DNA of 64,000 nucleotides. Source: Alphaproteobacteria bacterium (lineage in GTDB: Bacteria > Pseudomonadota > Alphaproteobacteria > UBA8366). A program made the position numbers and the translations under genes. This document shows positions 1 through 64,000 of this stretch, piece after piece. The stretch lies in the NCBI GenBank assembly GCA_028281325.1, contig JANQKC010000015.1, positions 20,282-84,281 on the forward strand, given 5' to 3'. The notes below the pieces were generated by a model that saw only the letters and a program-made list of their open reading frames with translations, was not told where the DNA came from and made no database searches. The stretch's first letter is position 1. Each line of letters starts with the position of its first letter.

Positions 1-332
1 TTCGACGTAACCGACGCCACCTTTTTCTGGTAGCTGAGGACTTCTTCGAATAAGTCCTCATAGGCGACGCGCGCTTCGCGGATTTCGTCATTCTTGACCT
101 GAATGACGCCGCTTTTGACGGTCGACATCAAGGTCATGCCAATTCCCCAAACGCCAACGGCCATCGCGACCAAGAAGGCGCTGATCTGCAAGCGGCGGGT
201 CAGGGGAATGAAATGGACACGTCCTTGCGACCGGAGAATAAGCTCGCGTTCGCGGAACAGCTCGTCCATGAATTCAACTACGGAACGACCGCCATGAACT
301 AGACGGTGTATGAAACGATCCACCGGCAGCAT
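1..332 (-). CDS. 5' part of a probable M23-family peptidase (DUF5930-like N-terminus, TM helix, coiled coil); runs off the window
   Basis: Manual translation of the minus strand: MLPVDRF...LFRERELILRSQGRVHFIPLTRRLQ, then a hydrophobic segment and coiled coil. This N-terminus is typical of alphaproteobacterial M23 endopeptidases. Not in the ORF track; start could also be the ATG at 269. Confidence 0.65.
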   Translation of the reverse strand, partial: MLPVDRFIHRLVHGGRSVVEFMDELFRERELILRSQGRVHFIPLTRRLQISAFLVAMAVGVWGIGMTLMSTVKSGVIQVKNDEIREARVAYEDLFEEVLSYQKKVASVTS

Positions 333-619
333 CCCAACCCAACCTCGGAGATTGTGTTTTTAATCGTTGAACGAATAGATGTCGGATGTCGCCGTGCGGC
401 AAAGGATGATGTGGACCATCCTGTCGACTCAGTCACCATGCTCCCTCCCAAAATTCGACGCCTACTGGACCCGTTGCGTCAAATCCCCCTCTCAATCACT
501 CCGCGAAGTTATCGGCTGACGAGAGCAAAAACAAGGTCCACAAAATCGCCGCGGCATGAAACTAATGCATCCGACCCAGCCGCTAACGCGTTGACCAGGG
601 CGAGTTTCCTAGATTTACC

Positions 620-634
620 TTAATGAACGGTTAA
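620..634. promoter_or_regulatory. CtrA-binding site
   Basis: TTAA-TGAACGG-TTAA, an exact TTAA-N7-TTAA match upstream of the M23-like gene. Confidence 0.55.
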
Positions 635-774
635 GCTCACCCGTCAAGCGGTGTTCGTAGCCCCTGGTAACAGAAGGGTTTTCGCGAATCTTAACGCGTG
701 CAAGATGCCCCCGCCGGTTAACAGGGTAAACGCAGATTCACAAAGGACATCGACCCGACCGGACCAAACGCCTG

Positions 775-2007
775 TTATGAAAAGGACTTCCCCAGGAAAT
801 CCACAAGCTGGAACAGGACGAAACCCAAACAACTCACCAATGCAAGAGCCGGCAGCACAATCGCCGTGGCCGGCGTCACGCGGACTCCATCGGACGAAAC
901 GTTCAGTCGCAACAGCGCCAAGTTGACGGCCGCGAAGATGAGCAATGTCAGCGTGGAGGTGAATCGCGCCAGCGCTTCCAGCGGGACGGTAAAGGCCAGC
1001 GTCAGCAGGATGCCGGCGCTGACGCCCGTGGCGAAAACGGGTGTCAGCGTTCGGCGCGATACCGACGCGAAGATCGCCGGCAACGTTCCTTGCCGGCCGA
1101 GGCCGTACAACACACGCGACGCCATGATGATCTGGACCAAGGCGCCGTTCAAGACGGCGATCACCGCAAGTCCATCGATGGCCAAGGTTGGCAGCCCGGT
1201 CAGCCGCACGAAGATATCCGACAACGGCGCGGTGCTGGCGCTCAATTGCTCGATCGGCATTGTCGCGACCGCGACCCAGGACACCGCGGTGTAAATGATC
1301 AGCGTCGCCGCCAGGGTGATGCCGATTGCGCGCGGGAAAACCCGCTCGGGACGACGGACCTCTTCCGCCACATTGACCATATCCTCGAACCCGATGAACG
1401 CGTAGAACGCCAACACCGCCCCCGACAAGACGCCCAACACGGCGAAACCGGAGTCGTCAGGCCGGCGCGCGACGACCGTCGAGATCACATCCGCGCCGAA
1501 CGCATCCCGGCCGACCCACACGATGAGACCGAGGCCGCCGATTTCGAGAACGGTCGCGATCCCGGCGATCAGAACGGATTCGGTAATTCCCCAAACCGCG
1601 ACGCCGGTCAAAAACAAGACGGTCGCAAGAATGATCACCCATCCGGGCGCGGCGACGATGTTCTGAAGATACCCCACCGCGCCGGACACGATTGCCGCGC
1701 TGGACACCAATCCCACCACGACCACGGCAAGACCGACCGCCATCGACAAGGCCGGCCGACCGAACGCCTGCTCGACATAGACGGCTTCGCCGGCGCTGCG
1801 CGGAAAGCGGACGACCAATTGGCTGAACGACAAAGCGGTCAGGCCGGCCAGGACCGCCGCGACGATGAAGGACACCGGCGCCAGAACGCCCGCGACGCCC
1901 GCGACCTTACCGACCAGCACGTATATACCCGCACCAACCGTCGTGCCGAGGCCATACAGCGTGAGTAAAGGAAGCGACAAGCTGCGCTTGAGCGGTTGGC
2001 CTTGCAT
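775..2007 (-). CDS. APC family amino acid permease
   Basis: GTTVGAGIY and AFYAFIGFE motifs, about 12 hydrophobic segments. Confidence 0.9.
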   Translation of the reverse strand: MQGQPLKRSLSLPLLTLYGLGTTVGAGIYVLVGKVAGVAGVLAPVSFIVAAVLAGLTALSFSQLVVRFPRSAGEAVYVEQAFGRPALSMAVGLAVVVVGLVSSAAIVSGAVGYLQNIVAAPGWVIILATVLFLTGVAVWGITESVLIAGIATVLEIGGLGLIVWVGRDAFGADVISTVVARRPDDSGFAVLGVLSGAVLAFYAFIGFEDMVNVAEEVRRPERVFPRAIGITLAATLIIYTAVSWVAVATMPIEQLSASTAPLSDIFVRLTGLPTLAIDGLAVIAVLNGALVQIIMASRVLYGLGRQGTLPAIFASVSRRTLTPVFATGVSAGILLTLAFTVPLEALARFTSTLTLLIFAAVNLALLRLNVSSDGVRVTPATAIVLPALALVSCLGFVLFQLVDFLGKSFS

Positions 2008-2115
2008 CCAATTAGGTTAGGAATAAAGACGCCAGGGCGCATTGACTTGCCGCAATAGGCCGCGAGCCGACATCGTGTCGCCCCGCCTTCCCCCGCGCCG
2101 CAAGCGCGAACCGTG

Positions 2116-2541
2116 TCAGCCTTGGGACCAGGGCAGTCCGGCTTGTTTCCAGCCGCCGACGGTGCCGCGATGACCGCTGGCGTCCTTGTCTCCTTCGAAA
2201 CCTTCGGCGACATTGATGCACCGCCCGAACCCGGCCTCCGTCAAGGCGATTGCCGCATTTCGCGACCGGGCCCCCGACCTGCAGATCAGCAGAACGGTCT
2301 GATCGGGCTCCACGCCCGCTTGTTTGACCTGGTCCACGAAACCGGGATTGACCCCATTCGTCGGGTACACCTGCCACGATACGCACAGTGTTCGTTTATG
2401 GAGGTCGTCAAGCTTGGGCAGTCCGACATACTGCCATTCCGGCGCGGTCCGTACGTCTATGAGGCACGCATCCGGTTCCCGCTGTAGCAAGTCCCACGCT
2501 TCTTGCGGATTCAGATCGCCCGCATAACGCTCATCCGCCAT
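2116..2541 (-). CDS. Rhodanese-like sulfurtransferase
   Basis: LIDVRT..EW, ICRSGARS active loop, GWKQAGLPW; start set at MADERY. Confidence 0.9.
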   Translation of the reverse strand: MADERYAGDLNPQEAWDLLQREPDACLIDVRTAPEWQYVGLPKLDDLHKRTLCVSWQVYPTNGVNPGFVDQVKQAGVEPDQTVLLICRSGARSRNAAIALTEAGFGRCINVAEGFEGDKDASGHRGTVGGWKQAGLPWSQG

Positions 2542-2634
2542 GAAATCCCTCTCAATTATGGTTCGATTTTCACTGTTATCGATGTCGGGAGGCGATGCAA
2601 GGCGTTCATTCAGAAGGCGAATCGACGAAGTTAA

Positions 2635-2691
2635 CAAGCTTGCTAAAGGAAAGTTTGCTTAAAAAAAGCTGGCTAATAATGAGCAGGCTTA
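2635..2691. promoter_or_regulatory. Array of four SlyA/MarR-like operator boxes with a 15-bp period
   Basis: CAAGCTTGCTAA (2635), AAAGTTTGCTTA (2650), AAAGCTGGCTAA (2665), TGAGCAGGCTTA (2680); resemble the SlyA box TTAGCAAGCTAA. Confidence 0.6.
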
Positions 2692-2704
2692 CTATATATC
2701 TGTC

Positions 2705-3220
2705 ATGACTCAATACGACCTGGAAAAAAATCTAGGTTTCCTTCTCAACGACGTTTCCCGGCTGATGCGCCAACGCTTCGACGAACGCGCGCGACGGCTG
2801 GGTCTGACGCGGGCGCAATGGCGCGTTTTGGGTCATTTGCGTCGATACGAAGGCATCTCTCAAAGCTCGCTCGCCGAGATTCTCGAGGTCGAGAATGTTA
2901 CGCTCGGCCGGCATATCGACCGGCTCGAAGACGACGGTTGGGTCGAGCGACGGCGCGACCCGGCGGACCGGCGCGTCTGGCGGCTGCATCTTGCGGAAAA
3001 ATCGCGCCCCATGATCGACCGCCTTAACACGCTGTCCTCCGAGGTGCGCGAATCCGCGCTAACGGGCCTATCAATTCAGGACAAGGACAAATTGATCGAT
3101 ACTCTTCAATCGATGAAGAACAACCTTTTCACCATGAACCACACCACACCGGACGGCAGCGACGAAACGGCGCTTGGCTCGTCAACCAACAGCAAGACTA
3201 GGAAGCAAAATGTCGGCTAG
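2705..3220 (+). CDS. MarR/SlyA family transcriptional regulator
   Basis: LGFLLNDVSRLMR..GLTRAQWRVL..LE..GWVERR.DP.DRR winged-helix signature. Confidence 0.92.
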   Translation: MTQYDLEKNLGFLLNDVSRLMRQRFDERARRLGLTRAQWRVLGHLRRYEGISQSSLAEILEVENVTLGRHIDRLEDDGWVERRRDPADRRVWRLHLAEKSRPMIDRLNTLSSEVRESALTGLSIQDKDKLIDTLQSMKNNLFTMNHTTPDGSDETALGSSTNSKTRKQNVG

Positions 3221-4322
3221 CCTCAAATACTCCATGCGGGTGCTTTTCTCTCGGTTCAAGCGTCCCGGCTTCATCCGATACGGTCTCCTGATCATCGGCC
3301 CGTTGGCGCTCGTTTTGGTCGGCGCCTACTACTACGCCATCGGCGGCCGTTTCGTTTCCACGGAAAACGCCTATGTGAAGGCCGACAAAATCGCGATCAG
3401 CACGGACGTGTCGGGCCGCGTGACAAAGGTCAACGTCAAGGAAAACCAACTCGTCAAGCGCGACGCGGTCCTGTTCGAAATCGATCGCGAGCCCTTCCAG
3501 ATCGCCGTGGATAAGGCGGAAGCCGACCTGCGGGCAATCCGCAACGAGATCGAAGCGACCCGCAAGCTCTTTCGCGAGAAAGAGTCGGACCTAGAGGAAG
3601 CCGCCAAGGACGTCGCCTTCTTTCGCGAGGAGTTCGATCGACGCCGGTCCTTGATGAAGCGCGGCGTGGTATCGCAATCGCGATTCGATACCGCGGGACG
3701 AAACCTGGAAGCGTCGCGCAACCGCATCGATAGCATCCGCGAAGAACTGGGCCGCATGATGGCGCGATTGGGCGGATCGCCCGAAGTGGCGACCGACCTC
3801 AACCCGGAGGTGTTGGCGGCCGAGGCAAAGCTGAACGAAGCAAGGCTCAATCTCTCGCAAACGATCATACGGGCGCCGGCCAACGGAATCGTTACGAAGA
3901 ACGACCTGCAGGTGGGCGAGTTCGTCACCATGGGCCGCCCGGTCTTCAGCGTCGTCGCCTGGGACGACATCTGGGTCGAGGCGAACCTCAAGGAAACCGA
4001 ACTTACGCATGTAACCGAGGGGCAGTCGGCAACGATCACCGTGGATGCCTATCCCAACGTCAAATGGGAGGCCCGTGTGAAGAGCATCGCCCCGGCGACC
4101 GGCGCGGAATTCTCGATCCTGCCGCCTCAGAACGCCACCGGCAACTGGGTGAAAGTGGTGCAACGCGTGCCGGTTCGTCTGGAACTCGACCAAACGACGT
4201 CCGGGCCGCCGTTGCGCGCCGGGATGAGCGTCGTGGTCTCGATCGATACGGAACACGAACGCGACCTGCCGCCGATCGTCGCGCGGGCCGTCGCCTTCAT
4301 CAAGGGCGACGGCGGGCAATAA
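3210..4322 (+). CDS. HlyD/EmrA family membrane fusion protein
   Basis: STENAYV, ISTDVSGRV, ATGAEFSILPPQNATGNWVKVVQRVPVR. Confidence 0.92.
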   Translation: MSASLKYSMRVLFSRFKRPGFIRYGLLIIGPLALVLVGAYYYAIGGRFVSTENAYVKADKIAISTDVSGRVTKVNVKENQLVKRDAVLFEIDREPFQIAVDKAEADLRAIRNEIEATRKLFREKESDLEEAAKDVAFFREEFDRRRSLMKRGVVSQSRFDTAGRNLEASRNRIDSIREELGRMMARLGGSPEVATDLNPEVLAAEAKLNEARLNLSQTIIRAPANGIVTKNDLQVGEFVTMGRPVFSVVAWDDIWVEANLKETELTHVTEGQSATITVDAYPNVKWEARVKSIAPATGAEFSILPPQNATGNWVKVVQRVPVRLELDQTTSGPPLRAGMSVVVSIDTEHERDLPPIVARAVAFIKGDGGQ

Positions 4323-4527
4323 TGCGGATGCCGGCGCGGCCCAGTCAGGCCTGCCGGCCGCTATCCTGTCGTGCCTGGACCGCAGGACAAATACCGTCGC
4401 CATAAGGCGACGCCCGCCGCCGCGGCAAACCGTCGGCGTGCATTGGTTCGCGCATTGCTCTAGGCTTGCGCCGACCGCATTCGCCGGTCCTCACCTCTAA
4501 CCACCATTCCGCCGCGGAGGACCGCCC

Positions 4528-5715
4528 ATGTCCCATGAACGCCCATTTGCCGGCCTCAAGGTCTGCGACATCTCGCAGGGTATCTCCGGTCCTTACTGCG
4601 GCATGATGCTGGCGCAATACGGCGCGGACGTGGTCAAGATAGAAGGCCTGAACGGCGACTGGATCCGAAACATGGGCGGTCGGATCGAAGGCGACCATTC
4701 GGCCCAATCGCTCGCCATGAACCGCGGCAAGCGCAGCATCGCGCTCGACCTGAAGAATCCGAAGGGTCTCGAAATCGCCCGGCGGTTCGCCCATGAAGCG
4801 GATGTGATCACGCAGAACTTCCGGCCCGGCGTCATCGAACGGTTGGGACTGGGGTACGACGACGTCGCCGCCGCCAATCCCGAGGTGATCTATCTCACCG
4901 TCACCGGGTTCGGCACCGCCGGCCCGCTGGTCAACCGGCCCGTCACCGACCAAATCATGCAAGGTTTTTCCGGGCTGCAGTCGATCACCCGCGACCGCGA
5001 AGGCGTGCCGCTGGGCGTCGGCACCGCGATCATCGACTACATCACCGGCATCTACGGCTATCAGGCCGTCGCGACCGCGCTCTACGCCCGCGCCATGGGA
5101 TCCGGCGGCCGGCATGTAAAGGTCAGCATGCTGCAGGCCGCGCTGGCGGTGCAGGCCGGACAGTTCATCCGGCATCACACGCAAGGCAAACAACCGCCCG
5201 CGGTCGGGGTCCCGGTGGGGGTGTTCAGCACCAAGGACGGGTATCTCAGCCTCAGTTCCAACAAGCCGACGCATTTCGCCGAAGTCTGCGACCTGCTTGG
5301 CCTGAACGACCTGAAGAACGACCCCGACTACGACACGCATCAGAAACGCATCTGGAAGTCGACGGAGATCAACGCCGAATTCCAGACCGCGCTCCTCTCG
5401 AAGAGCGCAGCCGAGTGGGAAGAGAAATTCAGCGCGTTGGGGCTGATGTGCACCCGGGTGAACGGCTACGGCGACCTGCTCGACCACGCGCAGGTCAAGG
5501 CCGAGGAAATCTTCACCTGGGCCGAACAGGCCGATACCGGCGCCATCCCGGTGCCGAACCTGCCCGGCGTCGATCCGGCCACCCCGGACGACGCGCGCGC
5601 GACGTCGCCCCGAATCGGGGAGCATACCCAAACCTTGCTGGCGGAACTCGGATACCAAGCGGGCGACATCGCCGCCCTCGCCGCCGAGAAGGTTATTCCG
5701 CCCAGCGAGACATGA
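4528..5715 (+). CDS. CaiB/BaiF class III CoA-transferase
   Basis: GPYCGMMLAQYGADVVKIE, NRGKRS, NFRPG. Confidence 0.92.
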   Translation: MSHERPFAGLKVCDISQGISGPYCGMMLAQYGADVVKIEGLNGDWIRNMGGRIEGDHSAQSLAMNRGKRSIALDLKNPKGLEIARRFAHEADVITQNFRPGVIERLGLGYDDVAAANPEVIYLTVTGFGTAGPLVNRPVTDQIMQGFSGLQSITRDREGVPLGVGTAIIDYITGIYGYQAVATALYARAMGSGGRHVKVSMLQAALAVQAGQFIRHHTQGKQPPAVGVPVGVFSTKDGYLSLSSNKPTHFAEVCDLLGLNDLKNDPDYDTHQKRIWKSTEINAEFQTALLSKSAAEWEEKFSALGLMCTRVNGYGDLLDHAQVKAEEIFTWAEQADTGAIPVPNLPGVDPATPDDARATSPRIGEHTQTLLAELGYQAGDIAALAAEKVIPPSET

Positions 5716-5755
5716 CCCAAGGAAGAACGATCACCACAGAAGGATCACCCGAAGA

Positions 5756-6508
5756 ATGAGCGACAATCTCGTTACCTATGAATCGAAAGACAACATCGCC
5801 TTCATCACGATCAACCGTCCGGACAAGCTGAACGCGCTCAGCAACGCGGTCGTGGTCGAAATCCGCGAGGCGATGATCCAGTACCGCGATTCCGACGACC
5901 GCTGCGCCATCGTCAGCGGCGCGGGGGACCGCGCCTTCTCGGTCGGCGCCGACCTGAAGGACCCGCCACGCGACCCGGATCTCTGGGAATGCATGCCCGG
6001 TGTCGGCGTCGACGTGGACAAGCCGCTTATCGCCGCCGTTTCCGGCTACTGCGTCGGCGGCGCCTATGTCCTGGTCCAGTTCTGCGACCTCGCCGTCGCG
6101 TCCGAGACCGCCGATTTCTTCTACCCGGAGGCCCAGATCGGTTTCTGCGGCGGATTGATCGCCGGCTGCGCCGGGCGAATCCCGTACAAGATCGCCATGG
6201 AGTTCATGCTGACCGGCAAGCATTTCGACGCCCAGCGCGCCTATGAGGTGGGCATGGTCAACAAGGTCGTGCCGGCGGGCCAGCATATCGAAGGCGCGAT
6301 GGAATATGCGGAAATCCTACGCGACAGCGCCCCGCTCGTGATCGGCGCGTTGAAGCGTTTCGTGCGCAACACCGTCATCCCGCGCGGACCGTCCGAACAA
6401 TCCGGACTGGCCCAACGCGACCTCCTCGCGATCCGCCGTAGCGAAGACCAGCAAGAAGGCGGTCGCGCGTTCCGCGAGAAGCGCAAACCGGTCTTCACCG
6501 GCCGCTAA
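5756..6508 (+). CDS. Enoyl-CoA hydratase/isomerase family protein
   Basis: INRPDKLNAL, AFSVGADLK, KPLIAAVSGYCVGG. Confidence 0.9.
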   Translation: MSDNLVTYESKDNIAFITINRPDKLNALSNAVVVEIREAMIQYRDSDDRCAIVSGAGDRAFSVGADLKDPPRDPDLWECMPGVGVDVDKPLIAAVSGYCVGGAYVLVQFCDLAVASETADFFYPEAQIGFCGGLIAGCAGRIPYKIAMEFMLTGKHFDAQRAYEVGMVNKVVPAGQHIEGAMEYAEILRDSAPLVIGALKRFVRNTVIPRGPSEQSGLAQRDLLAIRRSEDQQEGGRAFREKRKPVFTGR

Positions 6509-6517
6509 CCGTCGTTG

Positions 6518-6547
6518 AAGCGCGGGCGTCGGCGGGCGTCCGCGCTT
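6518..6547 (+). terminator. Stem-loop after the hydratase gene
   Basis: AAGCGCGGGCGTC-GGCG-GGCGTCCGCGCTT hairpin with a short U tail. Confidence 0.45.
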
Positions 6548-6617
6548 TCCCAATTTCGGCGGAACGCCGTTGTCGCGTATCCTGGGCCGGCAACCATGCG
6601 CGCAGGAAGAAAACACG

Positions 6618-7241
6618 ATGAAGCTCTATATCACCCCCGGTTCGCCCTACGCTCGAATGGCCCGCGTCGTCGTCCAGGAGAAGAAGCTGGAAGACCGCGT
6701 CGAGATCATCGAGGCCCAGACCCGAACCGAGAACTCGCCCTACTACGAGATCAACCCGTCCGGACGGGTGCCCTATCTTGTGCTCGACGACGGCAGCGGG
6801 TTGGAAGAGTCGGCCTTGGTGTGCCGCTATCTGGATGCGCTCGACGGCGCGCCGACGCTCGACTCGGCACCAGACGCGCCGGATTGGGAATTGCCGCGAC
6901 TGGAAGCGATGGCGCGCAGCTTGTTGGACGGCATCGGCGTCTGGTCGCGAGAGTTTGTCTATCGGCCGGCCGAAATCCGGTCGGACTTCATCATCGGCCA
7001 CGAAACCGCCCGCGCCATGCGGATGCTGGATGTCTTCGAACGGGAGATCGATAACCCCGTGCTCAACGGGCCGCTCAACATGGCGCAATTGACGCTGGCC
7101 TGCGCCCTGCATGGCCGGGACCTGCTCGCCGGCGGCGTCGACTGGCGCGGGGACCGACCGAAACTGGCCGCCTGGGTCGACCGAATCGGCGAGCGGCGGT
7201 CATTCGCGTCGACCAAACCGCCGCCCCGAAAGCCGCATTAG
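6618..7241 (+). CDS. Glutathione S-transferase family protein
   Basis: MKLYITPGSPYARMAR, NPSGRVPYL, ESALVCRYLD. Confidence 0.88.
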   Translation: MKLYITPGSPYARMARVVVQEKKLEDRVEIIEAQTRTENSPYYEINPSGRVPYLVLDDGSGLEESALVCRYLDALDGAPTLDSAPDAPDWELPRLEAMARSLLDGIGVWSREFVYRPAEIRSDFIIGHETARAMRMLDVFEREIDNPVLNGPLNMAQLTLACALHGRDLLAGGVDWRGDRPKLAAWVDRIGERRSFASTKPPPRKPH

Positions 7242-7266
7242 TCCGACGACGCAAAGGATTCCCGCC

Positions 7267-8112
7267 ATGCCCAAGATCGACGTGAACGGCGTCAACATCT
7301 ACTACGAGGAGGCGGGCAGCGGCGTACCGATCCTGTTCCTGCACGAGTTCGCGGGCGATTACCGCAGCTGGGAGCCGCAGATGCGTTTCTTCGCGCGCCG
7401 CAACCGCTGCATCACCCTGTCCTATCGCGGCTACCCACCGTCGGACATCCCGGACGATCCGGACGCCTATTCGCAGGATATCTTCCTCGACGACATCCTC
7501 GGCGTGATGGACGCGCTGAAGATCGACAAGGCGCATCTCTGCGGCCTGTCGGTCGGCGCGAACAGCGCCGTCTTCATGGGCATGCGCGCGCCGGAACGCT
7601 GCCTGTCGCTGGTCGTCGCCGGCGGCGGCCACGGCAGCGTCAAGGGGGCGGAAGACCGCGAGGAATTCGAGCAGGATTTCTCGGTCCGCGCGGAACGCCT
7701 GCTGAAGGAAGGCATGGAGGTGATCGCCCGCGAACAGGCGGACAAGCCGAACCGCCGCCCAATGAAGGCGAAAGACCCACGCGGCTGGGCCGAATTCCGC
7801 GACCAGCTCATCGAGCACGACGCAAAAGGCTCCGCCTACACCGCCGTCGGCGTGCCGCTGAAACGGCCGAACTTCCAGGACATCGAGAAAGACCTCGCCG
7901 CCATGGACGTTCCGACGCTGATCATCGTCGGCGACCAGGACGCCAACTGCATCGAAGGCAGTCTCTTTCTGAAACAGGCCCTGCCCCGCGCAGGCCTCGC
8001 CGTCTTCCCGATGAGCGGCCATCTGCTGCCGATCGAGGAGCCGGACCTGTTCAACCGCATGGTCCTGGAATTCATCACCCAGGCCGAGGCCGGACGATGG
8101 GAAAAGCCGTAG
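7267..8112 (+). CDS. Alpha/beta fold hydrolase
   Basis: FLHEFAG, GLSVGA nucleophile elbow, GDQD, SGH. Confidence 0.88.
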   Translation: MPKIDVNGVNIYYEEAGSGVPILFLHEFAGDYRSWEPQMRFFARRNRCITLSYRGYPPSDIPDDPDAYSQDIFLDDILGVMDALKIDKAHLCGLSVGANSAVFMGMRAPERCLSLVVAGGGHGSVKGAEDREEFEQDFSVRAERLLKEGMEVIAREQADKPNRRPMKAKDPRGWAEFRDQLIEHDAKGSAYTAVGVPLKRPNFQDIEKDLAAMDVPTLIIVGDQDANCIEGSLFLKQALPRAGLAVFPMSGHLLPIEEPDLFNRMVLEFITQAEAGRWEKP

Positions 8113-8160
8113 GGACGCGTAAATCGAACGGCCAGTAGACAGACAAGCCGGGCGCAATCA

Positions 8161-8386
8161 CCCTTCGAGACGCTCAGGGTGAGGCAATATCTGTAAGCGT
8201 CCAACAAACGTTCCACCAAACACGGAACCTCATGCTGAGCCTGTCGAAGCATGTGCGCGGCAGGGAATTCATCCGGAATCCATGCAGCAAAGGTTACCCT
8301 GTTTAACGCCACACAAGCTCGTCACTCCCGCGGACGCGGGAGTCCAGAGATCACGGAACTGGATTCCCGCGTGCGCGGGAATGACG
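8161..8386. repeat. Composite REP-like palindromic elements (two families)
   Basis: CCTTCGAGACGCTCAGGGTGAGG / CCTCATGCTGAGCCTGTCGAAG inverted pair, then CGTCACTCCCGCGGACGCGGGAGTCCAG / CTGGATTCCCGCGTGCGCGGGAATGACG inverted pair, between convergent genes. Confidence 0.8.
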
Positions 8387-8412
8387 TTAGGAGACTGGCG
8401 GTAAATCGGGTT

Positions 8413-9213
8413 CTACCGCCCCTTGAACACGGCCTTGCGCTTCTCGACGAAGGCGGTCACGCCTTCCACGTGATCCTCGGTCGTCATGCACTCGGCGAGG
8501 CTACGGGTTTCCAGCGTCATCTGCTGCTCGATCGTGTTGTTCAGCGACGCGTTGAACAGGGCCTTGGTGTTGCCGAGCGCCTTGGTCGCCGAACTTGCGA
8601 GCCGCTTCGCGATCTTCTCGGTCTCCTCCGCAAGCTTGTCCTGCGGGACCACCCAATTCACTAAGCCGATCTCTTGCGCCGTGTCGGCGTCGAACAGGTC
8701 GCTCAGAAACGCGAGTTCGAAGGCCTTCTTCATCCCCATCATGCGCGGCAGGAAGAAGGACGAGCCGCCGTCCGGGCTGATGCCGATTTTGGAGAAGGCG
8801 AAGGTGAACTTGGTGCCTTCGGCCGCGATCGCGAGATCGCAGGCGCCGACCAGCGACAGCCCGCCCCCCGCACAGGCCCCGTGCACGCTGGCCAGCACCG
8901 GCTTCGGCATGCGCCGCAGCGCCTGGATGCGATAATCGGTGACATGCATCGAGTGCAGCCGCTGCTTGTAGCGCTCCTCCGCGGTCATGCTCTGGGTCGC
9001 CTCGTACATCGTCTTCACGTCGCCGCCCGCGAGGAAGCTCTTGCCCGCGCCGCGCAGCACGAGGCAACGGACCGCATCGTCCCGTTCCAGATCGGCGAGG
9101 ATGCCGAAAAAGGCCTGGCGCATTTCCAGGTCCAGCGCGTTGCGCGCCTCGGGCCGGTTGAAGGTGATCCAGGCGATGTTGTCGCTGATGTCGACGAGGA
9201 TCTTGTCGGTCAT
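8413..9213 (-). CDS. Enoyl-CoA hydratase/isomerase (PaaG-like)
   Basis: FNRPEARNAL, FLAGGDV, GACAGGG, KIGISPDGGSSFFLPR. Confidence 0.9.
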   Translation of the reverse strand: MTDKILVDISDNIAWITFNRPEARNALDLEMRQAFFGILADLERDDAVRCLVLRGAGKSFLAGGDVKTMYEATQSMTAEERYKQRLHSMHVTDYRIQALRRMPKPVLASVHGACAGGGLSLVGACDLAIAAEGTKFTFAFSKIGISPDGGSSFFLPRMMGMKKAFELAFLSDLFDADTAQEIGLVNWVVPQDKLAEETEKIAKRLASSATKALGNTKALFNASLNNTIEQQMTLETRSLAECMTTEDHVEGVTAFVEKRKAVFKGR

Positions 9214-9251
9214 GCCGGACTTCCCTTTCGAATTCGTGTCGTTCTAAAGAT

Positions 9252-9288
9252 TGCGGCGGCCGCGCATAGGAGTCACGCGGCCGCCGCA
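9252..9288. terminator. 13-bp stem hairpin between the hydrolase and hydratase genes
   Basis: TGCGGCGGCCGCG-N11-CGCGGCCGCCGCA. Confidence 0.45.
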
Positions 9289-9314
9289 CCCGATCATGGA
9301 AACCGTCTCAGGCG

Positions 9315-9983
9315 TTACCCGACATACTGCGCGAACATTTCCATGGTGCGCTTGTGGGATAGCTCCGCACTTTCCTTGTGGTAGGACTCGCGGTCGTCGC
9401 ACATGAAGCCGTGCCCCGCCGGATAGACGAAGGACGCCACGTCGGGGTGCTGCGCTTCGACGGCGCGCACCTTTTCCATCGGGATCGACGCGTCGGTCTC
9501 TCCCCAATGGAATTCCAGCGGGCATTTCGGCTTTTCGCTCATGAAATCCGGAACACGCCCGCCGTAATAGCTCGACGCACAGGCCAAGCCCTCGACCCGG
9601 CAGGCCGCCAGGAAGGTGACACTGCCGCCCCAACACCAGCCGGTGACACCGACCTTGCCGGCCTCGGCCAGCAGCGCCCGGGTGGCGTCGATGTCCTTCA
9701 TGACGTCATCGAAGTTGGACGCCTGCATCGCGCCGATGCCCTTCTCGCGGTCTTCGCCGGTGTAGCCGACCTCGATGCCGCGCTCGACCCGGTCGTACAG
9801 CGCCGGCGCGATCGCCAGATAGCCGGCGGCCGCGTAGGTGTCGGCCATATGCCGGATATGCGGATTGACGCCGAAGGCTTCCTGCACGACCAGGATCCCA
9901 CCTTTCGGCGTTCCGCTCGGGTCGGCCCGATAGGCGGCGAATGTATGACCGTCCGACGCGGTGATTTCGATATCGGTTCCCAT
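9315..9983 (-). CDS. Dienelactone hydrolase family protein
   Basis: VVQEAFGVN, GWCWGG (Cys nucleophile), AGHGF. Confidence 0.9.
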   Translation of the reverse strand: MGTDIEITASDGHTFAAYRADPSGTPKGGILVVQEAFGVNPHIRHMADTYAAAGYLAIAPALYDRVERGIEVGYTGEDREKGIGAMQASNFDDVMKDIDATRALLAEAGKVGVTGWCWGGSVTFLAACRVEGLACASSYYGGRVPDFMSEKPKCPLEFHWGETDASIPMEKVRAVEAQHPDVASFVYPAGHGFMCDDRESYHKESAELSHKRTMEMFAQYVG

Positions 9984-10252
9984 CTGATACTCCCTCATTC
10001 GGTTGTGGCGGCCGGATATCGCCGCTTGGTGTTGAGACTGACTTTACCGCATCCGCCCCATCCCCTGTCCAGCACCACTACCCGATACCAGGGTCTGGGG
10101 CGGCTTTTTGCAGTCTGCTGGGCACATTTGCTATATTTGCGCGGACAAATCGTGAAATCGTGGACGTCGCCCGTTGTCCCGCCGAAATCAGGCTCTTCCT
10201 GATGCGCGGGCCGCCCTGCCGCACAAAGGCGACACGGAAAAGAGGACACAGC

Positions 10253-11137
10253 ATGTCGGAAGCGCGCCAAACGATACCCAAAGACCAGTCCTACGAAAAA
10301 ATCCAGGTCAAACCCGTCGCCGGCGCGATGGGCGCGGAGATTAGCGGCGTCGACCTGTCCCAGCCGCTGGACGATGCCACCTTCGCCGAGATTCACCGGG
10401 CCTGGCTCGACCACAATGTCGTTTTCTTCCGCAATCAAGATCTGACGCCGCAGCAGTATCTGCGCTTCGCCAAGATGTGGGGCGGGATTCATCTGCACCC
10501 TTACATGAAGGGCATGGACGACTTCCCGGAGATCTTCGAGATCATCAAGAAGGAAGGCGACGTCCAGAACTTCGGCAACCGCTGGCACACGGACCAGATG
10601 TTCTGCCCGGAACCGGCGAAGGCAACCATGCTCTACGCCAAGGAGGTGCCCGAGGCCGGCGGCGACACGATGTACAGCAACCTGTATCTCGCCTACGAGA
10701 GCCTGTCGGACGGTATGAAGGAAATGCTGGGCAGGATGCAGACCCACAACATGGGCGACCAGAAATACGGCGGGAAATCCCGGTCCGAACGCTACCGCGA
10801 GGGCGGCAGCATGGGCGACAAGGTCGCGCCGCCGAACCAGGATATCAATTCCGATCATCCGCTGATCCGCACGCACCCGGAAACCGGACGCAAGGCGCTG
10901 TACATCGGCTCGCACACCGCGCGCTTCACCGGCCTGACCGACGAGGAAAGCGCGCCGCTGCTGAAATACCTGATGAACCATGCGCGCCGGCCCGAATTCA
11001 CCTGCCGCTTCAAGTGGGAGGTCGGCTCGATCGCGCTGTGGGACAACCGCTGCTGCCAGCATTACGCGGTCAACGACTACCATGGCCAGCGCCGCCGGAT
11101 GCACCGCATCACCATCCAGGGCGACAAACCCTTCTAG
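10253..11137 (+). CDS. TauD/TfdA Fe(II)/2-oxoglutarate dioxygenase
   Basis: WHTD, GGDT, HPLIRTHPETGRKAL, WDNRCCQH, R..HR. Confidence 0.92.
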   Translation: MSEARQTIPKDQSYEKIQVKPVAGAMGAEISGVDLSQPLDDATFAEIHRAWLDHNVVFFRNQDLTPQQYLRFAKMWGGIHLHPYMKGMDDFPEIFEIIKKEGDVQNFGNRWHTDQMFCPEPAKATMLYAKEVPEAGGDTMYSNLYLAYESLSDGMKEMLGRMQTHNMGDQKYGGKSRSERYREGGSMGDKVAPPNQDINSDHPLIRTHPETGRKALYIGSHTARFTGLTDEESAPLLKYLMNHARRPEFTCRFKWEVGSIALWDNRCCQHYAVNDYHGQRRRMHRITIQGDKPF

Positions 11138-11151
11138 CGGGAGATTGTAGG

Positions 11152-12048
11152 ATGCCGGACAGCGCAGCACTCGAAACGACGCCCCAGAACTACCGCACCA
11201 TCGGCGTCAGCCGTCTTGCCGGCGCGCTTGGCGCGGAGGTTACGGGCGTCGACCTCGCCGAGCCGTTGAGCGACGAGTGCTTCGCGGAACTCCACCGCGC
11301 CTTCCTCGACCATCAGGTGCTCTATTTCCGTGACCAGAACCTGACGCCCGAGCAATACATCGCCTTCGCGAAGCGCTGGGGCGGCATCCATCTGCATCCG
11401 TTCAACGCGCCGATGGAGGGCTACCCGGAAATCATCGAGATGACGAAGCGCGAGCAAGACACCTTCGCGCATGGCGCGCGCTGGCATTCGGACCAAATGT
11501 ACACGCCGCAGCCCGCCATGGCGACGATGCTGTACGGCCGCGAAATCCCGCCGGCCGGCGGCGACACGATGTTCTCGAACCTCTATCTCGGCTACGAGGC
11601 CTTGTCCGACGGCATGAAGGAGATGCTCGCGCCGCTCAAGGCCGTGAACAACGGCGACAGCAAGAAGCATCCGACCGGCACCACGCGCGCCGAACGCGCC
11701 GCCGCCGGCACCGGCCAGATCGCACAGAAAGACCCGAGTGAGATCGACATCCAGACGATCACCAGCCACCCGATCGTCCGCACCCACCCGGAAACCGGCC
11801 GCAAGGCGATCTACATCGGCTCGCATACGGAACGCTTCGACGGCATGACCGACGAGGAAAGCGATCCGATCATCAAGTTCCTGATGGAGCACACGCACCG
11901 GCCCGAGTTCACCTGCCGCGTGCGCTGGGAGGTGAACACCCTGGTGTTCTGGGACAACCGCTGTTGCCAGCATTGCGCCATCAACGACTACAACGGCCAA
12001 CGCCGCCGGGTGCAGAAGATCACGATTTCCGGCGACACGCCGTTCTAA
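11152..12048 (+). CDS. TauD/TfdA dioxygenase (tandem paralog)
   Basis: WHSD, GGDT, HPIVRTHPETGRKAI, WDNRCCQH; real start MPDSAA. Confidence 0.92.
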   Translation: MPDSAALETTPQNYRTIGVSRLAGALGAEVTGVDLAEPLSDECFAELHRAFLDHQVLYFRDQNLTPEQYIAFAKRWGGIHLHPFNAPMEGYPEIIEMTKREQDTFAHGARWHSDQMYTPQPAMATMLYGREIPPAGGDTMFSNLYLGYEALSDGMKEMLAPLKAVNNGDSKKHPTGTTRAERAAAGTGQIAQKDPSEIDIQTITSHPIVRTHPETGRKAIYIGSHTERFDGMTDEESDPIIKFLMEHTHRPEFTCRVRWEVNTLVFWDNRCCQHCAINDYNGQRRRVQKITISGDTPF

Positions 12049-12078
12049 GGCTCCTTCGGCGGCCGACCGATACCGGGG

Positions 12079-12918
12079 CTACGCGGCCAGCATCTCCAAC
12101 AACAGCGCATTGAAAGCGTCTGCCGCTTCGTATTGCATCCAGTGGCCCGCGCCCTCGATCACGCGCAAATCCGCATCCGGGTGATGGCGGCGGACTAGGT
12201 CCAGGCGCTCCGGTACGGACTCGCCGGCGAAGGCGTCGTGGGTCGACCAGATGCCTTTCACCGGTGCTTGGATCTGCGGCAAGGCACGGCCGAGGCCATC
12301 CCAGATATCCTCTTCCGGCCAGGCGGTCATTCGGAAGCGGACCTGTTTCGTGTTGGTCCGCTGGATATGCACCGCAAGCTCGTCGACCGCGTCCGGGTCG
12401 GCGATCATCAATCCCGCCAAGTTGGCGCGGTGGACCTCATACACTTCCTCCGGCGACATGCTGGGCCGCAGTTTCGCAAGCGCGGGCCGCGGCGCGTCCT
12501 CGACGCCGAGCCCGCCGGGCGCGACCAGCGTCACCGTCGCCACCTTGTCCGGCCGCTGCGCCCCCACCTCGCCGGCAAGCCGGCCGCCATAGGAGAACCC
12601 GACGACATCCGCACGCTCCCCCTCGGGCAAGATCTGCGCCAAACCCTCGGCCACGACGCGTCCGTAATCCCGCGCTGTGCTCGGCAGCGGCGGCCGTGCC
12701 GACGCCCCGAATCCCGGCGCGTCCGCCGCATACACCGTGTAATGATGCGCCAGCGCCTCGATGTTGCACGCCCAATGCAGCCAGGTGCCGAAGTTACCGT
12801 GAAACAGCACCAGCGGCGGCCCCTCGCCCCAGCTATGCCACACCATCTCGCCATCGCCGCAAGGCGTGCCGATCCGCCGCGCCGTCGCGTCGAGGCGCGT
12901 TATCGCTTCCAACGGCAC
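12079..12918 (-). CDS. Alpha/beta fold hydrolase
   Basis: LFHGNFG, GFSYGG, GAGHW. Confidence 0.88.
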   Translation of the reverse strand: MPLEAITRLDATARRIGTPCGDGEMVWHSWGEGPPLVLFHGNFGTWLHWACNIEALAHHYTVYAADAPGFGASARPPLPSTARDYGRVVAEGLAQILPEGERADVVGFSYGGRLAGEVGAQRPDKVATVTLVAPGGLGVEDAPRPALAKLRPSMSPEEVYEVHRANLAGLMIADPDAVDELAVHIQRTNTKQVRFRMTAWPEEDIWDGLGRALPQIQAPVKGIWSTHDAFAGESVPERLDLVRRHHPDADLRVIEGAGHWMQYEAADAFNALLLEMLAA

Positions 12919-12923
12919 GGGGC

Positions 12924-14123
12924 TTAGATCGCGCCCGCGTCGCGCAGCTTGGCGATCTCGTCGGCGCTCAGGCCCATCTCGCCGAGGATCACGTCGCTAT
13001 GCTCGCCCGCGTCCGGCGTGGGATAACGCAGCGTCTGCGGCTGCGGCGTCGCGGTCAGGTTGACCGGCTGGCGCACCACGTCCAGCTTGCCGAGCCGTGG
13101 ATGGTCGACCTGCTTGACCACGCCCAGATGCTTGACTTGCGGGTCCTCGAAGGTCTGGTCGATGCTGTAGACCGGCCCGCAGGGCACGCCGGCGTCGTTC
13201 AAGACCTCGATCCAGTGTTCCGCGGGCTGCTGCTTCAGGACCGCGGTCACCTCGGCATTCAGCGCCGCCCGGTTCGCGGACCGCGATTCGACGCTGTTGT
13301 AGTCCGGATTCTCCAGCAATCCTTCGGCGCCCGCCGCCTTGCAGAACCGCTCGAACATGGTGCCGGAGGCAGCGATGTTGATCAGGTCGGTCCCGGTCTC
13401 GAAGCAGCCCATCGGCACGTTGATCGGGTGATCGTTGCCCGCCTGGGGCGCGACCTCGCCCTTCTGCAACCAGCGCGACGCCTGGAAGTCGAGCATGAAG
13501 GTCATCGCCTCCAGCAGCGACGTATGCACCCACTGCCCCTTGCCCGTCTTCTCGCGGTCGAGCAGCGCGATCAGGATGCCCTGCGCCAGGAACATGCCCG
13601 CGCAAAGGTCCGTGATCGGGATGCCGACGCGGACCGGGCCCTGCCCCGGCAGGCCGGTGATCGACATCAGGCCGCCCATGCCCTGCGCGATCTGGTCGAC
13701 GCCCGGGCGCTTGCCGTAGGGACCGTCCTGCCCGAAGCCGGAGATGCTGCCGTACACGATGCGCGGGTTGACCTTGCTGACCGCGTCATAGTCGATGCCG
13801 AGGCGATGCTTCACGGCGGCGCGGAAATTCTCGGTGATCACGTCCGCCTTCTCGGCCAGTTTCATGAACAGCGCATGGCCTTCCGGGTTCTTCAGGTCGA
13901 TGGTCAGGCTGCGCTTGTTACGGTGCAGGTTCTGGAAATCGAATCCGTCGCGTTGGCCGGTCAGGGCGGAGCGGTTCTTTCCCGAGGTCGCCGGCGGCTC
14001 GACATAGATGACATTCGCCCCCCAGTCGGCGAGCACGCGCGCCGAGGTCGGCCCCGCCCGCGCCTGGGTAAGATCGAGTACGGTATAGCCTTCAAGCGGC
14101 AATCTATTCTCGGACACGGTCAT
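12924..14123 (-). CDS. CaiB/BaiF class III CoA-transferase
   Basis: RAGPT..LADWGA, HRNKRS, RPGVDQIAQGMGGLMSITG. Confidence 0.92.
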   Translation of the reverse strand: MTVSENRLPLEGYTVLDLTQARAGPTSARVLADWGANVIYVEPPATSGKNRSALTGQRDGFDFQNLHRNKRSLTIDLKNPEGHALFMKLAEKADVITENFRAAVKHRLGIDYDAVSKVNPRIVYGSISGFGQDGPYGKRPGVDQIAQGMGGLMSITGLPGQGPVRVGIPITDLCAGMFLAQGILIALLDREKTGKGQWVHTSLLEAMTFMLDFQASRWLQKGEVAPQAGNDHPINVPMGCFETGTDLINIAASGTMFERFCKAAGAEGLLENPDYNSVESRSANRAALNAEVTAVLKQQPAEHWIEVLNDAGVPCGPVYSIDQTFEDPQVKHLGVVKQVDHPRLGKLDVVRQPVNLTATPQPQTLRYPTPDAGEHSDVILGEMGLSADEIAKLRDAGAI

Positions 14124-14317
14124 TTCCTCCGTCGTAAAGCTGCCATCCCCACCGCGACGCTGCGATTCCCGATCCGGCTTTACCGGATTCAACGGTGTCG
14201 AGAGAGGCGATCAGATCGTTTCGGGCCGAGGACCGGCCCTGGTGGACGCGTTCAGCCCAGGCGCGGAAGATAGCCGATTTTCGCCGAAATATCGAATCAG
14301 GCAAGCGGTTTCGAAGG

Positions 14318-15385
14318 CTACGCCACGTCCAACGGCGCGCTCAGCGTCACGCCCGGCATGTGCATGCCTTGGGGCCGGCCATCGTCATCGGCCGAACCGA
14401 ACCGCTCGTAATAGGACGGCGGCAGCGGCCAGCCGTTCGGCAGGTTGAGCCAGAGCCGCAGCAGATGCCGCCGCTGCTCCGGGTCCGGCCAATCCTCGAA
14501 ATCGGTGCGCGAATGGAAGGTGATCAGGTTGTTGATCCACTGGATGTCGCCGGCCTGGAAATCCATGTCGAGCCGCAGCGCATCGCTCTCGGCCAGCTCC
14601 TCCAGCAGGTCCATCGCCTCGACCAGTTCCGGCGTCACCGCGGGCACGCCGTCATGGCGCGGCGCGGATTCGACGAAACGCCGGACGAAGGTCACGGTCA
14701 TGTAGCCCGCGTGATAACAGAAGACCGGCGCCTCGTAGGTCGGCGCCTTGCCCTCGATATACTCGCCGCGCCGGTCGCGGTGGATCGGCTCGGTCAGCAG
14801 CCGCAGCAGGTCCGGCCGCCGGTCCAACATCGCGTTATGGATCGCCATGGCGCTGGTGACACTACTCAATCCGCCCGACTTGGCCGGCTGCAGGCACATG
14901 AGGCCGACCAGATCCGCGCCCAGGTCCGTGTGGAACGGCAGCCGCGCCCGCGACTGATAGCCGGCGCGCGCGTTCATCGCGTTAAAGTCGCCGCCGATGT
15001 CCTTCACATGGCCCAACAAATGCCCGTCGGGATTCTGCGAGACCGCATCGCCAAGATGCGCGCCCAAGCCCCAGAAGGCGATGGCCGATTGCTCGCGCGA
15101 CCATCGGTCGACCGGCAACCCGCGCATCAGGGTGACGCCGCAGCCGTCGACCAGGTCGTGCCGAATCCGCGCCATCACCGGCCCGAGCGTCGGCAGCGAG
15201 AAATCCGCCTGCCTGATCGCCATGATCTCCAGACCGCGCGCCTGCACGGCATAGACGGCGGCGTCGATCTCGGCCACCTCTGCAGCGGACAGTTCGTGGA
15301 TCCAGTCGTCCCGCTGCGTCATCTCCGGCCCGGTCCACACGAAGGGCCCGGCAATGGGCTCATAGGAGTTGATCGGTCCGGTCAT
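14318..15385 (-). CDS. TauD/clavaminate synthase-like dioxygenase
   Basis: PFHTD, GGLS, GDIQWINN..HSRT, RHLLRLW. Confidence 0.85.
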   Translation of the reverse strand: MTGPINSYEPIAGPFVWTGPEMTQRDDWIHELSAAEVAEIDAAVYAVQARGLEIMAIRQADFSLPTLGPVMARIRHDLVDGCGVTLMRGLPVDRWSREQSAIAFWGLGAHLGDAVSQNPDGHLLGHVKDIGGDFNAMNARAGYQSRARLPFHTDLGADLVGLMCLQPAKSGGLSSVTSAMAIHNAMLDRRPDLLRLLTEPIHRDRRGEYIEGKAPTYEAPVFCYHAGYMTVTFVRRFVESAPRHDGVPAVTPELVEAMDLLEELAESDALRLDMDFQAGDIQWINNLITFHSRTDFEDWPDPEQRRHLLRLWLNLPNGWPLPPSYYERFGSADDDGRPQGMHMPGVTLSAPLDVA

Positions 15386-15460
15386 GGGGAATCCTGTCGC
15401 GGTGTCCTGGCATAGGTTGGGGCGCGGGCCACAAGTGTACCTATGGTCGGAACGCCATGG

Positions 15461-15811
15461 CTAGGCGTGATGCGCCGCGCCCTCCACGATCCTGCCGTCC
15501 CCGCCAACCCGGAGATACTCGCTCACCGCCGCCCCGCGCTCGTTCCGGTATTGGATGACGACGCTGTCGGGCCCGGCGAAAACGGCCTTGAGATCGAAAT
15601 GCAGGTCGGGGTGGTTTGGCAACGCCGCGCCCCAATAGCCGCGCAACGCCTCCTTGCCGTGCAGACGCCCGGTCTCGGACAGGCCCATCGCGGCAATATA
15701 GGGCGACGCCATCGAGGCGTCTTCGGCATAAAGCGCAAGCACCCGCTCCAGGTCATGCGCGTTCCACGCCGCCACCCATTCCCAGGCCAGGGTATCGAGA
15801 TCGGCATCCAT
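15461..15811 (-). CDS. SnoaL/NTF2-like protein
   Basis: WVAAWNAHDLERVLALYAEDA, GKEALRGYW. Confidence 0.85.
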   Translation of the reverse strand: MDADLDTLAWEWVAAWNAHDLERVLALYAEDASMASPYIAAMGLSETGRLHGKEALRGYWGAALPNHPDLHFDLKAVFAGPDSVVIQYRNERGAAVSEYLRVGGDGRIVEGAAHHA

Positions 15812-15825
15812 GATGACATCCCTTT

Positions 15826-15852
15826 TATTAAGTCAGTAATGCTGACTTAATA
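15826..15852. promoter_or_regulatory. Palindromic operator upstream of the SnoaL-like gene
   Basis: TATTAAGTCAG-TAATG-CTGACTTAATA, perfect 11-bp arms. Confidence 0.6.
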
Positions 15853-15922
15853 TTAAAAGCCCGCTCGCTGAAGTCAATGCCACCCCTTGGCGTCACACAG
15901 ACGACCGCCGGCCTCTCAGTCT

Positions 15923-16037
15923 CCTCATGCTGAGCTTGTCGAAGCATGACGCCACGCGTTCCACCCTCCCTCATCCTTCGACAAGCTCAGGATGAGGAAC
16001 ATCGAGAACTCCATCCAAGGCGCTCGCGGGAATGACG
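15923..16037. repeat. REP-like inverted pair plus a half copy of the second family
   Basis: CCTCATGCTGAGCTTGTCGAAGCATG / CATCCTTCGACAAGCTCAGGATGAGG and CGCGGGAATGACG; same families as 8161-8386. Confidence 0.8.
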
Positions 16038-16062
16038 GGAAAGAGGCGCGAGAGCGCCGGCC

Positions 16063-16665
16063 CTACTTCCGGTCGATCGCAGCCTGCATGACTTCCAAGC
16101 GATCGTTGCCGAAATACATGTCGTCGCGGTCGAGGAAGAAGGTCGGCGAGCCGAAACCGCCGCGGGCGATCAGGTCGTCGGTGGTCTCGAACAGCTTCCG
16201 CTTGATCACGTCGTCGCCGATCTTTTCGAAGAAGGCGTCGGTGTCCATGCCGACCGAGGTGACGATCTCGCGCAGCACATCCTCCTGCGAGATGTCCTTG
16301 TCGTCGACCCAATATGCCTTGAAGCAGGCGCCCGAGTATGCCGACACCTTGCCCTCGTCGATGGCGACGAAGGCGCCGCGCAGCGCCTTGACGCTGTTCA
16401 CCGGGAACACGCTCGGCCGGATCATCTTGATGCCCTGGTAGCGCGCCCAATCCTCCATGTCCTTGCGGTAGTAGGCGTCCTTCGGCGGCACCGGGTTCTC
16501 GCGGCGCTGATAGACGGTGGGATTCACCTTGTTGAACACGCCGCCGACCAGGAACGGCTTCCACACCAGGTCCGCGTTGTTGCGGGCGCAGAAATCCTCG
16601 ATCCGGTCATAGGCGAGATAGGTCCAGGGGCTGGAGACGTCGTAGAAGAACTCGATGGTGGTCAT
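16063..16665 (-). CDS. 2-hydroxychromene-2-carboxylate isomerase / DsbA (kappa GST) family
   Basis: IEFFYDVSSPWTYL, GGFGSPTF, YFGNDR. Confidence 0.88.
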   Translation of the reverse strand: MTTIEFFYDVSSPWTYLAYDRIEDFCARNNADLVWKPFLVGGVFNKVNPTVYQRRENPVPPKDAYYRKDMEDWARYQGIKMIRPSVFPVNSVKALRGAFVAIDEGKVSAYSGACFKAYWVDDKDISQEDVLREIVTSVGMDTDAFFEKIGDDVIKRKLFETTDDLIARGGFGSPTFFLDRDDMYFGNDRLEVMQAAIDRK

Positions 16666-16679
16666 GGGGCGTCGGCTTT

Positions 16680-19340
16680 CTCTTAAAAACAATGATGCAA
16701 TGCAAACTTGTCTTCGGAGTTACTCTTGAACAAGGAAGATTTGCATCATCAAAACATGCAACAAACCAAAATAAGAATACTGCAGCGCTTTATACTTATA
16801 ACAAGCGATACGCGGCGAGAACCGAGATTAAGTTATATTTCTAATCCAGCATGAAATGCCGGATTTATCTCGAAGACCGTAACCTTGGTCTTCCCATGTA
16901 AGGTCTTCAAGAGCTTAATATCATAGCTCAGGTCGTAAATATAAACTGGGTCTCCATTGTCTCTAAAAATACCGAGGACTCCATACCACAATAAAAGTTC
17001 TGTCACTTGTTCCCAATACTCCTCCGTAATGTTGAAATCGATGAATAGAAGTTGAAGACCCTCTTCTGAAATTGTCCTTTCAGCATCCATGAACATATAA
17101 ATAATGTCTTCTACCATGGACCATATGTCCCGAATTTCGTAACTGATTTCTTGTATCAAATCACGGGAATGAACCTTAATTCCGTCTCGAAAATCCTCCT
17201 CTTCGATTTTGTTATGTCCACGATTAATCGCAAATCCGCGGCAATGGTTTAGACAATCAATCAACTCACGCGGTCGCATGAGCGATCGGTCAATCAAGAA
17301 TTGGCAACTCTCTTCGCCATCAACGTGGGTAGCCGCAATACTGCGCCATACCTGCATAAAATCAGTATCAGAACTTAGATCATTGACGATCAATCGGCGC
17401 CTAAGCAGTTCCCTTAAGCTATCGGCGTCTGTCCAATCCAGTAATACCTTTGTCTCTTTACCACGGTCAGGTGTTTCTCCTACTAAAAGCTCGTAAACAT
17501 CGTTCCTCAAGCAAACTATGCTCTTACAAAAGATATCTCTTGAATTAAATTCCCTCTCTATTTTTCTTGTAGATTCTAATAACGTCCTGATAATAATTAA
17601 ATCTGTTCTTTTGATTCCATGAGTCTGCCACCCTTTATCCACATTATCTATTATCAGCCACACTTGATCTTTTATTTTCAAATATTCACAAATATTTTCT
17701 CTAAGCTCTCGAATATCATGCTTATACAATAGTTCCGTGACCTGAGCTTGTGTCAAACTTGTTACCTTAGAGCCAAATCTCGACCTAAAATCATCCTGAA
17801 TTCGAGAGATTAGTTGAGACATTCGTTCTGAAAAATCACCTTCACTAACGAACTCGTCGGCATCATATAACTCAGATAGGTCTCTATAGGGTTCGTAAAT
17901 ACTGGGATCTCTCGTATGAACGACACGGTCTTTCTCAAGTAATTTATGGGCAACTTCAAGCAATAATACATATTCCCAGAATGCCGTTATTAAATGATCT
18001 AATGCACCCTCAGTAAGAAGTCCGAATATATCTTCTTTGAACTTGATTAATTTGTAACTTTCGGGCTTCAAATCGATTACTATATTTTGTCTATTGCGCC
18101 TAAGTACATTTCGCAAATGTGCGAACAACGCACTCTTACCTGAACCTTTTCGTCCAAGAACAACTCGAACTTCGCCTCTCAGCGCTCTACGAAAAGCGTC
18201 AGTCTCCACGTAGTATTCTGAAATATTTTGGAACTCATTCTCTGCAGCGGACGCACCAAGGTGCAATCGCTCTAGAAAAGTCCTGGGCTCCGCAATGAGC
18301 GCTGGTGCCTCACCTTGAAATGCGAGCGTTACTTGAGGCGCGAACTCCGCAATCGCTTCATCAATCTGTGTTGGATGTCGGCAAACTGTTACGATATCGC
18401 GGTAGTCGATCGGTACAGGCTCGTCCCCAAACTGGATAAAGCAGAGATGTTTTCCCATTCCCGCTGCTAATCCAGCGACAAACGCAGCCCGGAGATTGTG
18501 ATACTCATGATCCACAATCTCGCTTGGCAGCAATGAAACAATTACCCCATGAGACTGAGCTACGTTCGAAACAGCATTCAATGCAGACATTCGTTGCGAT
18601 TCATTTGGGTCAAAACTTCGAAAAAAGAGTTTCGCCTTCTTGACGCGAGAAACAATTCGAACAAGCGGGTCCGTTTTAAACTTACCATCAAGTAAGTATA
18701 CTGGTGCTTTTTCATTTATTCTTTCACTGGAGAAGTCAATTGATCCTAAATCTGATACATTCCTAATAACGCCTACTAAATCTGATGAATTTTCATAATT
18801 TTTCCAACCAATTGTATCAAATATCCCAAGTTCGCTCAGTTTCTTATTGTCGTCTTCGATCCCAGCAAATCTGACTAATACAATTTTCTTTCTGCTTCCA
18901 ATTGCAAAGCCCAGTTCATACACAACATTAAAATTCAGGACACTAACATCCGCGATAAAGCAATCGCTGTCCGTAATGCCTCCAAGAACCTCCGTTGCGA
19001 TAAACCTCCCTGCTACATCAAGCTCTCTCCAAGTTTTAAAAGACGCTATCAGAGCCAACGTTCGAAGTTGCTTAGCCGCCGCCTCAATAGTTTGCCCAAC
19101 CATTGGAGGATTGGCAGGATATGCAATAAAACCGGAAACTGCTGCCATATCGATTTAACGTCCCACACGTTTTTCCGACTAGATGCCTGTTGAGTGGTCC
19201 GAAGAATGAGATTAGCTCAAATCTGTCGCACACAATCAATGCTGTTAACACCTGGATATTAAGAGAATTAGAATACAATCTTATAGAGAATTTTTATCCA
19301 TAAAATACCGAAATCTTTAAACCTGATTTGTAGCGTATTT
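16680..19340. other. AT-rich, probably horizontally acquired single-gene islet
   Basis: Abrupt compositional shift (about low-40s % GC by eye versus mid-60s); no integrase or transposase seen; boundaries approximate. Confidence 0.75.
16833..19148 (-). CDS. Sll1717-family (STAND-like) P-loop ATPase with two N-terminal nucleoside deoxyribosyltransferase/TIR-like domains; AT-rich
   Basis: IADVSVLNFNVVYELGFAIG; degenerate second copy HNLRAAFVAGLAAGMGK; GASAAENE; Walker A GRKGSGKS; Walker B LIIDNVD; RPRELI; C-terminal INPAF. Confidence 0.8.
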   Translation of the reverse strand: MAAVSGFIAYPANPPMVGQTIEAAAKQLRTLALIASFKTWRELDVAGRFIATEVLGGITDSDCFIADVSVLNFNVVYELGFAIGSRKKIVLVRFAGIEDDNKKLSELGIFDTIGWKNYENSSDLVGVIRNVSDLGSIDFSSERINEKAPVYLLDGKFKTDPLVRIVSRVKKAKLFFRSFDPNESQRMSALNAVSNVAQSHGVIVSLLPSEIVDHEYHNLRAAFVAGLAAGMGKHLCFIQFGDEPVPIDYRDIVTVCRHPTQIDEAIAEFAPQVTLAFQGEAPALIAEPRTFLERLHLGASAAENEFQNISEYYVETDAFRRALRGEVRVVLGRKGSGKSALFAHLRNVLRRNRQNIVIDLKPESYKLIKFKEDIFGLLTEGALDHLITAFWEYVLLLEVAHKLLEKDRVVHTRDPSIYEPYRDLSELYDADEFVSEGDFSERMSQLISRIQDDFRSRFGSKVTSLTQAQVTELLYKHDIRELRENICEYLKIKDQVWLIIDNVDKGWQTHGIKRTDLIIIRTLLESTRKIEREFNSRDIFCKSIVCLRNDVYELLVGETPDRGKETKVLLDWTDADSLRELLRRRLIVNDLSSDTDFMQVWRSIAATHVDGEESCQFLIDRSLMRPRELIDCLNHCRGFAINRGHNKIEEEDFRDGIKVHSRDLIQEISYEIRDIWSMVEDIIYMFMDAERTISEEGLQLLFIDFNITEEYWEQVTELLLWYGVLGIFRDNGDPVYIYDLSYDIKLLKTLHGKTKVTVFEINPAFHAGLEI

Positions 19341-19486
19341 GTCCCGCCGCACCCTTATCCCTATCCTGCTTCGATGACAGTTCACGCTGCCCGGCGCTTC
19401 CGCCATGGCGGTTCCTTCGGAAAGGATAGCCCCGTGCACCTCTGCATCCCCGCGCAACCCCTTCGACGCTTGGCCCAAGGCCGCTG

Positions 19487-20671
19487 ATGGGGGCGCTCGA
19501 CAGCATTCGCGTGCTCGATGTCAGCCAGGTGCTGGCGGGGCCGTTCTGCGGGCAGCTCATGGCGGATAACGGGGCCGAGGTGATCCGGGTGGAATCGCTG
19601 GACGGCGATCTGTGCCGCCGCTTCCCGCCGGACCGGGGCGGCCAGAGCACAACCTTCCTCGCCGTCAACCGGGGCAAGCGCGGCCTCGCGTTGAACCTGA
19701 AGACCGAGGAAGGCCGCGGCGTGCTGCACCGGCTGGCCGAGCACGCGGATATCATGATCCAGAGCTTCCTGCCGGACCGCGCGAAACAACTCGGCCTCGA
19801 CTACGACACGATCCACGGCCTCAACCGCGACCTCATCCACGTCACCATTTCCGGCTATGGCGCGACCGGGCCGCTGAAGGACAAGGCGGGGCTCGACATG
19901 ATGGTGTCGGCCTATGCCGGCATCATGGGCCTGACCGGAGAGCCCGACAGGTCGCCCATGCGGCCCGGCACCCCGGCGACCGACATGAGCACCGGCATGA
20001 TCGCCTACGGGGCGGCGATGACCGCGCTGGTCGCACGCGGCAACGGCCAGGGCGGACAGGCAGTGAACGTTTCGCTGATGGAAACCGCGCTCAACCTGTT
20101 GGCGTTCAACGCGACCCACTGGCTGGTCGAGGGAGAGGTGCCGGTGCGCGAAGGATCGGGTTTCGCCGAACTCGCGCCTTACGGTGCGTTCGACGCGGCG
20201 GACGGGCCGATCATCGTCGGCGCGCCCAACGAAGCCGGCTGGCAGCGCCTCTGCGCCGCGTTGGGCCGCGAGGATCTGCGCGACGATCCGCGCTTCGCCG
20301 CCAACGCCGACCGCATCGCCAACCGGCCCGCGCTCAACGCGGAAATCCAGACGGTCCTGAAATCCGCCACCGTCGCGGAGTGGATCGAACGCTTCGACGC
20401 CACCGGCGCGGTCGCCGCGCCGGTCCATTCGATGGATCAGGTGTTCGCCCAGGAACAGGTCAAGGCGACCGGCATGATCGTTCCCACCCAGGACCGCGAC
20501 GGCGGCACGGTCGACCTGGTCGGCCCGCCCTTCAAGCTGAGCGAAACGCCGCCGGAACCGGGCGACGCGCCGCCCCGCCTGGGGGAACACACCGAAGCGG
20601 TGCTGCGAGACGACCTGGGACTGACAGACACGGACATCGCCGCGCTGCGCCAGGCCGGAGCGATTTCCTAA
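19487..20671 (+). CDS. CaiB/BaiF class III CoA-transferase
   Basis: LAGPFCGQLMADNGAEVIRVE, NRGKR, PPRLGEHT. Confidence 0.92.
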   Translation: MGALDSIRVLDVSQVLAGPFCGQLMADNGAEVIRVESLDGDLCRRFPPDRGGQSTTFLAVNRGKRGLALNLKTEEGRGVLHRLAEHADIMIQSFLPDRAKQLGLDYDTIHGLNRDLIHVTISGYGATGPLKDKAGLDMMVSAYAGIMGLTGEPDRSPMRPGTPATDMSTGMIAYGAAMTALVARGNGQGGQAVNVSLMETALNLLAFNATHWLVEGEVPVREGSGFAELAPYGAFDAADGPIIVGAPNEAGWQRLCAALGREDLRDDPRFAANADRIANRPALNAEIQTVLKSATVAEWIERFDATGAVAAPVHSMDQVFAQEQVKATGMIVPTQDRDGGTVDLVGPPFKLSETPPEPGDAPPRLGEHTEAVLRDDLGLTDTDIAALRQAGAIS

Positions 20672-20783
20672 AGGCAACGGCGCGACAATCTGTCCCTGGC
20701 GTCCGGTCCGAGCCCTTCACACATCTTTGCAAGGTCTCACGGAAGCGGCGTGCGGCGAAGACCGTGCGCCCGGAGAAAGACGC

Positions 20784-21155
20784 ATGGACCACGCTATATC
20801 CCTTACGGATGCCCATGACGCCGTCACGCAAGCGCTCGCCGCCGGCACCTCCCCCGGCGGTCTGCCCGCCGCGCAACTGCTCGAGCGGGAGACGCTGAAA
20901 CTGTATTTCTACGAGCCGCGCGGGCAGGACAAACAGCCGCCGCACGACCAGGACGAGGTCTATGTCGTGATGGCCGGCTCGGGCACCTTCGCCGTGGGCG
21001 ACAGCCAGGAGTCCTTGTCCCGCCGCCCGTTCAAGGCCGGCGATGCCATCTTCGTTCCGGCAGGCGCAATCCACCGCTTCGAGGACTTCACCGACGATTT
21101 CGAAACCTGGGTCATCATGTACGGCCCCGATGGGGGCGAAAGACCGCGCACATAG
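20784..21155 (+). CDS. Cupin domain protein
   Basis: QPPHDQDEVYVV..G.G, FVPAGAIHRF. Confidence 0.85.
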   Translation: MDHAISLTDAHDAVTQALAAGTSPGGLPAAQLLERETLKLYFYEPRGQDKQPPHDQDEVYVVMAGSGTFAVGDSQESLSRRPFKAGDAIFVPAGAIHRFEDFTDDFETWVIMYGPDGGERPRT

Positions 21156-21164
21156 AGACCGAGG

Positions 21165-22055
21165 TCACGGCCCTTCCAGTTCCTCCAGCGTCTTCGGCCA
21201 ATCGCCCTTGAGCAGGCGAGAGAGCGCCCGGTCGGCGAGCAGTTTTCCCCCGGTCTGGCAGGCGGCGCAGTAATTGGTTTCGTTGCTGGCGTAGCGGATG
21301 CGCTGCACCGGCGCGTCGCAAACCGGGCAGGGTTTGCCGTAGCGGCCGTGTACCGCCATGCCATCGCGGAAGGCGGTGACCTTCATGGGAAAACCGTCGC
21401 TGGTTTCCTTCCGCAGCCGCTCGACCCAGAGCGTGAGCGTCTCGCGCGCCGCCGTGAACAGCCTTTCGATCTCCGCATCGGTCAGCTTCTGCGTCCGGGT
21501 GATCGGCGAGAGCTTCGCCGCATGCAGGATTTCGTCGGAATAGGCGTTGCCGATCCCGCTGAACAGTTTCGGGTCGGTGAGCGCGCGTTTGACCGTGTGG
21601 TTGTTCCGCCGCAGCGCCTCGCGAAAGGCCGGCAGGTCGATCTTCAGCGGCTCCAGCCCGCCCGGGTCGAGCGCCGCGAGCCCCGCTTCACCCTCAACCA
21701 CGTGAAGCGACGCGCGTTTCTTCGACCCCGCCTCGGTCAGGACGAGGCTGCCGTCGGCGAAGTCGAACGCCGCCAGATCGCGCTTGCCCGCCAGCTTCGC
21801 GCCCGGGTCTTTCCAATGCAGCCGCCCCGCGATCATCAGATGCAGCACGAGCCAAAGATCACCCTCTAACCCGATGGCGATGCGCTTGCCGATGCGGCGG
21901 AACCCGGTCACCCGCTTGCCGTGCGCAGCGCTCAACGGCGGCTGGACGGTCCGCAACAGGAAGGGGCTGCGGCAGCGCACCGCCAACAGGTCGGCCCCGC
22001 CGATATGACGGTCCAGCGCGTCGAGATAGAGTTCCACATCCGGCAGTTCGGGCAT
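21165..22055 (-). CDS. Fpg/Nei family DNA glycosylase
   Basis: N-terminal PELPDVE, HLMIAG, H2[13 protein letters not shown], zinc finger CPVC..CAAC. Confidence 0.92.
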
Positions 22056-22178
22056 AAGCTCAGCCTCGCCCGCCGTACCGTTCGCGATCAAGCCTCAAAT
22101 CGTTTCCCAACAGGTTTCCGCCGCGCAGATAATATCTAAGTCTCAGACAATGGATTGTGAATCGACGGGAAGTGGCCT

Positions 22179-22559
22179 ATGCGACGCGGTTTCACGAATA
22201 TTCTCAGCGGCGATGTGCAAACGGCCGCCGAATTCTACGAAAAGCTGCTCGGCATGAGACGCCACTTCGAGTCCGACTGGTTCATTATCCTGATCCACGA
22301 GGCGATGGACGGATGGGAGTTCGGTATCCTGCAGCGCGACCACGATGTCGTGCCGGCCCCTGTCCGGTCCGCGCCCGCAGGGGTTATCGTCACCTTCGTC
22401 GTCGACGACTGCGACCGCCTGCACCGCGCCGCCGTCGACCTCGGCGCCGATATCATCGAGCCGCCGACCGACATGCCCTACGGGCAGCGGCGCATGCTGT
22501 TACGCGATCCGGACGGCACCGTGCTCGACATCAGCGCACCAACGGTGCCAATGCGATAG
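22179..22559 (+). CDS. VOC/glyoxalase family protein
   Basis: FYEKLLG, PTDMPYGQRR..RDPDG. Confidence 0.85.
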   Translation: MRRGFTNILSGDVQTAAEFYEKLLGMRRHFESDWFIILIHEAMDGWEFGILQRDHDVVPAPVRSAPAGVIVTFVVDDCDRLHRAAVDLGADIIEPPTDMPYGQRRMLLRDPDGTVLDISAPTVPMR

Positions 22560-22581
22560 GCCGCCGCTCCATCCCCACGGA

Positions 22582-23250
22582 TCATTCGGTCAGGTCGATG
22601 AATTCGTCCACGTAGCCGTGGTACTGCTGGGTCTTCGGCTTGTCCTTGTCCTCGTCCAAGACATAGCGGATCGAGCTTTGGCCCTTCAGCGCGCGCGGCA
22701 GGATCATGCAGCGGATGAATCGCGTCGGCTCCGCCGCGTCGGCCTGCGCGAAGACCGGGTCAGGGCCGGATTCGAACCATGCTTCGCCGGGACCGAAGGG
22801 TGTCGAATGCCCCTCCGCATCGATGCGGATTTTGCCGTGCAACAGGCAGCGGATGCCCGGCCCCTGATGCACATGGGTATAGGCGCAGCCGCCCGGCGGG
22901 AAGGACACGGAGTCGCAGCGCATCAACCACTGTTGCCCGTCGCCGGGATCGAGCGTGTCGACCGCCGCCGTCAGCTTGTGGGCCGTCTCCACGCCCGGCC
23001 CCTTCGCCGAAATCGCGTCTGACTCCGCCTGCACCACCTCCCAACGCCAGAGCGTGGCCCCCGCCTCCCCGGCCCGCATGGCGGTCTCGTGCGCACCGGT
23101 CAGGATCGCCTGATCCTCGTAAAGGTCATGGTCGCCGATCAGGACGCTGCCCTGCACCACATAGACGATACGGTTGGCCGCGGGCAACGGCGTTTCGAGT
23201 TCGGCGCTCGGCTTGAGCGTGTCCTCATATTGCCGGAGTTCCAGGCTCAT
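22582..23250 (-). CDS. Cupin domain protein
   Basis: AYTHVHQGPGIRCLL.G, GEAWFESGPDPV; ATGA overlap with the upstream gene. Confidence 0.78.
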   Translation of the reverse strand: MSLELRQYEDTLKPSAELETPLPAANRIVYVVQGSVLIGDHDLYEDQAILTGAHETAMRAGEAGATLWRWEVVQAESDAISAKGPGVETAHKLTAAVDTLDPGDGQQWLMRCDSVSFPPGGCAYTHVHQGPGIRCLLHGKIRIDAEGHSTPFGPGEAWFESGPDPVFAQADAAEPTRFIRCMILPRALKGQSSIRYVLDEDKDKPKTQQYHGYVDEFIDLTE

Positions 23251-24044
23251 GACAGTTCCTCCGTGCCGAAGTCGGCCGGGCTGGTGATTTCCAGGATTTG
23301 GCAGTCTTCCGACCGGCGCAGCAGGTCGTGCGGGATACCCGGCGCCTGGTTCACGCAGTCGCCGTCCTCCAAATCGACCACGCCATGCGGCCCGTAATCG
23401 AAGGCGCAGGTGCCCGACACCACGAACACCATCTGAAAGTCGAGGTCGTGGCGGTGCAGGCCGGTCGGTCCCGGCATCGGTTCCCGGCACCGGCTGACAT
23501 GGGCATTGACCCGCCCGCCCGTGGCCGCGGCGATGCCCAAATCGCGGCGTTCGAGCCAGGGCCTTAGCGGGTGGCTGGTAAAGGGCGTCTCCGCCGCATG
23601 CGATACGCTGTAGCGGGAAACGACACCGGTCGACGGGTCGGGCTCGACATAATCTTCGAGGCCGGTTTCCTCGGTCGGGAAATCGCCGGGCGACACCACT
23701 TCGAGGACCATGCAGTCGGCGGTCCGATCGGTCTGCTGATGGACGATGCCCGACGGCTGGTGAATGCAATCGCCGGGACCGACGACGACCTCGCCGTATT
23801 GGCCGTATTCGAAGGTCGCCTGCCCCTGCAACACGAAGACGACCTGGACGTCGAGGTCGTGGCGGTGCAACCCGGTGCCACCCGGCATCGCCTGCAGCGA
23901 ATGGCTGATGCTGGCGCGCCAGCGGCCGCCCGTGGCTTCCTTGATGCCGAGATCGCGGTATTCCAGGAAAGACCGGAGACCGCCGGATTCGAACCGGGCG
24001 TCGCGCGCCCGGCTCACGCTGAATTCATTGACCGGATTTCCCAT
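23247..24044 (-). CDS. Bicupin with an internal tandem duplication
   Basis: RDLGI..ATGGR...TGLHRHDLD.Q.VFV..G...F.YG..G occurs twice. Confidence 0.82.
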   Translation of the reverse strand: MGNPVNEFSVSRARDARFESGGLRSFLEYRDLGIKEATGGRWRASISHSLQAMPGGTGLHRHDLDVQVVFVLQGQATFEYGQYGEVVVGPGDCIHQPSGIVHQQTDRTADCMVLEVVSPGDFPTEETGLEDYVEPDPSTGVVSRYSVSHAAETPFTSHPLRPWLERRDLGIAAATGGRVNAHVSRCREPMPGPTGLHRHDLDFQMVFVVSGTCAFDYGPHGVVDLEDGDCVNQAPGIPHDLLRRSEDCQILEITSPADFGTEELS

Positions 24045-24076
24045 GACGCGGCGACCCCTTCCCGATGCGGTTTATC

Positions 24077-24670
24077 CTATTCGTTGTCGGTGCGCGCCCG
24101 CCGGCCGAGATAGCCGCCGTGATGACGCAGGCCGTAATCGTGTTTCGTAACCCCTTTCCGCTCCATCAGGACCAGCGTCAGCGCGTCGCCGATGGCGTGC
24201 ATCACCACCGTGCTGGCCGACGGGGTCAATCCGAGCGGACAAGGCTCCACGATCTCGCCCATATCCAGCACGATATCGCTTAAGTCGCGTAAATCCGAAT
24301 CCGCGTGCGACGTGATGCCGATGATCTTGCCGGCGTGGAGGTGGCGGCTGAACTCCAGCAGTTCCATGACCTCGCGTGTCTTGCCGCTCGTCGAGTAGGC
24401 GACGATGCAGTCGCCTTCCGCGATCAGTCCGAGATCGCCATGCGCCGCTTCGCCCGGATGGACGAAGACCGCCGGCGTGCCGGTCGAGCACATCGTGGTG
24501 GCGAACTTGCGCGCGACCAGACCGGCTTTGCCCATGCCGGTGGCAACGACCTTCCCCTTGCAGTCGTAGAGCGCGTCGAGCGCCCGTTCGAAGGACTCGT
24601 CCACGGTGATTGCGGAAATGGCGGCGGCTTCCGCGGCGAGAATCCGCCGTACGCGCTCTTGAGTATTCAT
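24077..24670 (-). CDS. KpsF/GutQ-type sugar phosphate isomerase, SIS domain only
   Basis: TGMGKAG, HPGEAAHGDLG, EPCPLGLTPSAS, HHGGYLG; no CBS domains. Confidence 0.88.
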   Translation of the reverse strand: MNTQERVRRILAAEAAAISAITVDESFERALDALYDCKGKVVATGMGKAGLVARKFATTMCSTGTPAVFVHPGEAAHGDLGLIAEGDCIVAYSTSGKTREVMELLEFSRHLHAGKIIGITSHADSDLRDLSDIVLDMGEIVEPCPLGLTPSASTVVMHAIGDALTLVLMERKGVTKHDYGLRHHGGYLGRRARTDNE

Positions 24671-24767
24671 GATGATCGACAGTCCGTTACCGTTGAAGAC
24701 AAGCCAGCGTCAGCGCAAGCCTAGCCGCCTGCGGGTGTTTAGCGCTTGAACCCTATCGCGACAACCG

Positions 24768-25748
24768 TCAATTCCCGGCTCGTTCGCGGAGGACGGCGGC
24801 CATGGCGGCGCTTTCAGTCACCAGCGTCTCGATGATCTCAGCGACCGGACGGACATCGTGGATCAATCCCGCGACCTGGCCCGCCGCGGTCTGGCGGCGG
24901 TCCTCGTCCCGCTCGGGATGCCGCCCCGCCCGCGCTTTCTTGCGAAGATCGGACAGCACGGCCTTGTCCGCGCCCGCGCGCCGCGCCGCCTCGTAAGCCG
25001 TGAGTTCCGGGGTCGCTATGCAGCGGACCGGCGCGCCGGTCATCGCCTTGGTCACGACGGTATCGGTCGCCGTCATCCGCACGAGCTGATCGACGCCCCA
25101 GGCGTTCAACCCGCTTTCCTCGGACGCCATGAACAGGGTGCCGATCTGCACACCGACCGCGCCGAGCGCAAACGCTGCCAGCATGCCGCGCGCATCGCCG
25201 ATCCCGCCCGCCGCCAGGACCGGGACATCGACCGCATCGACCACCTGCGGCACCAACGGTAGTGTGGCGACGGTCCCCACATGACCGCCCGCCTCGCAGC
25301 CGGATGCGATGATCGCGTCGACGCCTTCCTCGACCATGCGGACTGCGTGGCCGACCGTCGGCACGACCGACAGCACGGTGATGCCGGCGTCCTTGAGCAT
25401 ATGCACCGCGTCCTCGCCCGGATCGGCGCGGCCGGTCGTGACGATGGGCACCGCCATCTCGATGCAGATTCTGGCTCGGGTCTCGGTAAAGCCTCGCCCC
25501 ATCGGCAGGATGTTGACGGCGAAGGGCTTGTCCGTCCGTTGCCTGGTCTCGATGATATCCGCGCGGAGCTTTTCCTCGGTGCCGCCGAATGTTGGCAGGA
25601 TACCCAAGCCGCCCGCCTCGCTGACCGCCGACACCAGATCGACGCTGCCGCCGCCCTGCATCGCGCCCTGAAGGATTGGATGGCGGATGCCCAGCATGTC
25701 GCACACCACCGTATGCATTGTGGACCGGGCCTGCGCCGGATCGCTCAT
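24768..25748 (-). CDS. Nitronate monooxygenase / FabK family flavin oxidoreductase
   Basis: HPILQGAM, GCEAGGH, AAGGIGD, GVQIGT. Confidence 0.88.
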   Translation of the reverse strand: MSDPAQARSTMHTVVCDMLGIRHPILQGAMQGGGSVDLVSAVSEAGGLGILPTFGGTEEKLRADIIETRQRTDKPFAVNILPMGRGFTETRARICIEMAVPIVTTGRADPGEDAVHMLKDAGITVLSVVPTVGHAVRMVEEGVDAIIASGCEAGGHVGTVATLPLVPQVVDAVDVPVLAAGGIGDARGMLAAFALGAVGVQIGTLFMASEESGLNAWGVDQLVRMTATDTVVTKAMTGAPVRCIATPELTAYEAARRAGADKAVLSDLRKKARAGRHPERDEDRRQTAAGQVAGLIHDVRPVAEIIETLVTESAAMAAVLRERAGN

Positions 25749-26749
25749 GCCGCCTTGTACCCGGTAATGCGGGTCAGCACGCCTTCGACGAAGGGCTGCA
25801 CGGCGACCCCGCGGAACCCGGCGCTCTCGAAATACGCAATACAATCCGCTTCCGAATGCGCGACGCCGGTGGTCTCCGCCAGCGCCTGGCCGAGCCCCCA
25901 AAAGGCCGCGCTGACCGGCCCGCGCCGGTCGTCGTTGAGCGTTTCGCCGATCAAGTGCATTTCGCCGCCCGGCAACAAGGCGTCATGCGCCTTGGTGATG
26001 ACGTTCTGGATCGTCTCCGGCCCGTACATGGGCAAGTTGCTGGCCATGACCACGACATCCGCATCTTCCGGGAAGGGGTCGGCGGTGAAATCGCCGGCGA
26101 CCGCCTCGACCCGGTCCGACACGCCGTTCTCGGCAATGAACGCGCGCGCGACTTCGGCCACCGGCGGCAGGTCGAACACGACCGCGCGCAGATGCGCCCA
26201 GGTATCGGCGGCGACGATGCAATAGGCGCCCGACCCGCCGCCAAGATCCAGCAGCTTCTTGCGCCCCGACAGGTCGACCTGCCGCGCGAAGCGCCGCGCC
26301 GCGCCCATGCCGATGCTGTAGGTCGCGTCATGATAGGCGCGCGCCTGTTCCACCGTGTATCCGGCGATATCGGGCAAGAGTTTCAGTTCCGGCGCCCGTA
26401 AATGATCGGTCAACCGCCCCCACTCGTTCCAAGCGGGTTTGGTGAACAGCATCCAGTCGCCGGCATAGCGATGGCTTCCCTTGACCAGAAACCGATCGAC
26501 ATCCGGCGCATTCGCGTAGCCGCCGTCCCGAATTTCCACCAAGTCCAGCGCGACGCACATGGTCACCAGGCGTTCGGCGTTGACCGGATGGATTTCGAGC
26601 GCCTGGGCGATCGCCGGAATGTCGCGCGCGCCCTCGCTGATCGCGGTGAACAGGCCGAGTTCGACCGCCGCCATCAGCGCGGCGGATTGACCATAGGCCT
26701 GCGCGTACGCTTGCAGGCGTGTGGTGTCGAGTTTCTTCTCTTGCGTCAT
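25745..26749 (-). CDS. O-methyltransferase with dimerisation domain
   Basis: AAVELGLF, LDLGGGSG, VFDLPPV, GDF. Confidence 0.88.
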   Translation of the reverse strand: MTQEKKLDTTRLQAYAQAYGQSAALMAAVELGLFTAISEGARDIPAIAQALEIHPVNAERLVTMCVALDLVEIRDGGYANAPDVDRFLVKGSHRYAGDWMLFTKPAWNEWGRLTDHLRAPELKLLPDIAGYTVEQARAYHDATYSIGMGAARRFARQVDLSGRKKLLDLGGGSGAYCIVAADTWAHLRAVVFDLPPVAEVARAFIAENGVSDRVEAVAGDFTADPFPEDADVVVMASNLPMYGPETIQNVITKAHDALLPGGEMHLIGETLNDDRRGPVSAAFWGLGQALAETTGVAHSEADCIAYFESAGFRGVAVQPFVEGVLTRITGYKAA

Positions 26750-27037
26750 GGCTGTCACGCTACCACAGCACCGCCAGGGCGCGAGAACCGACGCGACATT
26801 TTGGCGCGAAACCCGTGGGCAAGGCCGACGCGGGTCAAAGCCTCACACCGTAGATTCGCCCGTCACGATCTTCATACGATCAAAGCTCTGTATCTGCGTC
26901 ATCAAACCGCTAAAATCGATCCCATTAGGGGATACGCCTACGGCATTCGAACAAGAACAGACAATGACGATGCCTCGAAATGCGCTATCGGCTGGGAGAG
27001 TCGGCCGGCCCGGGAACGCGTGAGCGACGGGGCCGAT

Positions 27038-27511
27038 ATGCTGTTTCCCAAAACCATCCGCTTCGACGACTCGGACCTGCGGCTCTTCGACAATGCGGCC
27101 GAACCGGGCGAATGGGCGGTGTCGGGCGCGTTCGCCTTCGCCGAACTGCCGGACTCCATGGTGACCGGCAGGATCAAGCAGGCGTTTGCGCAGGGGCTCC
27201 TCGGCACCGGGAGTTTCGGATGGTCAACCCATGTCTGCGTCGCCGAGATCGACACGGCGACCTATGAAATGGTGATCGACCGGATCGCCCAGCATTTCGT
27301 CGCGGCCTACGGCGCGGCGGACCGCGATGCCGCGCTCCCCCTCGCCCGCCGCGAAGCGGAATTCGCCGCCAGCCTTTGCGAACATCCGATCGACACGGTG
27401 CTCGCCGTCCGACGCGCCTTCAACAGCGATGGAATCGTCGAACGCTTCCGCATCGTGCAGCCGCCGATTGAAAAAACACGCTCCAACGTCCGAGAAATCG
27501 CGGAGAACTGA
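27038..27511 (+). CDS. DUF6505-like conserved protein
   Basis: IRFDDSD..F..AAEPGEWAVSGAF.F, QAF..G.LG..SFG.ST (family recognised from memory). Confidence 0.7.
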   Translation: MLFPKTIRFDDSDLRLFDNAAEPGEWAVSGAFAFAELPDSMVTGRIKQAFAQGLLGTGSFGWSTHVCVAEIDTATYEMVIDRIAQHFVAAYGAADRDAALPLARREAEFAASLCEHPIDTVLAVRRAFNSDGIVERFRIVQPPIEKTRSNVREIAEN

Positions 27512-27545
27512 TCGCTCCCCACGCAGGCGTCAGCGGCGCTGGACG

Positions 27546-28553
27546 CTAACCGCCGGTCACGCTCATGTGGCGGCTGACCGACGGGCGCTGACGCCGCCGG
27601 TCGATGACGAAATCGTGGCCCTTCGGCTTGCGGCCGATCGCCTCGTCGATCGCGTCCAACAGCAGATCGTCTCGGTCGCTTAGGCGCAACGGCGTCCGAA
27701 GATCCGCTGCATCCTCCTGCCCCAGGCACATATACAGCGTCCCGGTACAGGTCAGCCGCACCCGGTTGCAGGATTCGCAGAAGTTATGGGTCATCGGCGT
27801 GATGAAGCCGACCTTTTGGCCGGTTTCGCGACAAACCGAATACCGCGCGGGCCCGCCGCTGGAATAATCGATGTCGTCGAGCGTCCATTTCTCGTTCAGC
27901 ATCGCCCGCACCATCGACAGCGGCAGATACTGATCGACCCGGGTCTCCCCGCCGATGTCGCCCATCGGCATGACCTCGATAAAGGTCAGATCGAAGCCAT
28001 GCTTGCCGCACCAGCCGACGAAATCGCTTAGCTCGTCGTCATTCACGCCCTTCAAGGCGACGCAGTTGATCTTGACTTGGATCCCGGCGTCTTTCGCCGC
28101 TTCGAGACCCGCCATAACCTTGTCGAACTTGCCCCAACGGGTGATCGAGGCGAATTTCTCCGGCAGCAGGGAATCCATCGACACGTTGATGCGCCGCACG
28201 CCGTAAGACGCCAGTTCCGTGGCGTATTTGGAGAGTTGGCTGCCGTTGGTGGTGACGGTCAATTCGTCGAGGTCGCCGCTGTCGAGATGGCGCGAGAGAT
28301 TGCGGAACAGCGACATGATGTTGCGCCGCACCAGCGGCTCCCCGCCGGTCAGGCGCAGTTTGCGGACGCCCCGGCTGACGAAGGCGCTGCACACGCGGTC
28401 GAGTTCTTCCAGCGACAGGATTTCCGCCTTCGGCAGGAAGGTCATCTCCTCCGCCATGCAATACACGCAACGGAAATCGCAGCGGTCGGTTACCGAAACC
28501 CGAAGATAATTAACCTCTCGCCCAAAAGGATCGATCAGCGGTTCGCCCGTCAT
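27546..28553 (-). CDS. moaA: GTP 3',8-cyclase
   Basis: [32 protein letters not shown]-terminal SVTGG. Confidence 0.97.
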
Positions 28554-28836
28554 ACCCGTGTCACCCTGGTCTTTTTTCCCATCCAAACACACAGTTATCT
28601 ATGCGCTAAACCAAGCATTTCCAGTCCGGCCGGTCAATGAACCGACCATCGACGCCCAAGAATCGGCCCGACCGGCCATGATTGCGGCCCCTTCCGGCGC
28701 GCGCCATTGTAGACTTACTGCTTTAAGGATATTCGCCGAGCGCCCCGCCGCATTGATGCATGTCTATTTTGGCGAATTATATGCGTCCCGCGACGATCCG
28801 ACGACCTACGAATCCTACACCAGACGGCTCCGCCGC

Positions 28837-29427
28837 CTATGACGCATCGTGTTCCGTGGCCAAGTCGAGGATCGCGTGGCACAACGCTAGGTGTCCAACC
28901 TCGACAAATCCATAAGACGGCGAGTTGATAAACAGGTTCAGGTCGCCAAGGCCACGAAGCGGATTGTCAGCCGCGAAGCCGGAAAGCGTTACGATGTAGA
29001 GACGCTGCTGTCGCGCGGCCCGCACGGCGTTCAGGATGTTGTCCGACCGCCCCGAACTGCTGATCGCGACGAGGATGTCGCCGTCGGCGCCCTGCATCTC
29101 GATTTGTTTCGCGAACACCTGGTCGTAGCCGAAATCGTTCCCGAGACAGGTCAACGCCGCCCCATCGTTCAAGGCGATCGACCGAATGTTGCCGTTCTTC
29201 GCGTAGTCGATCGCCAGATGACTGGCGATGGCGGCGCTACCCCCGTTGCCGACAAAGATGACCTTCCGGCCCATCGCATGCGCGGTCCGCGCCTTATCGA
29301 CGATCCGCGAGAAGGCCGCCTCCATCGGAACGGATACGTTGCGCGCCTGCGTCGCCTCCGCCCCGTGCAGCAGTTTCGCGAGCGTATCGAAATATCCCGT
29401 GACGGATGACGTCGAGATAACGGCCAT
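28837..29427 (-). CDS. GmhA-like SIS sugar phosphate isomerase
   Basis: GNGGSAAIASH, GND.GY..VF..Q, ISSSGRS.N. Confidence 0.85.
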   Translation of the reverse strand: MAVISTSSVTGYFDTLAKLLHGAEATQARNVSVPMEAAFSRIVDKARTAHAMGRKVIFVGNGGSAAIASHLAIDYAKNGNIRSIALNDGAALTCLGNDFGYDQVFAKQIEMQGADGDILVAISSSGRSDNILNAVRAARQQRLYIVTLSGFAADNPLRGLGDLNLFINSPSYGFVEVGHLALCHAILDLATEHDAS

Positions 29428-29506
29428 TCAACTCCCCCCTTCGGTCGCGCCACTATGCCCGAATCTCTCGATACCCGCGACCTTGTTTTGCAACCGCCCG
29501 GCAGCG

Positions 29507-30544
29507 CTATGACGCGCGGCGCAGCCCCGCGTGATGCACCGCTGAATGCAGAAAGGACCGCGCCAACACCGCCCCGATATCCAACGGTTCCGCCGCATCC
29601 ACCGGCCGGTCGAAACAGACGCGGTTGATCATGACGCGATCGTTCGGCGCATAGTTCGCCGTCGAGAAGAAGATCGACAATCGTGGGTCGACCGCCAATC
29701 GTTCGGCCATCCACTCGCGCGCAACGCCCTTGTGCGAGTGCGGAAAGGCGAAGGGGACCTCGTCGAGACCGAATGTCTCCGCCATGAAATCGACGCTCCG
29801 GCGCAGGTCCCGCCCGCGATCCGTTGCGTCGAGCCGGGCGAACTTCGTGTGGTCGGTGCCATGCGCCCCAAGCGAGAACCCATCGGACAGCAAGGCCGAC
29901 GTCTGTTCCGCCGTCAGGAACGGCCGTTCGGCCTCCAACACCGCCCGCCAAGTCACGCCCAGGACCGCCGCGCATTCGTCCAGCCGAACGCAATCCTCGG
30001 CCCGATGCACCGAGAGAGCGCGGAGGGCCTGGCATAACACGTCCCGCACCGGATCTTGTGCCGAGAGCCCCAACAATGCGCCGATGGACCGCCGCGCCGC
30101 CATCGACATTTCCATGGATTGCATCAGCGTCAGCAGATAGGATCGGCGGTGCCCGTAAAACAGATAACGGTTGTCGACCGCCCGCGCGGTCAGAAAAAAC
30201 GTCGCCGGGACCCCAAGCTCTTTCAGGATCGGGGCGATGACGTCTACGGTTTCCCGAAGCCCGTCATCGAAACTCAGGAAAACTGGATAGTCCGGCAACG
30301 ACGCGCCGTCGCGGAAATGCGCGACCACCTGGGACAGCGTGACGAATTCGAAATTCTTCTGCAGGAAAACAAGCGCCCGGCGGAATTCGCCCACCGTCGG
30401 GGGCCGGTAGACCTCCGCAATGAACGGGTTCGGCGCATCGGTGACGATATGCCCGAAGACCGAAGTCAAACGTCGCCGCAGGAAGGGACGAACCCGCCCA
30501 AAGGTCACGATGGGCGAGAGGGCCGTCTCGAGCCCGTTTCTCAC
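29507..30544 (-). CDS. Polysaccharide deacetylase family protein
   Basis: LSFDDG, PATFF, GAHGTDH, FAFP. Confidence 0.82.
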   Translation of the reverse strand: MRNGLETALSPIVTFGRVRPFLRRRLTSVFGHIVTDAPNPFIAEVYRPPTVGEFRRALVFLQKNFEFVTLSQVVAHFRDGASLPDYPVFLSFDDGLRETVDVIAPILKELGVPATFFLTARAVDNRYLFYGHRRSYLLTLMQSMEMSMAARRSIGALLGLSAQDPVRDVLCQALRALSVHRAEDCVRLDECAAVLGVTWRAVLEAERPFLTAEQTSALLSDGFSLGAHGTDHTKFARLDATDRGRDLRRSVDFMAETFGLDEVPFAFPHSHKGVAREWMAERLAVDPRLSIFFSTANYAPNDRVMINRVCFDRPVDAAEPLDIGAVLARSFLHSAVHHAGLRRAS

Positions 30545-30606
30545 CGCCCGGCGATCCCGCCATCATTGCCTGCCATGATGTCTGCATACTTCATAAGCGG
30601 ATCGCC

Positions 30607-30852
30607 TCAGCCGCCCGCGATTTGCGGCAGCAAGTGTACCTCGCTGTCCGGCTCGATCGCTTCGAGCCAGGCGTCCTGGTATATCTGTCCGTCGATCGCG
30701 ACGGCGAGGCCTTCTTCCAGGTGCGGCTTCAAGGTCGGATGGCGGTCGCTCAACATCGTGAACAACTGCCGGACGGTCCGGGCATCGAGATCGAATTCGG
30801 ACTCGCCGCCGGTGTATTGCCGCAGATTGCCCATCAAGACGATATGCGCCAC
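30607..30852 (-). CDS. MoaD/ThiS sulfur carrier
   Basis: 81-aa ubiquitin-like protein ending QIAGG. Confidence 0.88.
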   Translation of the reverse strand: MAHIVLMGNLRQYTGGESEFDLDARTVRQLFTMLSDRHPTLKPHLEEGLAVAIDGQIYQDAWLEAIEPDSEVHLLPQIAGG

Positions 30853-30865
30853 GGCAGCCTACCGG

Positions 30866-33157
30866 TCAGCCGCCATCGCGATCTTCGATCGCCTTCAGCA
30901 CCTTCGGCGGCGACATCGGCAGTTCGGTGAACCGGATGCCGGTCGCGTTCTCCATCGCGTTGGCGATTGCGGCCATGGGCGGCACGATCGGCGTCTCGCC
31001 GACCCCGCGCACACCGTAGGGATGCCGCGGATTGGGCACCTCGACGATCACGGTGTCGATCATCGGCACGTCCGACGCGACCGGAATGCGGTAGTCGAGA
31101 AAGCCGGGGTTCTGCATCCGGCCATCCTCGCCATAGATGTATTCCTCGTTCAGCGCCCAGCCGATGCCCTGCACCGCGCCGCCCTGATACTGACCCTCGA
31201 CATAGCTCGGATGGACGGCCCGGCCCGCGTCCTGCAACACGGTATAGCGCAGGATTGTGACGCGGCCGGTTTCCTCGTCGACTTCCAGATCCACCATGTG
31301 GGTGCCGAAGCTGGGCGCGGCGCCCTTGGCGTTGATCCGGGCCGCGCCGCCGATCGGGCCGCCGGTCTTGCCCGCCATGTCGGCGATGTCCGCCAGCGAC
31401 AGCGGATCGAACTTCCCGGCGTTGTCGCCGGCCGGCTTGGCGTGACCGTCTTCCCACACCACCGCGTCTTCGGGAATCTCCCAAATCTTGGCCGCGCGGG
31501 CGCACATCTCCTTGATCGCTTCGTCCGCCGCCTCCACCGCGGCCATACCGCTGGAGAAGGTCGCGCGGCTGCCGCCGGTCAGGAAATTGTAGCCGAGCGA
31601 ACTGGTATCCGCGATCAACGGCCGGACCTTCTCCGGCTCGATTCCAAGCCGTTCCGCCGTCATCAGCGCCAAGGACGCGCGCGAGCCGCCGATATCCGGC
31701 GTGCCGGCCATCAGCGTCGCCGAGCCGTCCTCGTTGATGTTCAACGTCACGCAGGTCTCGCCGCCGATGTTGAACCAGAATCCCGACGCGATGCCGCGCC
31801 CCTGCCCCGGTTTCAACGGCGTGTTGTAGTGTTCGTGGGCCTTGGCTTGTTCCAGCGTTTCGACCAGCCCGATCGGCCCGAACTTGGGGCCATAGGCGGC
31901 ATGCGTCCCTTCCCTGGCCGCGTTCCGAAGCCGGAAATCGACCGGATCGATGCCCAGCATCTTGGCCAGTTCGTCGACCACCGATTCCGTGGCGTATTCG
32001 GAAATCGGCCCGCCCGGCGCGCGGTAGGCCGCGACCTTTGGCCGGTTTGTCACCACGTCGTAGCCGACGGTCTTTACGTTCTCCAGGTCATACGGGGCGA
32101 AGGCGCACATGCAGCCGGGCTGCACCGGCGACCCTTGGAACGCGCCCGCCTGGTATTTGAGCACCGCTTCCGCCGCGGTGATGCGCCCGTCCTTCGTCGC
32201 CCCCATCTTGACCCAGACGTTCGCTCCCGAGGTCGGGCCCGTCGCGCGGAACACGTCGTCCCGGGACATCACCATCTTCACCGGGTGGCCGGTCTTCTGC
32301 GACAAGGCCAGCGCCAACGGCTCCAGATAGACCACGGTCTTGCCGCCGAACCCGCCGCCGATTTCGGAGGCCGTGACGCGGATCTTCGAGACATCCAGAT
32401 TGAGCAACCGGGCGCAGTGGGTCCGCACGACGTAATGCCCTTGGGTGCTGCACCACAAATCGGCCTGCCCGTCCTCGGACATGCTGGCGACGCAGGCATG
32501 CGGTTCGATGTAACCCTGATGCACGGGCTTGGTGTTGAACTCGCGCTCGACGATCACGTCAGCCTCGGCGAAGCCCTTCTCGACATCGCCGAGCGCGAAC
32601 TCCACCCGCTTGCTGACATTCGACGGCGTATCGGGCTTGGGATCGACCCCCTCGGTCATCATGTCGTCGTGCAGCAATGGCGCGTCCGGCGCCATCGCCG
32701 CCACCGCATCGATGACATGCGGCAGAACCTCATACTCGACATCGATCAACCGCAACGCCTTGCGGGCGATCGAATTGCTGGTCGCCGCCACCGCCGCGAC
32801 CGCATGCCCTTCGTACAGCACCTTCTCGCGCGCCATCACATTGCGCACGACATCGCGGTAGTTGACCATCATCTCGCCCGCGGGAACGAATTCGGACTCC
32901 ATGTCCTGAAAATCGTCCCGCGTGATCACCGCCTTAACCCCCGCAAGCGCTTCCGCCTTCGACGTATCGATCGAAACGATCCGGGCATGCGGATGCGGAC
33001 TACGCAGCACCTGCCCGGTCAACATGCCCGGCAGATGCAAATCCGCGCCGAATTTCGCCCGTCCCGTGACCTTATCGACCCCGTCCGGGCGAACCGGCCG
33101 CGTCCCGACATATTTCAGGTCTTGCTCGTCATCGTCGAGTTTCAGCGCTTGCGACAT
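30866..33157 (-). CDS. Xanthine dehydrogenase family molybdopterin-binding subunit
   Basis: KVTGRA, GGGFGGK, AYRAPG, EGQ..GG..QGIG.AL, GVGE. Confidence 0.93.
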   Translation of the reverse strand: MSQALKLDDDEQDLKYVGTRPVRPDGVDKVTGRAKFGADLHLPGMLTGQVLRSPHPHARIVSIDTSKAEALAGVKAVITRDDFQDMESEFVPAGEMMVNYRDVVRNVMAREKVLYEGHAVAAVAATSNSIARKALRLIDVEYEVLPHVIDAVAAMAPDAPLLHDDMMTEGVDPKPDTPSNVSKRVEFALGDVEKGFAEADVIVEREFNTKPVHQGYIEPHACVASMSEDGQADLWCSTQGHYVVRTHCARLLNLDVSKIRVTASEIGGGFGGKTVVYLEPLALALSQKTGHPVKMVMSRDDVFRATGPTSGANVWVKMGATKDGRITAAEAVLKYQAGAFQGSPVQPGCMCAFAPYDLENVKTVGYDVVTNRPKVAAYRAPGGPISEYATESVVDELAKMLGIDPVDFRLRNAAREGTHAAYGPKFGPIGLVETLEQAKAHEHYNTPLKPGQGRGIASGFWFNIGGETCVTLNINEDGSATLMAGTPDIGGSRASLALMTAERLGIEPEKVRPLIADTSSLGYNFLTGGSRATFSSGMAAVEAADEAIKEMCARAAKIWEIPEDAVVWEDGHAKPAGDNAGKFDPLSLADIADMAGKTGGPIGGAARINAKGAAPSFGTHMVDLEVDEETGRVTILRYTVLQDAGRAVHPSYVEGQYQGGAVQGIGWALNEEYIYGEDGRMQNPGFLDYRIPVASDVPMIDTVIVEVPNPRHPYGVRGVGETPIVPPMAAIANAMENATGIRFTELPMSPPKVLKAIEDRDGG

Positions 33158-33171
33158 GCTTGCTGTCTCCC

Positions 33172-33651
33172 TTACTTGCCACTCCGCATCTCGGCGGCCG
33201 TATCGAGCACGGCCCGGATGATCTTGTCGTATCCGGTGCATCGGCACAGATTGCCGGCGAGCCAATATCGGGTTTCCTCTTCGGTCGGGTCCGGATTGCG
33301 GTCGAGCAACGACTTCGCCGCCACCAGGAAGCCCGGCGTGCAGATCCCGCATTGCAGCGCCGCGTGTTCGAGGAATTTCTGCTGTAGCGGATGCAGCTCA
33401 TCCCCGTCGGCCATGCCCTCGATCGTCTCGATCTTCTTGCCGCCCATCTCGGCGCCGAGCGCCAAGCAGGCGCAGACCAAGCGGTCGTCGACCAGGACAC
33501 TGCATGCGCCGCAGTCGCCCGACGCACAGCCTTCCTTGCTGCCGGTCAAATACAGCTCGTCGCGCAGCACGTCGAGCAGCGTTTGTTCCGGCTCGCAGAG
33601 ATACTCGACCGGGTCGCCATTAATCGTTGTGGATACGTGATATTTACTCAT
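33172..33651 (-). CDS. (2Fe-2S)-binding small subunit (CoxS-like)
   Basis: KEGCASGDCGAC, QCGICTPG, GNLCRCTGY. Confidence 0.93.
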   Translation of the reverse strand: MSKYHVSTTINGDPVEYLCEPEQTLLDVLRDELYLTGSKEGCASGDCGACSVLVDDRLVCACLALGAEMGGKKIETIEGMADGDELHPLQQKFLEHAALQCGICTPGFLVAAKSLLDRNPDPTEEETRYWLAGNLCRCTGYDKIIRAVLDTAAEMRSGK

Positions 33652-34520
33652 CGGCCTTCCTTTGCCCGGTCCAGTGCAATCAATGCGGCGCGGCGCGCGA
33701 GGACGCCGGCCACCTTCGTGCGGAACTCGATGGTTCCGCGTTTGTCGTCGATCGGCTTGCAGGCCGCGCTCGCGGCCGCCGCGAGTTTCTCCAACGCCGC
33801 ATCGTCCAGGGTCGAGCCGATCAGGGCGTCCGCCGCATCGGCGACCAGCAACGGCGTCGCCGCGACCGCGCCCAATCCGACCCGCGCCGCCTGGCACACC
33901 CCATCATCGTCCAGCGTGATGTTCACGCCGGCGCCCACGACCGCGATGTCCATTTCGGTGCGGGGGATGAAACGCAAGTAGGCGTCGCCCGAATGCGCCG
34001 GACGGTCCGGAAATTTGAAGGAAACGACGAATTCGCCCTTCTCCAGCGAGGTCTTCCCGGGCCCAATGATGATGTCCTCGACGGGTACGTCGCGCTGACC
34101 GCTCGGCCCGATCACGGACGCGACCGCGCCGGCCGCGATCAGCGCCGGAACGCTATCCGCCGCGGGTGAACCGTTGCACAGGTTGCCACCCATGGTCGCA
34201 CGCCCCTGAATCTGGGTCGATCCGATCAGTTCGGTCGCCTCGACGACGCCGGGCCATGCCTTGCACATCCCCGCATGTTCGCCAAGTTCCGCGCCGGTCA
34301 CGGCGGCGCCGACCCGGAAGCCGCCGCCTTCCTCGGAAATCGCCCGGACTTCCGGGATGTTCTTGATATCGACAACCAATCCAGGATGGACCATGCCGGC
34401 CCTGAGCTGGACCAGGAGGTCTGTCCCACCAGCAAGTACACGCCCGGCCTCTCCCGCATCGGACAGCATCGCTACTGCCGCGTCGAGTGAGTCCGGCGCT
34501 TCATAACGCATTTCTTCCAT
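33648..34520 (-). CDS. FAD-binding medium subunit (CoxM-like)
   Basis: LAGGTDL, ATMGGNLCNGSPAAD, PIDDKRG. Confidence 0.93.
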   Translation of the reverse strand: MEEMRYEAPDSLDAAVAMLSDAGEAGRVLAGGTDLLVQLRAGMVHPGLVVDIKNIPEVRAISEEGGGFRVGAAVTGAELGEHAGMCKAWPGVVEATELIGSTQIQGRATMGGNLCNGSPAADSVPALIAAGAVASVIGPSGQRDVPVEDIIIGPGKTSLEKGEFVVSFKFPDRPAHSGDAYLRFIPRTEMDIAVVGAGVNITLDDDGVCQAARVGLGAVAATPLLVADAADALIGSTLDDAALEKLAAAASAACKPIDDKRGTIEFRTKVAGVLARRAALIALDRAKEGR

Positions 34521-34771
34521 AATGCTCCTCTGATCCCTTGTTCCGGTAAAATATACCGCGGCGGCCCGGAAGCAACCGACCCGCCGAACCATAGATTACC
34601 TGTCCCGCCCATAGCCGGGAAATCCAGTATACCCTTTCCCGCGACACCGCGCGCAAGGCGGCTCATCGCCCGTTGGAGAAGGCAATTTTGACTAGCAATT
34701 TTCAGCAAGCCGAAGGATAACCCTGCAATTCAATTTTGGCCGCTTCTCGCGAAGCCGCAAGGAAAAAACAC

Positions 34772-35578
34772 GTGAACCACCAAAGAGACATTCCGCAACC
34801 CATTACGCCCAAGGCCCTTGCCGAGCGCGTGCGGACGGCGGCCGCCGACTCCAACCTCGTCTTCCTGCTGGATTACGACGGCACGCTGACGCCGATCGTG
34901 GACAGGCCGGGCGACGCCAATCTTGCGGAGGACACCCGGCAAGTCCTTCGCGACTTGAGCGCGCGGCATCCGGTGGCGATCATCAGCGGCCGGGACAGAC
35001 CGGACGTACAGAACCGGGTCGACCTGGACACTCTTTACTACGCCGGCAGCCATGGCTTCGATATCGCCGGACCGGACGACCATGCAATGGACCATATCGA
35101 AGGCGCCGACTTCATCCCCGAAGTGCGGCAAACGATCGCGTTCCTGGAAAAGCGGCTCGCCGCGTTGTCCGGCGTTTTCGTGGAGAGAAAGACTTACTCG
35201 GTGGCCATTCACACCCGCCTGGCGGCCGACGGCGACATCCCGGCGGTCGAGCAAGCGATCGCGGAAACCCTCGCGCAGCATCCGCGCCTGCGCACCAAAA
35301 CGGGAAAACGCGTGATCGAGTTGATTCCCGACATCGACTGGCACAAGGGGCGAGCCGCGACGTGGCTGATCGAAGGGTTGCAGCCGGCGCACGGACCGAT
35401 CTTTCCGGTGTTCCTTGGCGACGACCAAACCGACGAGGATGTGTTCGCCGCCTTACCGGAACACGGCCTCGGGATCCTCGTCGCACGCGCACCACGCCCA
35501 TCCAAGGCGTCGTTTCGCCTCACGAGCCCCGGCGACGTGGTCGACTTCCTCAAGAGAATGGCCGCCGCATCGCGCTGA
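34772..35578 (+). CDS. otsB: Trehalose-6-phosphate phosphatase
   Basis: [40 protein letters not shown]. Confidence 0.88.
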
Positions 35579-35672
35579 GCCCCCGTTCCGGCCCGTGACG
35601 ACGTCTCCCGCAGATTTGACTTTCAAACCGCCGGGTCGCAGTTACTATCTTAAAGTGAACAGGAGGGTTTGC

Positions 35673-36113
35673 ATGAAATATCTGCACACGATGGTCCGCG
35701 TGAAGGACCTGGAAAAATCGCTCGATTTTTACTGCAATAAACTCGGTTTGGTGGAGATTCGCCGCCGCGAGAGCGAGAAAGGGCGCTTCACCCTTGTCTT
35801 CCTCGCCGGGAAGGACGACGTGGAACGCGCCGAGGAAACGCGGACTCCGATGGTGGAACTGACCTACAACTGGGACCCGGAAGACTATACCGGCGGCCGC
35901 AATTTCGGCCACCTTGCCTATGACGTGGATAACATCTACGACCTTTGCCAACGGCTGATGGACAATGGCGTCACCATCAATCGCCCGCCGCGCGACGGAC
36001 ATATGGCGTTCGTCCGGTCCCCGGACGGCATCTCCATCGAGCTTCTTCAGAAGGGCGAGGCCCTTCCCCCGCAAGAACCGTGGGAGTCCATGCCGAACAC
36101 GGGCGAGTGGTAA
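35673..36113 (+). CDS. gloA: Lactoylglutathione lyase (glyoxalase I)
   Basis: [29 protein letters not shown]. Confidence 0.88.
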
Positions 36114-36163
36114 GCCGCCCCTCCCGCCAGATTTCACGAACCCCGGGGTTCGTGCCACACTAT

Positions 36164-36198
36164 AAGGAGCCGCCAGCGTTACCGTTGGCGGCTCCTTT
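36164..36198 (+). terminator. Intrinsic terminator after gloA
   Basis: AAGGAGCCGCCAGCG-TTAC-CGTTGGCGGCTCCTTT. Confidence 0.65.
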
Positions 36199-36249
36199 GC
36201 ATTGAACTGTATCGAACCATGTCAGAGCCAGAATAGCGGGGCCATTCGC

Positions 36250-37881
36250 ATGACCGCCAAGCGCCCGTACCGGGACCTCCAGGAACACCTGAAAGCGTTG
36301 GATGAGGCCGGCCTGCTGCAAACCATCGACGAACCGGTGGACAAGGACGCCGAGATGCATCCCTTGGTGCGGTGGCAGTTCTGCGGCGGCATCGCCGAAA
36401 ACGACCGCAAGGCGTTTCTCTTCACCAATATCAAGGACGGTAAAGGCCGCGCCTTCGACATGCCGGTGGTGGTGGGCGCCCTCGCCGCGAACCCCGCCAT
36501 CTATAGCGAAGGGATGGAGGCGCCGGTCGAGGAGATCGGTCCGAAATGGCAAGCCGCCATCGCCAACCCCATCCCGCCGGTGATCGTCGAGGAAGCGCCC
36601 TGCCATGACGTGGTGCTGACCGGCGACGACCTGTTGGGCGAAGGCAATGGGTTGGACGCCCTGCCGATCCCCGTTTCGACGCCGGGATTCGATGCCGCGC
36701 CCACCCTCACCTCGACCAACACGATCACCCGCGACCCCGAGACGGGGGTGCAGAACATGGGCACCTATCGCTGCGGCCTGAAGGCGCCCGACCGGCTGGT
36801 CGTCCGGATGGCCACGCGGGTCGGCGGCGCGGGCGGCTACGTGCACTACCAGAAATTCAAGCAACGCGGCGAGAAGATGCCGTGCGCCATCGTCCTCGGC
36901 TGCCCGCCTTATGTCGCTTTCATGGGGCCGCAGAAACTCCCGGTCGGCATGGACGAAGTGGATGTCGCCGGCGGCCTGGCGGGCGCGCCGATCAACATGG
37001 TCAAGGCCAAGACAATCGACCTGCTTGTGCCCGCCGAATCCGAACTCGTGATCGAGGGGCTGATCGACACCGAAAATGTCGAGCCGGAAGGCCCCTTCGG
37101 CGAATCGCACGGCCACGTGGCGCTGGAAGAGTTCAACATGCCGATGCGGGTGACCGCGATCACCCATAAGGCGAAGCCGGTCATCCCGTCCTATATCAGC
37201 CAAGTCGCCCCCAGCGAATCCAGCGTGATGAAGAAGGTCGCGTACGAACCGCTGTTCCTCGCGCATCTACAAAACACCCTTTCCGTCCGGGGCGTTACGA
37301 AGGTTTCCTTGCACGAACCGCTAACCGGATTGCTGCGCGTCAGCATCATCACCTTCGAACGCGGCGTGCCTAAGACGGAAATCTGGCGCGCGCTGTACGG
37401 CACTGCCTCCTTCAAGGGCGACTGCAGCAAGATCTGCATCGCGGTCGACGAGGATATCGATCCGGCCAACGCGGACGCCCTGCTCTGGGCGATGGCCTAC
37501 CGGCATAATCCGGTCGAGGACGTGCAAATCCTCGAACACCGGGGACAAGGCCACGGGCCGAAGCGCGAACACAGCGGCGAAGAGGATTCGACCCTGCTGA
37601 TCGACGCCACGATGAAGAGCGACATGCCGCCGCTCGCCCTGCCGACCAAGGAGTATATGGAGCGCGCCAAGGCGCTGTGGGACAAGCTCGGCCTGCCGCC
37701 GGTGCGCGAGACCAATCCCTGGTTCGGCTATTCGCTCGGCGACTGGACCGATGCCTGGGACGCGGCGGCCCAGCGCGCCGCGGCGGGCGACTACCTGGAG
37801 AACGGCCGGATGACGCTGGAGCGCCAACAAAAGAACCTGATCCCGGAAACCTCGGTCCGCGATGTGGAGGATGGCTGGTAG
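36250..37881 (+). CDS. UbiD family (prFMN) decarboxylase
   Basis: N.GTYR, VPAESELVIEG, EGPFGE, VDEDID, IDAT. Confidence 0.92.
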   Translation: MTAKRPYRDLQEHLKALDEAGLLQTIDEPVDKDAEMHPLVRWQFCGGIAENDRKAFLFTNIKDGKGRAFDMPVVVGALAANPAIYSEGMEAPVEEIGPKWQAAIANPIPPVIVEEAPCHDVVLTGDDLLGEGNGLDALPIPVSTPGFDAAPTLTSTNTITRDPETGVQNMGTYRCGLKAPDRLVVRMATRVGGAGGYVHYQKFKQRGEKMPCAIVLGCPPYVAFMGPQKLPVGMDEVDVAGGLAGAPINMVKAKTIDLLVPAESELVIEGLIDTENVEPEGPFGESHGHVALEEFNMPMRVTAITHKAKPVIPSYISQVAPSESSVMKKVAYEPLFLAHLQNTLSVRGVTKVSLHEPLTGLLRVSIITFERGVPKTEIWRALYGTASFKGDCSKICIAVDEDIDPANADALLWAMAYRHNPVEDVQILEHRGQGHGPKREHSGEEDSTLLIDATMKSDMPPLALPTKEYMERAKALWDKLGLPPVRETNPWFGYSLGDWTDAWDAAAQRAAAGDYLENGRMTLERQQKNLIPETSVRDVEDGW

Positions 37882-37885
37882 GCGG

Positions 37886-39367
37886 TCACGCCTTGCCGTC
37901 GAAACCGAACAGCTCGGGCTCCTTCCCCGGCACGGGATTGTTGAGGTAATTGCACTTGCTTAGACAGGCCTCGACGCCGCCCATGCGCTCGATCTGCGCA
38001 CGCTGATCCGCCTTCGCCCGCCGGTCCACCTCTTCCGGGTTCAGGATGGTGCGCAGTTCGGCCTCCAACGCCGCAACCTGACGGCGGCCTGCGTCGGTGC
38101 CCGAAAGGTCGTTGGTTTCGCCCGGGTCGGCCTCCAGGTCGAACAGCTGCAAGGGCATATCGACGAAGTACAGAAGCTTGTAGCGCCCGCGCCGGAACGC
38201 GAACATCCCGGTCTTCGAGCCATGCCCGTGATATTCGCTGAAGCCGAACCGATCGGACTCGTCGCCAGCGATCGCCGGCCACAGCGAGACGCCTAACAGG
38301 TCGGCGTCTTCCGCTTCGAGCTTTCCGCCCACCGTTTCGACGATCGTTGGAAACAGGTCGACGTGATTTACGATCTGATCGACCACGCCGCCGGGCATGA
38401 TCCCCGGCCCGGCCATGACGAAGGGCACGCTGATTGAGTGGTCGTAGACGATCGACTTGGCGAATAGACCGTGATGACCCGCCGCCTCGCCGTGGTCGGA
38501 CGTGTACAGGATCCGCGTGGTCGACAATAGATCAAGGTCTTCGGCGACCTTCATGACCGCGCCGATCTGCTCGTCCATATGGGTGATCAGCGCGCAATAG
38601 CCGGCCACCGTCCGGCGCACGAAATCCTCGGTCGCGAGACCTTCGAACTCATGCAAACGCCGAATGTGGTCGGCGGCCGGATGATGCGGTTGCTCGCCCG
38701 CGCGGAACTGCGGCGGCAGCGGCATGGCCTCTGGCGGATACAGATCCATCAACCGCTGCGGCACCACGAAGGGCGGATGCGGCGCGGCATAGGACACGAA
38801 CAGCACCCAGGGTTTGTCACTCTGCGCCGAGTGTTCGTTAAGCCATGCAATGGCCTTTTCGGTAATCTCGCGGTCGTAGACCACATAATCGCTGTCATCG
38901 CCGATGCCGGTGCGGCTGTATTGCAGCCGCGGCGACGGCCGGGCGCGCTCGCCGTCCGGTGTGGCGCGCAGCAGCCCGAACAATGCGCCCCTGCTCTCCA
39001 CGATATGCATCGGGATTTGCGATTCCGTGAATCCGTAGTCCGGCCCCTCCTCCCGGTAATGCAATTTCCCGATCGAGGTCACGGTGTGCCCCTGCTCCCG
39101 CAGGCGGCGATGCCAGCTCGGTATCTTTCCGTCATAAACCAACGCGTTATCCCAATACCTGGTTTGATGCGGAAACCGGCCGGTCGCGATGGCCGCCCGC
39201 GCCGGACAGCAGACCGCCGATGCGGCGTAGGCCTTGGCGAACCGTACGCCGGATGCGGCGATCCGGTCGATCGTCGGCGTCCGAACCGCCGGGTGACCAT
39301 AGCAGCCGGCGTAGTCGCGGAAATGATTATCCGCCATGAACAGGATCAAGTTGGTCGGCCGCGTCAT
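37886..39367 (-). CDS. Sulfatase (choline sulfatase-like)
   Basis: TPTID, CCPAR (CxPxR), GKLH, PHPP, TSDHG. Confidence 0.9.
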   Translation of the reverse strand: MTRPTNLILFMADNHFRDYAGCYGHPAVRTPTIDRIAASGVRFAKAYAASAVCCPARAAIATGRFPHQTRYWDNALVYDGKIPSWHRRLREQGHTVTSIGKLHYREEGPDYGFTESQIPMHIVESRGALFGLLRATPDGERARPSPRLQYSRTGIGDDSDYVVYDREITEKAIAWLNEHSAQSDKPWVLFVSYAAPHPPFVVPQRLMDLYPPEAMPLPPQFRAGEQPHHPAADHIRRLHEFEGLATEDFVRRTVAGYCALITHMDEQIGAVMKVAEDLDLLSTTRILYTSDHGEAAGHHGLFAKSIVYDHSISVPFVMAGPGIMPGGVVDQIVNHVDLFPTIVETVGGKLEAEDADLLGVSLWPAIAGDESDRFGFSEYHGHGSKTGMFAFRRGRYKLLYFVDMPLQLFDLEADPGETNDLSGTDAGRRQVAALEAELRTILNPEEVDRRAKADQRAQIERMGGVEACLSKCNYLNNPVPGKEPELFGFDGKA

Positions 39368-39457
39368 TTTTTCCTCACAGGCCCGCGCCTTTAACGGGTA
39401 AGGGTACACTATAATTCGTGACTGCACCGCGGCGGAGAGGGTTTCGATGACCATGCC

Positions 39458-41122
39458 ATGCTAGTCCGGCGCCTTCGGCTGACGACCGGCCTCGTCCTGG
39501 CCGTCTACCTCATCCTTCATTTTTTCAATCATGCCGCGGGGCTGCTGTCGCTCGACGCGATGGAAGCGATGCGCAAGACGGTTACCCTGTTCTGGCACAA
39601 TCCCATCGGAACGGCGCTGCTGTATGGATCGCTCCTGACGCATTTCCTGCTGGCGTTGTGGTCGCTGTATCAGCGCAGCAATCTGCGCCTTAAGCTGTGG
39701 GAAGCGATCCAACTGGGGTTCGGTCTTTTGATGCTGCCGCTCGCCGCCGGCCATATTATCGGCACGCGCGCGCGGCTTGAGCTTCTCGACATCGACCTCA
39801 CCTATCCGCAACTCGTGACGATCCTCTGGCAAAACCCTGCGGGGACCGCGAAACAGATTCTGCTGATGGCGATCGTCTGGGGCCACATGGTCGTCGGACT
39901 GCATTTTTGGCTGCGGCTGAAGACATGGTACCCGACCGCGCAACCCTACCTGCTGCTCGGCGCGGCCCTGTTGCCGACGTTGGCGCTGATGGGTTTCGTG
40001 CGCGCCGGTCTCGCGGTGGATGCGGCCAGCCTGGTGCCGGGATGGACCGACGCGCTTCTCGCCCCGCTGCAACCCAGCGACCCGTCTATGGCGGAAGTCC
40101 ATTCCAGGCTGGAGCCGATCGCCTTGTCGGTGATGGCCGGCCTTTTGATCGTCGTCCTCGCCGCCCGACAAATCCGTCGAATGGTTCGCAGCCGGATCGG
40201 CGCCTATCGGCTGCAAATGCCGTCGGGCGCAGTGGTCACCGCATCGGTCGGCTCGACCATGTTGGAAGCGATCCGCGCCGCCGGCATTCCGCATGCCTCG
40301 GTCTGCGGCGGCCGCGGCCGTTGCACCACCTGCCGGGTCCGGGTGAGCGACGGCGGGCAGACCCTGCCCCGACCGAACGATACGGAGGCGACGGCGCTGC
40401 GCCGCATCGAGGCGCCGGCAAACGTGCGTCTCGCCTGCCAGACACGCCCGCGCCGGGACATTTCGATCGTTCCGTTGCTGCCGCCGACCGCGACGGCGCA
40501 AGCGGCGCGCCAACTCGGCAGCGTGCAAGGGCACGAACAGGCCGCGGTCATCATGTTCCTCGACCTGCGTGAGTCGACGGCGCTCGGCGAGCGCCTGCTG
40601 CCCTACGACACGGTCTTCATCCTCAACCAGTTCTTCGCCGAGATGTCGGCGGGGTTGCGCGAAACCGGCGGCCACTACGCGCAATTCAACGGCGACGGAT
40701 TGATGGCGATCTACGGCTTGCGGTCGGGCGTCGACGCCGGCTGCCGCGAGGCCTTGGAGGGCGCTGTCACCCTCCACCGGCGGCTGGACCGGTTGAACGA
40801 GACGCTCGGGACCGAACTCGGACAGTCGTTGCGGATGGGGATCGGGCTGCATTGCGGCGAGGCCATCGTCGGCACCATGGGGCCGCCCGACGCGCCGACC
40901 CTGACGGCGGTCGGCGATACCGTCAACATCGCGGCGCGGTTGGAAGCGCTCACCAAGACCTACGGCTGCGCGGTCGTCGTCTCGCAAGCCGTTGCCGAGA
41001 CGGCGGGCCTCGATCTAGGTCGGTTTACACGGCATACCGCGCCCATCCGCGGCCGCGACAAGGAACTTGAAATCCACGCGATCGACGACACGGCCGAATT
41101 GGCCAGAGCTTTGCGGATATAG
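39458..41122 (+). CDS. Class III nucleotide cyclase with His-containing membrane domain and 2Fe-2S ferredoxin (CyaC-like)
   Basis: TM His residues (HFFNH, THF, GHI, GHMVVGLH), CGGRGRCTTC..RLAC, DLR.ST, GDG, GDTVNIAARLE. Confidence 0.9.
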   Translation: MLVRRLRLTTGLVLAVYLILHFFNHAAGLLSLDAMEAMRKTVTLFWHNPIGTALLYGSLLTHFLLALWSLYQRSNLRLKLWEAIQLGFGLLMLPLAAGHIIGTRARLELLDIDLTYPQLVTILWQNPAGTAKQILLMAIVWGHMVVGLHFWLRLKTWYPTAQPYLLLGAALLPTLALMGFVRAGLAVDAASLVPGWTDALLAPLQPSDPSMAEVHSRLEPIALSVMAGLLIVVLAARQIRRMVRSRIGAYRLQMPSGAVVTASVGSTMLEAIRAAGIPHASVCGGRGRCTTCRVRVSDGGQTLPRPNDTEATALRRIEAPANVRLACQTRPRRDISIVPLLPPTATAQAARQLGSVQGHEQAAVIMFLDLRESTALGERLLPYDTVFILNQFFAEMSAGLRETGGHYAQFNGDGLMAIYGLRSGVDAGCREALEGAVTLHRRLDRLNETLGTELGQSLRMGIGLHCGEAIVGTMGPPDAPTLTAVGDTVNIAARLEALTKTYGCAVVVSQAVAETAGLDLGRFTRHTAPIRGRDKELEIHAIDDTAELARALRI

Positions 41123-41127
41123 CGTCG

Positions 41128-41631
41128 CTAGTGAACCCGTTGACCCGCGATCGGTCTCGGCTCGTGCCGGATTTGCGCGTGTATGGTGATTTCCGCATCA
41201 TCGAAGACGTCGGCGACAAATTGGACGGGATCATACGCCAACCGAACCGCCGCCGGATGCAGCCATTCGCCGAGCAGAATGTAGCCTGTCATCTTGTCTC
41301 CCGCCTGCAATGCCGCGACCAACGCCAACATCGTTTGTTCGTCGGAACTCACCGCACGACAGGACGGACAGTTGATCTCGATCTGGCGGCGGGCGCCGGT
41401 CACGACCAGGCGCAGAAAATGATCGAATGCCCCGAACGCGGCGCCGACGGCCGCTTCGTCGAACACCGCCCGGATCGGCGAAACGTCTTTCGGCGCGGCG
41501 CGCATTTGGTCGACCCATTTTCGGACGGACCAGATGGTGAATTGTTCCGCAAACCGCAGCGCCTGAAACGCGACCGGTGGCGGTTCTGCATCCCCGACTC
41601 GGTCCACCGCAAAATCCCGCAAGTCATCCAT
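41128..41631 (-). CDS. Hypothetical protein with a CxxC-(x)-SxDE motif
   Basis: Clean ORF, GAGAGGA SD-like tract before the ATG at 41631, NCPSCRAVSSDEQ. Confidence 0.75.
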   Translation of the reverse strand: MDDLRDFAVDRVGDAEPPPVAFQALRFAEQFTIWSVRKWVDQMRAAPKDVSPIRAVFDEAAVGAAFGAFDHFLRLVVTGARRQIEINCPSCRAVSSDEQTMLALVAALQAGDKMTGYILLGEWLHPAAVRLAYDPVQFVADVFDDAEITIHAQIRHEPRPIAGQRVH

Positions 41632-41686
41632 TCCGTTTTCCTCTCCCACCGTCCCGATCTCGAAAAGACTGTTATTATTTATTGCA

Positions 41687-41705
41687 ATTGCGAGTCATTC
41701 GCAAT
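41687..41705. promoter_or_regulatory. Alpha-type Fur box inside a bidirectional promoter
   Basis: ATTGCGA-GTCAT-TCGCAAT (7-5-7 palindrome). Plus strand TTGCAA(41682)-N17-TATATA(41705); minus strand TTGCGA-N17-TAAATA. Confidence 0.75.
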
Positions 41706-41715
41706 ATATAATGCG

Positions 41716-41806
41716 CATGAAAACTTGCTGATTTGGCGTGGCCTCCCTCCCCAGGGTACAAGCCGCCCACGCGGGCGGGCGGTGTCTTTAACATCGCCCG
41801 CTTTCG
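41716..41806 (+). ncRNA. Candidate Fur-repressed trans-acting sRNA
   Basis: Promoter upstream, GCGTGG/CCACGC stem enclosing CCTCCCTCCCC, then a terminator hairpin with plus-strand U tail; ends approximate. Confidence 0.6.
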
Positions 41807-41810
41807 GTTT
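41775..41810 (+). terminator. Intrinsic terminator of the candidate sRNA
   Basis: GCGGGCGGTGT-CTTTA-ACATCGCCCGC-TTTCGGTTT. Confidence 0.65.
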
Positions 41811-41946
41811 TCGATCGTTTTTTGAAAGTTGAAGGACTTCAGGAGTCGAATGACCCACGCTGAATTGGGTCAACGCACGCATCCGGCAAAAAGAGAGATT
41901 TTGCCCCGTTCATCCACGTCAGGGCAGTGCAACGAGCCCTTTGAGA

Positions 41947-42171
41947 TTAGGATCCCGTGCAGACTTTTTCGACGCCGCCGATCCAATCGGCAACCCGGTA
42001 GTTCGCATCGGCCGGCCCGATCTCAGGATGATGATGCCGATAGACCCGAACGGCCGCCTGGAACGATCCGGCGTCATCCAAGCCGGTTTCCCGGAGGTTC
42101 TGATATGCGTTCAAAACTGCCGTCTTACAGGAGAATCCTTTGACTCCCCCAACTTTTTCTCCGATGCCCAT
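41947..42171 (-). CDS. Small hypothetical protein (74 aa), divergent from bfd
   Basis: SCKTAVLNAYQNLRETG..D..SF.AAVRVYRHHHPE; helical, protein-like pattern. Confidence 0.65.
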   Translation of the reverse strand: MGIGEKVGGVKGFSCKTAVLNAYQNLRETGLDDAGSFQAAVRVYRHHHPEIGPADANYRVADWIGGVEKVCTGS

Positions 42172-42275
42172 GATTTTCCCTGTATTTCCCTTGGCCCGAC
42201 GAAGCGCGCTATGATTTTGCGACATAAACACCGCCCGATCCACCCTATCTTAAGCGGTAAAAAATGAATATTGCA

Positions 42276-42294
42276 ACTGATAACGACTTGCAAA
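42276..42294. promoter_or_regulatory. Second Fur-like box between bfd and the small ORF
   Basis: TGATAACGACTTGCA (reverse TGCAAGTCGTTATCA) in an AT-rich tract. Confidence 0.5.
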
Positions 42295-42363
42295 TAAATT
42301 TCTGTATAGTTATTCTTTTACCAATCGAGTGACGCATCGCGTCGTAACGGGGCTGCACGCCAT

Positions 42364-42546
42364 ATGTATGTGTGTATCTGCAATGCGCTGACGGAAACGC
42401 AGGTCGAGGAGGCCCTTGCCTCCGGCGTTTCGTCGATGTCGGCGGTTTACGAGTGCTTGGGCTGCAAGCCACAATGCGGACGTTGCTGTCAGGAGGTCAG
42501 GTCCAAGCTTCGCCGTATGCAGGATATCGCCGGCGGCGCGGACTGA
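42364..42546 (+). CDS. bfd: Bacterioferritin-associated ferredoxin
   Basis: MYVCICN...CGRC, directly upstream of bfr. Confidence 0.93.
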   Translation: MYVCICNALTETQVEEALASGVSSMSAVYECLGCKPQCGRCCQEVRSKLRRMQDIAGGAD

Positions 42547-42724
42547 TCCAGCCGGGCAGCGGTCGCCGAATGCGCCGCTGCTGGGATGTTGTTGAATACA
42601 CTTGATTCTTGCCGGGACTTCTCGGCGAGACGTTTGTTTATTGTATTTTCTTCTTTAAACGCCAAGGCAATGGCACTAGATTGGAATTGTTAAAATTTCA
42701 GTTTCACCTAGTGCTGGAGGCCTT

Positions 42725-43192
42725 ATGAAAGGCGACACTGAGGTTATCAAACACCTCAATAAAATCCTGTTCAACGAGCTAACGGCAATTAATCAGTATT
42801 TTCTGCATGCCCGCATGCTGGACGACTGGGGCTTCGGCGAGTTGGCCGAGCATGAAAAGCACGAATCCATCGACGAGATGAAGCATGCGGACCAATTGAT
42901 CGAACGCATTCTCTTTCTCGAAGGACTGCCGAACCTTCAGGACCTAGGGAAGCTGATGATCGGCGAGGATCCTGTTGAAATCCTGAAATGCGACCTCAAA
43001 CTCGAAATGATCGCCATTCCAGATCTTCGGGAAGCGATTGCCTGTTGCGAGGAAAAGGCCGACTACGTAAGCCGTGAACTCCTGCGGAGCATTCTCGACT
43101 CCGAGGAAGAACATGTGGATTGGCTCGAAACGAAGCTCAGCCTCGTCGATAAGATCGGCAAGCAGAATTTCCTGCAATCGCAAATGTCCTGA
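42725..43192 (+). CDS. bfr: Bacterioferritin
   Basis: [21 protein letters not shown] (heme Met), [20 protein letters not shown]. Confidence 0.97.
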
Positions 43193-43228
43193 TCGGTCAC
43201 ATCGCGTCGCGCACTATTCCGCCGAGTC

Positions 43229-43762
43229 TTACGCGACCTCGTCTTCCATGCTGATCTGCAAGGCGTCGTTGAAGCGGTTGAAAAAGCCGCAAAGCCCGAT
43301 GCGCAGCGTCAGTTCGACGATCTGTTCCTCGGAAAAGTGCTCGCGCAGTCCATCAAAAATGGCATCGCGCATGTATTGCGGTTTTTCGGTTACCTGGACC
43401 GCGTAATCCCGGACGAGCAGATCGACTTCATCGAAGCCAGGCACCACGTCATCCAGGATGCTGTCGGTCGCGGCCGGGTCAAAGCCCTGCCCCGCCAGCC
43501 GCGGCGCGTGATGCGCCACGCAATATGTGCATTCGTTCAGCTTCGACACCACGACCAGGGCGATCTCCAAGTACCGCTTCGGCAGCACCGCTTCATCGGC
43601 CAGATCGAGCAGCAGCCCCATAATGTGCCGAACCGCCGGCGGCCGATGGGCGAAAACCTTCGCCTGGTTTTCGAACGGGCCGTATTCCGTGCAGTAACGC
43701 CGAAAGACTTCGCGCGCGTCTTCCGGCAGCTTCTCCGGACCGATCTCGCTGACACGAGGCAT
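43229..43762 (-). CDS. AhpD/carboxymuconolactone decarboxylase family protein
   Basis: EIA..VS..NECTYCVAHH, FNRFN. Confidence 0.85.
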   Translation of the reverse strand: MPRVSEIGPEKLPEDAREVFRRYCTEYGPFENQAKVFAHRPPAVRHIMGLLLDLADEAVLPKRYLEIALVVVSKLNECTYCVAHHAPRLAGQGFDPAATDSILDDVVPGFDEVDLLVRDYAVQVTEKPQYMRDAIFDGLREHFSEEQIVELTLRIGLCGFFNRFNDALQISMEDEVA

Positions 43763-44078
43763 GCTGTTTTCTCCTTATCGGGACGGGAAAGGATAATGAC
43801 GCGGCCGGCGGCGACACCCCCGCAGTCTATGGCCCTACGGCCGGCCGCAGCAAGGATTTGTCCAACCCTGCCGTGTAGATTCATGCGGCTCAACACCTCA
43901 TTTTGACTTGACGACCCGGCTTGGCTGGTTCCTTCTAATTCTTCGGAAATTTCGATGAAATCGTGGGGACGCGAACAAGAAGCATCAACGCAAAAAAAGC
44001 CAACGCCGATTTCAATCGTCCGAAACATACTCAAGTCCAAGATCAATAAGATCGAGACGATAAACAGGGAGGCATTCG

Positions 44079-45149
44079 ATGCAGATAAAACGGGTAATTA
44101 TGGCCGGGGCTGTCGCCGCCGGTTTGGGCGCGACGGCGATCGCGCCCGCAGCGGCGGAAGTTCAGAAATACAACTTCGAAGTCGTCGGGACGTGGGGCTT
44201 CCTCGAGAACTGGAAGGAATTCGAGAGCAAGTTCTGGAACGAGCGGCTCCCCAAGGCATCCGGCGGCAAGCTGACGGCGAACGCCAAGCCGTATACCGAA
44301 CTGGGGATTAAAGGCTACGAGGTGATGTCGGGCCTGAAGAAAGGCGCCTATGACGCCGTGCACGCCCTCACCTCCTACAGCGCCAAAGCCAGCCCCGCGC
44401 TCGAAGGCATCGACCTCGCCGGGGTCATCCAGGATTTCGATACCTACCGCAAGGCGGTGAACGCCTACCGGCCGATTCTGGAGCGGGAAGTCGCGGACAA
44501 GTACAACGCGAAACTCATCAACATCTACACTTTCCCGAGCCAGCAGCTGTGGTGCAACATGAAGGACCGCAGCCTCAAGAACGTCTCGCTGAAGGACCTC
44601 AAGGGCAAGAAGATCCGCACCTATAGCCGGACGCTTGGCGACTTCATCGAAGGTCTCGACGCCAGCGCGGTCACCATCGCCTTCGCCGAGGTCGTCCCGG
44701 CCCTGCAGAAGGGCGTCGCGGACTGCGGCATCACCGGCACGATGCCGGCCTATAACGCCAAGTGGTGGCAGGTGGTCACGCATAACATCCGCGTTCGCGT
44801 GGGCTACGCGGCGACCTTCACCGCGATCAACATGGACACCTGGAAAGACCTGAACGCCGACACGCAGAAGCTGATCATGTCCGAAGCCAAGAAGATGGAA
44901 GACGAGGCGTGGGCCTTCACCAAGACGCTCGATCAGAAGGGCATGGACTGCAACGCGGCCGGCCCCTGTGATAAGGGCGAGACCGGCGGCATGGTTCCGA
45001 TCACGCCCACGGCGGCCGATCAGGCGATGCTGAAGAAGATCGCGCAGGACGTCGTGGTCAAGCGTTGGGCCAAACGGTGCGGTGCGGCATGCACCGCCGA
45101 ATGGAACGCCACCGTCGGCAAGGTCGTCGGCATCACGGCTTCCGAGTAG
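44079..45149 (+). CDS. dctP: TRAP transporter substrate-binding protein
   Basis: Signal peptide, DLKGKKIR, FAEVVPALQKGVADC. Confidence 0.9.
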   Translation: MQIKRVIMAGAVAAGLGATAIAPAAAEVQKYNFEVVGTWGFLENWKEFESKFWNERLPKASGGKLTANAKPYTELGIKGYEVMSGLKKGAYDAVHALTSYSAKASPALEGIDLAGVIQDFDTYRKAVNAYRPILEREVADKYNAKLINIYTFPSQQLWCNMKDRSLKNVSLKDLKGKKIRTYSRTLGDFIEGLDASAVTIAFAEVVPALQKGVADCGITGTMPAYNAKWWQVVTHNIRVRVGYAATFTAINMDTWKDLNADTQKLIMSEAKKMEDEAWAFTKTLDQKGMDCNAAGPCDKGETGGMVPITPTAADQAMLKKIAQDVVVKRWAKRCGAACTAEWNATVGKVVGITASE

Positions 45150-45235
45150 GCAGCCCGCCTTTCCGATTCTCATAATGCCGTGCAGATGACGGCAGCATCT
45201 GCACGGCGGTCGGAATCGGTGGGCGGCAAACCAGC

Positions 45236-45802
45236 ATGTTCAGCGTGCTCCACGACAAGTTCATGGCGGCTTCCCGCGTCGCCGTTTGGTGCGGCGGCTT
45301 GGCGCTGCTGCTGTCCGCAATGATGGTGACCCTGGACGTGCTGTCCCGGAAATTCATCGGCTTCACCATCAGCGGCGCCGACGAAATCAGCGGTTACGTG
45401 TTCGCCGCCAGCACCACCTGGGCCTATTCCTATTGCCTGTTGAACCGGTCCAATATCCGCATCGATTTTCTGTACAACCTGTTGAGCGCCCGGCCGCGCG
45501 CCTTTCTCGACATGATCGGCCTGCTGCTGCTGCTCTATTACATCTATCTTCTGACGACCAAGGCCTTCGTTCTGTTTCTGGAAAATGTCGAACAGGATGC
45601 GACGGCGCAGACAACTCTGGCGACCCCCTTGTGGATTCCGCAGATTTTCTGGGTCTCGGGACTCGGATTCTTCCTGCTTACGCTGATCTTCGTCGCGGTT
45701 TACGGGTTCGTCGCGATGGTCCGGCGGGATTGGGCCACGGTCAACCGGATCGCCGGCGTACGGACCGTCGAAGAAGAAATCTCCGAAGAGACCCATGTCT
45801 GA
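45236..45802 (+). CDS. dctQ: TRAP transporter small permease
   Basis: DVLSR, GADEISGY, IRIDF, P.WIPQ; 4 TM segments. Confidence 0.88.
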   Translation: MFSVLHDKFMAASRVAVWCGGLALLLSAMMVTLDVLSRKFIGFTISGADEISGYVFAASTTWAYSYCLLNRSNIRIDFLYNLLSARPRAFLDMIGLLLLLYYIYLLTTKAFVLFLENVEQDATAQTTLATPLWIPQIFWVSGLGFFLLTLIFVAVYGFVAMVRRDWATVNRIAGVRTVEEEISEETHV

Positions 45803-45847
45803 CTCGCTGTCCGGCCATAGCGAACCGCCGCATGCAGCAATGCCGGG

Positions 45848-47143
45848 GTGTCGACCATGCCCCTTCTGATCGTCGGGATTCTGTTGCTCCTCGTCGTCGC
45901 GGCGGTGCCGATCGCCGCCGTCCTGGGCATCCTCAGCCTGACCCTGGACGAGATGTTCATGCGGGGACGCCGGTCGCTGATGCTCGGCGACTTCGTCTGG
46001 GAACAGAGCATCGAGTACATCCTGGTCGCCATCCCGATGTTCATCCTGCTCGGCGAGATCATGCTGCGCGCCGGCATCGCGCTGCGGATGTACAACGCGG
46101 TCATTCAATGGTTGTCCTGGCTGCCGGGCGGACTGATGCACGCCAATATCGGGTCGTCCGCGATCTTCGCGGCGTCGTCCGGGTCCAGCGTCGCGACGGC
46201 GGCGACCGTCGGCACCGTCGCCTATCCCGAGATCGAGAAACACGCCTATAACGAACGGCTGTTCCTTGGGTCGCTGGCGGCGGGCGGCACGCTCGGCATC
46301 CTGATCCCGCCCTCGATCAACCTGATCATCTACGGGTTGCTGACCGATTCCTCGGTGCCGGAACTCTACCTCGCCGGCATCTTCCCGGGACTGTTGCTGG
46401 CCGGGCTGTTCATGGGCGTTATCCTGGTCGCCTGCCTGTTCCGGCCGAAATGGGGCGGCGACAAGATCGAAACCAGCTGGGCGCAGCGCATTCGCGTGCT
46501 GCCTGACCTGCTGCCGCCCCTACTTTTGTTTCTAGCGGTCGTCGGGTCGATCTACGCCGGGATCGCGACCCCGACGGAGGCCGCCTCGATCGGCGTCGTC
46601 TTCGCCCTCGGGATCGCGGCCTACAACCGCGCGCTGACCGTCGACATGCTGAAACAGGCCTTCGAAGGCACCATGCGCTCCAGCGCGATGATCATGCTGA
46701 TCATCCTGGCGGCCGTGTTCCTGAACTTCGTGCTCGGTTTCATGGGCGTCACGCAGGCGATGCTGCAAACGATCGAAGAGCTCGGCTGGACGCCGATGCA
46801 GACGATGATCGTGATCATCTGCTTCTACATCATCCTCGGCATGTTCATGGAGACGCTGTCGATGATGCTGACGACGATCCCCGTCGTCTTCCCCATCGTC
46901 ATGCATATGGGTTTCGACCCGATCTGGTTCGGGATTCTCATCACCGTGCTGATGGAAGCGGCGCTGATCACCCCGCCGATCGGCATCAACCTGTATGTGG
47001 TGCACGGCATCCGGGCGCGCGGCGGCGATTTCAACGACGTGAGCGTCGGGGCGGTGCCGTTCCTGCTCGCCATGTTCGCGCTGCTCGCGCTGCTGCTGAT
47101 CTATCCGGAAATCGCCATCTGGCTGCCCCAGCAATTCTATTGA
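45848..47143 (+). CDS. dctM: TRAP transporter large permease
   Basis: AIPMFILLG, SGSSVAT, GTLGILIPPS, TPTEA, ITPPIG. Confidence 0.93.
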   Translation: MSTMPLLIVGILLLLVVAAVPIAAVLGILSLTLDEMFMRGRRSLMLGDFVWEQSIEYILVAIPMFILLGEIMLRAGIALRMYNAVIQWLSWLPGGLMHANIGSSAIFAASSGSSVATAATVGTVAYPEIEKHAYNERLFLGSLAAGGTLGILIPPSINLIIYGLLTDSSVPELYLAGIFPGLLLAGLFMGVILVACLFRPKWGGDKIETSWAQRIRVLPDLLPPLLLFLAVVGSIYAGIATPTEAASIGVVFALGIAAYNRALTVDMLKQAFEGTMRSSAMIMLIILAAVFLNFVLGFMGVTQAMLQTIEELGWTPMQTMIVIICFYIILGMFMETLSMMLTTIPVVFPIVMHMGFDPIWFGILITVLMEAALITPPIGINLYVVHGIRARGGDFNDVSVGAVPFLLAMFALLALLLIYPEIAIWLPQQFY

Positions 47144-47215
47144 CCCAGGCCGCAGGCGGTCCCACCGGCTCGAAACGGAGGACGCAGGCGGCTTTTCGAC
47201 AGAGGACATCGCCCC

Positions 47216-48100
47216 ATGACCGATATCGATACCGGCCTCAACGCATGGCAGTTCGCGACCAACCACAACCGCATGATCGCGTTGCAGGCGGACAAGACAC
47301 CGCCGGCGGACGGCCCGGTCGAGCTGGCTTATTTCGGCAGTTCGGCCTTCCGGATCACCACGCCCAAGGGCATCACCGTGATGGTCGATCCGTGGCGCAA
47401 CCACCCGTCGCACAAATGGGATTGGTATTTCCACGACTTCCCCATCACAGAGGTGGATGTCGGCGTCTCGACGCACGCGCATTTCGACCACGACGCGCTG
47501 CACCGGCTCGACGCCCATGTCCTGCTCGACCGGCTGATCGGCACCTATACCTTCTCGGACCTGACGATCCACGGCATCGCCGACAAGCACGCGACCGACT
47601 CCTGCTGCGCGATCTACGACTTCAAGAAGATCCACAAGCATTTTCACGGGACCGATATCGAACCGCCGAACAATCCTCGCTCCTGGGACCATTGCCTGAT
47701 CGTCATCGAGACCGGCGGCCTGCGCATCCTGCATTGGGGCGACAACCGGGCCCAGCTCTCGGACGAGATCTGGGACGCCGTCGGCGACATCGATATCGCG
47801 CTCATTCCCGTGGACAACTCGCAGCATGTCATCGGTTTCGGTGCGGTGAACCATATCGTGGACACCCTGAAGCCGAAGGTGGTGATCCCGCATCACTATT
47901 ACATCTGGGACATGGTCCAGCGGCAGAGCACGCTGCAGACGCCCAGCAACTGGCTGGCGAAATACGACAACGTGGACGAGATCGGCGGCCCGACGCGGAC
48001 CTACACCAAGGAGTCGGTGGTCGGCCTCGACGGCGCGATACATTACTTCGGGGACCACGTCGCCTTCGACAAGAAAGCCTGGTTCGAGGAAGGAAAATGA
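47216..48100 (+). CDS. Metallo-beta-lactamase fold hydrolase
   Basis: DPW, THAHFDHD (HxHxDH), HWGD, IPHHY. Confidence 0.85.
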   Translation: MTDIDTGLNAWQFATNHNRMIALQADKTPPADGPVELAYFGSSAFRITTPKGITVMVDPWRNHPSHKWDWYFHDFPITEVDVGVSTHAHFDHDALHRLDAHVLLDRLIGTYTFSDLTIHGIADKHATDSCCAIYDFKKIHKHFHGTDIEPPNNPRSWDHCLIVIETGGLRILHWGDNRAQLSDEIWDAVGDIDIALIPVDNSQHVIGFGAVNHIVDTLKPKVVIPHHYYIWDMVQRQSTLQTPSNWLAKYDNVDEIGGPTRTYTKESVVGLDGAIHYFGDHVAFDKKAWFEEGK

Positions 48101-48867
48101 CGCCCTTGGCCGAAGCACTGTTACACGCCCGCCTGCACGGCGGCACCGTCCCGCGTCCCGATGCCCTGTCGCTTGACGACGCCTATGCGGTGCAGCGGGA
48201 AATCGCCGCCGCGTCGGGTATGCAACAGGTCGGGTTCAAAGTGGGGTCGACCAGCCGCGAAGCGCAAGAGAAACTTGGTACCGACGAACCGGGCGCGGGC
48301 CCGCTGTTCGCCCCGACCGTCCATGCCAGCCCGGCGACGATCGCGATCTTCCCGGAGCATATTCCCGCAATCGAGGGCGAATTTGCCTTCCGGCTCGGCC
48401 GCGACCTGCCGCCCCGAAAACCCGACTACTCTCGCGATGAAGCCATCAGCGCGATCGATGCCGTCGCCGGCGCGGTCGAAGTGGTCGGCACCCGCTTCGA
48501 GAGGGGTTTCACCAAACTGGGCCGCGCGCTCGCCACGGCCGACGGCAGCGTGAATATCGCCTTCGCGCATGCAAAATGGGCCACGATCTGGCGCGACCTG
48601 GACCTTGGCCATCACGAAGTGGTCGCTTCGGTCAACGGCGAGGAACGCAAACGCGGCACCGGCGCCGAAGTTCTCGGCCATCCGTTCAACGTCCTTCAAT
48701 GGCTCGCAAACAAACTGTCAGCGGACGGACGCGGCTTGAAAGCTGGCGAGATCGTCTCCACCGGCACCTGCACAGGATTGATCGGCGTGAAGCCGGGCGA
48801 TACGGCGGTCTGTGATTTCGGTGGGCTGGGGGCCGTCGAGATCGAGTTTACGGACGCGGCGCGCTGA
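48097..48867 (+). CDS. 2-keto-4-pentenoate hydratase / FAH family protein
   Basis: AYAVQ, GFKVG.TS, IEGEFAF, GHP...WLAN, STGTC. Confidence 0.85.
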   Translation: MTPLAEALLHARLHGGTVPRPDALSLDDAYAVQREIAAASGMQQVGFKVGSTSREAQEKLGTDEPGAGPLFAPTVHASPATIAIFPEHIPAIEGEFAFRLGRDLPPRKPDYSRDEAISAIDAVAGAVEVVGTRFERGFTKLGRALATADGSVNIAFAHAKWATIWRDLDLGHHEVVASVNGEERKRGTGAEVLGHPFNVLQWLANKLSADGRGLKAGEIVSTGTCTGLIGVKPGDTAVCDFGGLGAVEIEFTDAAR

Positions 48868-48892
48868 TATCGACGGCCGGAGCCCCATCGCC

Positions 48893-48998
48893 CATCCTTC
48901 GAGACGCCGCCGGCCGCGGCTCCTCCGGATGAAGTGGTGTTTTGATATAAGGGGCGTGCCTCATGCTGAGGAGGGCCGAGAGGCCCGTCTCGAAGCAT
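48893..48998. repeat. REP-like inverted pair (longer variant of family 1)
   Basis: CATCCTTCGAGACG..CTCCTCCGGATGA / TCATGCTGAGGAG..CGTCTCGAAGCAT between convergent genes. Confidence 0.7.
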
Positions 48999-49030
48999 CT
49001 GCCATCGGTTCGAGCCTTCGCCGCTCCGAC

Positions 49031-49891
49031 CTACCCCAATTCGAAGGTCGTCAGTCCGTAGATGCAATCGATCGGCAGGTCCGGGGCCGTCCCCTTGTAC
49101 ATGCGGGCGGTCTCGAACACCGGCGCCATACCCGCCTGTTCGGCAAAGGCCGTCGCGGCCTTGTTGCCTTCCGGCGGATCAATGGAGATGTCTGATCCGG
49201 GCGCGACCGCGCCGACCAAGCCGGCGAACAAGGCCTCGGCGACCGCTTCGGAATCGGCGAATAACGGCCCGATCTTGTAGCCCCGGATGCACTCCCGGAT
49301 GACGCCATATCCGGCCAAACTACCGTCCACAATCGCGATCTTACCCTGGCGGCGGGTTCCCGACGCCGGGCAGGCCCATACCGTCGCGAAACCGTCGCGC
49401 GGCGCACCAAAAAAGGCGCGGTCATACGGCAGGAGCGCCGTAAGGTCGGCCTGCGCCACATCCCGGATGGCGACCCCACCCGCATCAACGGCGCCGAGTT
49501 TCGGAACGCCCGTGTAGCGGATGTTGCGGCCCGCCAGGACGAACCCGCTTTTCTTGTAATTCTCCTGCTGGTCGACGACGCCGTCGAGGCCGACGGTCCG
49601 GCCGTCGAGATGCGCCATCCCGGCGTTCCATATCGCAATCCCCGCGCCGGTCCCCCGCGCGTCGGGATGCGCGATGTAGAATCCGAGGAAGCCGTAGTCG
49701 TCGCCGTAGCGGACGACCGAGATGGAAGACACCGGCGCGCCGTCGCGGAACCCCATCAGGAATCCGTGCGGGTCCGCCGCGTGGAACACCGCTAGATCGT
49801 CCAGACCCGGGTTCCAGCCCTCCCCCATCGCCCAATCGATGGCGGTTTGGAATTCATCGGCGCCGACCGCCCGGATCACCAGATCGCTCAT
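49031..49891 (-). CDS. GNAT N-acetyltransferase (two-domain, YitH-like)
   Basis: WAMGEGWNPG..D, GFYI..P..RG.G.G, IGPLFAD, FETARMY. Confidence 0.85.
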   Translation of the reverse strand: MSDLVIRAVGADEFQTAIDWAMGEGWNPGLDDLAVFHAADPHGFLMGFRDGAPVSSISVVRYGDDYGFLGFYIAHPDARGTGAGIAIWNAGMAHLDGRTVGLDGVVDQQENYKKSGFVLAGRNIRYTGVPKLGAVDAGGVAIRDVAQADLTALLPYDRAFFGAPRDGFATVWACPASGTRRQGKIAIVDGSLAGYGVIRECIRGYKIGPLFADSEAVAEALFAGLVGAVAPGSDISIDPPEGNKAATAFAEQAGMAPVFETARMYKGTAPDLPIDCIYGLTTFELG

Positions 49892-50577
49892 CGTCGCTCT
49901 CCTCTTCCCACAGCGCCAAGCCCGGCGCTCGCCAGCGCTTCGGCCAGCGTCACGGCGGCGGCCACGCCATCGACCACGGGAATACCGAACCGCATGCGCA
50001 TGTCCCGCGCCAGATCGGCCATGCCGGCACAGCCCAGCACGATGGCGTCGCAGTCGTCCTCCGCGATCGCACGTTCGGCCTCCTCCGCCACCTTCCGCTC
50101 CGCCACCTCCCGCGCGAATTCCAGATCGAGCACCGGCACGCCCGCCGCCCGCACCTTAGCGCAGCGGGAGGCGAATCCGTAACGAGCGATATTCTCTTCG
50201 AGCACCGGTACCGAGACGGCGAGCGTCGTCACGACGGAGAACAGGCGTCCGGCCAACATCGCCGCGTGATAGCCCGCCTCGCCGATGCCGATCACCGGGA
50301 CCGGCGACCGGTCCTTCAGGTCCAGCAATCCCGTGTCGTCGAAACAGGCGATGATCAAACCGTCGTATCCGCCCTTCTCCACCACCTCCGCGTCGAACAG
50401 CGCGAACAGCCCGGGCAAGGCGGCGGCGCCGTCCTCCGGTCCCTGGATCGACGCCGGACCCTCCGGCGGGTTCAGGGCGACGATCTCCGTCCCCGGCCGC
50501 GCGGCCAGGCGCGCCGCCGCCGCGACGCTTTCGGTCATTTCGGCGGTCGTGTTGGGATTGATGACGAGAAGCCGCAT
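49888..50577 (-). CDS. Hydantoin/allantoin racemase family protein
   Basis: INPNTT, ACFDD, LGCAGM (two catalytic Cys). Confidence 0.9.
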   Translation of the reverse strand: MRLLVINPNTTAEMTESVAAAARLAARPGTEIVALNPPEGPASIQGPEDGAAALPGLFALFDAEVVEKGGYDGLIIACFDDTGLLDLKDRSPVPVIGIGEAGYHAAMLAGRLFSVVTTLAVSVPVLEENIARYGFASRCAKVRAAGVPVLDLEFAREVAERKVAEEAERAIAEDDCDAIVLGCAGMADLARDMRMRFGIPVVDGVAAAVTLAEALASAGLGAVGRGERR

Positions 50578-50580
50578 CGC

Positions 50581-51426
50581 CTAGGCCATGCCGTCGCCGG
50601 CGTCCGACCCGAACTTGGCCCGACGCCGCCGCAACAGAGCGACACCGCCGAGACACAGCGCGATGATCACGAAGGAGAAGGTCGTCGTCAGCGTGCCGAG
50701 CGCGTAGAGCACCGGCGTGGTGACGTTTGTGGTCATGCCGAAGATCTCCAGCGGCAGCGTGTTGTCCGACCCGGCTGTCAGCAGCGTGCGCGCAAACTCA
50801 TCATAGGACAAGGTGAACCCGAACAACGCGACGCCGATCAGGCTCGGCGCGATGATCGGCAGCACAACATGCCGGATCGTCTGCCAGGGGGTCGCGCCGA
50901 GATCACGCGCCGCCTCCTCGTAGGATTTATCGAACCGGTTGAACACCGCGAACATGATGAGCAGGCCGAACGGCAAGGTCCAGGTGAGATGCGCGCCCAG
51001 CCCCGAGGTCGACCAGTGCACGTCGAGGTCGACGATGTTGAAGATCAGCCCGATGCCGAGTGAGATCAGGATCGAAGGGATGATCAGGCTGGCGATGGTC
51101 AGGTAGAAGACGACCGACGAACCGCGGAAGTTCTTGCGGAAAGCGAGCCCCGCCATGACGGAAATGACCAGGGTCAACATCATCACGATCAGGCCGAGGA
51201 CAAGCGAGCGCGAGAAGGATCCCCAGAAATCGCCGACCGCCTGCTGTTCGAACAGGTTCCAGAACCAATGCACCGACACCCCGTTCATCGGAAAGGTCAG
51301 GCCACCCTTCGGCCCCTGGAAGGACAGGATGCCGATGGTGATCACCGGCCCGTACAGGAACAGCACGAACAGCGTGAAGAACGCCGCCAGGAAATAGAAC
51401 CCGCGTCCGCGCTTGTCGCCCATCAC
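50581..51426 (-). CDS. ABC transporter permease (PotC-like)
   Basis: EEAARDLGA, FTLSYDEF, TLPL. Confidence 0.9.
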   Translation of the reverse strand: MMGDKRGRGFYFLAAFFTLFVLFLYGPVITIGILSFQGPKGGLTFPMNGVSVHWFWNLFEQQAVGDFWGSFSRSLVLGLIVMMLTLVISVMAGLAFRKNFRGSSVVFYLTIASLIIPSILISLGIGLIFNIVDLDVHWSTSGLGAHLTWTLPFGLLIMFAVFNRFDKSYEEAARDLGATPWQTIRHVVLPIIAPSLIGVALFGFTLSYDEFARTLLTAGSDNTLPLEIFGMTTNVTTPVLYALGTLTTTFSFVIIALCLGGVALLRRRRAKFGSDAGDGMA

Positions 51427-52340
51427 AGCTCCTTCCGGATGTTCACGAAGCGCATCATGATGCCGATCATCAGCAGCACGGTGATCAGCAGGACCACCGC
51501 GCTGGCGGCCGCCGCCGGATATTGCAGCAGGGAAATCTCATTCTGGATGAGCCGCCCGACCGACGCCGATTGCGACCCCGACATAAAGCGCACGGTGATG
51601 AAATCCCCCATCACCAGCGTCACGACGAAGATCGAGCCGATCATGATGCCCGGCTTGGACAGCGGGATGATCACATTGGTCAGCGTCTGGAAGCTGCTGG
51701 CGCCCGCATCGCGCGCCGCCTCGATCAGGGACTTATCGATCCGCATCATCGTGTTGAAGATCGGCACGACCATGAACAGCGCATAGAGGTGCACGAAGGC
51801 CAGGATCACCGCGAAATCCGAGAACAGCAAAAACTCCAGCGGCTTGTCGATTGCGCCCACCGCGATCAGCGCGTTGTTGGCCAGCCCTTCGCGCCCGAGA
51901 AAGGGAATCCAGGAAATCATCCGGATGATGTTCGACGTCCAGAACGGGATCGTGCAGACCAGGAAGAGCGCAATCTGCCAGGTCAGCGACCGGACGTGGA
52001 ACGCCAGGAAATACGCCACCGTGAATCCGATCACCACGGTGAAGATCCACGTCAGGGCAACGTATTTGACGGTGGTCAGATAGGTCTGCCACGTCACCTT
52101 GGCGGTCAGGTGATACTCGTAATTCTCCAGCGTGAAATCGGGGAAGAAGGACCACTCGTTGTAGCCCCAGAAGGAAACGACGGCGATGGTGACGATGGGC
52201 ACGACGAGGAACAGCGTCAGCACCGTCATCAGCGGCGTAATCTGCAGCCACGCGCCGACGCCGTCGGTCCTTGGCATCCGCGTTCTCGGCGGCGCATCGG
52301 AAAGGGCGGGAGCCGCCGGGCTGTGATCGGCAAGGGCCAT
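51423..52340 (-). CDS. ABC transporter permease (PotB-like)
   Basis: IPFWTS.IIR, IEAARDAGA. Confidence 0.9.
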   Translation of the reverse strand: MALADHSPAAPALSDAPPRTRMPRTDGVGAWLQITPLMTVLTLFLVVPIVTIAVVSFWGYNEWSFFPDFTLENYEYHLTAKVTWQTYLTTVKYVALTWIFTVVIGFTVAYFLAFHVRSLTWQIALFLVCTIPFWTSNIIRMISWIPFLGREGLANNALIAVGAIDKPLEFLLFSDFAVILAFVHLYALFMVVPIFNTMMRIDKSLIEAARDAGASSFQTLTNVIIPLSKPGIMIGSIFVVTLVMGDFITVRFMSGSQSASVGRLIQNEISLLQYPAAAASAVVLLITVLLMIGIMMRFVNIRKEL

Positions 52341-52408
52341 GGTCACTCGCAACGAAACGGGTCGGCCCGGCGGCGAACCGCCGGACCGGAAATCATCCTA
52401 TCGCCTGA

Positions 52409-53701
52409 TCAAGCCGCGATAAACTCGTTCCATTTACGGACCATGTACCGATTCTCGTCCATGACCGCGTTCCAGCACGCGACCGCGCCCATGCGATCAT
52501 AGAACGAGCCGCCGTCGCGCACCGTGCCCGCCTTCTCCATCACCTGGCCGAACGGATTGACGATGTCCTTGGCGGCGGGCTTGCCTTCGAACCAGAAACC
52601 CCACTCGTCGGCCGACATGAATTTCTTCGACGTCTCCGGCACCGCCGAGTAATAGCCCTGGCGCATCAGGAAGCCGCCGACCCAGCCGTCGAGATACCAG
52701 TTGATGTATTCGTAGGCCGCGTCCAATTCGATGCCCTTGAGGTTGGACGACAATCCGATGCCCCCGCCCCACGACCGGTAGCCTTCCTTCAGCGGCTGGT
52801 AGACGCACGGGATGCCCTTGGAACGCACGGCGGTGATCGCCGGCGACCACATCGATTGGATCACCACCTCGCCCGACGCCATCAGGTTCACGCTCTCGTC
52901 GAAGGACTTCCAGAAGGCGCGGAATTGCCCGGCCTTCTTCGCCTCGGTGAAGATCTGCATCGTCTTGTCGATCTCCGCCTTGGTCATGTTGCCCTTGTCG
53001 CCGTATTTGATCTCGCCCATCGCCTCGCACACCATCGCGGCGTCCATGATGCCGATCGACGAGATGTCGAGGATCGAGGCCTTTCCCTTGAATTCGGGGT
53101 TCAGCAACTCGGCCCAGGTGTCGATCGGCCGCTTGATGAGATCGGGCCGGATGCCGAGCGTGTCCGCGTTGTAGATCGTCGGGATGAGCGTCATCCAGCC
53201 GGTCTCTTTATCGGCGAAGCGCTTGCCGCCGGGTCCTTCCACGAAGCCGACGGTGTGCGGCGCGGTGCCCTGCGCGATGGTCGATGTCGGCGTCAGCTTC
53301 CCGCTTTTGAAGATGCCGACGATCTTGTCGTAATTCTTGATCTTCGACACGTCCATCGCCTGCAGGTTGCCGGCGCCCCAGACCTTCTTGCAGATCCAGT
53401 ACTCGATATCGGCGATGTCGAAGGATTTCGGCTGCGTCGCCGCGCGCTGGGTCACGCTGTCGGAATCGAGCGCGGTCATTTTCAACGTGAAGCCAAGATC
53501 TTCCTTCACTTTCTTGGCGACTTCGTTGAGGTTCGACACGCCGGTGCCGAATTGGCGCAGCGTCACGTCCTTGATGTTCTGCGCCCAGATCGTCGGGAAG
53601 CCGGTGATCGCCCCCGACCCCGCCGCCGCCCCGACGGCGACAGCGCCGCCTTTCAATACCGTGCGCCGGTTCAGTCCCTTTTTCGTTACTTTGGTTTTCA
53701 T
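52409..53701 (-). CDS. ABC substrate-binding protein with Tat signal (PotD-like)
   Basis: NRRTVLKG twin-arginine signal, LMASGEVVIQSMW; CCGGCGG-TTCG-CCGCCGG hairpin downstream (52367-52384). Confidence 0.88.
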   Translation of the reverse strand: MKTKVTKKGLNRRTVLKGGAVAVGAAAGSGAITGFPTIWAQNIKDVTLRQFGTGVSNLNEVAKKVKEDLGFTLKMTALDSDSVTQRAATQPKSFDIADIEYWICKKVWGAGNLQAMDVSKIKNYDKIVGIFKSGKLTPTSTIAQGTAPHTVGFVEGPGGKRFADKETGWMTLIPTIYNADTLGIRPDLIKRPIDTWAELLNPEFKGKASILDISSIGIMDAAMVCEAMGEIKYGDKGNMTKAEIDKTMQIFTEAKKAGQFRAFWKSFDESVNLMASGEVVIQSMWSPAITAVRSKGIPCVYQPLKEGYRSWGGGIGLSSNLKGIELDAAYEYINWYLDGWVGGFLMRQGYYSAVPETSKKFMSADEWGFWFEGKPAAKDIVNPFGQVMEKAGTVRDGGSFYDRMGAVACWNAVMDENRYMVRKWNEFIAA

Positions 53702-53735
53702 GTTTTTTACTCCCTGCTGAGAAGTGATTTGTTGT

Positions 53736-54722
53736 TCAAGCCGCAAGTTGGTGGGCGTCAGCCGCGTTCCAGGACAGGAACACGGTGTCGCCTATTTCAA
53801 TCGGGTCGTCGAAAAAGTCGCCGTCCGGCAGCGAGACGGTGATGTCGCCGGCCGCCGCCTCCAGCGCCAGGTTCACGGTCGTGCCGAGGAATTCCACGTC
53901 GCGCACGCTGGCCTCCAGGGTCGATCCGCCATCGCCGCGCTTCGCGACGGCGATCCGGTCGGCGCGGATCGCGACGCGGCCGCCGTCCTGGTCGACCACG
54001 TTATGGCCGCCGATGAAGCGCGCGACGAATTCGGTCTTGGGCGCGTTGAAAATGTCGTGCGGCGAGCCGTCCTGTTCGATCCGGCCCTCGTTCATCACCA
54101 GGATCAGGTCGGCCAGCGCAAGCGCTTCGTCCTGCGAATGGGTGACGTGAATGAAGGAGATGCCGAGTTCGCGCTGCAGTTTCTTGAGTTCGAGGCGCAT
54201 GCGCAGCCGCAGGAAAGGGTCGAGCGCCGACAGCGGCTCGTCCAACAACAGGATCGACGGCTTGGTGATCAGCGCCCGCGCCAGCGCCACGCGCTGCTGC
54301 TGCCCGCCGGAAAGCTGGTTCGGGTACCGGTCGGCATAAGCCGTCATGTGGACCAGGTCGAGCAAGTCGCCCGCCGCGCCCAGCCGTTCGGCCATCCCGA
54401 TCCCGCGCATCTTGAGGCTGAAGGCCACGTTGTCGATCACGCTGAGATGCGGAAACAGCGCGTAGTTCTGAAACATCATCGCGGTGCCGCGCCGCGCCGG
54501 CGGCAGGTCGGTGATGTTCGTGCCACCGAGGATGATGTCGCCGATGCTGACCGTCTCATGCCCGGCGATCATACGCAGCGTGGAGGACTTGCCGCAGCCC
54601 GACGGCCCGAGCAGGCAACAGTAGGAACCCGCGTTGATACGCTGGTTGATCGCATCCACTGCGACGGTGTCACCGTATCGCTTGGTGACCGATGCCAGTT
54701 CGAGGGTCGCGTTCGTCGTCAT
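53736..54722 (-). CDS. ABC transporter ATP-binding protein (PotA-like)
   Basis: [31 protein letters not shown] tail. Confidence 0.93.
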
Positions 54723-54762
54723 GCCATACCGGCCGTTGCGCCTGTGTCCCCAAATCGGGATC

Positions 54763-54777
54763 GCAAAGCCCGTACCA
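54763..54777 (-). promoter_or_regulatory. sigma54 (-24/-12) promoter
   Basis: Minus strand TGGTACGGGCTTTGC, GG-N10-GC. Confidence 0.75.
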
Positions 54778-54842
54778 ACCGGCCGAAACCGGTGAAACCC
54801 TTGAAAGTAAGCGAAGACTTACTTTTACGCCGGCGGCAACCC

Positions 54843-54917
54843 TGCCCAAACCTTAGGCAAACCGGCCAAGACCTGCACAAAACTCAACACGACCCGAATA
54901 TGCCCACATGTTAGGCG
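54843..54917. promoter_or_regulatory. NtrC-like upstream activator sites
   Basis: TGCCCAAACCTTAGGCA (54843), TGCACAAAACTCAACAC (54874), TGCCCACATGTTAGGCG (54901), versus TGCAC-N7-GTGCA. Confidence 0.6.
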
Positions 54918-54983
54918 GATGACGTCGCGCGACGCAATTGAGAAATCCCCGTTCCGGGCCAACCGTCACGAGCAACGATCCGG

Positions 54984-55859
54984 TCAGCGCGGCGGCACGA
55001 CCCGGTGCAGGAACTCGATGGCGGCCCCGGCGAAGTTGTCGTTTCGGTCGCCGGCGACCATGTGGGCCGCGTTGCCCACCTCGACATATTCCGCCTGCGG
55101 GCATTGCTTGAGGAAGCTCTCCGCCCCCTCCTTGCTCAGCACGTTGGACAGCCCGCCGCGCACCAGCAGGATCGGCAGCGATAGATTGTCGGCGGCCCGG
55201 CCCAACCGGCCGCGATAGTCGTCCTGCGTGCGCCAGGCCTTGCGGCGCGCCGGATCCCAGTGCCAGTGATACTTGCCGTCCGCGCCGAGCCGGACATTCT
55301 TGGCGAGCCCGTCCAGCGTGCGCGGCCGTTTGCGGTGCGGCTGGTAGTTGGAGATGGCCTCGGCGACTTCCTCCAAACTGTCGAAGCCCTCCGGCTTCTG
55401 GTTCATGAAGGCCTGGATTTCCTCGCGCCCCTTCTCCTCGATCTGCGGCGCGATATCCACCAGGACCAGGGCCTGCCCGTCCACCTTGCCCTCGCCCAAC
55501 GCAACAAGACTGGTCCCGCCGCCCATCGACGCGCCGACCAGGATCGGCTTGCCGCCGCCCATCGCCTCGATGACGCAACACAGGTCGTCGACCATGAAAT
55601 CCGTGCCGTACTCGCCCTCGGGCGCCCAGTCGGAGTCGCCGTGCCCGCGCGCGTCGAAGGCGACCGTGTGATAGCCCGCCTTGCCCAGCGTCTCGCCCGC
55701 GCCCTTCCAGGCATGGCGCGTCTGCCCGCCGCCATGCTGCAGGATCACCAGCGGCCCGTCCGGATCGCCCCAACTATCGCCCGCCAGCGTAATCCCGCCG
55801 GCCCCCGGCCATGTATGCATCGGAACCGGTGTCCCCGGCAGCCGCTCACCCGCGCTCAT
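54984..55859 (-). CDS. Alpha/beta fold hydrolase
   Basis: HGGGQTRHAW, GASMGG, AAHMVAGD. Confidence 0.88.
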   Translation of the reverse strand: MSAGERLPGTPVPMHTWPGAGGITLAGDSWGDPDGPLVILQHGGGQTRHAWKGAGETLGKAGYHTVAFDARGHGDSDWAPEGEYGTDFMVDDLCCVIEAMGGGKPILVGASMGGGTSLVALGEGKVDGQALVLVDIAPQIEEKGREEIQAFMNQKPEGFDSLEEVAEAISNYQPHRKRPRTLDGLAKNVRLGADGKYHWHWDPARRKAWRTQDDYRGRLGRAADNLSLPILLVRGGLSNVLSKEGAESFLKQCPQAEYVEVGNAAHMVAGDRNDNFAGAAIEFLHRVVPPR

Positions 55860-56093
55860 ATACGCTCACTCTCAGTCATTCATCCATTGATCGCAAAAAC
55901 GGCCCCGGATCCGGGACCGCACGGTCTAACGCGCGCCAGTGTAATGCGGATGGGGGTACGATGGGAAATTGGAAACCACATCGCCGTTGGCCTTCTCGTA
56001 CACTGATCGTTGCGTTTTGCCAATTTGATGCGCCTCTCCCGTTCCCATTCATGCTAGGGTCCGCGCCCGTCTTCGTTGTCATAAATCTGTCAC

Positions 56094-57299
56094 ATGAGCC
56101 ACCGCACCATCTTCTGGGTCTTCGTCGCGCGCGTGTTCCTGTTCATGCCGTTCATGACGGTTGCGGGATGCCTGCCGCTGCTGATCGAGGAATGGGAGCT
56201 CGGCGCGGCGCAGGCGAGCATCATCGCGTCCGGCTTCTTCTTCAGCTACGCGGTGTCGCTGCTCGCCTTCTCGTGGCTTGGCGACTATATCGGCGCGAAA
56301 CGGTCGGTCATCCTGTCGGCCTGGACCACGATGGCGGCCTGCGCGTCCTTCGCGCTGTTCGCCAACGACTACGTCACCAGCGTGATCTTCTACGGCCTGG
56401 TGGGCCTGTTCCAGGGCGGGGTCTATACGCCGGTCATCGTGCTGTTCCGCGAGAACACGCCGCGCGAGCGCTTGGGCGCGGCGATCGGCTGGCTGATCGC
56501 CTCCACCTCGGTCGGCTATGCCGCGTCCATCGGCGCGACGGGGCTGGCCATCGGCTTCTCCGGCTGGAAAACGGCCTTCATGGTGACGGGGTTGTTGCCC
56601 GTACTCGGCTCCGTCCTGTTGCTGCTGGCGATCCGGCCGCTGCCCAACCTCGTGCATCCGCGACTGCCGGGCGGCGGCTTCCTGCGGGAAATCCGCCAGA
56701 ACCGGCGCGCCCGGCTCGTGCTCGCGGGATACACGGCGCATAACTGGGAACTGATCGGCATGTGGACCTGGGCCCCGGCGCTGGTCGCGGCGAGTTTCGT
56801 GCTCAGCGGCGAAACCACCGCCGTCGCGACCCAATGGAGTGCGTCCTTCATCACGGTGCTGCATCTCGGCGGCGCCTTCGCCTCCTACATCATGGGCCGG
56901 TTGTCCGACCGGCTCGGCCGCCGCACCGTCCTGATCTGGGTCGCCGCGGTCGCCGCCGCCTTTTCCTTCGGCGTCGGCTGGTTCGTCGCCTTCACGCCCT
57001 ATCTGATCGCCGGGATGGTGATCGTCTATTCCTTCTTCGCCATCGGGGATTCGCCGGTGCTGTCGACGGCCGTCGCGGAATGGACCGCCCCGTCTTGCCT
57101 CGGTGCGATGTTGGCGACGCGCTCGCTGATCGGATTCGTCTCGGCGGGGATCGCGCCGATCGTCGTCGGCTGGGTGATCGACGTCCTGCGCGCCGGGAAT
57201 GCCGGGGACACTCTGGTCTGGGGCATGGCCTTCGCGACCCTCGGGCTCGGCGGGTTGCTCGCCGTCTTCTTCGCGACGCGCCTGCCCCGCACGGCCTAG
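56094..57299 (+). CDS. MFS transporter
   Basis: 12 TM segments, GRLSDRLGRR, HNWEL.GMW. Confidence 0.9.
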   Translation: MSHRTIFWVFVARVFLFMPFMTVAGCLPLLIEEWELGAAQASIIASGFFFSYAVSLLAFSWLGDYIGAKRSVILSAWTTMAACASFALFANDYVTSVIFYGLVGLFQGGVYTPVIVLFRENTPRERLGAAIGWLIASTSVGYAASIGATGLAIGFSGWKTAFMVTGLLPVLGSVLLLLAIRPLPNLVHPRLPGGGFLREIRQNRRARLVLAGYTAHNWELIGMWTWAPALVAASFVLSGETTAVATQWSASFITVLHLGGAFASYIMGRLSDRLGRRTVLIWVAAVAAAFSFGVGWFVAFTPYLIAGMVIVYSFFAIGDSPVLSTAVAEWTAPSCLGAMLATRSLIGFVSAGIAPIVVGWVIDVLRAGNAGDTLVWGMAFATLGLGGLLAVFFATRLPRTA

Positions 57300-57495
57300 C
57301 CCACTCGCAGCACGACCGGCAATGCCGAAGCCGCCCGGACCAACGGCCCGGTCGAGGCGACCACCGCCGTCGACACAGGGGTCGTTCCGCCCGGCAAGAG
57401 CAAAGACCGAGCCGACAGTCGCCCGAGAGCGGTACCTCCTCTACCTTAAGGGGCATGAGGAGCCGCCCCGCGCCATGCTATGGTCAGAGCTACCG

Positions 57496-58155
57496 ATGAT
57501 GAAAAAAGTCAAATCTTTCCTGCGCATGGTTCGGGAGGTGGGGGTCATCTACACCCTGCAGCAGGTCAAATGGACGCTGATCCCCGATTGGCTCATCGAA
57601 CTTAACATCTGGGACGCGAGCGCGACGGACATACGCCACCTCGCCGACCTGACGACTCACGACCCCAACCTCCGCTGGGCGACGCCGTCCGACGTACCGC
57701 GCCTTGCCGCGTTCGACATCAAACCCAACGTCCTGACCGACGCATTGAACAAGACCGTCCGGATCGCAGTCTATGAAGACGGAGACCGGATCGTCGGCTA
57801 TGGGCAATACGCCATCGATCATTGGGACCAAAGCGACTGGCTCCGATTCCGTATCGGCGACGAGGAGTTCCTCGGCGCGGGCTTATGGGTCGACCCGGAT
57901 TTTCGCGGCCGGGGCCTCGGAACACGCATCATGAAATTCGGCTGGTCGGAAATGGTCCGATGCGGGCGCCACCGAGCCGTCGGCATCGTCAACCGACTGA
58001 ACCGGAACATGAAGCAGGCGAGCGCCAACGTCGTCAAGATTCGATATGAACCGATCTTCGTCCTGCGCTTTCTGGGATTCACCTACTATCGCTACGGCAA
58101 CCAACGACAACTTGGCCGTTGGACGCCGCGTAACCGCCTGACGATCACGTTCTGA
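57496..58155 (+). CDS. GNAT family N-acetyltransferase
   Basis: WVDPDFRGRGLG, LNRN; start could be the ATG at 57475. Confidence 0.78.
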   Translation: MMKKVKSFLRMVREVGVIYTLQQVKWTLIPDWLIELNIWDASATDIRHLADLTTHDPNLRWATPSDVPRLAAFDIKPNVLTDALNKTVRIAVYEDGDRIVGYGQYAIDHWDQSDWLRFRIGDEEFLGAGLWVDPDFRGRGLGTRIMKFGWSEMVRCGRHRAVGIVNRLNRNMKQASANVVKIRYEPIFVLRFLGFTYYRYGNQRQLGRWTPRNRLTITF

Positions 58156-58273
58156 AACAACGATTTACGTCTCCCCCCAAAGGACTGCCTCTCCTCACCG
58201 ATACCGCGCGGGAGAATTGCCCCTTAAAGTGGCGGTATGGGGCAATAAAAGGTGAAGGTTCAGAGACAAGGCT

Positions 58274-59050
58274 ATGAATTGGTTAGCAAAAGCGCAACGC
58301 AAGGTATCCGAGGTCGGGCTGCTCTATGCGCTTCAGCAGACGAAATGGACCTTTCTGCCGGAATGGCTGGCCGAACTGAACATCTGGAACGTCAACACGA
58401 TCGACATTCGCAGCCATGCCGCGATGACGCGGCATGACCCCGCGCTGCGCTGGGCCACGAACCGCGACATCCCCCAACTCCTGGCCTGCGGCGTCAAACC
58501 GGAAGTCCTCGCCTACGCCTTCGGAAAGTCCACGACGATCGCCGTCTATGAACGGGACGGTCGGATCGTCGGCTACGGCCAGTACGCGGTCGGCGCATGG
58601 GACCTGGGCGATTGGCTTAGATTCCGCTTCGCGCCGCGCGATTTCCACACCGCGGAAGTCTGGGTCGCGCCCGACTTGCGCGGCCAGGGCATCGGACCGA
58701 AGATTTTCACCTTTGCCACATCGCATTTCGCCCGGAACGGCTATCACCGAACGGTCGCCATCATAAACGTTCTGAACCGCAACTCGATACGAGCCTGCGC
58801 CAAGGTGTGCAGCCCCTCGACCGAACGGTTCTGGTATCTCCGCCTGTTCGGCGTCAGCTACGTGCGCTACGGTGCGGTGCGCGGCGTCGGGCGTTGGGCG
58901 CGCCGGAACCGGTTCGACGTCATGCTCGGCGACCGCAATGCCCTCGACCTCGCCACGGAGGAGATCGGAACGCCCACGCCCGCGACGGATTCGCCCGAGA
59001 CGGACGCCCACGTCATCCCCTTCCCGCCCCGGCAAGCGGTACCGCGCTAG
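58274..59050 (+). CDS. GNAT family N-acetyltransferase (tandem paralog)
   Basis: WVAPDLRGQGIG, LNRNS; collinear with the upstream gene. Confidence 0.8.
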   Translation: MNWLAKAQRKVSEVGLLYALQQTKWTFLPEWLAELNIWNVNTIDIRSHAAMTRHDPALRWATNRDIPQLLACGVKPEVLAYAFGKSTTIAVYERDGRIVGYGQYAVGAWDLGDWLRFRFAPRDFHTAEVWVAPDLRGQGIGPKIFTFATSHFARNGYHRTVAIINVLNRNSIRACAKVCSPSTERFWYLRLFGVSYVRYGAVRGVGRWARRNRFDVMLGDRNALDLATEEIGTPTPATDSPETDAHVIPFPPRQAVPR

Positions 59051-59251
59051 CGCATAACCTCGTAGATGACGGTAACGGATTTCCGGGTTCCAGGACCCCG
59101 CCTTTCCAGGTCTTCCCGACATCCCTGAAAAGGCCCGCGTAACCATATCGGTCGCGGCCTTCCCGCCTTTCTTCGCGCGCACGACGCCTCCGGCAACGCG
59201 CAATAAGCGGCCAAACCGGCAGCGAATCTGGCCAAACGGCCGCGATACGCC

Positions 59252-59267
59252 AAATTGTTTACAATTT
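59252..59267. promoter_or_regulatory. GntR/FCD-type operator
   Basis: AAATTGT-TT-ACAATTT palindrome upstream of the GntR gene. Confidence 0.6.
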
Positions 59268-59336
59268 ACAATTCGGCGCTTATAACCATGCCATGCCGTC
59301 TGCGATCCCCATTTTCCGTCAACCCTCGGCCCGATA

Positions 59337-60026
59337 ATGCCTAAACCGCAAGAAACGCTCGCGCTTCTGCGCTCCCGGTCGATGTCCAGCGTGCTGCAGG
59401 ACGAGATCGAACAACGCATCCTGTCCGGCGCGCTGCAGCCGGGCGAGCGAGTTAACGAGAACGCCCTGGCGGCGGAACTGGGCGTCAGCCGCGGCCCAAT
59501 CCGAGAGGCCTGCCGCGGCCTGGTCGAATCCGGCCTGTTGACCAACATCGTCAACCGCGGGGTCTTTGTCCGCGAAGTGTCGCGCAAGGACGCGATCGAC
59601 GTCTACAACGTGCGCGCCAGCCTGATGCGGCTCGCCGGGGAAACCCTGGCCGAGCGGATTACCGCGGACCAGGCGGCCATCCTCCGCGATCTGGTGGACC
59701 GGATGGACACGGCCGAGGCCGCCAACGATTTCGACAGTTTCTACGCCTTGAACCGCGACTTTCACACCCGCATCGTCGACTACGCGGAGAACGACCGCCT
59801 GCGGTCCCTCAGCGACGGGTTGGTCAAGGAACTGCACCTCTACCGGCACCGCAGCATCCTGCAAGGCGGCGGCTTGCAGGTGTCGAACCGGGAACACAAG
59901 GAAATCCTCGCCGCGCTGGAAGCCCGCGACCCCGCACGGGCCGGGGCGGCGCTCGAAGATCACATCAAAGCCGGCATGCAGCGGTTTCTCGCCGCGACCG
60001 CGCAAGACCTGAAATCCACCGATTGA
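59337..60026 (+). CDS. GntR family regulator with FCD domain
   Basis: ILSG.L.PGERVNE..LA.ELGVSRGPIREA, NRDFH, EH. Confidence 0.92.
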   Translation: MPKPQETLALLRSRSMSSVLQDEIEQRILSGALQPGERVNENALAAELGVSRGPIREACRGLVESGLLTNIVNRGVFVREVSRKDAIDVYNVRASLMRLAGETLAERITADQAAILRDLVDRMDTAEAANDFDSFYALNRDFHTRIVDYAENDRLRSLSDGLVKELHLYRHRSILQGGGLQVSNREHKEILAALEARDPARAGAALEDHIKAGMQRFLAATAQDLKSTD

Positions 60027-60050
60027 CTCAGCGAATAGAAGGGAAACACC

Positions 60051-61130
60051 GTGAAATTCAGTAATTTTCTCTTTCCGATGGCCGACAAGCCGGAAAACGA
60101 CGAACGGATCATCGACGAAACGCTGGCCGAAGCGAAACTGTGCGACGAACTGGGGATGGAAGCCCTTTGGCTCGCCGAGCATCACTTCGACGGCAACTGC
60201 GCCTATGTCGACCCGGTGAGCTTCGCGGCGGCGCTGGCCACCGCGACGAAGCAGATCAAGATCGGCTTCGCCGTCGCCCAGATGTCGCTGCACCATCCGA
60301 TCCGCATGGCGGAGCAGATGGCGATGGTCGACAACCTGTCGAAGGGCCGCTTGATCGTCGGCCTCGGCCGGGGCACCGCGTATAACATCTACGACTATCT
60401 CGGCTACGGCATCGATCCGGACGAGGCGCAGGAACGGCTGCTCGAATCCGAAGAGATCATGATCAAGGCCTGGAAGAGCGAGGAGTTCGAACATAAGGGC
60501 AAGTACTGGGACATTTACCTGCCGATCCTGCGCCCGGCCTGCTACACCAAGCCGCATCCCTTCATGATCCGGGCGTGCTCCGGCGAGGAATCGATGCTCG
60601 GCATGGCGCGCGAAGGCAAGCCTTTCCTGATGAACGTGCAGACCGACGAGGTCACCAAGCACCGCATGGACCTCTATCGCAAGACCATGAGCGAGTCCGG
60701 CTTCGACGACGACCATATCGCGAAGGCGGTGGACGACACCTGGGTCTGGCGCAACATCTTCATCGCCGATACCGACGCGGAAGCCGAGAAGCTGGGCGTT
60801 CCCCTGTTCGAGCAACAGCGCGACCAGCGCGGCAAGATGCGGGCCCGCATCCTCAAGGAGCGCGGCCAGGCCATGGAAAAGGCGAAGCCCGCGAAGGCCG
60901 AGACCGGCACGGCTCCGGCCCGCAACGTCGTGCAGCACAGCCTGATCTGCGGCTCGCCGGAGACGGTCGCCGAGCGGTTGGCGAAAATTGACGGGATCGG
61001 CGTCGGTGGTATCATTCTGCAGTTCCGCATCGGCCAGCCCTCCTACGACATCGTCGAACACAGCATCAAGCTGTTCATGGAGAAAGTTGCGCCGGAATTC
61101 CAGAAACGCACCGCCGCGGCGGCCGAGTAA
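60051..61130 (+). CDS. Luciferase-like (LLM) flavin monooxygenase
   Basis: WLAEHHF, HHPIRMAEQ..D.LSKGR..GLGRG, CGSPETV. Confidence 0.9.
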   Translation: MKFSNFLFPMADKPENDERIIDETLAEAKLCDELGMEALWLAEHHFDGNCAYVDPVSFAAALATATKQIKIGFAVAQMSLHHPIRMAEQMAMVDNLSKGRLIVGLGRGTAYNIYDYLGYGIDPDEAQERLLESEEIMIKAWKSEEFEHKGKYWDIYLPILRPACYTKPHPFMIRACSGEESMLGMAREGKPFLMNVQTDEVTKHRMDLYRKTMSESGFDDDHIAKAVDDTWVWRNIFIADTDAEAEKLGVPLFEQQRDQRGKMRARILKERGQAMEKAKPAKAETGTAPARNVVQHSLICGSPETVAERLAKIDGIGVGGIILQFRIGQPSYDIVEHSIKLFMEKVAPEFQKRTAAAAE

Positions 61131-61142
61131 GGAGCACCCGTC

Positions 61143-62294
61143 ATTTCTACGCGCCCCCCCTATCGCCTGCGGCTGCCGGGACCGACCCTGGTTCCCGAAC
61201 GCATCCGCAACGCCCTCGCCTTGCCGGTGGTCAGCCACCGGGGGCCGGAATTCTCGGAAATCGTCCGCGAATGCGAGAAGCATTTACAGACGCTGATGGG
61301 CACGAAGAACGCTGTGATGTTCTTCTCCGGCTCCGGCACGGGCATGATGGAGGCGGCCCTCGTAAACGCGCTGAAGCCCGGCGACAAGGCGTTAGTCTTG
61401 TCGAACGGGCAATTCAGCGAACGGTTTGCGGAAATCGGCGGCACCCTCGGCATCGATATCGATGCCATCGAGGCGCCGTGGGGAGAAGAGATCAAGGCCA
61501 GCGATCTCGCGGCCCGGCTGGACGAGACCGACTACCGCGCGGTCATCGCGGTGCATAACGAGAGCGCCACCGGCGCGGTCAGCAATCTCGCCGATCTCGG
61601 CGCGGTCGTTCGTAAAACGCCGGCCATCTTCATCATCGATTCGGTCAGCGGCCTCGGCGGGATCGAGATGCAGCAGGATGCCTGGGGCGTCGATCTGCTG
61701 ATCTCCGCCTCGCAGAAGGCGCTGATGTGCCCGCCGGGCATCGGCATCGCCAGCATCAGCGACAAGGCGTGGGCGCTGATCGACGAGGAAGACGGCAAGC
61801 GGCGCTTCTATTGGGATTTCCGCAAGGCGAGGAAATCGGCCGCAAACGGCCAGACCGCGTTCACGCCGCCCGTCACGCTGCTCAACGGATTGCGCGAAGG
61901 ACTGCGCATGATCGAAGAGGAAGGCATCGCCAACGTCCTCGCCCGGCACCGCCGCCTGGGCGAAGCGCTCCGCGCGGGCGGTGCGGCCCTCAACCTGTCG
62001 ATCTTCACCAAGGCGCCGATCCTGTCGGACACGGTCACCGTGTTCAACGTGCCCGAGGGCCTGCACGCGTCGGCCATCGTCGGCAACATGTACAAGGAGT
62101 ACGGCACGGTCATCGCCGGCGCGCGCAACAAACTGGACGGCACAGTCTTCCGGATCGGCACCATGGGCGCGCTCGACGAATCCGAGATTATCCTCGACCT
62201 GGTCCATCTGGAACGCACCCTGCAGGACCTGCAAATGCCGGTGGAATCCGGCAGCGCGGTCGCGGCGGCGAACGAGTATCTACGGCGGGCCTAG
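61143..62294 (+). CDS. Class V (alanine-glyoxylate/serine-pyruvate type) aminotransferase, probable ATT start
   Basis: RLRLPGPT.VPERI upstream of the called TTG, SHRGPEF, GSGTG.MEA, HNESATG, DSVS, SQKALMCPPG, FRIGTMG. Confidence 0.85.
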   Translation: MSTRPPYRLRLPGPTLVPERIRNALALPVVSHRGPEFSEIVRECEKHLQTLMGTKNAVMFFSGSGTGMMEAALVNALKPGDKALVLSNGQFSERFAEIGGTLGIDIDAIEAPWGEEIKASDLAARLDETDYRAVIAVHNESATGAVSNLADLGAVVRKTPAIFIIDSVSGLGGIEMQQDAWGVDLLISASQKALMCPPGIGIASISDKAWALIDEEDGKRRFYWDFRKARKSAANGQTAFTPPVTLLNGLREGLRMIEEEGIANVLARHRRLGEALRAGGAALNLSIFTKAPILSDTVTVFNVPEGLHASAIVGNMYKEYGTVIAGARNKLDGTVFRIGTMGALDESEIILDLVHLERTLQDLQMPVESGSAVAAANEYLRRA

Positions 62295-62501
62295 CACGAG
62301 CCCGGCTGCGCTGGGCCGTCGACGCACCGCTTATCCTGTGTTCCGGTAGAAGGCCGGGTCGGGCCCGCCGTCGGCGGTCACCGCCCTCCATTGCCCTGCA
62401 TCTCGGCGAAACCCTTGCGAGACCGAATCGAACGGCTTATCCGATCTCGGTAGTGCGTCGTCGTGATATGAAGATATTCCGCACCTGATAATATCCTTGC
62501 C

Positions 62502-63752
62502 ATGACTGCCACGTTGCCTCGGACCGATTCCCGCAGATCGCCGCACCCGTGGGCCGACCCATCCGGCGCGCCATGGGCCGTGGTGGCGATGGCGGATTCG
62601 CTTAACGGCATCCAAACGGTGCGGATCCTCGCCCGGCATGGCGTGCGGATCATCGGCCTTGTCGCGGATCGCAGCGCCCCGTATGGCCGGACACGCCTGT
62701 GCGAGAAGGTCGACGTCATCGACCCGGAAGGGCCGGAATTGATCGAAACCCTGCTGAAGATCGGCGCACAGCTCGGCCGGAAAGCGGTGCTGTTTCCCGT
62801 AAACGATGAAATCGTCGGCGCGGTTTCCCGGCACCGCAGCGACCTGACATTCGCGTATCATATCGCCCTGCCGCCCGAAGACATGGTCGACATGATGTTG
62901 AACAAGCGCCAATTCCACGAATACGCCGAATCGCACGGCTTTCCCGTGCCGCACACGGCGATCGTCGCCGACCAATCGGAACTGGAGCAAGCGATCGAGC
63001 GGTTGACGTTCCCGTGCGTCGTCAAACCGCAGCGGAAGACGGAAGTCTGGTTCACCTTCACGAAACACAAAGCCCTCAAGGTCGCCGACGCGGCCGAATT
63101 GCGGGCTTTGTACAAAGCGTGCAGCGGCTTGGTCGGTAACATCATCGTGCAGGAGTGGATCGTCGGCGGCTCGACCAACCTATTCTCCTGCAACCTGTAC
63201 ATGGATGCGGAGGGGAATCCGCTCGCGACCTTCGTCGCGCGTAAGCTACGGCAATGGCCGCCGGATGTGGGCAGCAGCAGTTCCGGCGAAGAATGCCGAA
63301 ACGACGCGGTGCGGGATATGGCGCTGGCGTTCTTCAGATCGGCCAAATGTCACGGGCTCGCGTATCTCGAAGTCAAATGCGACGCGCGGACCGGACGGCA
63401 TGTCGTCATCGAACCCAATATCGGCCGGCCGACCGGGCGGTCGCCGATCGCCGAGGCCGGCGGCGTCGAACTTGTCTACACCATGTATTGCGATCTTCTC
63501 GGCCTCCCCCTTCCCGACAACCGGATGCAGTCCTACGGCGGCGTCAAATGGATCTATCTGCGCTGGGACATCCAATCCGCCCTGGTTCACTGGTGGCGCG
63601 GCGACCTGACGTTTGCCGAATGGTATCGGTCCATGCGCGGAAAGAAGGCCTACGCCCTTTTCTCCCTTGCCGATCCGGGGCCCTTTCTATGGGATATTCA
63701 CGAGACAGCCCGGCAAGGGATCAGGCGGTTATGGGCGCGCTTTCGGAACTGA
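62502..63752 (+). CDS. ATP-grasp carboxylate-amine ligase (D-aspartate ligase-like)
   Basis: LFPVNDE, NK, VPHT, FPCVVKP, VQEWI.G, RKLRQWP, EVK.D..G...IEPN.GR. Confidence 0.82.
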   Translation: MTATLPRTDSRRSPHPWADPSGAPWAVVAMADSLNGIQTVRILARHGVRIIGLVADRSAPYGRTRLCEKVDVIDPEGPELIETLLKIGAQLGRKAVLFPVNDEIVGAVSRHRSDLTFAYHIALPPEDMVDMMLNKRQFHEYAESHGFPVPHTAIVADQSELEQAIERLTFPCVVKPQRKTEVWFTFTKHKALKVADAAELRALYKACSGLVGNIIVQEWIVGGSTNLFSCNLYMDAEGNPLATFVARKLRQWPPDVGSSSSGEECRNDAVRDMALAFFRSAKCHGLAYLEVKCDARTGRHVVIEPNIGRPTGRSPIAEAGGVELVYTMYCDLLGLPLPDNRMQSYGGVKWIYLRWDIQSALVHWWRGDLTFAEWYRSMRGKKAYALFSLADPGPFLWDIHETARQGIRRLWARFRN

Positions 63753-63771
63753 ACGGCATTGAATCGACAGA

Positions 63772-64000
63772 ATGACTGACATTCCCGCTAAGGACGGCCC
63801 GCCACGCGCCGCTCGGAGGCTGACCATCCTCGTCGCCAGCCGGATCGACCCGACCGCCCTCGCCGAGCTAGGGGCGCGGCATCGGATCGTCGAGGCGTGG
63901 GATGCGGACGCGTCGCAGCTTCCCGGCCTGGTTCGAGACTGCGACGCGATCATCTTTCGCAGCGGCGTCCAGATCACCGCCGACCTGATGCGGGCGGCCC
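63772..64000 (+). CDS. 5' part of a D-2-hydroxyacid/phosphoglycerate dehydrogenase-like protein
   Basis: Manual translation: TILVASRIDPTALAEL...DCDAIIFRSGVQITADLMRAA; runs off the window. Confidence 0.7.
   Translation, partial: MTDIPAKDGPPRAARRLTILVASRIDPTALAELGARHRIVEAWDADASQLPGLVRDCDAIIFRSGVQITADLMRAA

Follow-up and report, generated by a model that had tools for sequence, protein, structure and literature searches.

The window, i.e. the whole stretch of 64,000 nucleotides analysed here, carries on its minus strand a solitary foreign gene of 771 codons (16833..19148, stop codon included, ATG start), in which a tandem TIR/NDT-fold module precedes an Sll1717-family ATPase. The encoded protein has a three-part architecture with two recognizable folds and strongly conserved residues, and the gene is of foreign origin, patchily distributed, mobile and devoid of a partner gene. 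Concerning its kind, it most likely represents a self-contained, horizontally spread anti-phage protein composed of an effector and a STAND-like ATPase. The best 120 matches listed in the protein search are full-length relatives of approximately 775 amino acids with 48-57% identity, so that the open reading frame and its architecture are well beyond chance. We counted residue conservation over 178 full-length family members with the protein of the window as the reference row, and all family-invariant residues are for this reason present in it. D67, N74, K338, D501, D504, R548, R625 and R627 occur in all 178 members and, judged by this alignment, the catalytic-type residues and the ATPase residues are strongly constrained. 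The motifs quoted in an earlier sequence-only reading of the window, namely the Glu motif of domain 1, RAAFVAGLAAGMGK, VPIDY and both Walker motifs, were all found in the translation.

The gene resides in a low-GC island of approximately 2650 bp (16683..19332), which occupies the place of about 67 bp of intergenic sequence in genomes of the same genus. In 500-nt steps, the GC content is 0.356-0.488 across positions 16500-19499 versus 0.60-0.71 on either side, and the averages are about 0.41 and about 0.65. The flanking genes encode a DSBA-like protein (16066-16692, minus strand) and a family III CoA-transferase (19487-20668, plus strand); they are mutually divergent and ordinary metabolic genes, so the description as an AT-rich open reading frame between two divergent host-like genes is accurate. 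In three of four same-genus genomes both flanks lie 66-67 bp apart and the site is empty, and in the junction alignment homology stops near position 16682 and restarts near position 19333. None of 40 relatives, including the four same-genus genomes, carries the gene, and its own genome contains a single copy. The empty sites and the absence from the relatives support the acquisition of the island as foreign DNA, as had been proposed, and vertical inheritance in a housekeeping context was not seen in the host lineage. Neither a target-site duplication nor flanking direct repeats were seen at the island ends by repeat search and junction alignment, and there is no tRNA gene in the 64-kb window. 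The AT-rich region upstream of the gene (19149..19332, minus strand) is the presumed promoter region. Since consensus scans for promoters and terminators gave sites no commoner than in shuffled sequence, we did not assign a promoter. An imperfect 20-nt inverted repeat within the island 3' of the stop codon (16692..16749) was missed by the terminator scan and may represent a terminator stem. The location of this copy among metabolic genes and outside any defence island is a point against a defence role.

Domain 1 (residues 1-135; 18744..19148, minus strand) probably adopts the TIR/NDT fold, judged by its model (pLDDT 93) and by fold and profile matches. The matching structures include TIR-1 (Z 9.9), the NDT 7o62 (Z 9.6), the TIR domain of SARM1 (Z 9.5) and the PDT 1s2d (Z 8.9); Z-values of 9-11 for small domains are modestly above the background of 7-8 stated for the fold-search tool, and receiver and flavodoxin folds also reach Z 8-9 in the same search. 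The family profile matched Rcl/DNPH1 in the PDB with an E-value of 9.2e-5, with YE(L/I)G placed over the catalytic Glu. The motif of domain 1 reads D67..N72.N74-V75.Y77-E78-L-G80.A82.G84, and Glu78 (YELG; codon at 18915..18917, minus strand, checked in the translation) is retained in 175 of the 178 full-length members. Glu78 is the putative catalytic-type residue of the domain, the Glu of the (Y)E(L/I)G helix being, as we assume, the nucleophile of NDT-family enzymes. The fold matches and the alignment of Glu78 to the Glu of DNPH1 agree with the earlier assignment of domain 1 as NDT/TIR-like with a catalytic Glu motif. A comparable TIR/NDT-fold domain with a catalytic Glu is the NDT-type effector of Retron-Eco1. 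One position is hydrophobic here that aligns to a residue differing between two deposited Rcl sequences, and this residue is presumably the sugar-binding Asp69, mutated in those PDB entries. The Pfam model PF05014 (nucleoside 2-deoxyribosyltransferase) scores 20.6 bits against a gathering score of 28.8, reaches 28.8-29.6 bits in three of 25 scanned relatives and 27.9 bits in another one, and no TIR model of Pfam matches the 771-aa protein at E ≤ 1. The NDT score below threshold, the lack of a TIR match, the hydrophobic residue at the Rcl position and the modest Z-values also speak against a defence reading.

Domain 2 (residues 146-285; 18294..18713, minus strand) is probably a second TIR/NDT fold, and it lacks the Glu. 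Its fold matches are the RPS4 TIR (Z 10.8), TIR-STING (Z 10.5), MilB (Z 10.4) and AbTir (Z 9.0), and look-alikes in an atlas, i.e. TIR, CAP12-PCTIR and NDT clusters at 0.76-0.83, provide a mere lead. The motif RAAFVAGLAAGMGK occupies residues 220-233 and VPIDY residues 245-249; within the former, residue 224 is Leu, Ile or Val in 169 of 178 members and Glu in none. When both domains were compared by hhalign, only the helix-3 motif aligned (25 columns, P 0.0021). Taken with the fold matches and the conservation in 178 members, this upholds the proposed tandem of TIR/NDT-fold domains with the Glu confined to the first one, and fold matches of this kind were obtained for both N-terminal domains. 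E183, N218 and G226 of domain 2 are invariant, as are R186, R220, D248 and R250, and the charged ones among them sit directly after the strands of the model. In TIR and NDT folds the ligand is bound just past the strands. The suggested role of domain 2 as a nucleotide sensor or autoinhibitor is compatible with these invariant polar residues. A Foldseek search of the PDB with a model of both N-terminal domains together returned generic two-Rossmann matches (EngA, PleD, glycosyltransferases; TMq ≤ 0.30, rmsd 15-18 Å), which we discarded as uninformative.

The remaining residues 297-771 (16836..18260, minus strand) form the Sll1717-family P-loop ATPase, as indicated by NF047389, the model and fold matches. 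NF047389 matches with 300.3 bits (E 2.7e-89; cut-off 75) over its full profile (1-454 of 454) on residues 297-769, which justifies the label Sll1717-type. Walker A (GRKGSGKS, residues 332-339; 18132..18155, minus strand) and Walker B (WLIIDNVD, residues 497-504; 17637..17660, minus strand) are intact, with K338, D501 and D504 being invariant. In the 475-residue model (pLDDT 90.7), a nucleotide-binding domain with a helical insert of about 130 residues comes first, next a helical domain, and last a region that resembles a winged helix. Because this unit accounts for the whole model, no repeat domain follows, and neither Pfam nor the secondary structure of the model indicates a C-terminal repeat or large sensor domain; on the Walker motifs and on the missing repeat sensor the first description was therefore right. 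Many sensors evolve fast, whereas the C-terminal part is well conserved here (about 50% identity), and this conservation, together with the lack of a visible separate sensor domain, is another observation that does not favour a defence role. The STAND class, reportedly delimited by Leipe et al. in 2004, is said to consist of an NTPase domain followed by a helical and a winged-helix domain. The best fold matches are the ATPase_2 proteins 2fna (Z 14.0) and 2qen (Z 13.7), followed by Orc1/Cdc6 (Z 13.2), plant NLRs and TnsC (both Z 12.6), MuB (Z 11.3) and EfAvs5 (Z 10.6), and CED-4 was matched by Foldseek (E 9e-4). ATPase_2 and Orc1/Cdc6 align to the model (residues 1-475) as well as or better than NLRs, and the modelled fold cannot separate STAND from Orc/Cdc6-type AAA+ proteins. 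The gathering scores of the STAND-related Pfam models are not reached either (NACHT 16.5 versus 26.7, AAA_16 23.3 versus 32.6, ATPase_2 22.9 versus 33.2 bits). The term STAND may suit the fold, but it lacks a Pfam model at threshold and does not set the protein apart from Orc/Cdc6.

With respect to named systems, PADLOC-DB v2.0.0 contains no full-length match (PDC-M28C 24.3 bits on residues 300-352; mad8 15.1 bits), and none of the NCBIfam defence models claims the protein. Judged by titles and the beginnings of abstracts, we found no paper on a tandem TIR-like/NDT plus P-loop architecture, and the name Sll1717 is absent from the literature searched. The view that the architecture matches no named system holds after these searches. 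The confinement of the PADLOC matches to the Walker A region and a score of 36 bits versus 370 for the DS-41 model are features that do not speak for defence. In the available part of a 2026 STAND survey, the main text mentions neither "NDT" nor "nucleosid" and has "MNS" once, in connection with a figure, and the family could be one among the 589 unnamed STAND clades given there (PMC13581612).

Our analysis of the distribution revealed relatives in many phyla. A scan for related loci with the single protein found none, whereas a scan with the family alignment did: an estimated 1600 stretches of a species-representative collection have a pattern match, 599 of these candidates were examined and 396 confirmed. 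The full-length form also occurs on 15 plasmid records, and where more than 4 kb of flank was available (73 loci), the gene falls more than 5 GC points below it in 62 cases. In its behaviour the family resembles mobile, accessory cargo. Across 80 loci there is no conserved partner gene and no recurrent antitoxin-like, cyclase or other signal-making neighbour; the commonest neighbour cluster recurs in eight of them, in line with the gene having been called solitary. Neighbours are often replication, mobilisation or transposition genes, and when the two closest ORFs on each side were considered, Pfam identified mobile-element or defence/toxin genes in 19 of 37 loci. Within two ORFs, as delimited by a crude ORF caller, PADLOC matches of at least 100 bits were obtained for 13 of 232 neighbour ORFs in 10 of 58 loci, compared to 0 of 56 ORFs in a control that consisted of one window. 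These neighbours include type IIG RM, retron III-A, DrmC, SoFic and PDC-M68, and eight loci are left once a transporter and a subtilase are dropped. That only 8-10 of 58 loci have a strong defence match this close counts against a defence role. Among 50,697 phage records there was one weak partial match of 56 bits, so the family is not phage-borne in that collection. In rare relatives, restricted to four protein clusters, an extra head precedes the same body, either a caspase (P0195, P0271) or a PNP domain (P0211, P0277), and in conflict proteins of cyanobacteria such heads are otherwise found on bodies of the NB-ARC, NACHT, TPR, WD40 and TIR types. The odd tails in 14 of 150 representatives were rejected as other C-terminal partners of the tandem module, since they look like frameshifted, low-complexity read-through.

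We consider the chances about even that this single gene encodes an abortive-infection system, with an N-glycosidase that becomes active once the ATPase has driven assembly. The resting protein would be an inactive monomer; upon an infection cue, ATP binding by the ATPase would lead to an oligomer or filament, and the N-terminal modules would thereby come together. Glu78 of domain 1 might then cleave the N-glycosidic bond of NAD+ or of a (deoxy)nucleotide, which would starve both the phage and the cell that it infects. The copy in domain 2 would be non-catalytic and serve to complete, regulate or gate the site of domain 1. The case for an antiviral role is circumstantial and comes from mobile and defence neighbourhoods, the remote relative DS-41 and the grafted caspase and PNP heads. 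If it is correct, a widespread single-gene module would be added to the bacterial immune repertoire, and the logic of an effector joined to an oligomerising ATPase would extend to the Sll1717 family, for which the remote DS-41 is the sole experimentally linked relative that we found. The tandem of an active and a dead TIR/NDT-fold copy could also be a tractable case of pseudo-enzyme regulation or sensing in immune N-glycosidases, and its size of 771 amino acids makes the protein directly accessible to genetics, biochemistry and cryo-EM.

As a repeat sensor is missing, one may ask which part of the protein performs recognition and what its target is. A rather doubtful answer is that domain 2 is a pseudo-enzyme acting as a receptor; its ligand would be a nucleotide made by the phage or specific to infection, and binding of this ligand would free the ATPase and activate the Glu78 site. 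DNPH1 and MilB are NDT-family enzymes that recognise hydroxymethylated pyrimidine nucleotides, and such nucleotides would be candidate ligands by analogy. An NLR-type protein with the sensor built into its head would then recognise a small-molecule pattern through a duplicated enzyme fold, and no second-messenger synthase would be involved. It is also conceivable, but in our opinion unlikely, that the tandem module as a whole is mainly a nucleotide-binding sensor and the ATPase itself the effector, for instance by binding DNA via its winged helix. Domain 2, and perhaps domain 1, would then bind a nucleotide of infection or stress and license the ATPase, with Orc/Cdc6, TnsC and MuB as DNA-binding models. 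The invariant charged residues of domain 2, the lack of C-terminal repeats able to sense and the DNA-binding AAA+ proteins among the closest ATPase folds fit this idea, and 12 of 18 scanned Sll1717-family ATPases stand alone without a fused effector. The caspase and PNP heads, as death effectors ahead of the module, likewise indicate that the module is compatible with a further effector; however, they are limited to the four clusters mentioned, and neither a cyclase nor another gene for making a signal is linked. Moreover, the retention of Glu78 and its alignment with the catalytic Glu argue for chemistry and not for binding alone.

Quite improbable is a function outside immunity, be it plasmid or island addiction, competition between elements, or a regulated N-glycosidase for nucleotide salvage or detoxification. 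The copies on plasmids, the mobility genes nearby and the metabolic neighbours in this window would suit it, and the NDT and DNPH1 relatives are metabolic enzymes. However, addiction is at odds with the lack of a recurrent antitoxin-like partner, a 475-residue switch ATPase is unexpected in a salvage enzyme, the gene did not descend vertically within the host lineage, and DS-41 is phage-protective according to the available part of its description (PMC13092281). We regard it as very improbable that the copy in the window is a decaying remnant without present function. The insertion is isolated and its GC content deviates strongly, but the reading frame is intact through all 771 codons and none of the family-invariant residues is lost.

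Compared to known systems, the abortive-infection reading places the protein close to Avs and other bacterial NLR-like proteins (EfAvs5, SIR2-STAND, TIR-NLRs). On this reading, they too combine an N-terminal effector of a nucleotide-degrading type with an NBD-helical-winged-helix ATPase in one polypeptide, and both distributions are patchy and mobile. In contrast to them, the present protein lacks a C-terminal sensor of at least 400 amino acids, be it TPR, WD40 or another one, its Sll1717-family ATPase is closest to archaeal ATPase_2, its presumed effector is a tandem pair with one Glu-less copy, and no NLR or Avs model of PADLOC matches it. DS-41 (DefensePredictor; about 500 amino acids, working name AAA2) is, as far as the available part of the source goes, a single-gene system validated against phages in E. 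coli (PMC13092281). It shares the single-gene organisation and is a remote homolog of the ATPase part (NF053860 aligned over residues 301-669), but NF053860 scores 36.2 bits versus an equivalog cut-off of 370, and a protein as short as DS-41 could not accommodate the N-terminal module of 296 residues. DUF4062 ("Swarozyc"/TEP1) is described, in the part of the preprint at hand, as a TIR-like, NAD+-depleting executioner with a catalytic Glu that stands N-terminal to NACHT ATPases in NWD1, NWD2, TEP1 and NPHP3, Swarozyc being switched on by the phage portal (10.64898/2026.05.01.722283). The probable common feature, on that description, is a TIR/NDT-fold domain with a catalytic-type Glu in front of an ATPase; however, DUF4062 of Pfam does not match our protein at E ≤ 1. 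DNPH1/Rcl, the NDTs and MilB have the same fold (Z 8.5-10.4) with YE(L/I)G on the catalytic Glu. They differ in the subthreshold Pfam score and the hydrophobic residue at the position mutated in Rcl, and in that the module described here is duplicated, fused to an ATPase and foreign or accessory rather than metabolic.

The protein of 771 aa encoded at 16833-19148 on the minus strand (translated from an ATG start) makes a candidate that is well defined, widespread and easy to test, although the evidence for its function is circumstantial. Its anatomy and its conservation can be stated plainly, and the ORF, the low GC content, both Walker boxes and the other motifs named by the sequence-only reading are all present in the sequence. 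Between 16500 and 19499, GC content in 500-nt windows is 0.36-0.49 versus 0.60-0.71 on both sides, and junction alignment with same-genus genomes delimits a low-GC island at about 16683-19332. The neighbours of the ORF are ordinary genes of metabolism or repair: directly beside it, a DSBA-like gene on the minus strand and a family III CoA-transferase gene on the plus strand, and beyond these, genes for TauD, SnoaL, an alpha/beta-hydrolase, a second CoA-transferase and an Fpg/Nei glycosylase.

A DNA search with 14300-21200 as query revealed that the flanks are 66-67 bp apart in the same-genus genomes G002, G003 and G004 versus about 2655 bp here, and the junction alignment places the island where same-genus genomes have a short intergenic stretch. 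No target-site duplication is visible at the island ends in this alignment, and no tRNA or flanking repeat marking the insertion site was found in scans of the window. The gene occurs once in its genome and was not found in the 40 relatives searched, four same-genus ones included (1 of 41 genomes with the window's own). The empty site, this absence, the GC drop and the single copy bear out the proposal of a foreign gene, and the absence from relatives also tells against vertical inheritance. In the fourth same-genus genome, G001, the site holds a different insert of about 712 bp (L005:2830-3541, GC 0.48-0.52), encoding a 155-aa ORF (L005:2923-3390, minus strand) whose nearest Atlas clusters are DUF6869 (score 0.96-0.97, 30 of 30 matches). 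The site therefore varies within the genus and, since it is empty in three genomes and differently filled in G001, appears to be a small hotspot for cargo. The DNA between the DSBA-like and SnoaL-like genes contains a 28-nt inverted repeat (15922-15949 / 15971-15998, within 15918-16001, 93% complementary), which resembles dispersed palindromes of the REP or MITE type; short stretches of it match many dispersed places in G002 and G003 with up to 100% identity over 25-33 nt.

Residues 297-769 match the full NCBIfam profile NF047389 ('P-loop ATPase, Sll1717 family') with 300.3 bits (cut-off 75 bits). An AlphaFold2 model of residues 297-771, built from a 67-row alignment (pLDDT 90.7, pTM 0.89), leads from a P-loop domain via a helical domain to a small winged-helix-like end, with a helical insert of roughly 130 residues between strand 2 and the Walker B strand. 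A structure search run without Foldseek pre-filtering matched the model to the archaeal AAA+ protein 2fna (Z 14.0, 320 residues aligned, spanning 1-474), 2qen (Z 13.7), Orc1/Cdc6 (Z 13.2), TnsC and two plant NLR resistosomes (Z 12.6 each), the SIR2-STAND protein EfAvs5 (Z 10.6), ZAR1 (Z 9.8) and BrxC (Z 9.7), and the Foldseek matches agree (Cdc6, 2fna, 2qen, TnsC, BrxC, CED-4). Because of these matches, 'STAND-like' is a fair description of the predicted fold, which cannot tell STAND from Orc/Cdc6-type AAA+ proteins. Of the suggested Sll1717-type STAND ATPase, the family assignment is thus confirmed and the STAND likeness holds for the fold, but no STAND Pfam model reaches its threshold on the 771-aa protein. 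SSO-type archaeal ATPases are members of the MNS clade of STAND. A 2026 STAND survey (PMC13581612) treats MNS as a previously defined clade. As had been claimed, no repeat sensor follows the ATPase in the 771-aa protein, the chain ending with the winged-helix-like region.

The model of residues 1-296 (pLDDT 93, pTM 0.91) comprises two alpha/beta domains (1-135 and 146-280), and TIR and NDT-superfamily structures top the match lists of both. Domain 1 matches TIR-1 (Z 9.9), a 2'-deoxyribosyltransferase (Z 9.6), the SARM1 TIR (Z 9.5) and PDT (Z 8.9), and domain 2 matches the RPS4 TIR (Z 10.8), TIR-STING (Z 10.5), MilB (Z 10.4) and AbTir (Z 9.0), values which exceed the tool's stated background by a modest margin only, with receiver and flavodoxin folds next at 8-9. 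The proposed tandem of NDT/TIR-like domains is therefore likely, not certain, as far as the fold of both domains is concerned, and its trace in the sequence is fainter. The family profile matches Rcl/DNPH1 chains (E 9.2e-5) with the Glu of YE(L/I)G aligned; Pfam PF05014 scores 20.6 bits on the 771-aa protein, under its cut-off of 28.8, which 3 of 25 scanned relatives reach (28.8-29.6 bits). The profile-profile alignment of the two domains covers 25 columns only, at the same relative position (P 0.0021, probability 13.5%), and pairs N.N..YE.G.A.G..K with N.R..F..G.A.G..K, so that the duplication is supported mainly by the fold.

Over 178 full-length members (tandem module plus Sll1717-family ATPase), E78 of domain 1 is kept in 175, and G47, D67 and N74 in all. 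In domain 2, E183, N218 and G226 are likewise kept in all 178, R186 in 175, D248 in 173, R250 in 172 and R220 in 161 (Gln in 14 more). Position 224, the domain 2 equivalent of E78, is L, I or V in 169 of the 178 and Glu in none, as expected from the claim that only domain 1 has the Glu. The conserved domain 2 residues sit directly after model strands, on the ligand face of the TIR/NDT fold. Since the Glu never occurs at 224 and domain 2 conserves residues of its own after the strands, it is catalytically 'dead' at the Glu position yet no decaying copy.

The protein is most economically read as an Avs/NLR-like system consisting of one gene, every functional step of which we infer. A cue would allow ATP-dependent assembly of the Sll1717-family ATPase, assembly would switch on the head, activated domain 1 would cleave an N-glycosidic bond in NAD+ or a nucleotide, and this cleavage would stop cell growth and abort the phage. 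Regarding the substrate, the sequence leans to DNPH1 and NDT, and the modelled fold leans equally to TIR. An orthodox dNMP hydrolase is not expected, since the 771-aa protein has a hydrophobic residue where it aligns with an Rcl position at which two deposited sequences differ; this Rcl residue is the sugar-binding Asp69, and the two entries are its D69A and D69N mutants. The chief rival reading takes the head, and domain 2 above all, for the sensor. It fits the lack of a sensor at the C-terminus, the charged residues that are invariant in domain 2 and the existence of variants that add a separate death effector. Such variants are rare and carry one of two kinds of additional N-terminal domain before the tandem module and the ATPase, namely an EACC1-type caspase (protein cluster P0195, with P0271 at 87% identity) or a PNP/MTA-nucleosidase-like domain (P0211, with P0277 at 58%). 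Elsewhere, mostly in cyanobacteria, heads of these types are joined to NB-ARC, NACHT, AAA_16, TPR, WD40, FGE-sulfatase and TIR/SEFIR bodies, and this exchange of heads among bodies is typical of modular conflict proteins.

No defence model of PADLOC or NCBIfam claims the 771-aa protein, in line with the earlier failure to match it to a named system, and we found no description of its architecture in the literature searched; large STAND surveys may contain it within one of their unnamed clades. The NCBIfam equivalog 'DS41_1_antiphage' aligns with the ATPase over residues 301-669, but its 36 bits are far under the cut-off of 370, and DS-41 is a distant sister of the Sll1717-family ATPase and another system. 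DS-41, a single gene of about 500 aa with the working name AAA2, protected E. coli in the DefensePredictor study (PMC13092281). DUF4062, another TIR/NDT-like domain, was shown in a 2026 preprint (10.64898/2026.05.01.722283) to be an NADase in phage defence that precedes NACHT ATPases in eukaryotes. Pfam does not assign the N-terminal part of the 771-aa protein to DUF4062. The candidate would follow the known plan of an effector with an oligomerising ATPase, but with an unusual tandem active/inactive TIR/NDT head and a so far unstudied ATPase family.

The full-length search yielded 1581 proteins at E <= 0.001 out of 7999 scored, the best 119 (own protein excluded) being 708-792 aa long and 48-57% identical. 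With the tandem module alone we obtained 1146 representatives at 50% clustering (729 at E <= 1e-10, 189 at <= 1e-30). Among the best 150 of these, 57 show the complete architecture, 2 more add an N-terminal extension to it, 77 end at scattered points inside the model and are fragment-like, and 14 have short non-matching tails; none joins the module to a C-terminal partner other than the Sll1717-family ATPase. The 14 tails were rejected as alternative partners, since they look like frameshifted read-through. Sll1717-family matches over the cut-off occur in 25 of 401 sampled genomes of the window's phylum and in 0 of 14 control genomes. Of 18 such ORFs scanned, 12 are stand-alone ATPases (470-559 aa), 4 are fused to a ParA-like ATPase with the KGGVGR motif, one is extended at the C-terminus and one carries the tandem module. 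The tandem module pairs with the Sll1717 ATPase, but the converse does not hold. In L106, L107, L109 and L110 (four genomes, two related families), fusions of ~880 aa carry the KGGVGR-motif ParA/MinD-like ATPase (NF047398) N-terminal to the Sll1717-family ATPase, each chain having two different P-loop domains.

Of the 599 candidate stretches examined in the species-representative genome collection, 396 encode a relative; this count is a lower bound for the whole collection, which has an estimated 1600 or so stretches with a pattern match. The 80 loci kept belong to Acidobacteriota, Verrucomicrobiota, Cyanobacteria, Bacteroidota, Planctomycetota, Chloroflexota, Nitrospirota, Gemmatimonadota, one CPR genome and many Proteobacteria. 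Among the 73 loci whose flanks exceed 4 kb, 62 have the gene more than 5 GC points under its surroundings (median -9.5 points). When 1221 ORFs of the 80 loci were clustered all against all, no partner gene emerged; the gene itself is found in 79 of 80 loci, and the most recurrent neighbour cluster in 8 (median distance 3.4 kb). The ORF caller takes the longest frame and in high-GC DNA picks shadow ORFs.

Two neighbouring ORFs per side were scanned. With Pfam (the nearest ones in the first 37 loci with two ORFs on both sides, 148 ORFs), mobile-element marks were found in 14 loci (integrase, transposase, resolvase, Rep3/KfrA, MobA, ArdC, prophage genes) and defence or toxin marks in 9 (type IIG RM, ABC-3C parts, ThsB-TIR, SLATT, HEPN-RES, PIN, DUF3368, Fic, helicase), together in 19 of 37. 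PADLOC (all 58 loci with two ORFs on both sides, 232 ORFs) gave matches at E <= 1e-10 for 25 ORFs in 19 loci and at >=100 bits for 13 ORFs in 10 loci, or 8 loci once an amino-acid transporter and a subtilase are set aside. The remaining strong matches are type IIG RM (twice), PDC-M68B, PDC-S70, PDC-S55, SoFic, an MkoA-like helicase, DrmC with DUF4238 and a complete retron III-A pair. As a control, 56 ORFs from this one window gave 3 matches to generic families, all <=61 bits and none >=100 bits. Overall, as a survey of neighbours rather than a formal enrichment test, the observations fit an accessory, island-type gene that is often near defence genes. At L032:13199-14691, one homologue adjoins a radical-SAM protein that matches prokaryotic viperin modestly (75 bits) and is paired with a gene resembling deoxynucleoside kinases; this match is ambiguous, because a housekeeping radical-SAM protein in the window scores 61 bits with the same model.

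Among 50,697 phage records we found one weak partial match only. The full-length form is present in 15 plasmid records, and near it on three plasmids inspected are IS elements, a RES-Xre pair, HEPN/Toprim-associated and PLD-like genes, a DUF4238 gene and TnpB. On the E. coli plasmid p1303_109 (L123:3968-6064), a 698-aa 'hypothetical protein' matches the Sll1717 ATPase family (292 bits) and is extended by ~220 aa at its C-terminus; such a protein is also found in ~120 further enterobacterial plasmid records. On p1303_109 its gene is a passenger adjoining the recombinase and transposase of a Tn3-like ISEc63 element. The 688-aa protein of locus L092 has the same layout.

Follow-up and report, generated by a model that had tools for sequence, protein, structure and literature searches.

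Fur-repressed small RNAs (sRNAs) carry the iron-sparing arm in gamma- and beta-proteobacteria and in Firmicutes. RyhB in enterobacteria, PrrF1/2 in Pseudomonas, NrrF in Neisseria and FsrA in Bacillus are all Fur-repressed iron-sparing sRNAs. Alphaproteobacterial sRNAs with C/U-rich anti-Shine-Dalgarno motifs include AbcR, the "cuckoo" family and mmgR/SuhB.

An sRNA induced by iron starvation has been described in Caulobacter crescentus. This RNA, RusT (CCNA_R0199), is 118 nt long, is bound by Hfq, and has a terminator and a seed in a hairpin loop, and it is controlled by NtrYX, not Fur (PMC11005374). In the study of Leaden et al., none of the iron-induced sRNAs of Caulobacter had a Fur box in front of it (PMC6120978). 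The paper of da Silva Neto et al. offers only speculation on sRNAs in the CC0680-0682 region, and it also raises, for Caulobacter, the comparison with FsrA and FbpA/B/C of Bacillus subtilis (PMC3751524), a Fur-regulated sRNA and the small proteins with which it works. A limited literature search, which included these three reports (PMC11005374, PMC6120978 and PMC3751524), found no Fur-operated alphaproteobacterial sRNA. This agrees with the original prediction for the locus described here, which named no established equivalent in the lineage. Because these papers report the iron-sparing arm as missing in Alphaproteobacteria, an sRNA driven by a Fur box in a marine bacterium of the Rhodospirillales type would close a gap that the literature names.

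The DNA analysed, called the window below, is a stretch of 64,000 nucleotides on contig C4 of a 5.1-Mb genome (41 contigs, 62.7% G+C). The stretch is also found among the DNA contigs of runs from coral and marine metagenomes, and none of the listed runs that contain it is recorded as RNA. It holds a candidate that, like RyhB, PrrF, NrrF and FsrA, combines a Fur-type operator over a promoter, a short unit with no ORF, and an intrinsic terminator with a U-tail. As in the RyhB-class setting, the genome encodes Fur-family proteins and Hfq, the latter by an hfq gene. In our main reading, the operator palindrome in front of the candidate would belong to a back-to-back, Fur-controlled divergent promoter, one arm of which would produce an sRNA of about 100 nt from the plus strand. 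We give these two claims a joint probability of about 0.45. The protein-gene arm of the promoter appears well supported by the comparative evidence, and the sRNA arm is plausible, at about even odds.

The operator and the gene behind it

The Fur-alpha-type operator palindrome (41687-41705) reads ATTGCGA-GTCAT-TCGCAAT, with two 7-base arms around a 5-base centre. The perfect 14-base palindrome is present in a single copy among the 275 sites with up to three mismatches in the 5.1-Mb genome. Within the window, one site with up to two mismatches was found against 0.52 expected, which is not significant by itself. Genes for ECF sigma factors, FecR and TonB-dependent receptors are classical Fur targets. 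Close variants of the palindrome in the genome stand just upstream of fecI/fecR/TonB-receptor operons, and the Pfam calls for the genes behind the best variants are ECF sigma factors, FecR-type anti-sigma proteins and TonB-dependent receptors. It is these operons behind the close variants that justify the label "Fur-type box". Together with the four Fur-family genes of the genome, the main homologue being at C14:362147-362503, this bears out the original reading of the palindrome as a Fur box, and it appears to be a genuine Fur-type operator for this genome. Rodionov et al. proposed a palindromic "Fur-alpha box" for Rhodospirillales, Sphingomonadales and Caulobacter (PMC1698941).

Two putative promoters overlap the palindrome. 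The plus-strand promoter (41682-41712) would consist of a -35 hexamer, TTGCAA (41682-41687), and a -10 hexamer, TATATA (41705-41710), separated by 17 nt, and the palindrome fills this spacer as had been predicted. At the level of sequence, the operator therefore lies over the candidate's own promoter. A perfect TATAAT at 41707-41712 overlaps TATATA, but it is 19 nt from TTGCAA. Each hexamer matches the consensus at four of six positions, which is a weak match, and the promoter scan did not call the plus-strand promoter. It may be partly a mirror image forced by the palindromic operator. The putative minus-strand promoter (41676-41704) has a -35 hexamer, TTGCGA (41704-41699), a 17-nt spacer and a -10 hexamer, TAAATA (41681-41676). 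About 38 nt past TAAATA on the minus strand comes GGAGAGGAAAACGGA-ATG of a gene for a 167-aa protein. The two predicted starts are separated by about 48 nt and face outwards. Two-way firing seems usual for the promoter of the 167-aa family, because the divergent partner at the boxes of this family in other lineages is a protein gene.

The 167-aa gene (41128-41631, minus strand) encodes a hypothetical protein and starts with the ATG at 41631 behind the ribosome-binding site GGAGAGGAAAA; the ORF would have 173 aa if read from the GTG at 41649. The box lies about 55 nt upstream of its start. Homologues of the family occur in 33 of the 61 genomes searched, its own genome included. Its own genome also holds two paralogues (C27:96432-96821 and C24:98415-98726), and a Fur-type box stands directly upstream of all three genes. 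At most of the 19 loci listed from relatives, one such box or a pair of them lies no more than about 100 nt from the start codon. Since boxes precede the paralogues and most orthologues, the 167-aa family appears to be a regular member of the Fur regulon across the order, and the comparison shows the palindrome to be the predicted operator of the minus-strand gene. With such boxes in front of the family almost throughout, no sRNA is needed to account for the palindrome. The original prediction had assigned the box to an sRNA promoter. It was right that the box is of the Fur type, but it missed the simplest client, the 167-aa gene about 55 nt away with its mirror-image promoter.

Members of the family, which are about 165 aa long, carry the conserved motifs LRFAEQFTxW and CxxC. 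The 167-aa protein belongs to no Pfam or NCBIfam family, and a sequence profile search of the PDB found no relative of it. The structure model is all-alpha and confident (pLDDT 88.5), and a Foldseek comparison of the model with the PDB gave no fold match (best E 0.88). The Atlas offers only "hypothetical" clusters and a weak lead to DUF6628 (0.89, 11% of members). Single-protein scans of genome and metagenome contigs for close relatives of the gene returned no matches. A search with an alignment of four sequences of the family returned the three genomes of g10, another genus of the same taxonomic family, along with one more genome locus and five loci from metagenomes; among these five, one duplicates locus L009 and another has no upstream region. 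The 167-aa family appears to be a widespread member of the Fur regulon with no known domain or fold match and, independently of any RNA, an unstudied iron-response protein.

Both genes that flank the candidate lie on the minus strand, as had been stated, and both are real genes, with homologues elsewhere. Those of 41128-41649 occur in 33 of 61 genomes. Those of the other gene (41947-42243), which encodes a conserved hypothetical protein of 98 aa and is convergent with the candidate RNA, occur in 12 of the 61 genomes searched, with 73% and 63% identity within the genus. On the far side of the 167-aa gene, a plus-strand gene (39458-41122) encodes a 554-aa protein with a 2Fe-2S ferredoxin domain and an adenylate/guanylate cyclase domain. 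The stop of this cyclase gene (41122) lies 5 nt from the stop of the convergent 167-aa gene (41128), and there is no terminator between them.

The arrangement differs in two genomes of the same genus, G004 and G001 (loci L047 and L048). In these, the cyclase and 98-aa genes converge across a gap of about 25 nt with no canonical terminator, and a CMD-family gene adjoins the promoter of the 98-aa gene. Compared with G004 and G001, the window has two extra blocks. One (41123-41946) comprises the 167-aa gene, the box, the candidate and a fast-evolving spacer (41823-41946) that separates the T-tract from the 98-aa stop codon. The other, at about 42300-43214, is bfd-bfr. The stretch is missing from all four same-genus genomes, and in the two in which synteny was checked, G004 and G001, the whole block is absent. 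Because the block is extra relative to these genomes, the gene, the operator and the RNA-like unit behave as one block of about 825 bp, and the three may move together as such. The candidate had been described as embedded in the bfd-bfr locus. This placement is loose: the start of bfd is at a distance of 540 nt, on the far side of the 98-aa gene, and both blocks are absent from the same-genus genomes checked.

The gene caller, which demanded a third-position G+C of at least 0.72, missed the 167-aa, 98-aa, bfd and bfr genes (41128-43192) and passed their neighbours. That a G+C-based caller missed all four hints at an atypical composition of 41128-43192. The interval from the 98-aa gene to bfd contains a second AT-rich, operator-like element, TTGCAACTGATAACGACTTGCAAAT (42262-42295). 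This element differs from the palindrome by more than two mismatches, and its same-genus counterpart reads ATTGAGAACGACTTGCAAT, which is nearer to the box.

The candidate RNA

The candidate non-coding RNA (41716-41822, plus strand) would be about 97-107 nt long, beginning near 41716 by prediction and finishing with the T-tract. Its first hairpin (41736-41772) pairs GCGTGG (41736-41741) with CCACGC (41767-41772) across 25 nt and encloses the C/U-rich CCTCCCTCCCC (41742-41752). In the minimum-energy fold, CCCU pairs with AGGG in the loop of this hairpin, so that part of the C/U-rich stretch is taken up in pairs. The plus strand of 41716-41826 folds with -44.1 kcal/mol (z = -3.2), compared with z = -1.6 for the minus strand. 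The intrinsic terminator (41773-41822, plus strand) has a stem-loop at 41773-41803 with a strict stem at 41775-41801. The arms of the stem (41775-41785 and 41791-41801) are 11 nt long with one G-T pair and are followed by TTTCGGTTTTCGATCGTTTTTT; the T-tail, which reaches 41822, is interrupted (TTTCGGTTTTCG). The terminator is confined to the plus strand; the minus strand has no T-tail. The original description of this part of the locus was accurate: the stem around the C/U-rich stretch is there, as are the 11-bp GC hairpin and its U tail, which the scan reports as a plus-strand terminator-like site at 41773-41803.

A loose terminator scan found two sites in 2 kb against 2.4 expected, which is not above chance, and a strict scan was therefore run. 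A site qualified with a perfect stem of 10 or more pairs, 7 or more of them G-C, a loop of 3-8, and 6 or more T among the 9 bases that follow. Counting both strands, 72 sites in the genome satisfied this definition, the candidate's hairpin among them; in a block-shuffled genome there were 2. In a crude gene set, 35 of the 72 stand no more than 100 nt after a co-oriented gene. The candidate's terminator is an orphan, as had been claimed: the nearest plus-strand gene ends 653 nt upstream. The genome contains two pairs of a box and a strict terminator no more than 300 nt apart, and only this one has a box with fewer than two mismatches.

The statement that (MR)MKTC is the only ORF stood in part. 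MRMKTC is present, but a 233-aa plus-strand ORF (41131-41832) is present as well; it runs antisense through the 167-aa gene and is taken as spurious. The region 41706-41946 has no conserved ORF, no pseudogene remnant and no second copy in the genome. An origin of the unit as a repeat, a mobile element or a pseudogene was rejected, there being no second genomic copy and no translated similarity to the divergent partner genes.

Strain variants of the locus come from contigs of three metagenome runs (X4, X5 and X6) over the stretch, with 40 of 110 differences listed. Across the 277 nt of 41546-41822, contig 7 of X5 shows 6 differences, and its match is clipped exactly at 41822; the overhanging part of the contig looks like the sequence that comes next in the window, but with indels. 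Contig 5 of X4 (41645-42700) has 81 differences and 12 gaps. None of the 40 differences listed lies left of 41831, and 41823-41926 contains at least 17 substitutions and at least 5 indels. Contig 13 of X6 (41644-41871) has 13 differences, of which three, among those listed, fall at 41834-41865. Judged from these differences, the candidate is conserved to much the same degree as the coding regions (about 98%), and the spacer past the T-tract decays. Divergence between strains is patchy, at about 12% in the bfd region and about 1% in the 167-aa gene. For this reason, the low divergence up to 41822 could also come from a recombination boundary at that point instead of from constraint.

Conservation of promoter, seed and terminator had been set beforehand as a test, and at the sequence level it was not found beyond the strain variants; the layout alone recurs. 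A search in 60 relatives matched only the box part of the locus. BLAST of 41706-41826 against 27 other genomes of the family gave no homologue, with all matches at E 0.04 or worse, and a covariance model built from the single sequence (R2) did not find the candidate in 90 other genomes of the order. A comparison with Rfam likewise returned no characterised family: the 64-kb window gave 0 matches at the gathering score, and 41600-41960 gave, at E up to 10, four chance-level matches, none to an sRNA family.

Targets were sought by duplexing two exposed segments of the RNA with 3718 start regions. The ranking used crude gene calls and duplex energy alone. The mean energies of the top 20 (-19.8 and -32.9 kcal/mol) lie within the range of 10 shuffles each. 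On this scale bfr ranks 3386 and 1955 of 3718, bfd also ranks low, and the start regions of the 167-aa and 98-aa genes are unremarkable (ranks 404 to 2389 of 3718). Duplex folding of the whole RNA was discarded as a way of finding targets, as it produced unrealistically long duplexes.

Similar layout in relatives

The closest orthologues of the 167-aa protein (43-49% identity) are found in g10 and on metagenome contigs. Six distinct sequences among these have a box followed by a unit of about 95 nt on the divergent strand: L008:1326-1424(-), L009:2023-2120(+), L010:2032-2128(+), L033:950-1047(-), L034:231-328(-) and L035:839-932(-). The unit keeps a 5' hairpin even though its sequence differs, together with a conserved single-stranded stretch and a conserved terminator, and it folds with z of -3.5 to -5.0. 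By our own reading of the sequences, it stays with the box while the next gene varies, being AhpD-like at some loci and CorA-like at one. A model built from the g10 unit (R1; 98 positions, 22 pairs) scores 70-81 bits in three g10 genomes. A further match in genome G010 (33 bits) was rejected, being an ordinary terminator that follows a hydrolase-like ORF and has no box near it.

The same model gave no match at 41700-41830 of the window even at E up to 10, and a MAFFT alignment of the window unit with the g10 unit aligns only the box. On these two results, homology between the window unit and the g10 unit was rejected. What recurs is a layout and not a demonstrable homology, because R1 misses the candidate. 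In a more distant relative, a Fur-like box is followed by structured sequence of about 170 nt, with an orphan terminator (L022:1964-2153, plus strand). This locus matches suhB/mmgR (RF00519) below threshold, at 22.8 bits where the gathering score is 41. The g10 unit itself matches no Rfam family: in the g10-unit loci and L022, Rfam at E up to 1 gave matches only elsewhere, at L008 634-683 (F6) and in L022 (suhB). The g10 layout beside orthologous genes may be regarded as a second candidate for a Fur-regulated sRNA, better conserved than that of the window.

Alternative readings and known systems

In the main reading, Fur would leave the operator at low iron, and the mirror-image plus-strand promoter would then also fire. 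The predicted product is a non-coding RNA of about 100 nt, extending from about 41716 to 41812-41822. It would have a single-stranded 5' end, one hairpin showing the C/U-rich stretch, and a strong intrinsic terminator with a U-tail, which is the usual build of an Hfq-dependent base-pairing sRNA. Its most likely action would be to pair with G/A-rich ribosome-binding regions of mRNAs, resulting in less translation in iron shortage. An iron-sparing role for the RNA is a guess from analogy and gains no support from the target ranking. As a whole, the original prediction of a Fur-repressed sRNA keeps its Fur box, its orphan terminator and its absence from Rfam; against it, the box is explained by the gene and sequence conservation is missing.

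It is quite possible that the box serves the 167-aa gene only, and that the plus-strand hairpin is a terminator or insulator rather than the end of a functional RNA. The hairpin might stop read-through from the cyclase gene or incidental divergent transcription before it collides with the 98-aa gene, or it might be a leftover of the inserted block. The 167-aa gene explains the box in full, and the block is an insertion relative to the same-genus genomes. The absence of a terminator between the cyclase stop (41122) and the 167-aa stop (41128) fits a hairpin with such a duty, as does the A-tract before and the T-tract after the g10 hairpin, which could let it act as a two-way terminator for a convergent gene. 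The candidate has no sequence conservation beyond strains, and no target signal. However, the same-genus cyclase and 98-aa genes converge across about 25 nt with no canonical terminator, so the cyclase gene seems not to need one. The stretch from box to terminator is also structured (z = -3.2) and is kept in the strain variants while the spacer decays. In g10, moreover, the 5' hairpin is kept through sequence change, and the unit stays with its box when the convergent gene changes.

Two further readings accept a plus-strand transcript and give it another function. A local role, in which the RNA tunes the divergent gene or interferes antisense with the 98-aa gene on read-through, is improbable. 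It would suit the linkage of an RNA unit to the 167-aa gene in two or three lineages and the end of the 98-aa gene 125 nt past the T-tract on the opposite strand; the interruption of the T-tail makes some read-through conceivable. On the other hand, the terminator is among the strongest in the genome, pairing with the 167-aa and 98-aa start regions does not stand out in the target ranking, and the divergent transcripts share no sequence, since transcription would run outwards from two predicted starts with about 48 nt between them. That the unit encodes a tiny protein is hardly credible. Both possible frames, MRMKTC (ATG at 41712) and a 35-codon frame (TTG at 41727), exist in the sequence, but neither has a ribosome-binding site. 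By our own reading the g10 units share no frame or peptide, and tblastx of 41706-41946 against the fetched loci (own copies excluded) and the genome gave only noise (E 0.03 or worse).

The main reading, a divergent promoter with an sRNA on its plus-strand arm, can be extended to a portable two-part module for iron starvation. A single back-to-back Fur promoter would drive a protein of an undescribed all-alpha fold and a partner sRNA that work together in the manner of FsrA and the Fbp proteins, and the RNA half would be replaced or re-invented by lineage while the layout is kept. This extension is unlikely, but if true, it would be the first Fur-operated sRNA system described in Alphaproteobacteria.

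Compared with known systems, the locus has a mixed character. The operator of the candidate is common to a divergent protein gene, which is the better-supported client, unlike those of RyhB, PrrF, NrrF and FsrA. The candidate also differs from these sRNAs in having no sequence or structure match to any Rfam family and no signal in the target scan. Its likeness to RusT is one of general description, and RusT is controlled by NtrYX whereas the candidate has a Fur-type box. The C/U-rich CCUCCCUCCCC in the apical part of the hairpin upstream of the terminator recalls AbcR, the cuckoo family and mmgR; unlike these, the window has no Rfam match, and the motif of the candidate is partly paired in the fold. 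The combination of a candidate sRNA and an uncharacterised protein gene under one iron regulator resembles FsrA with FbpA/B/C, although, as far as tested, the 167-aa protein does not share the small, basic character of the Fbp proteins. If the sRNA is real, the known Fur-repressed sRNAs would gain a new member that is restricted to its lineage and comes from a bacterial class in which none is established.
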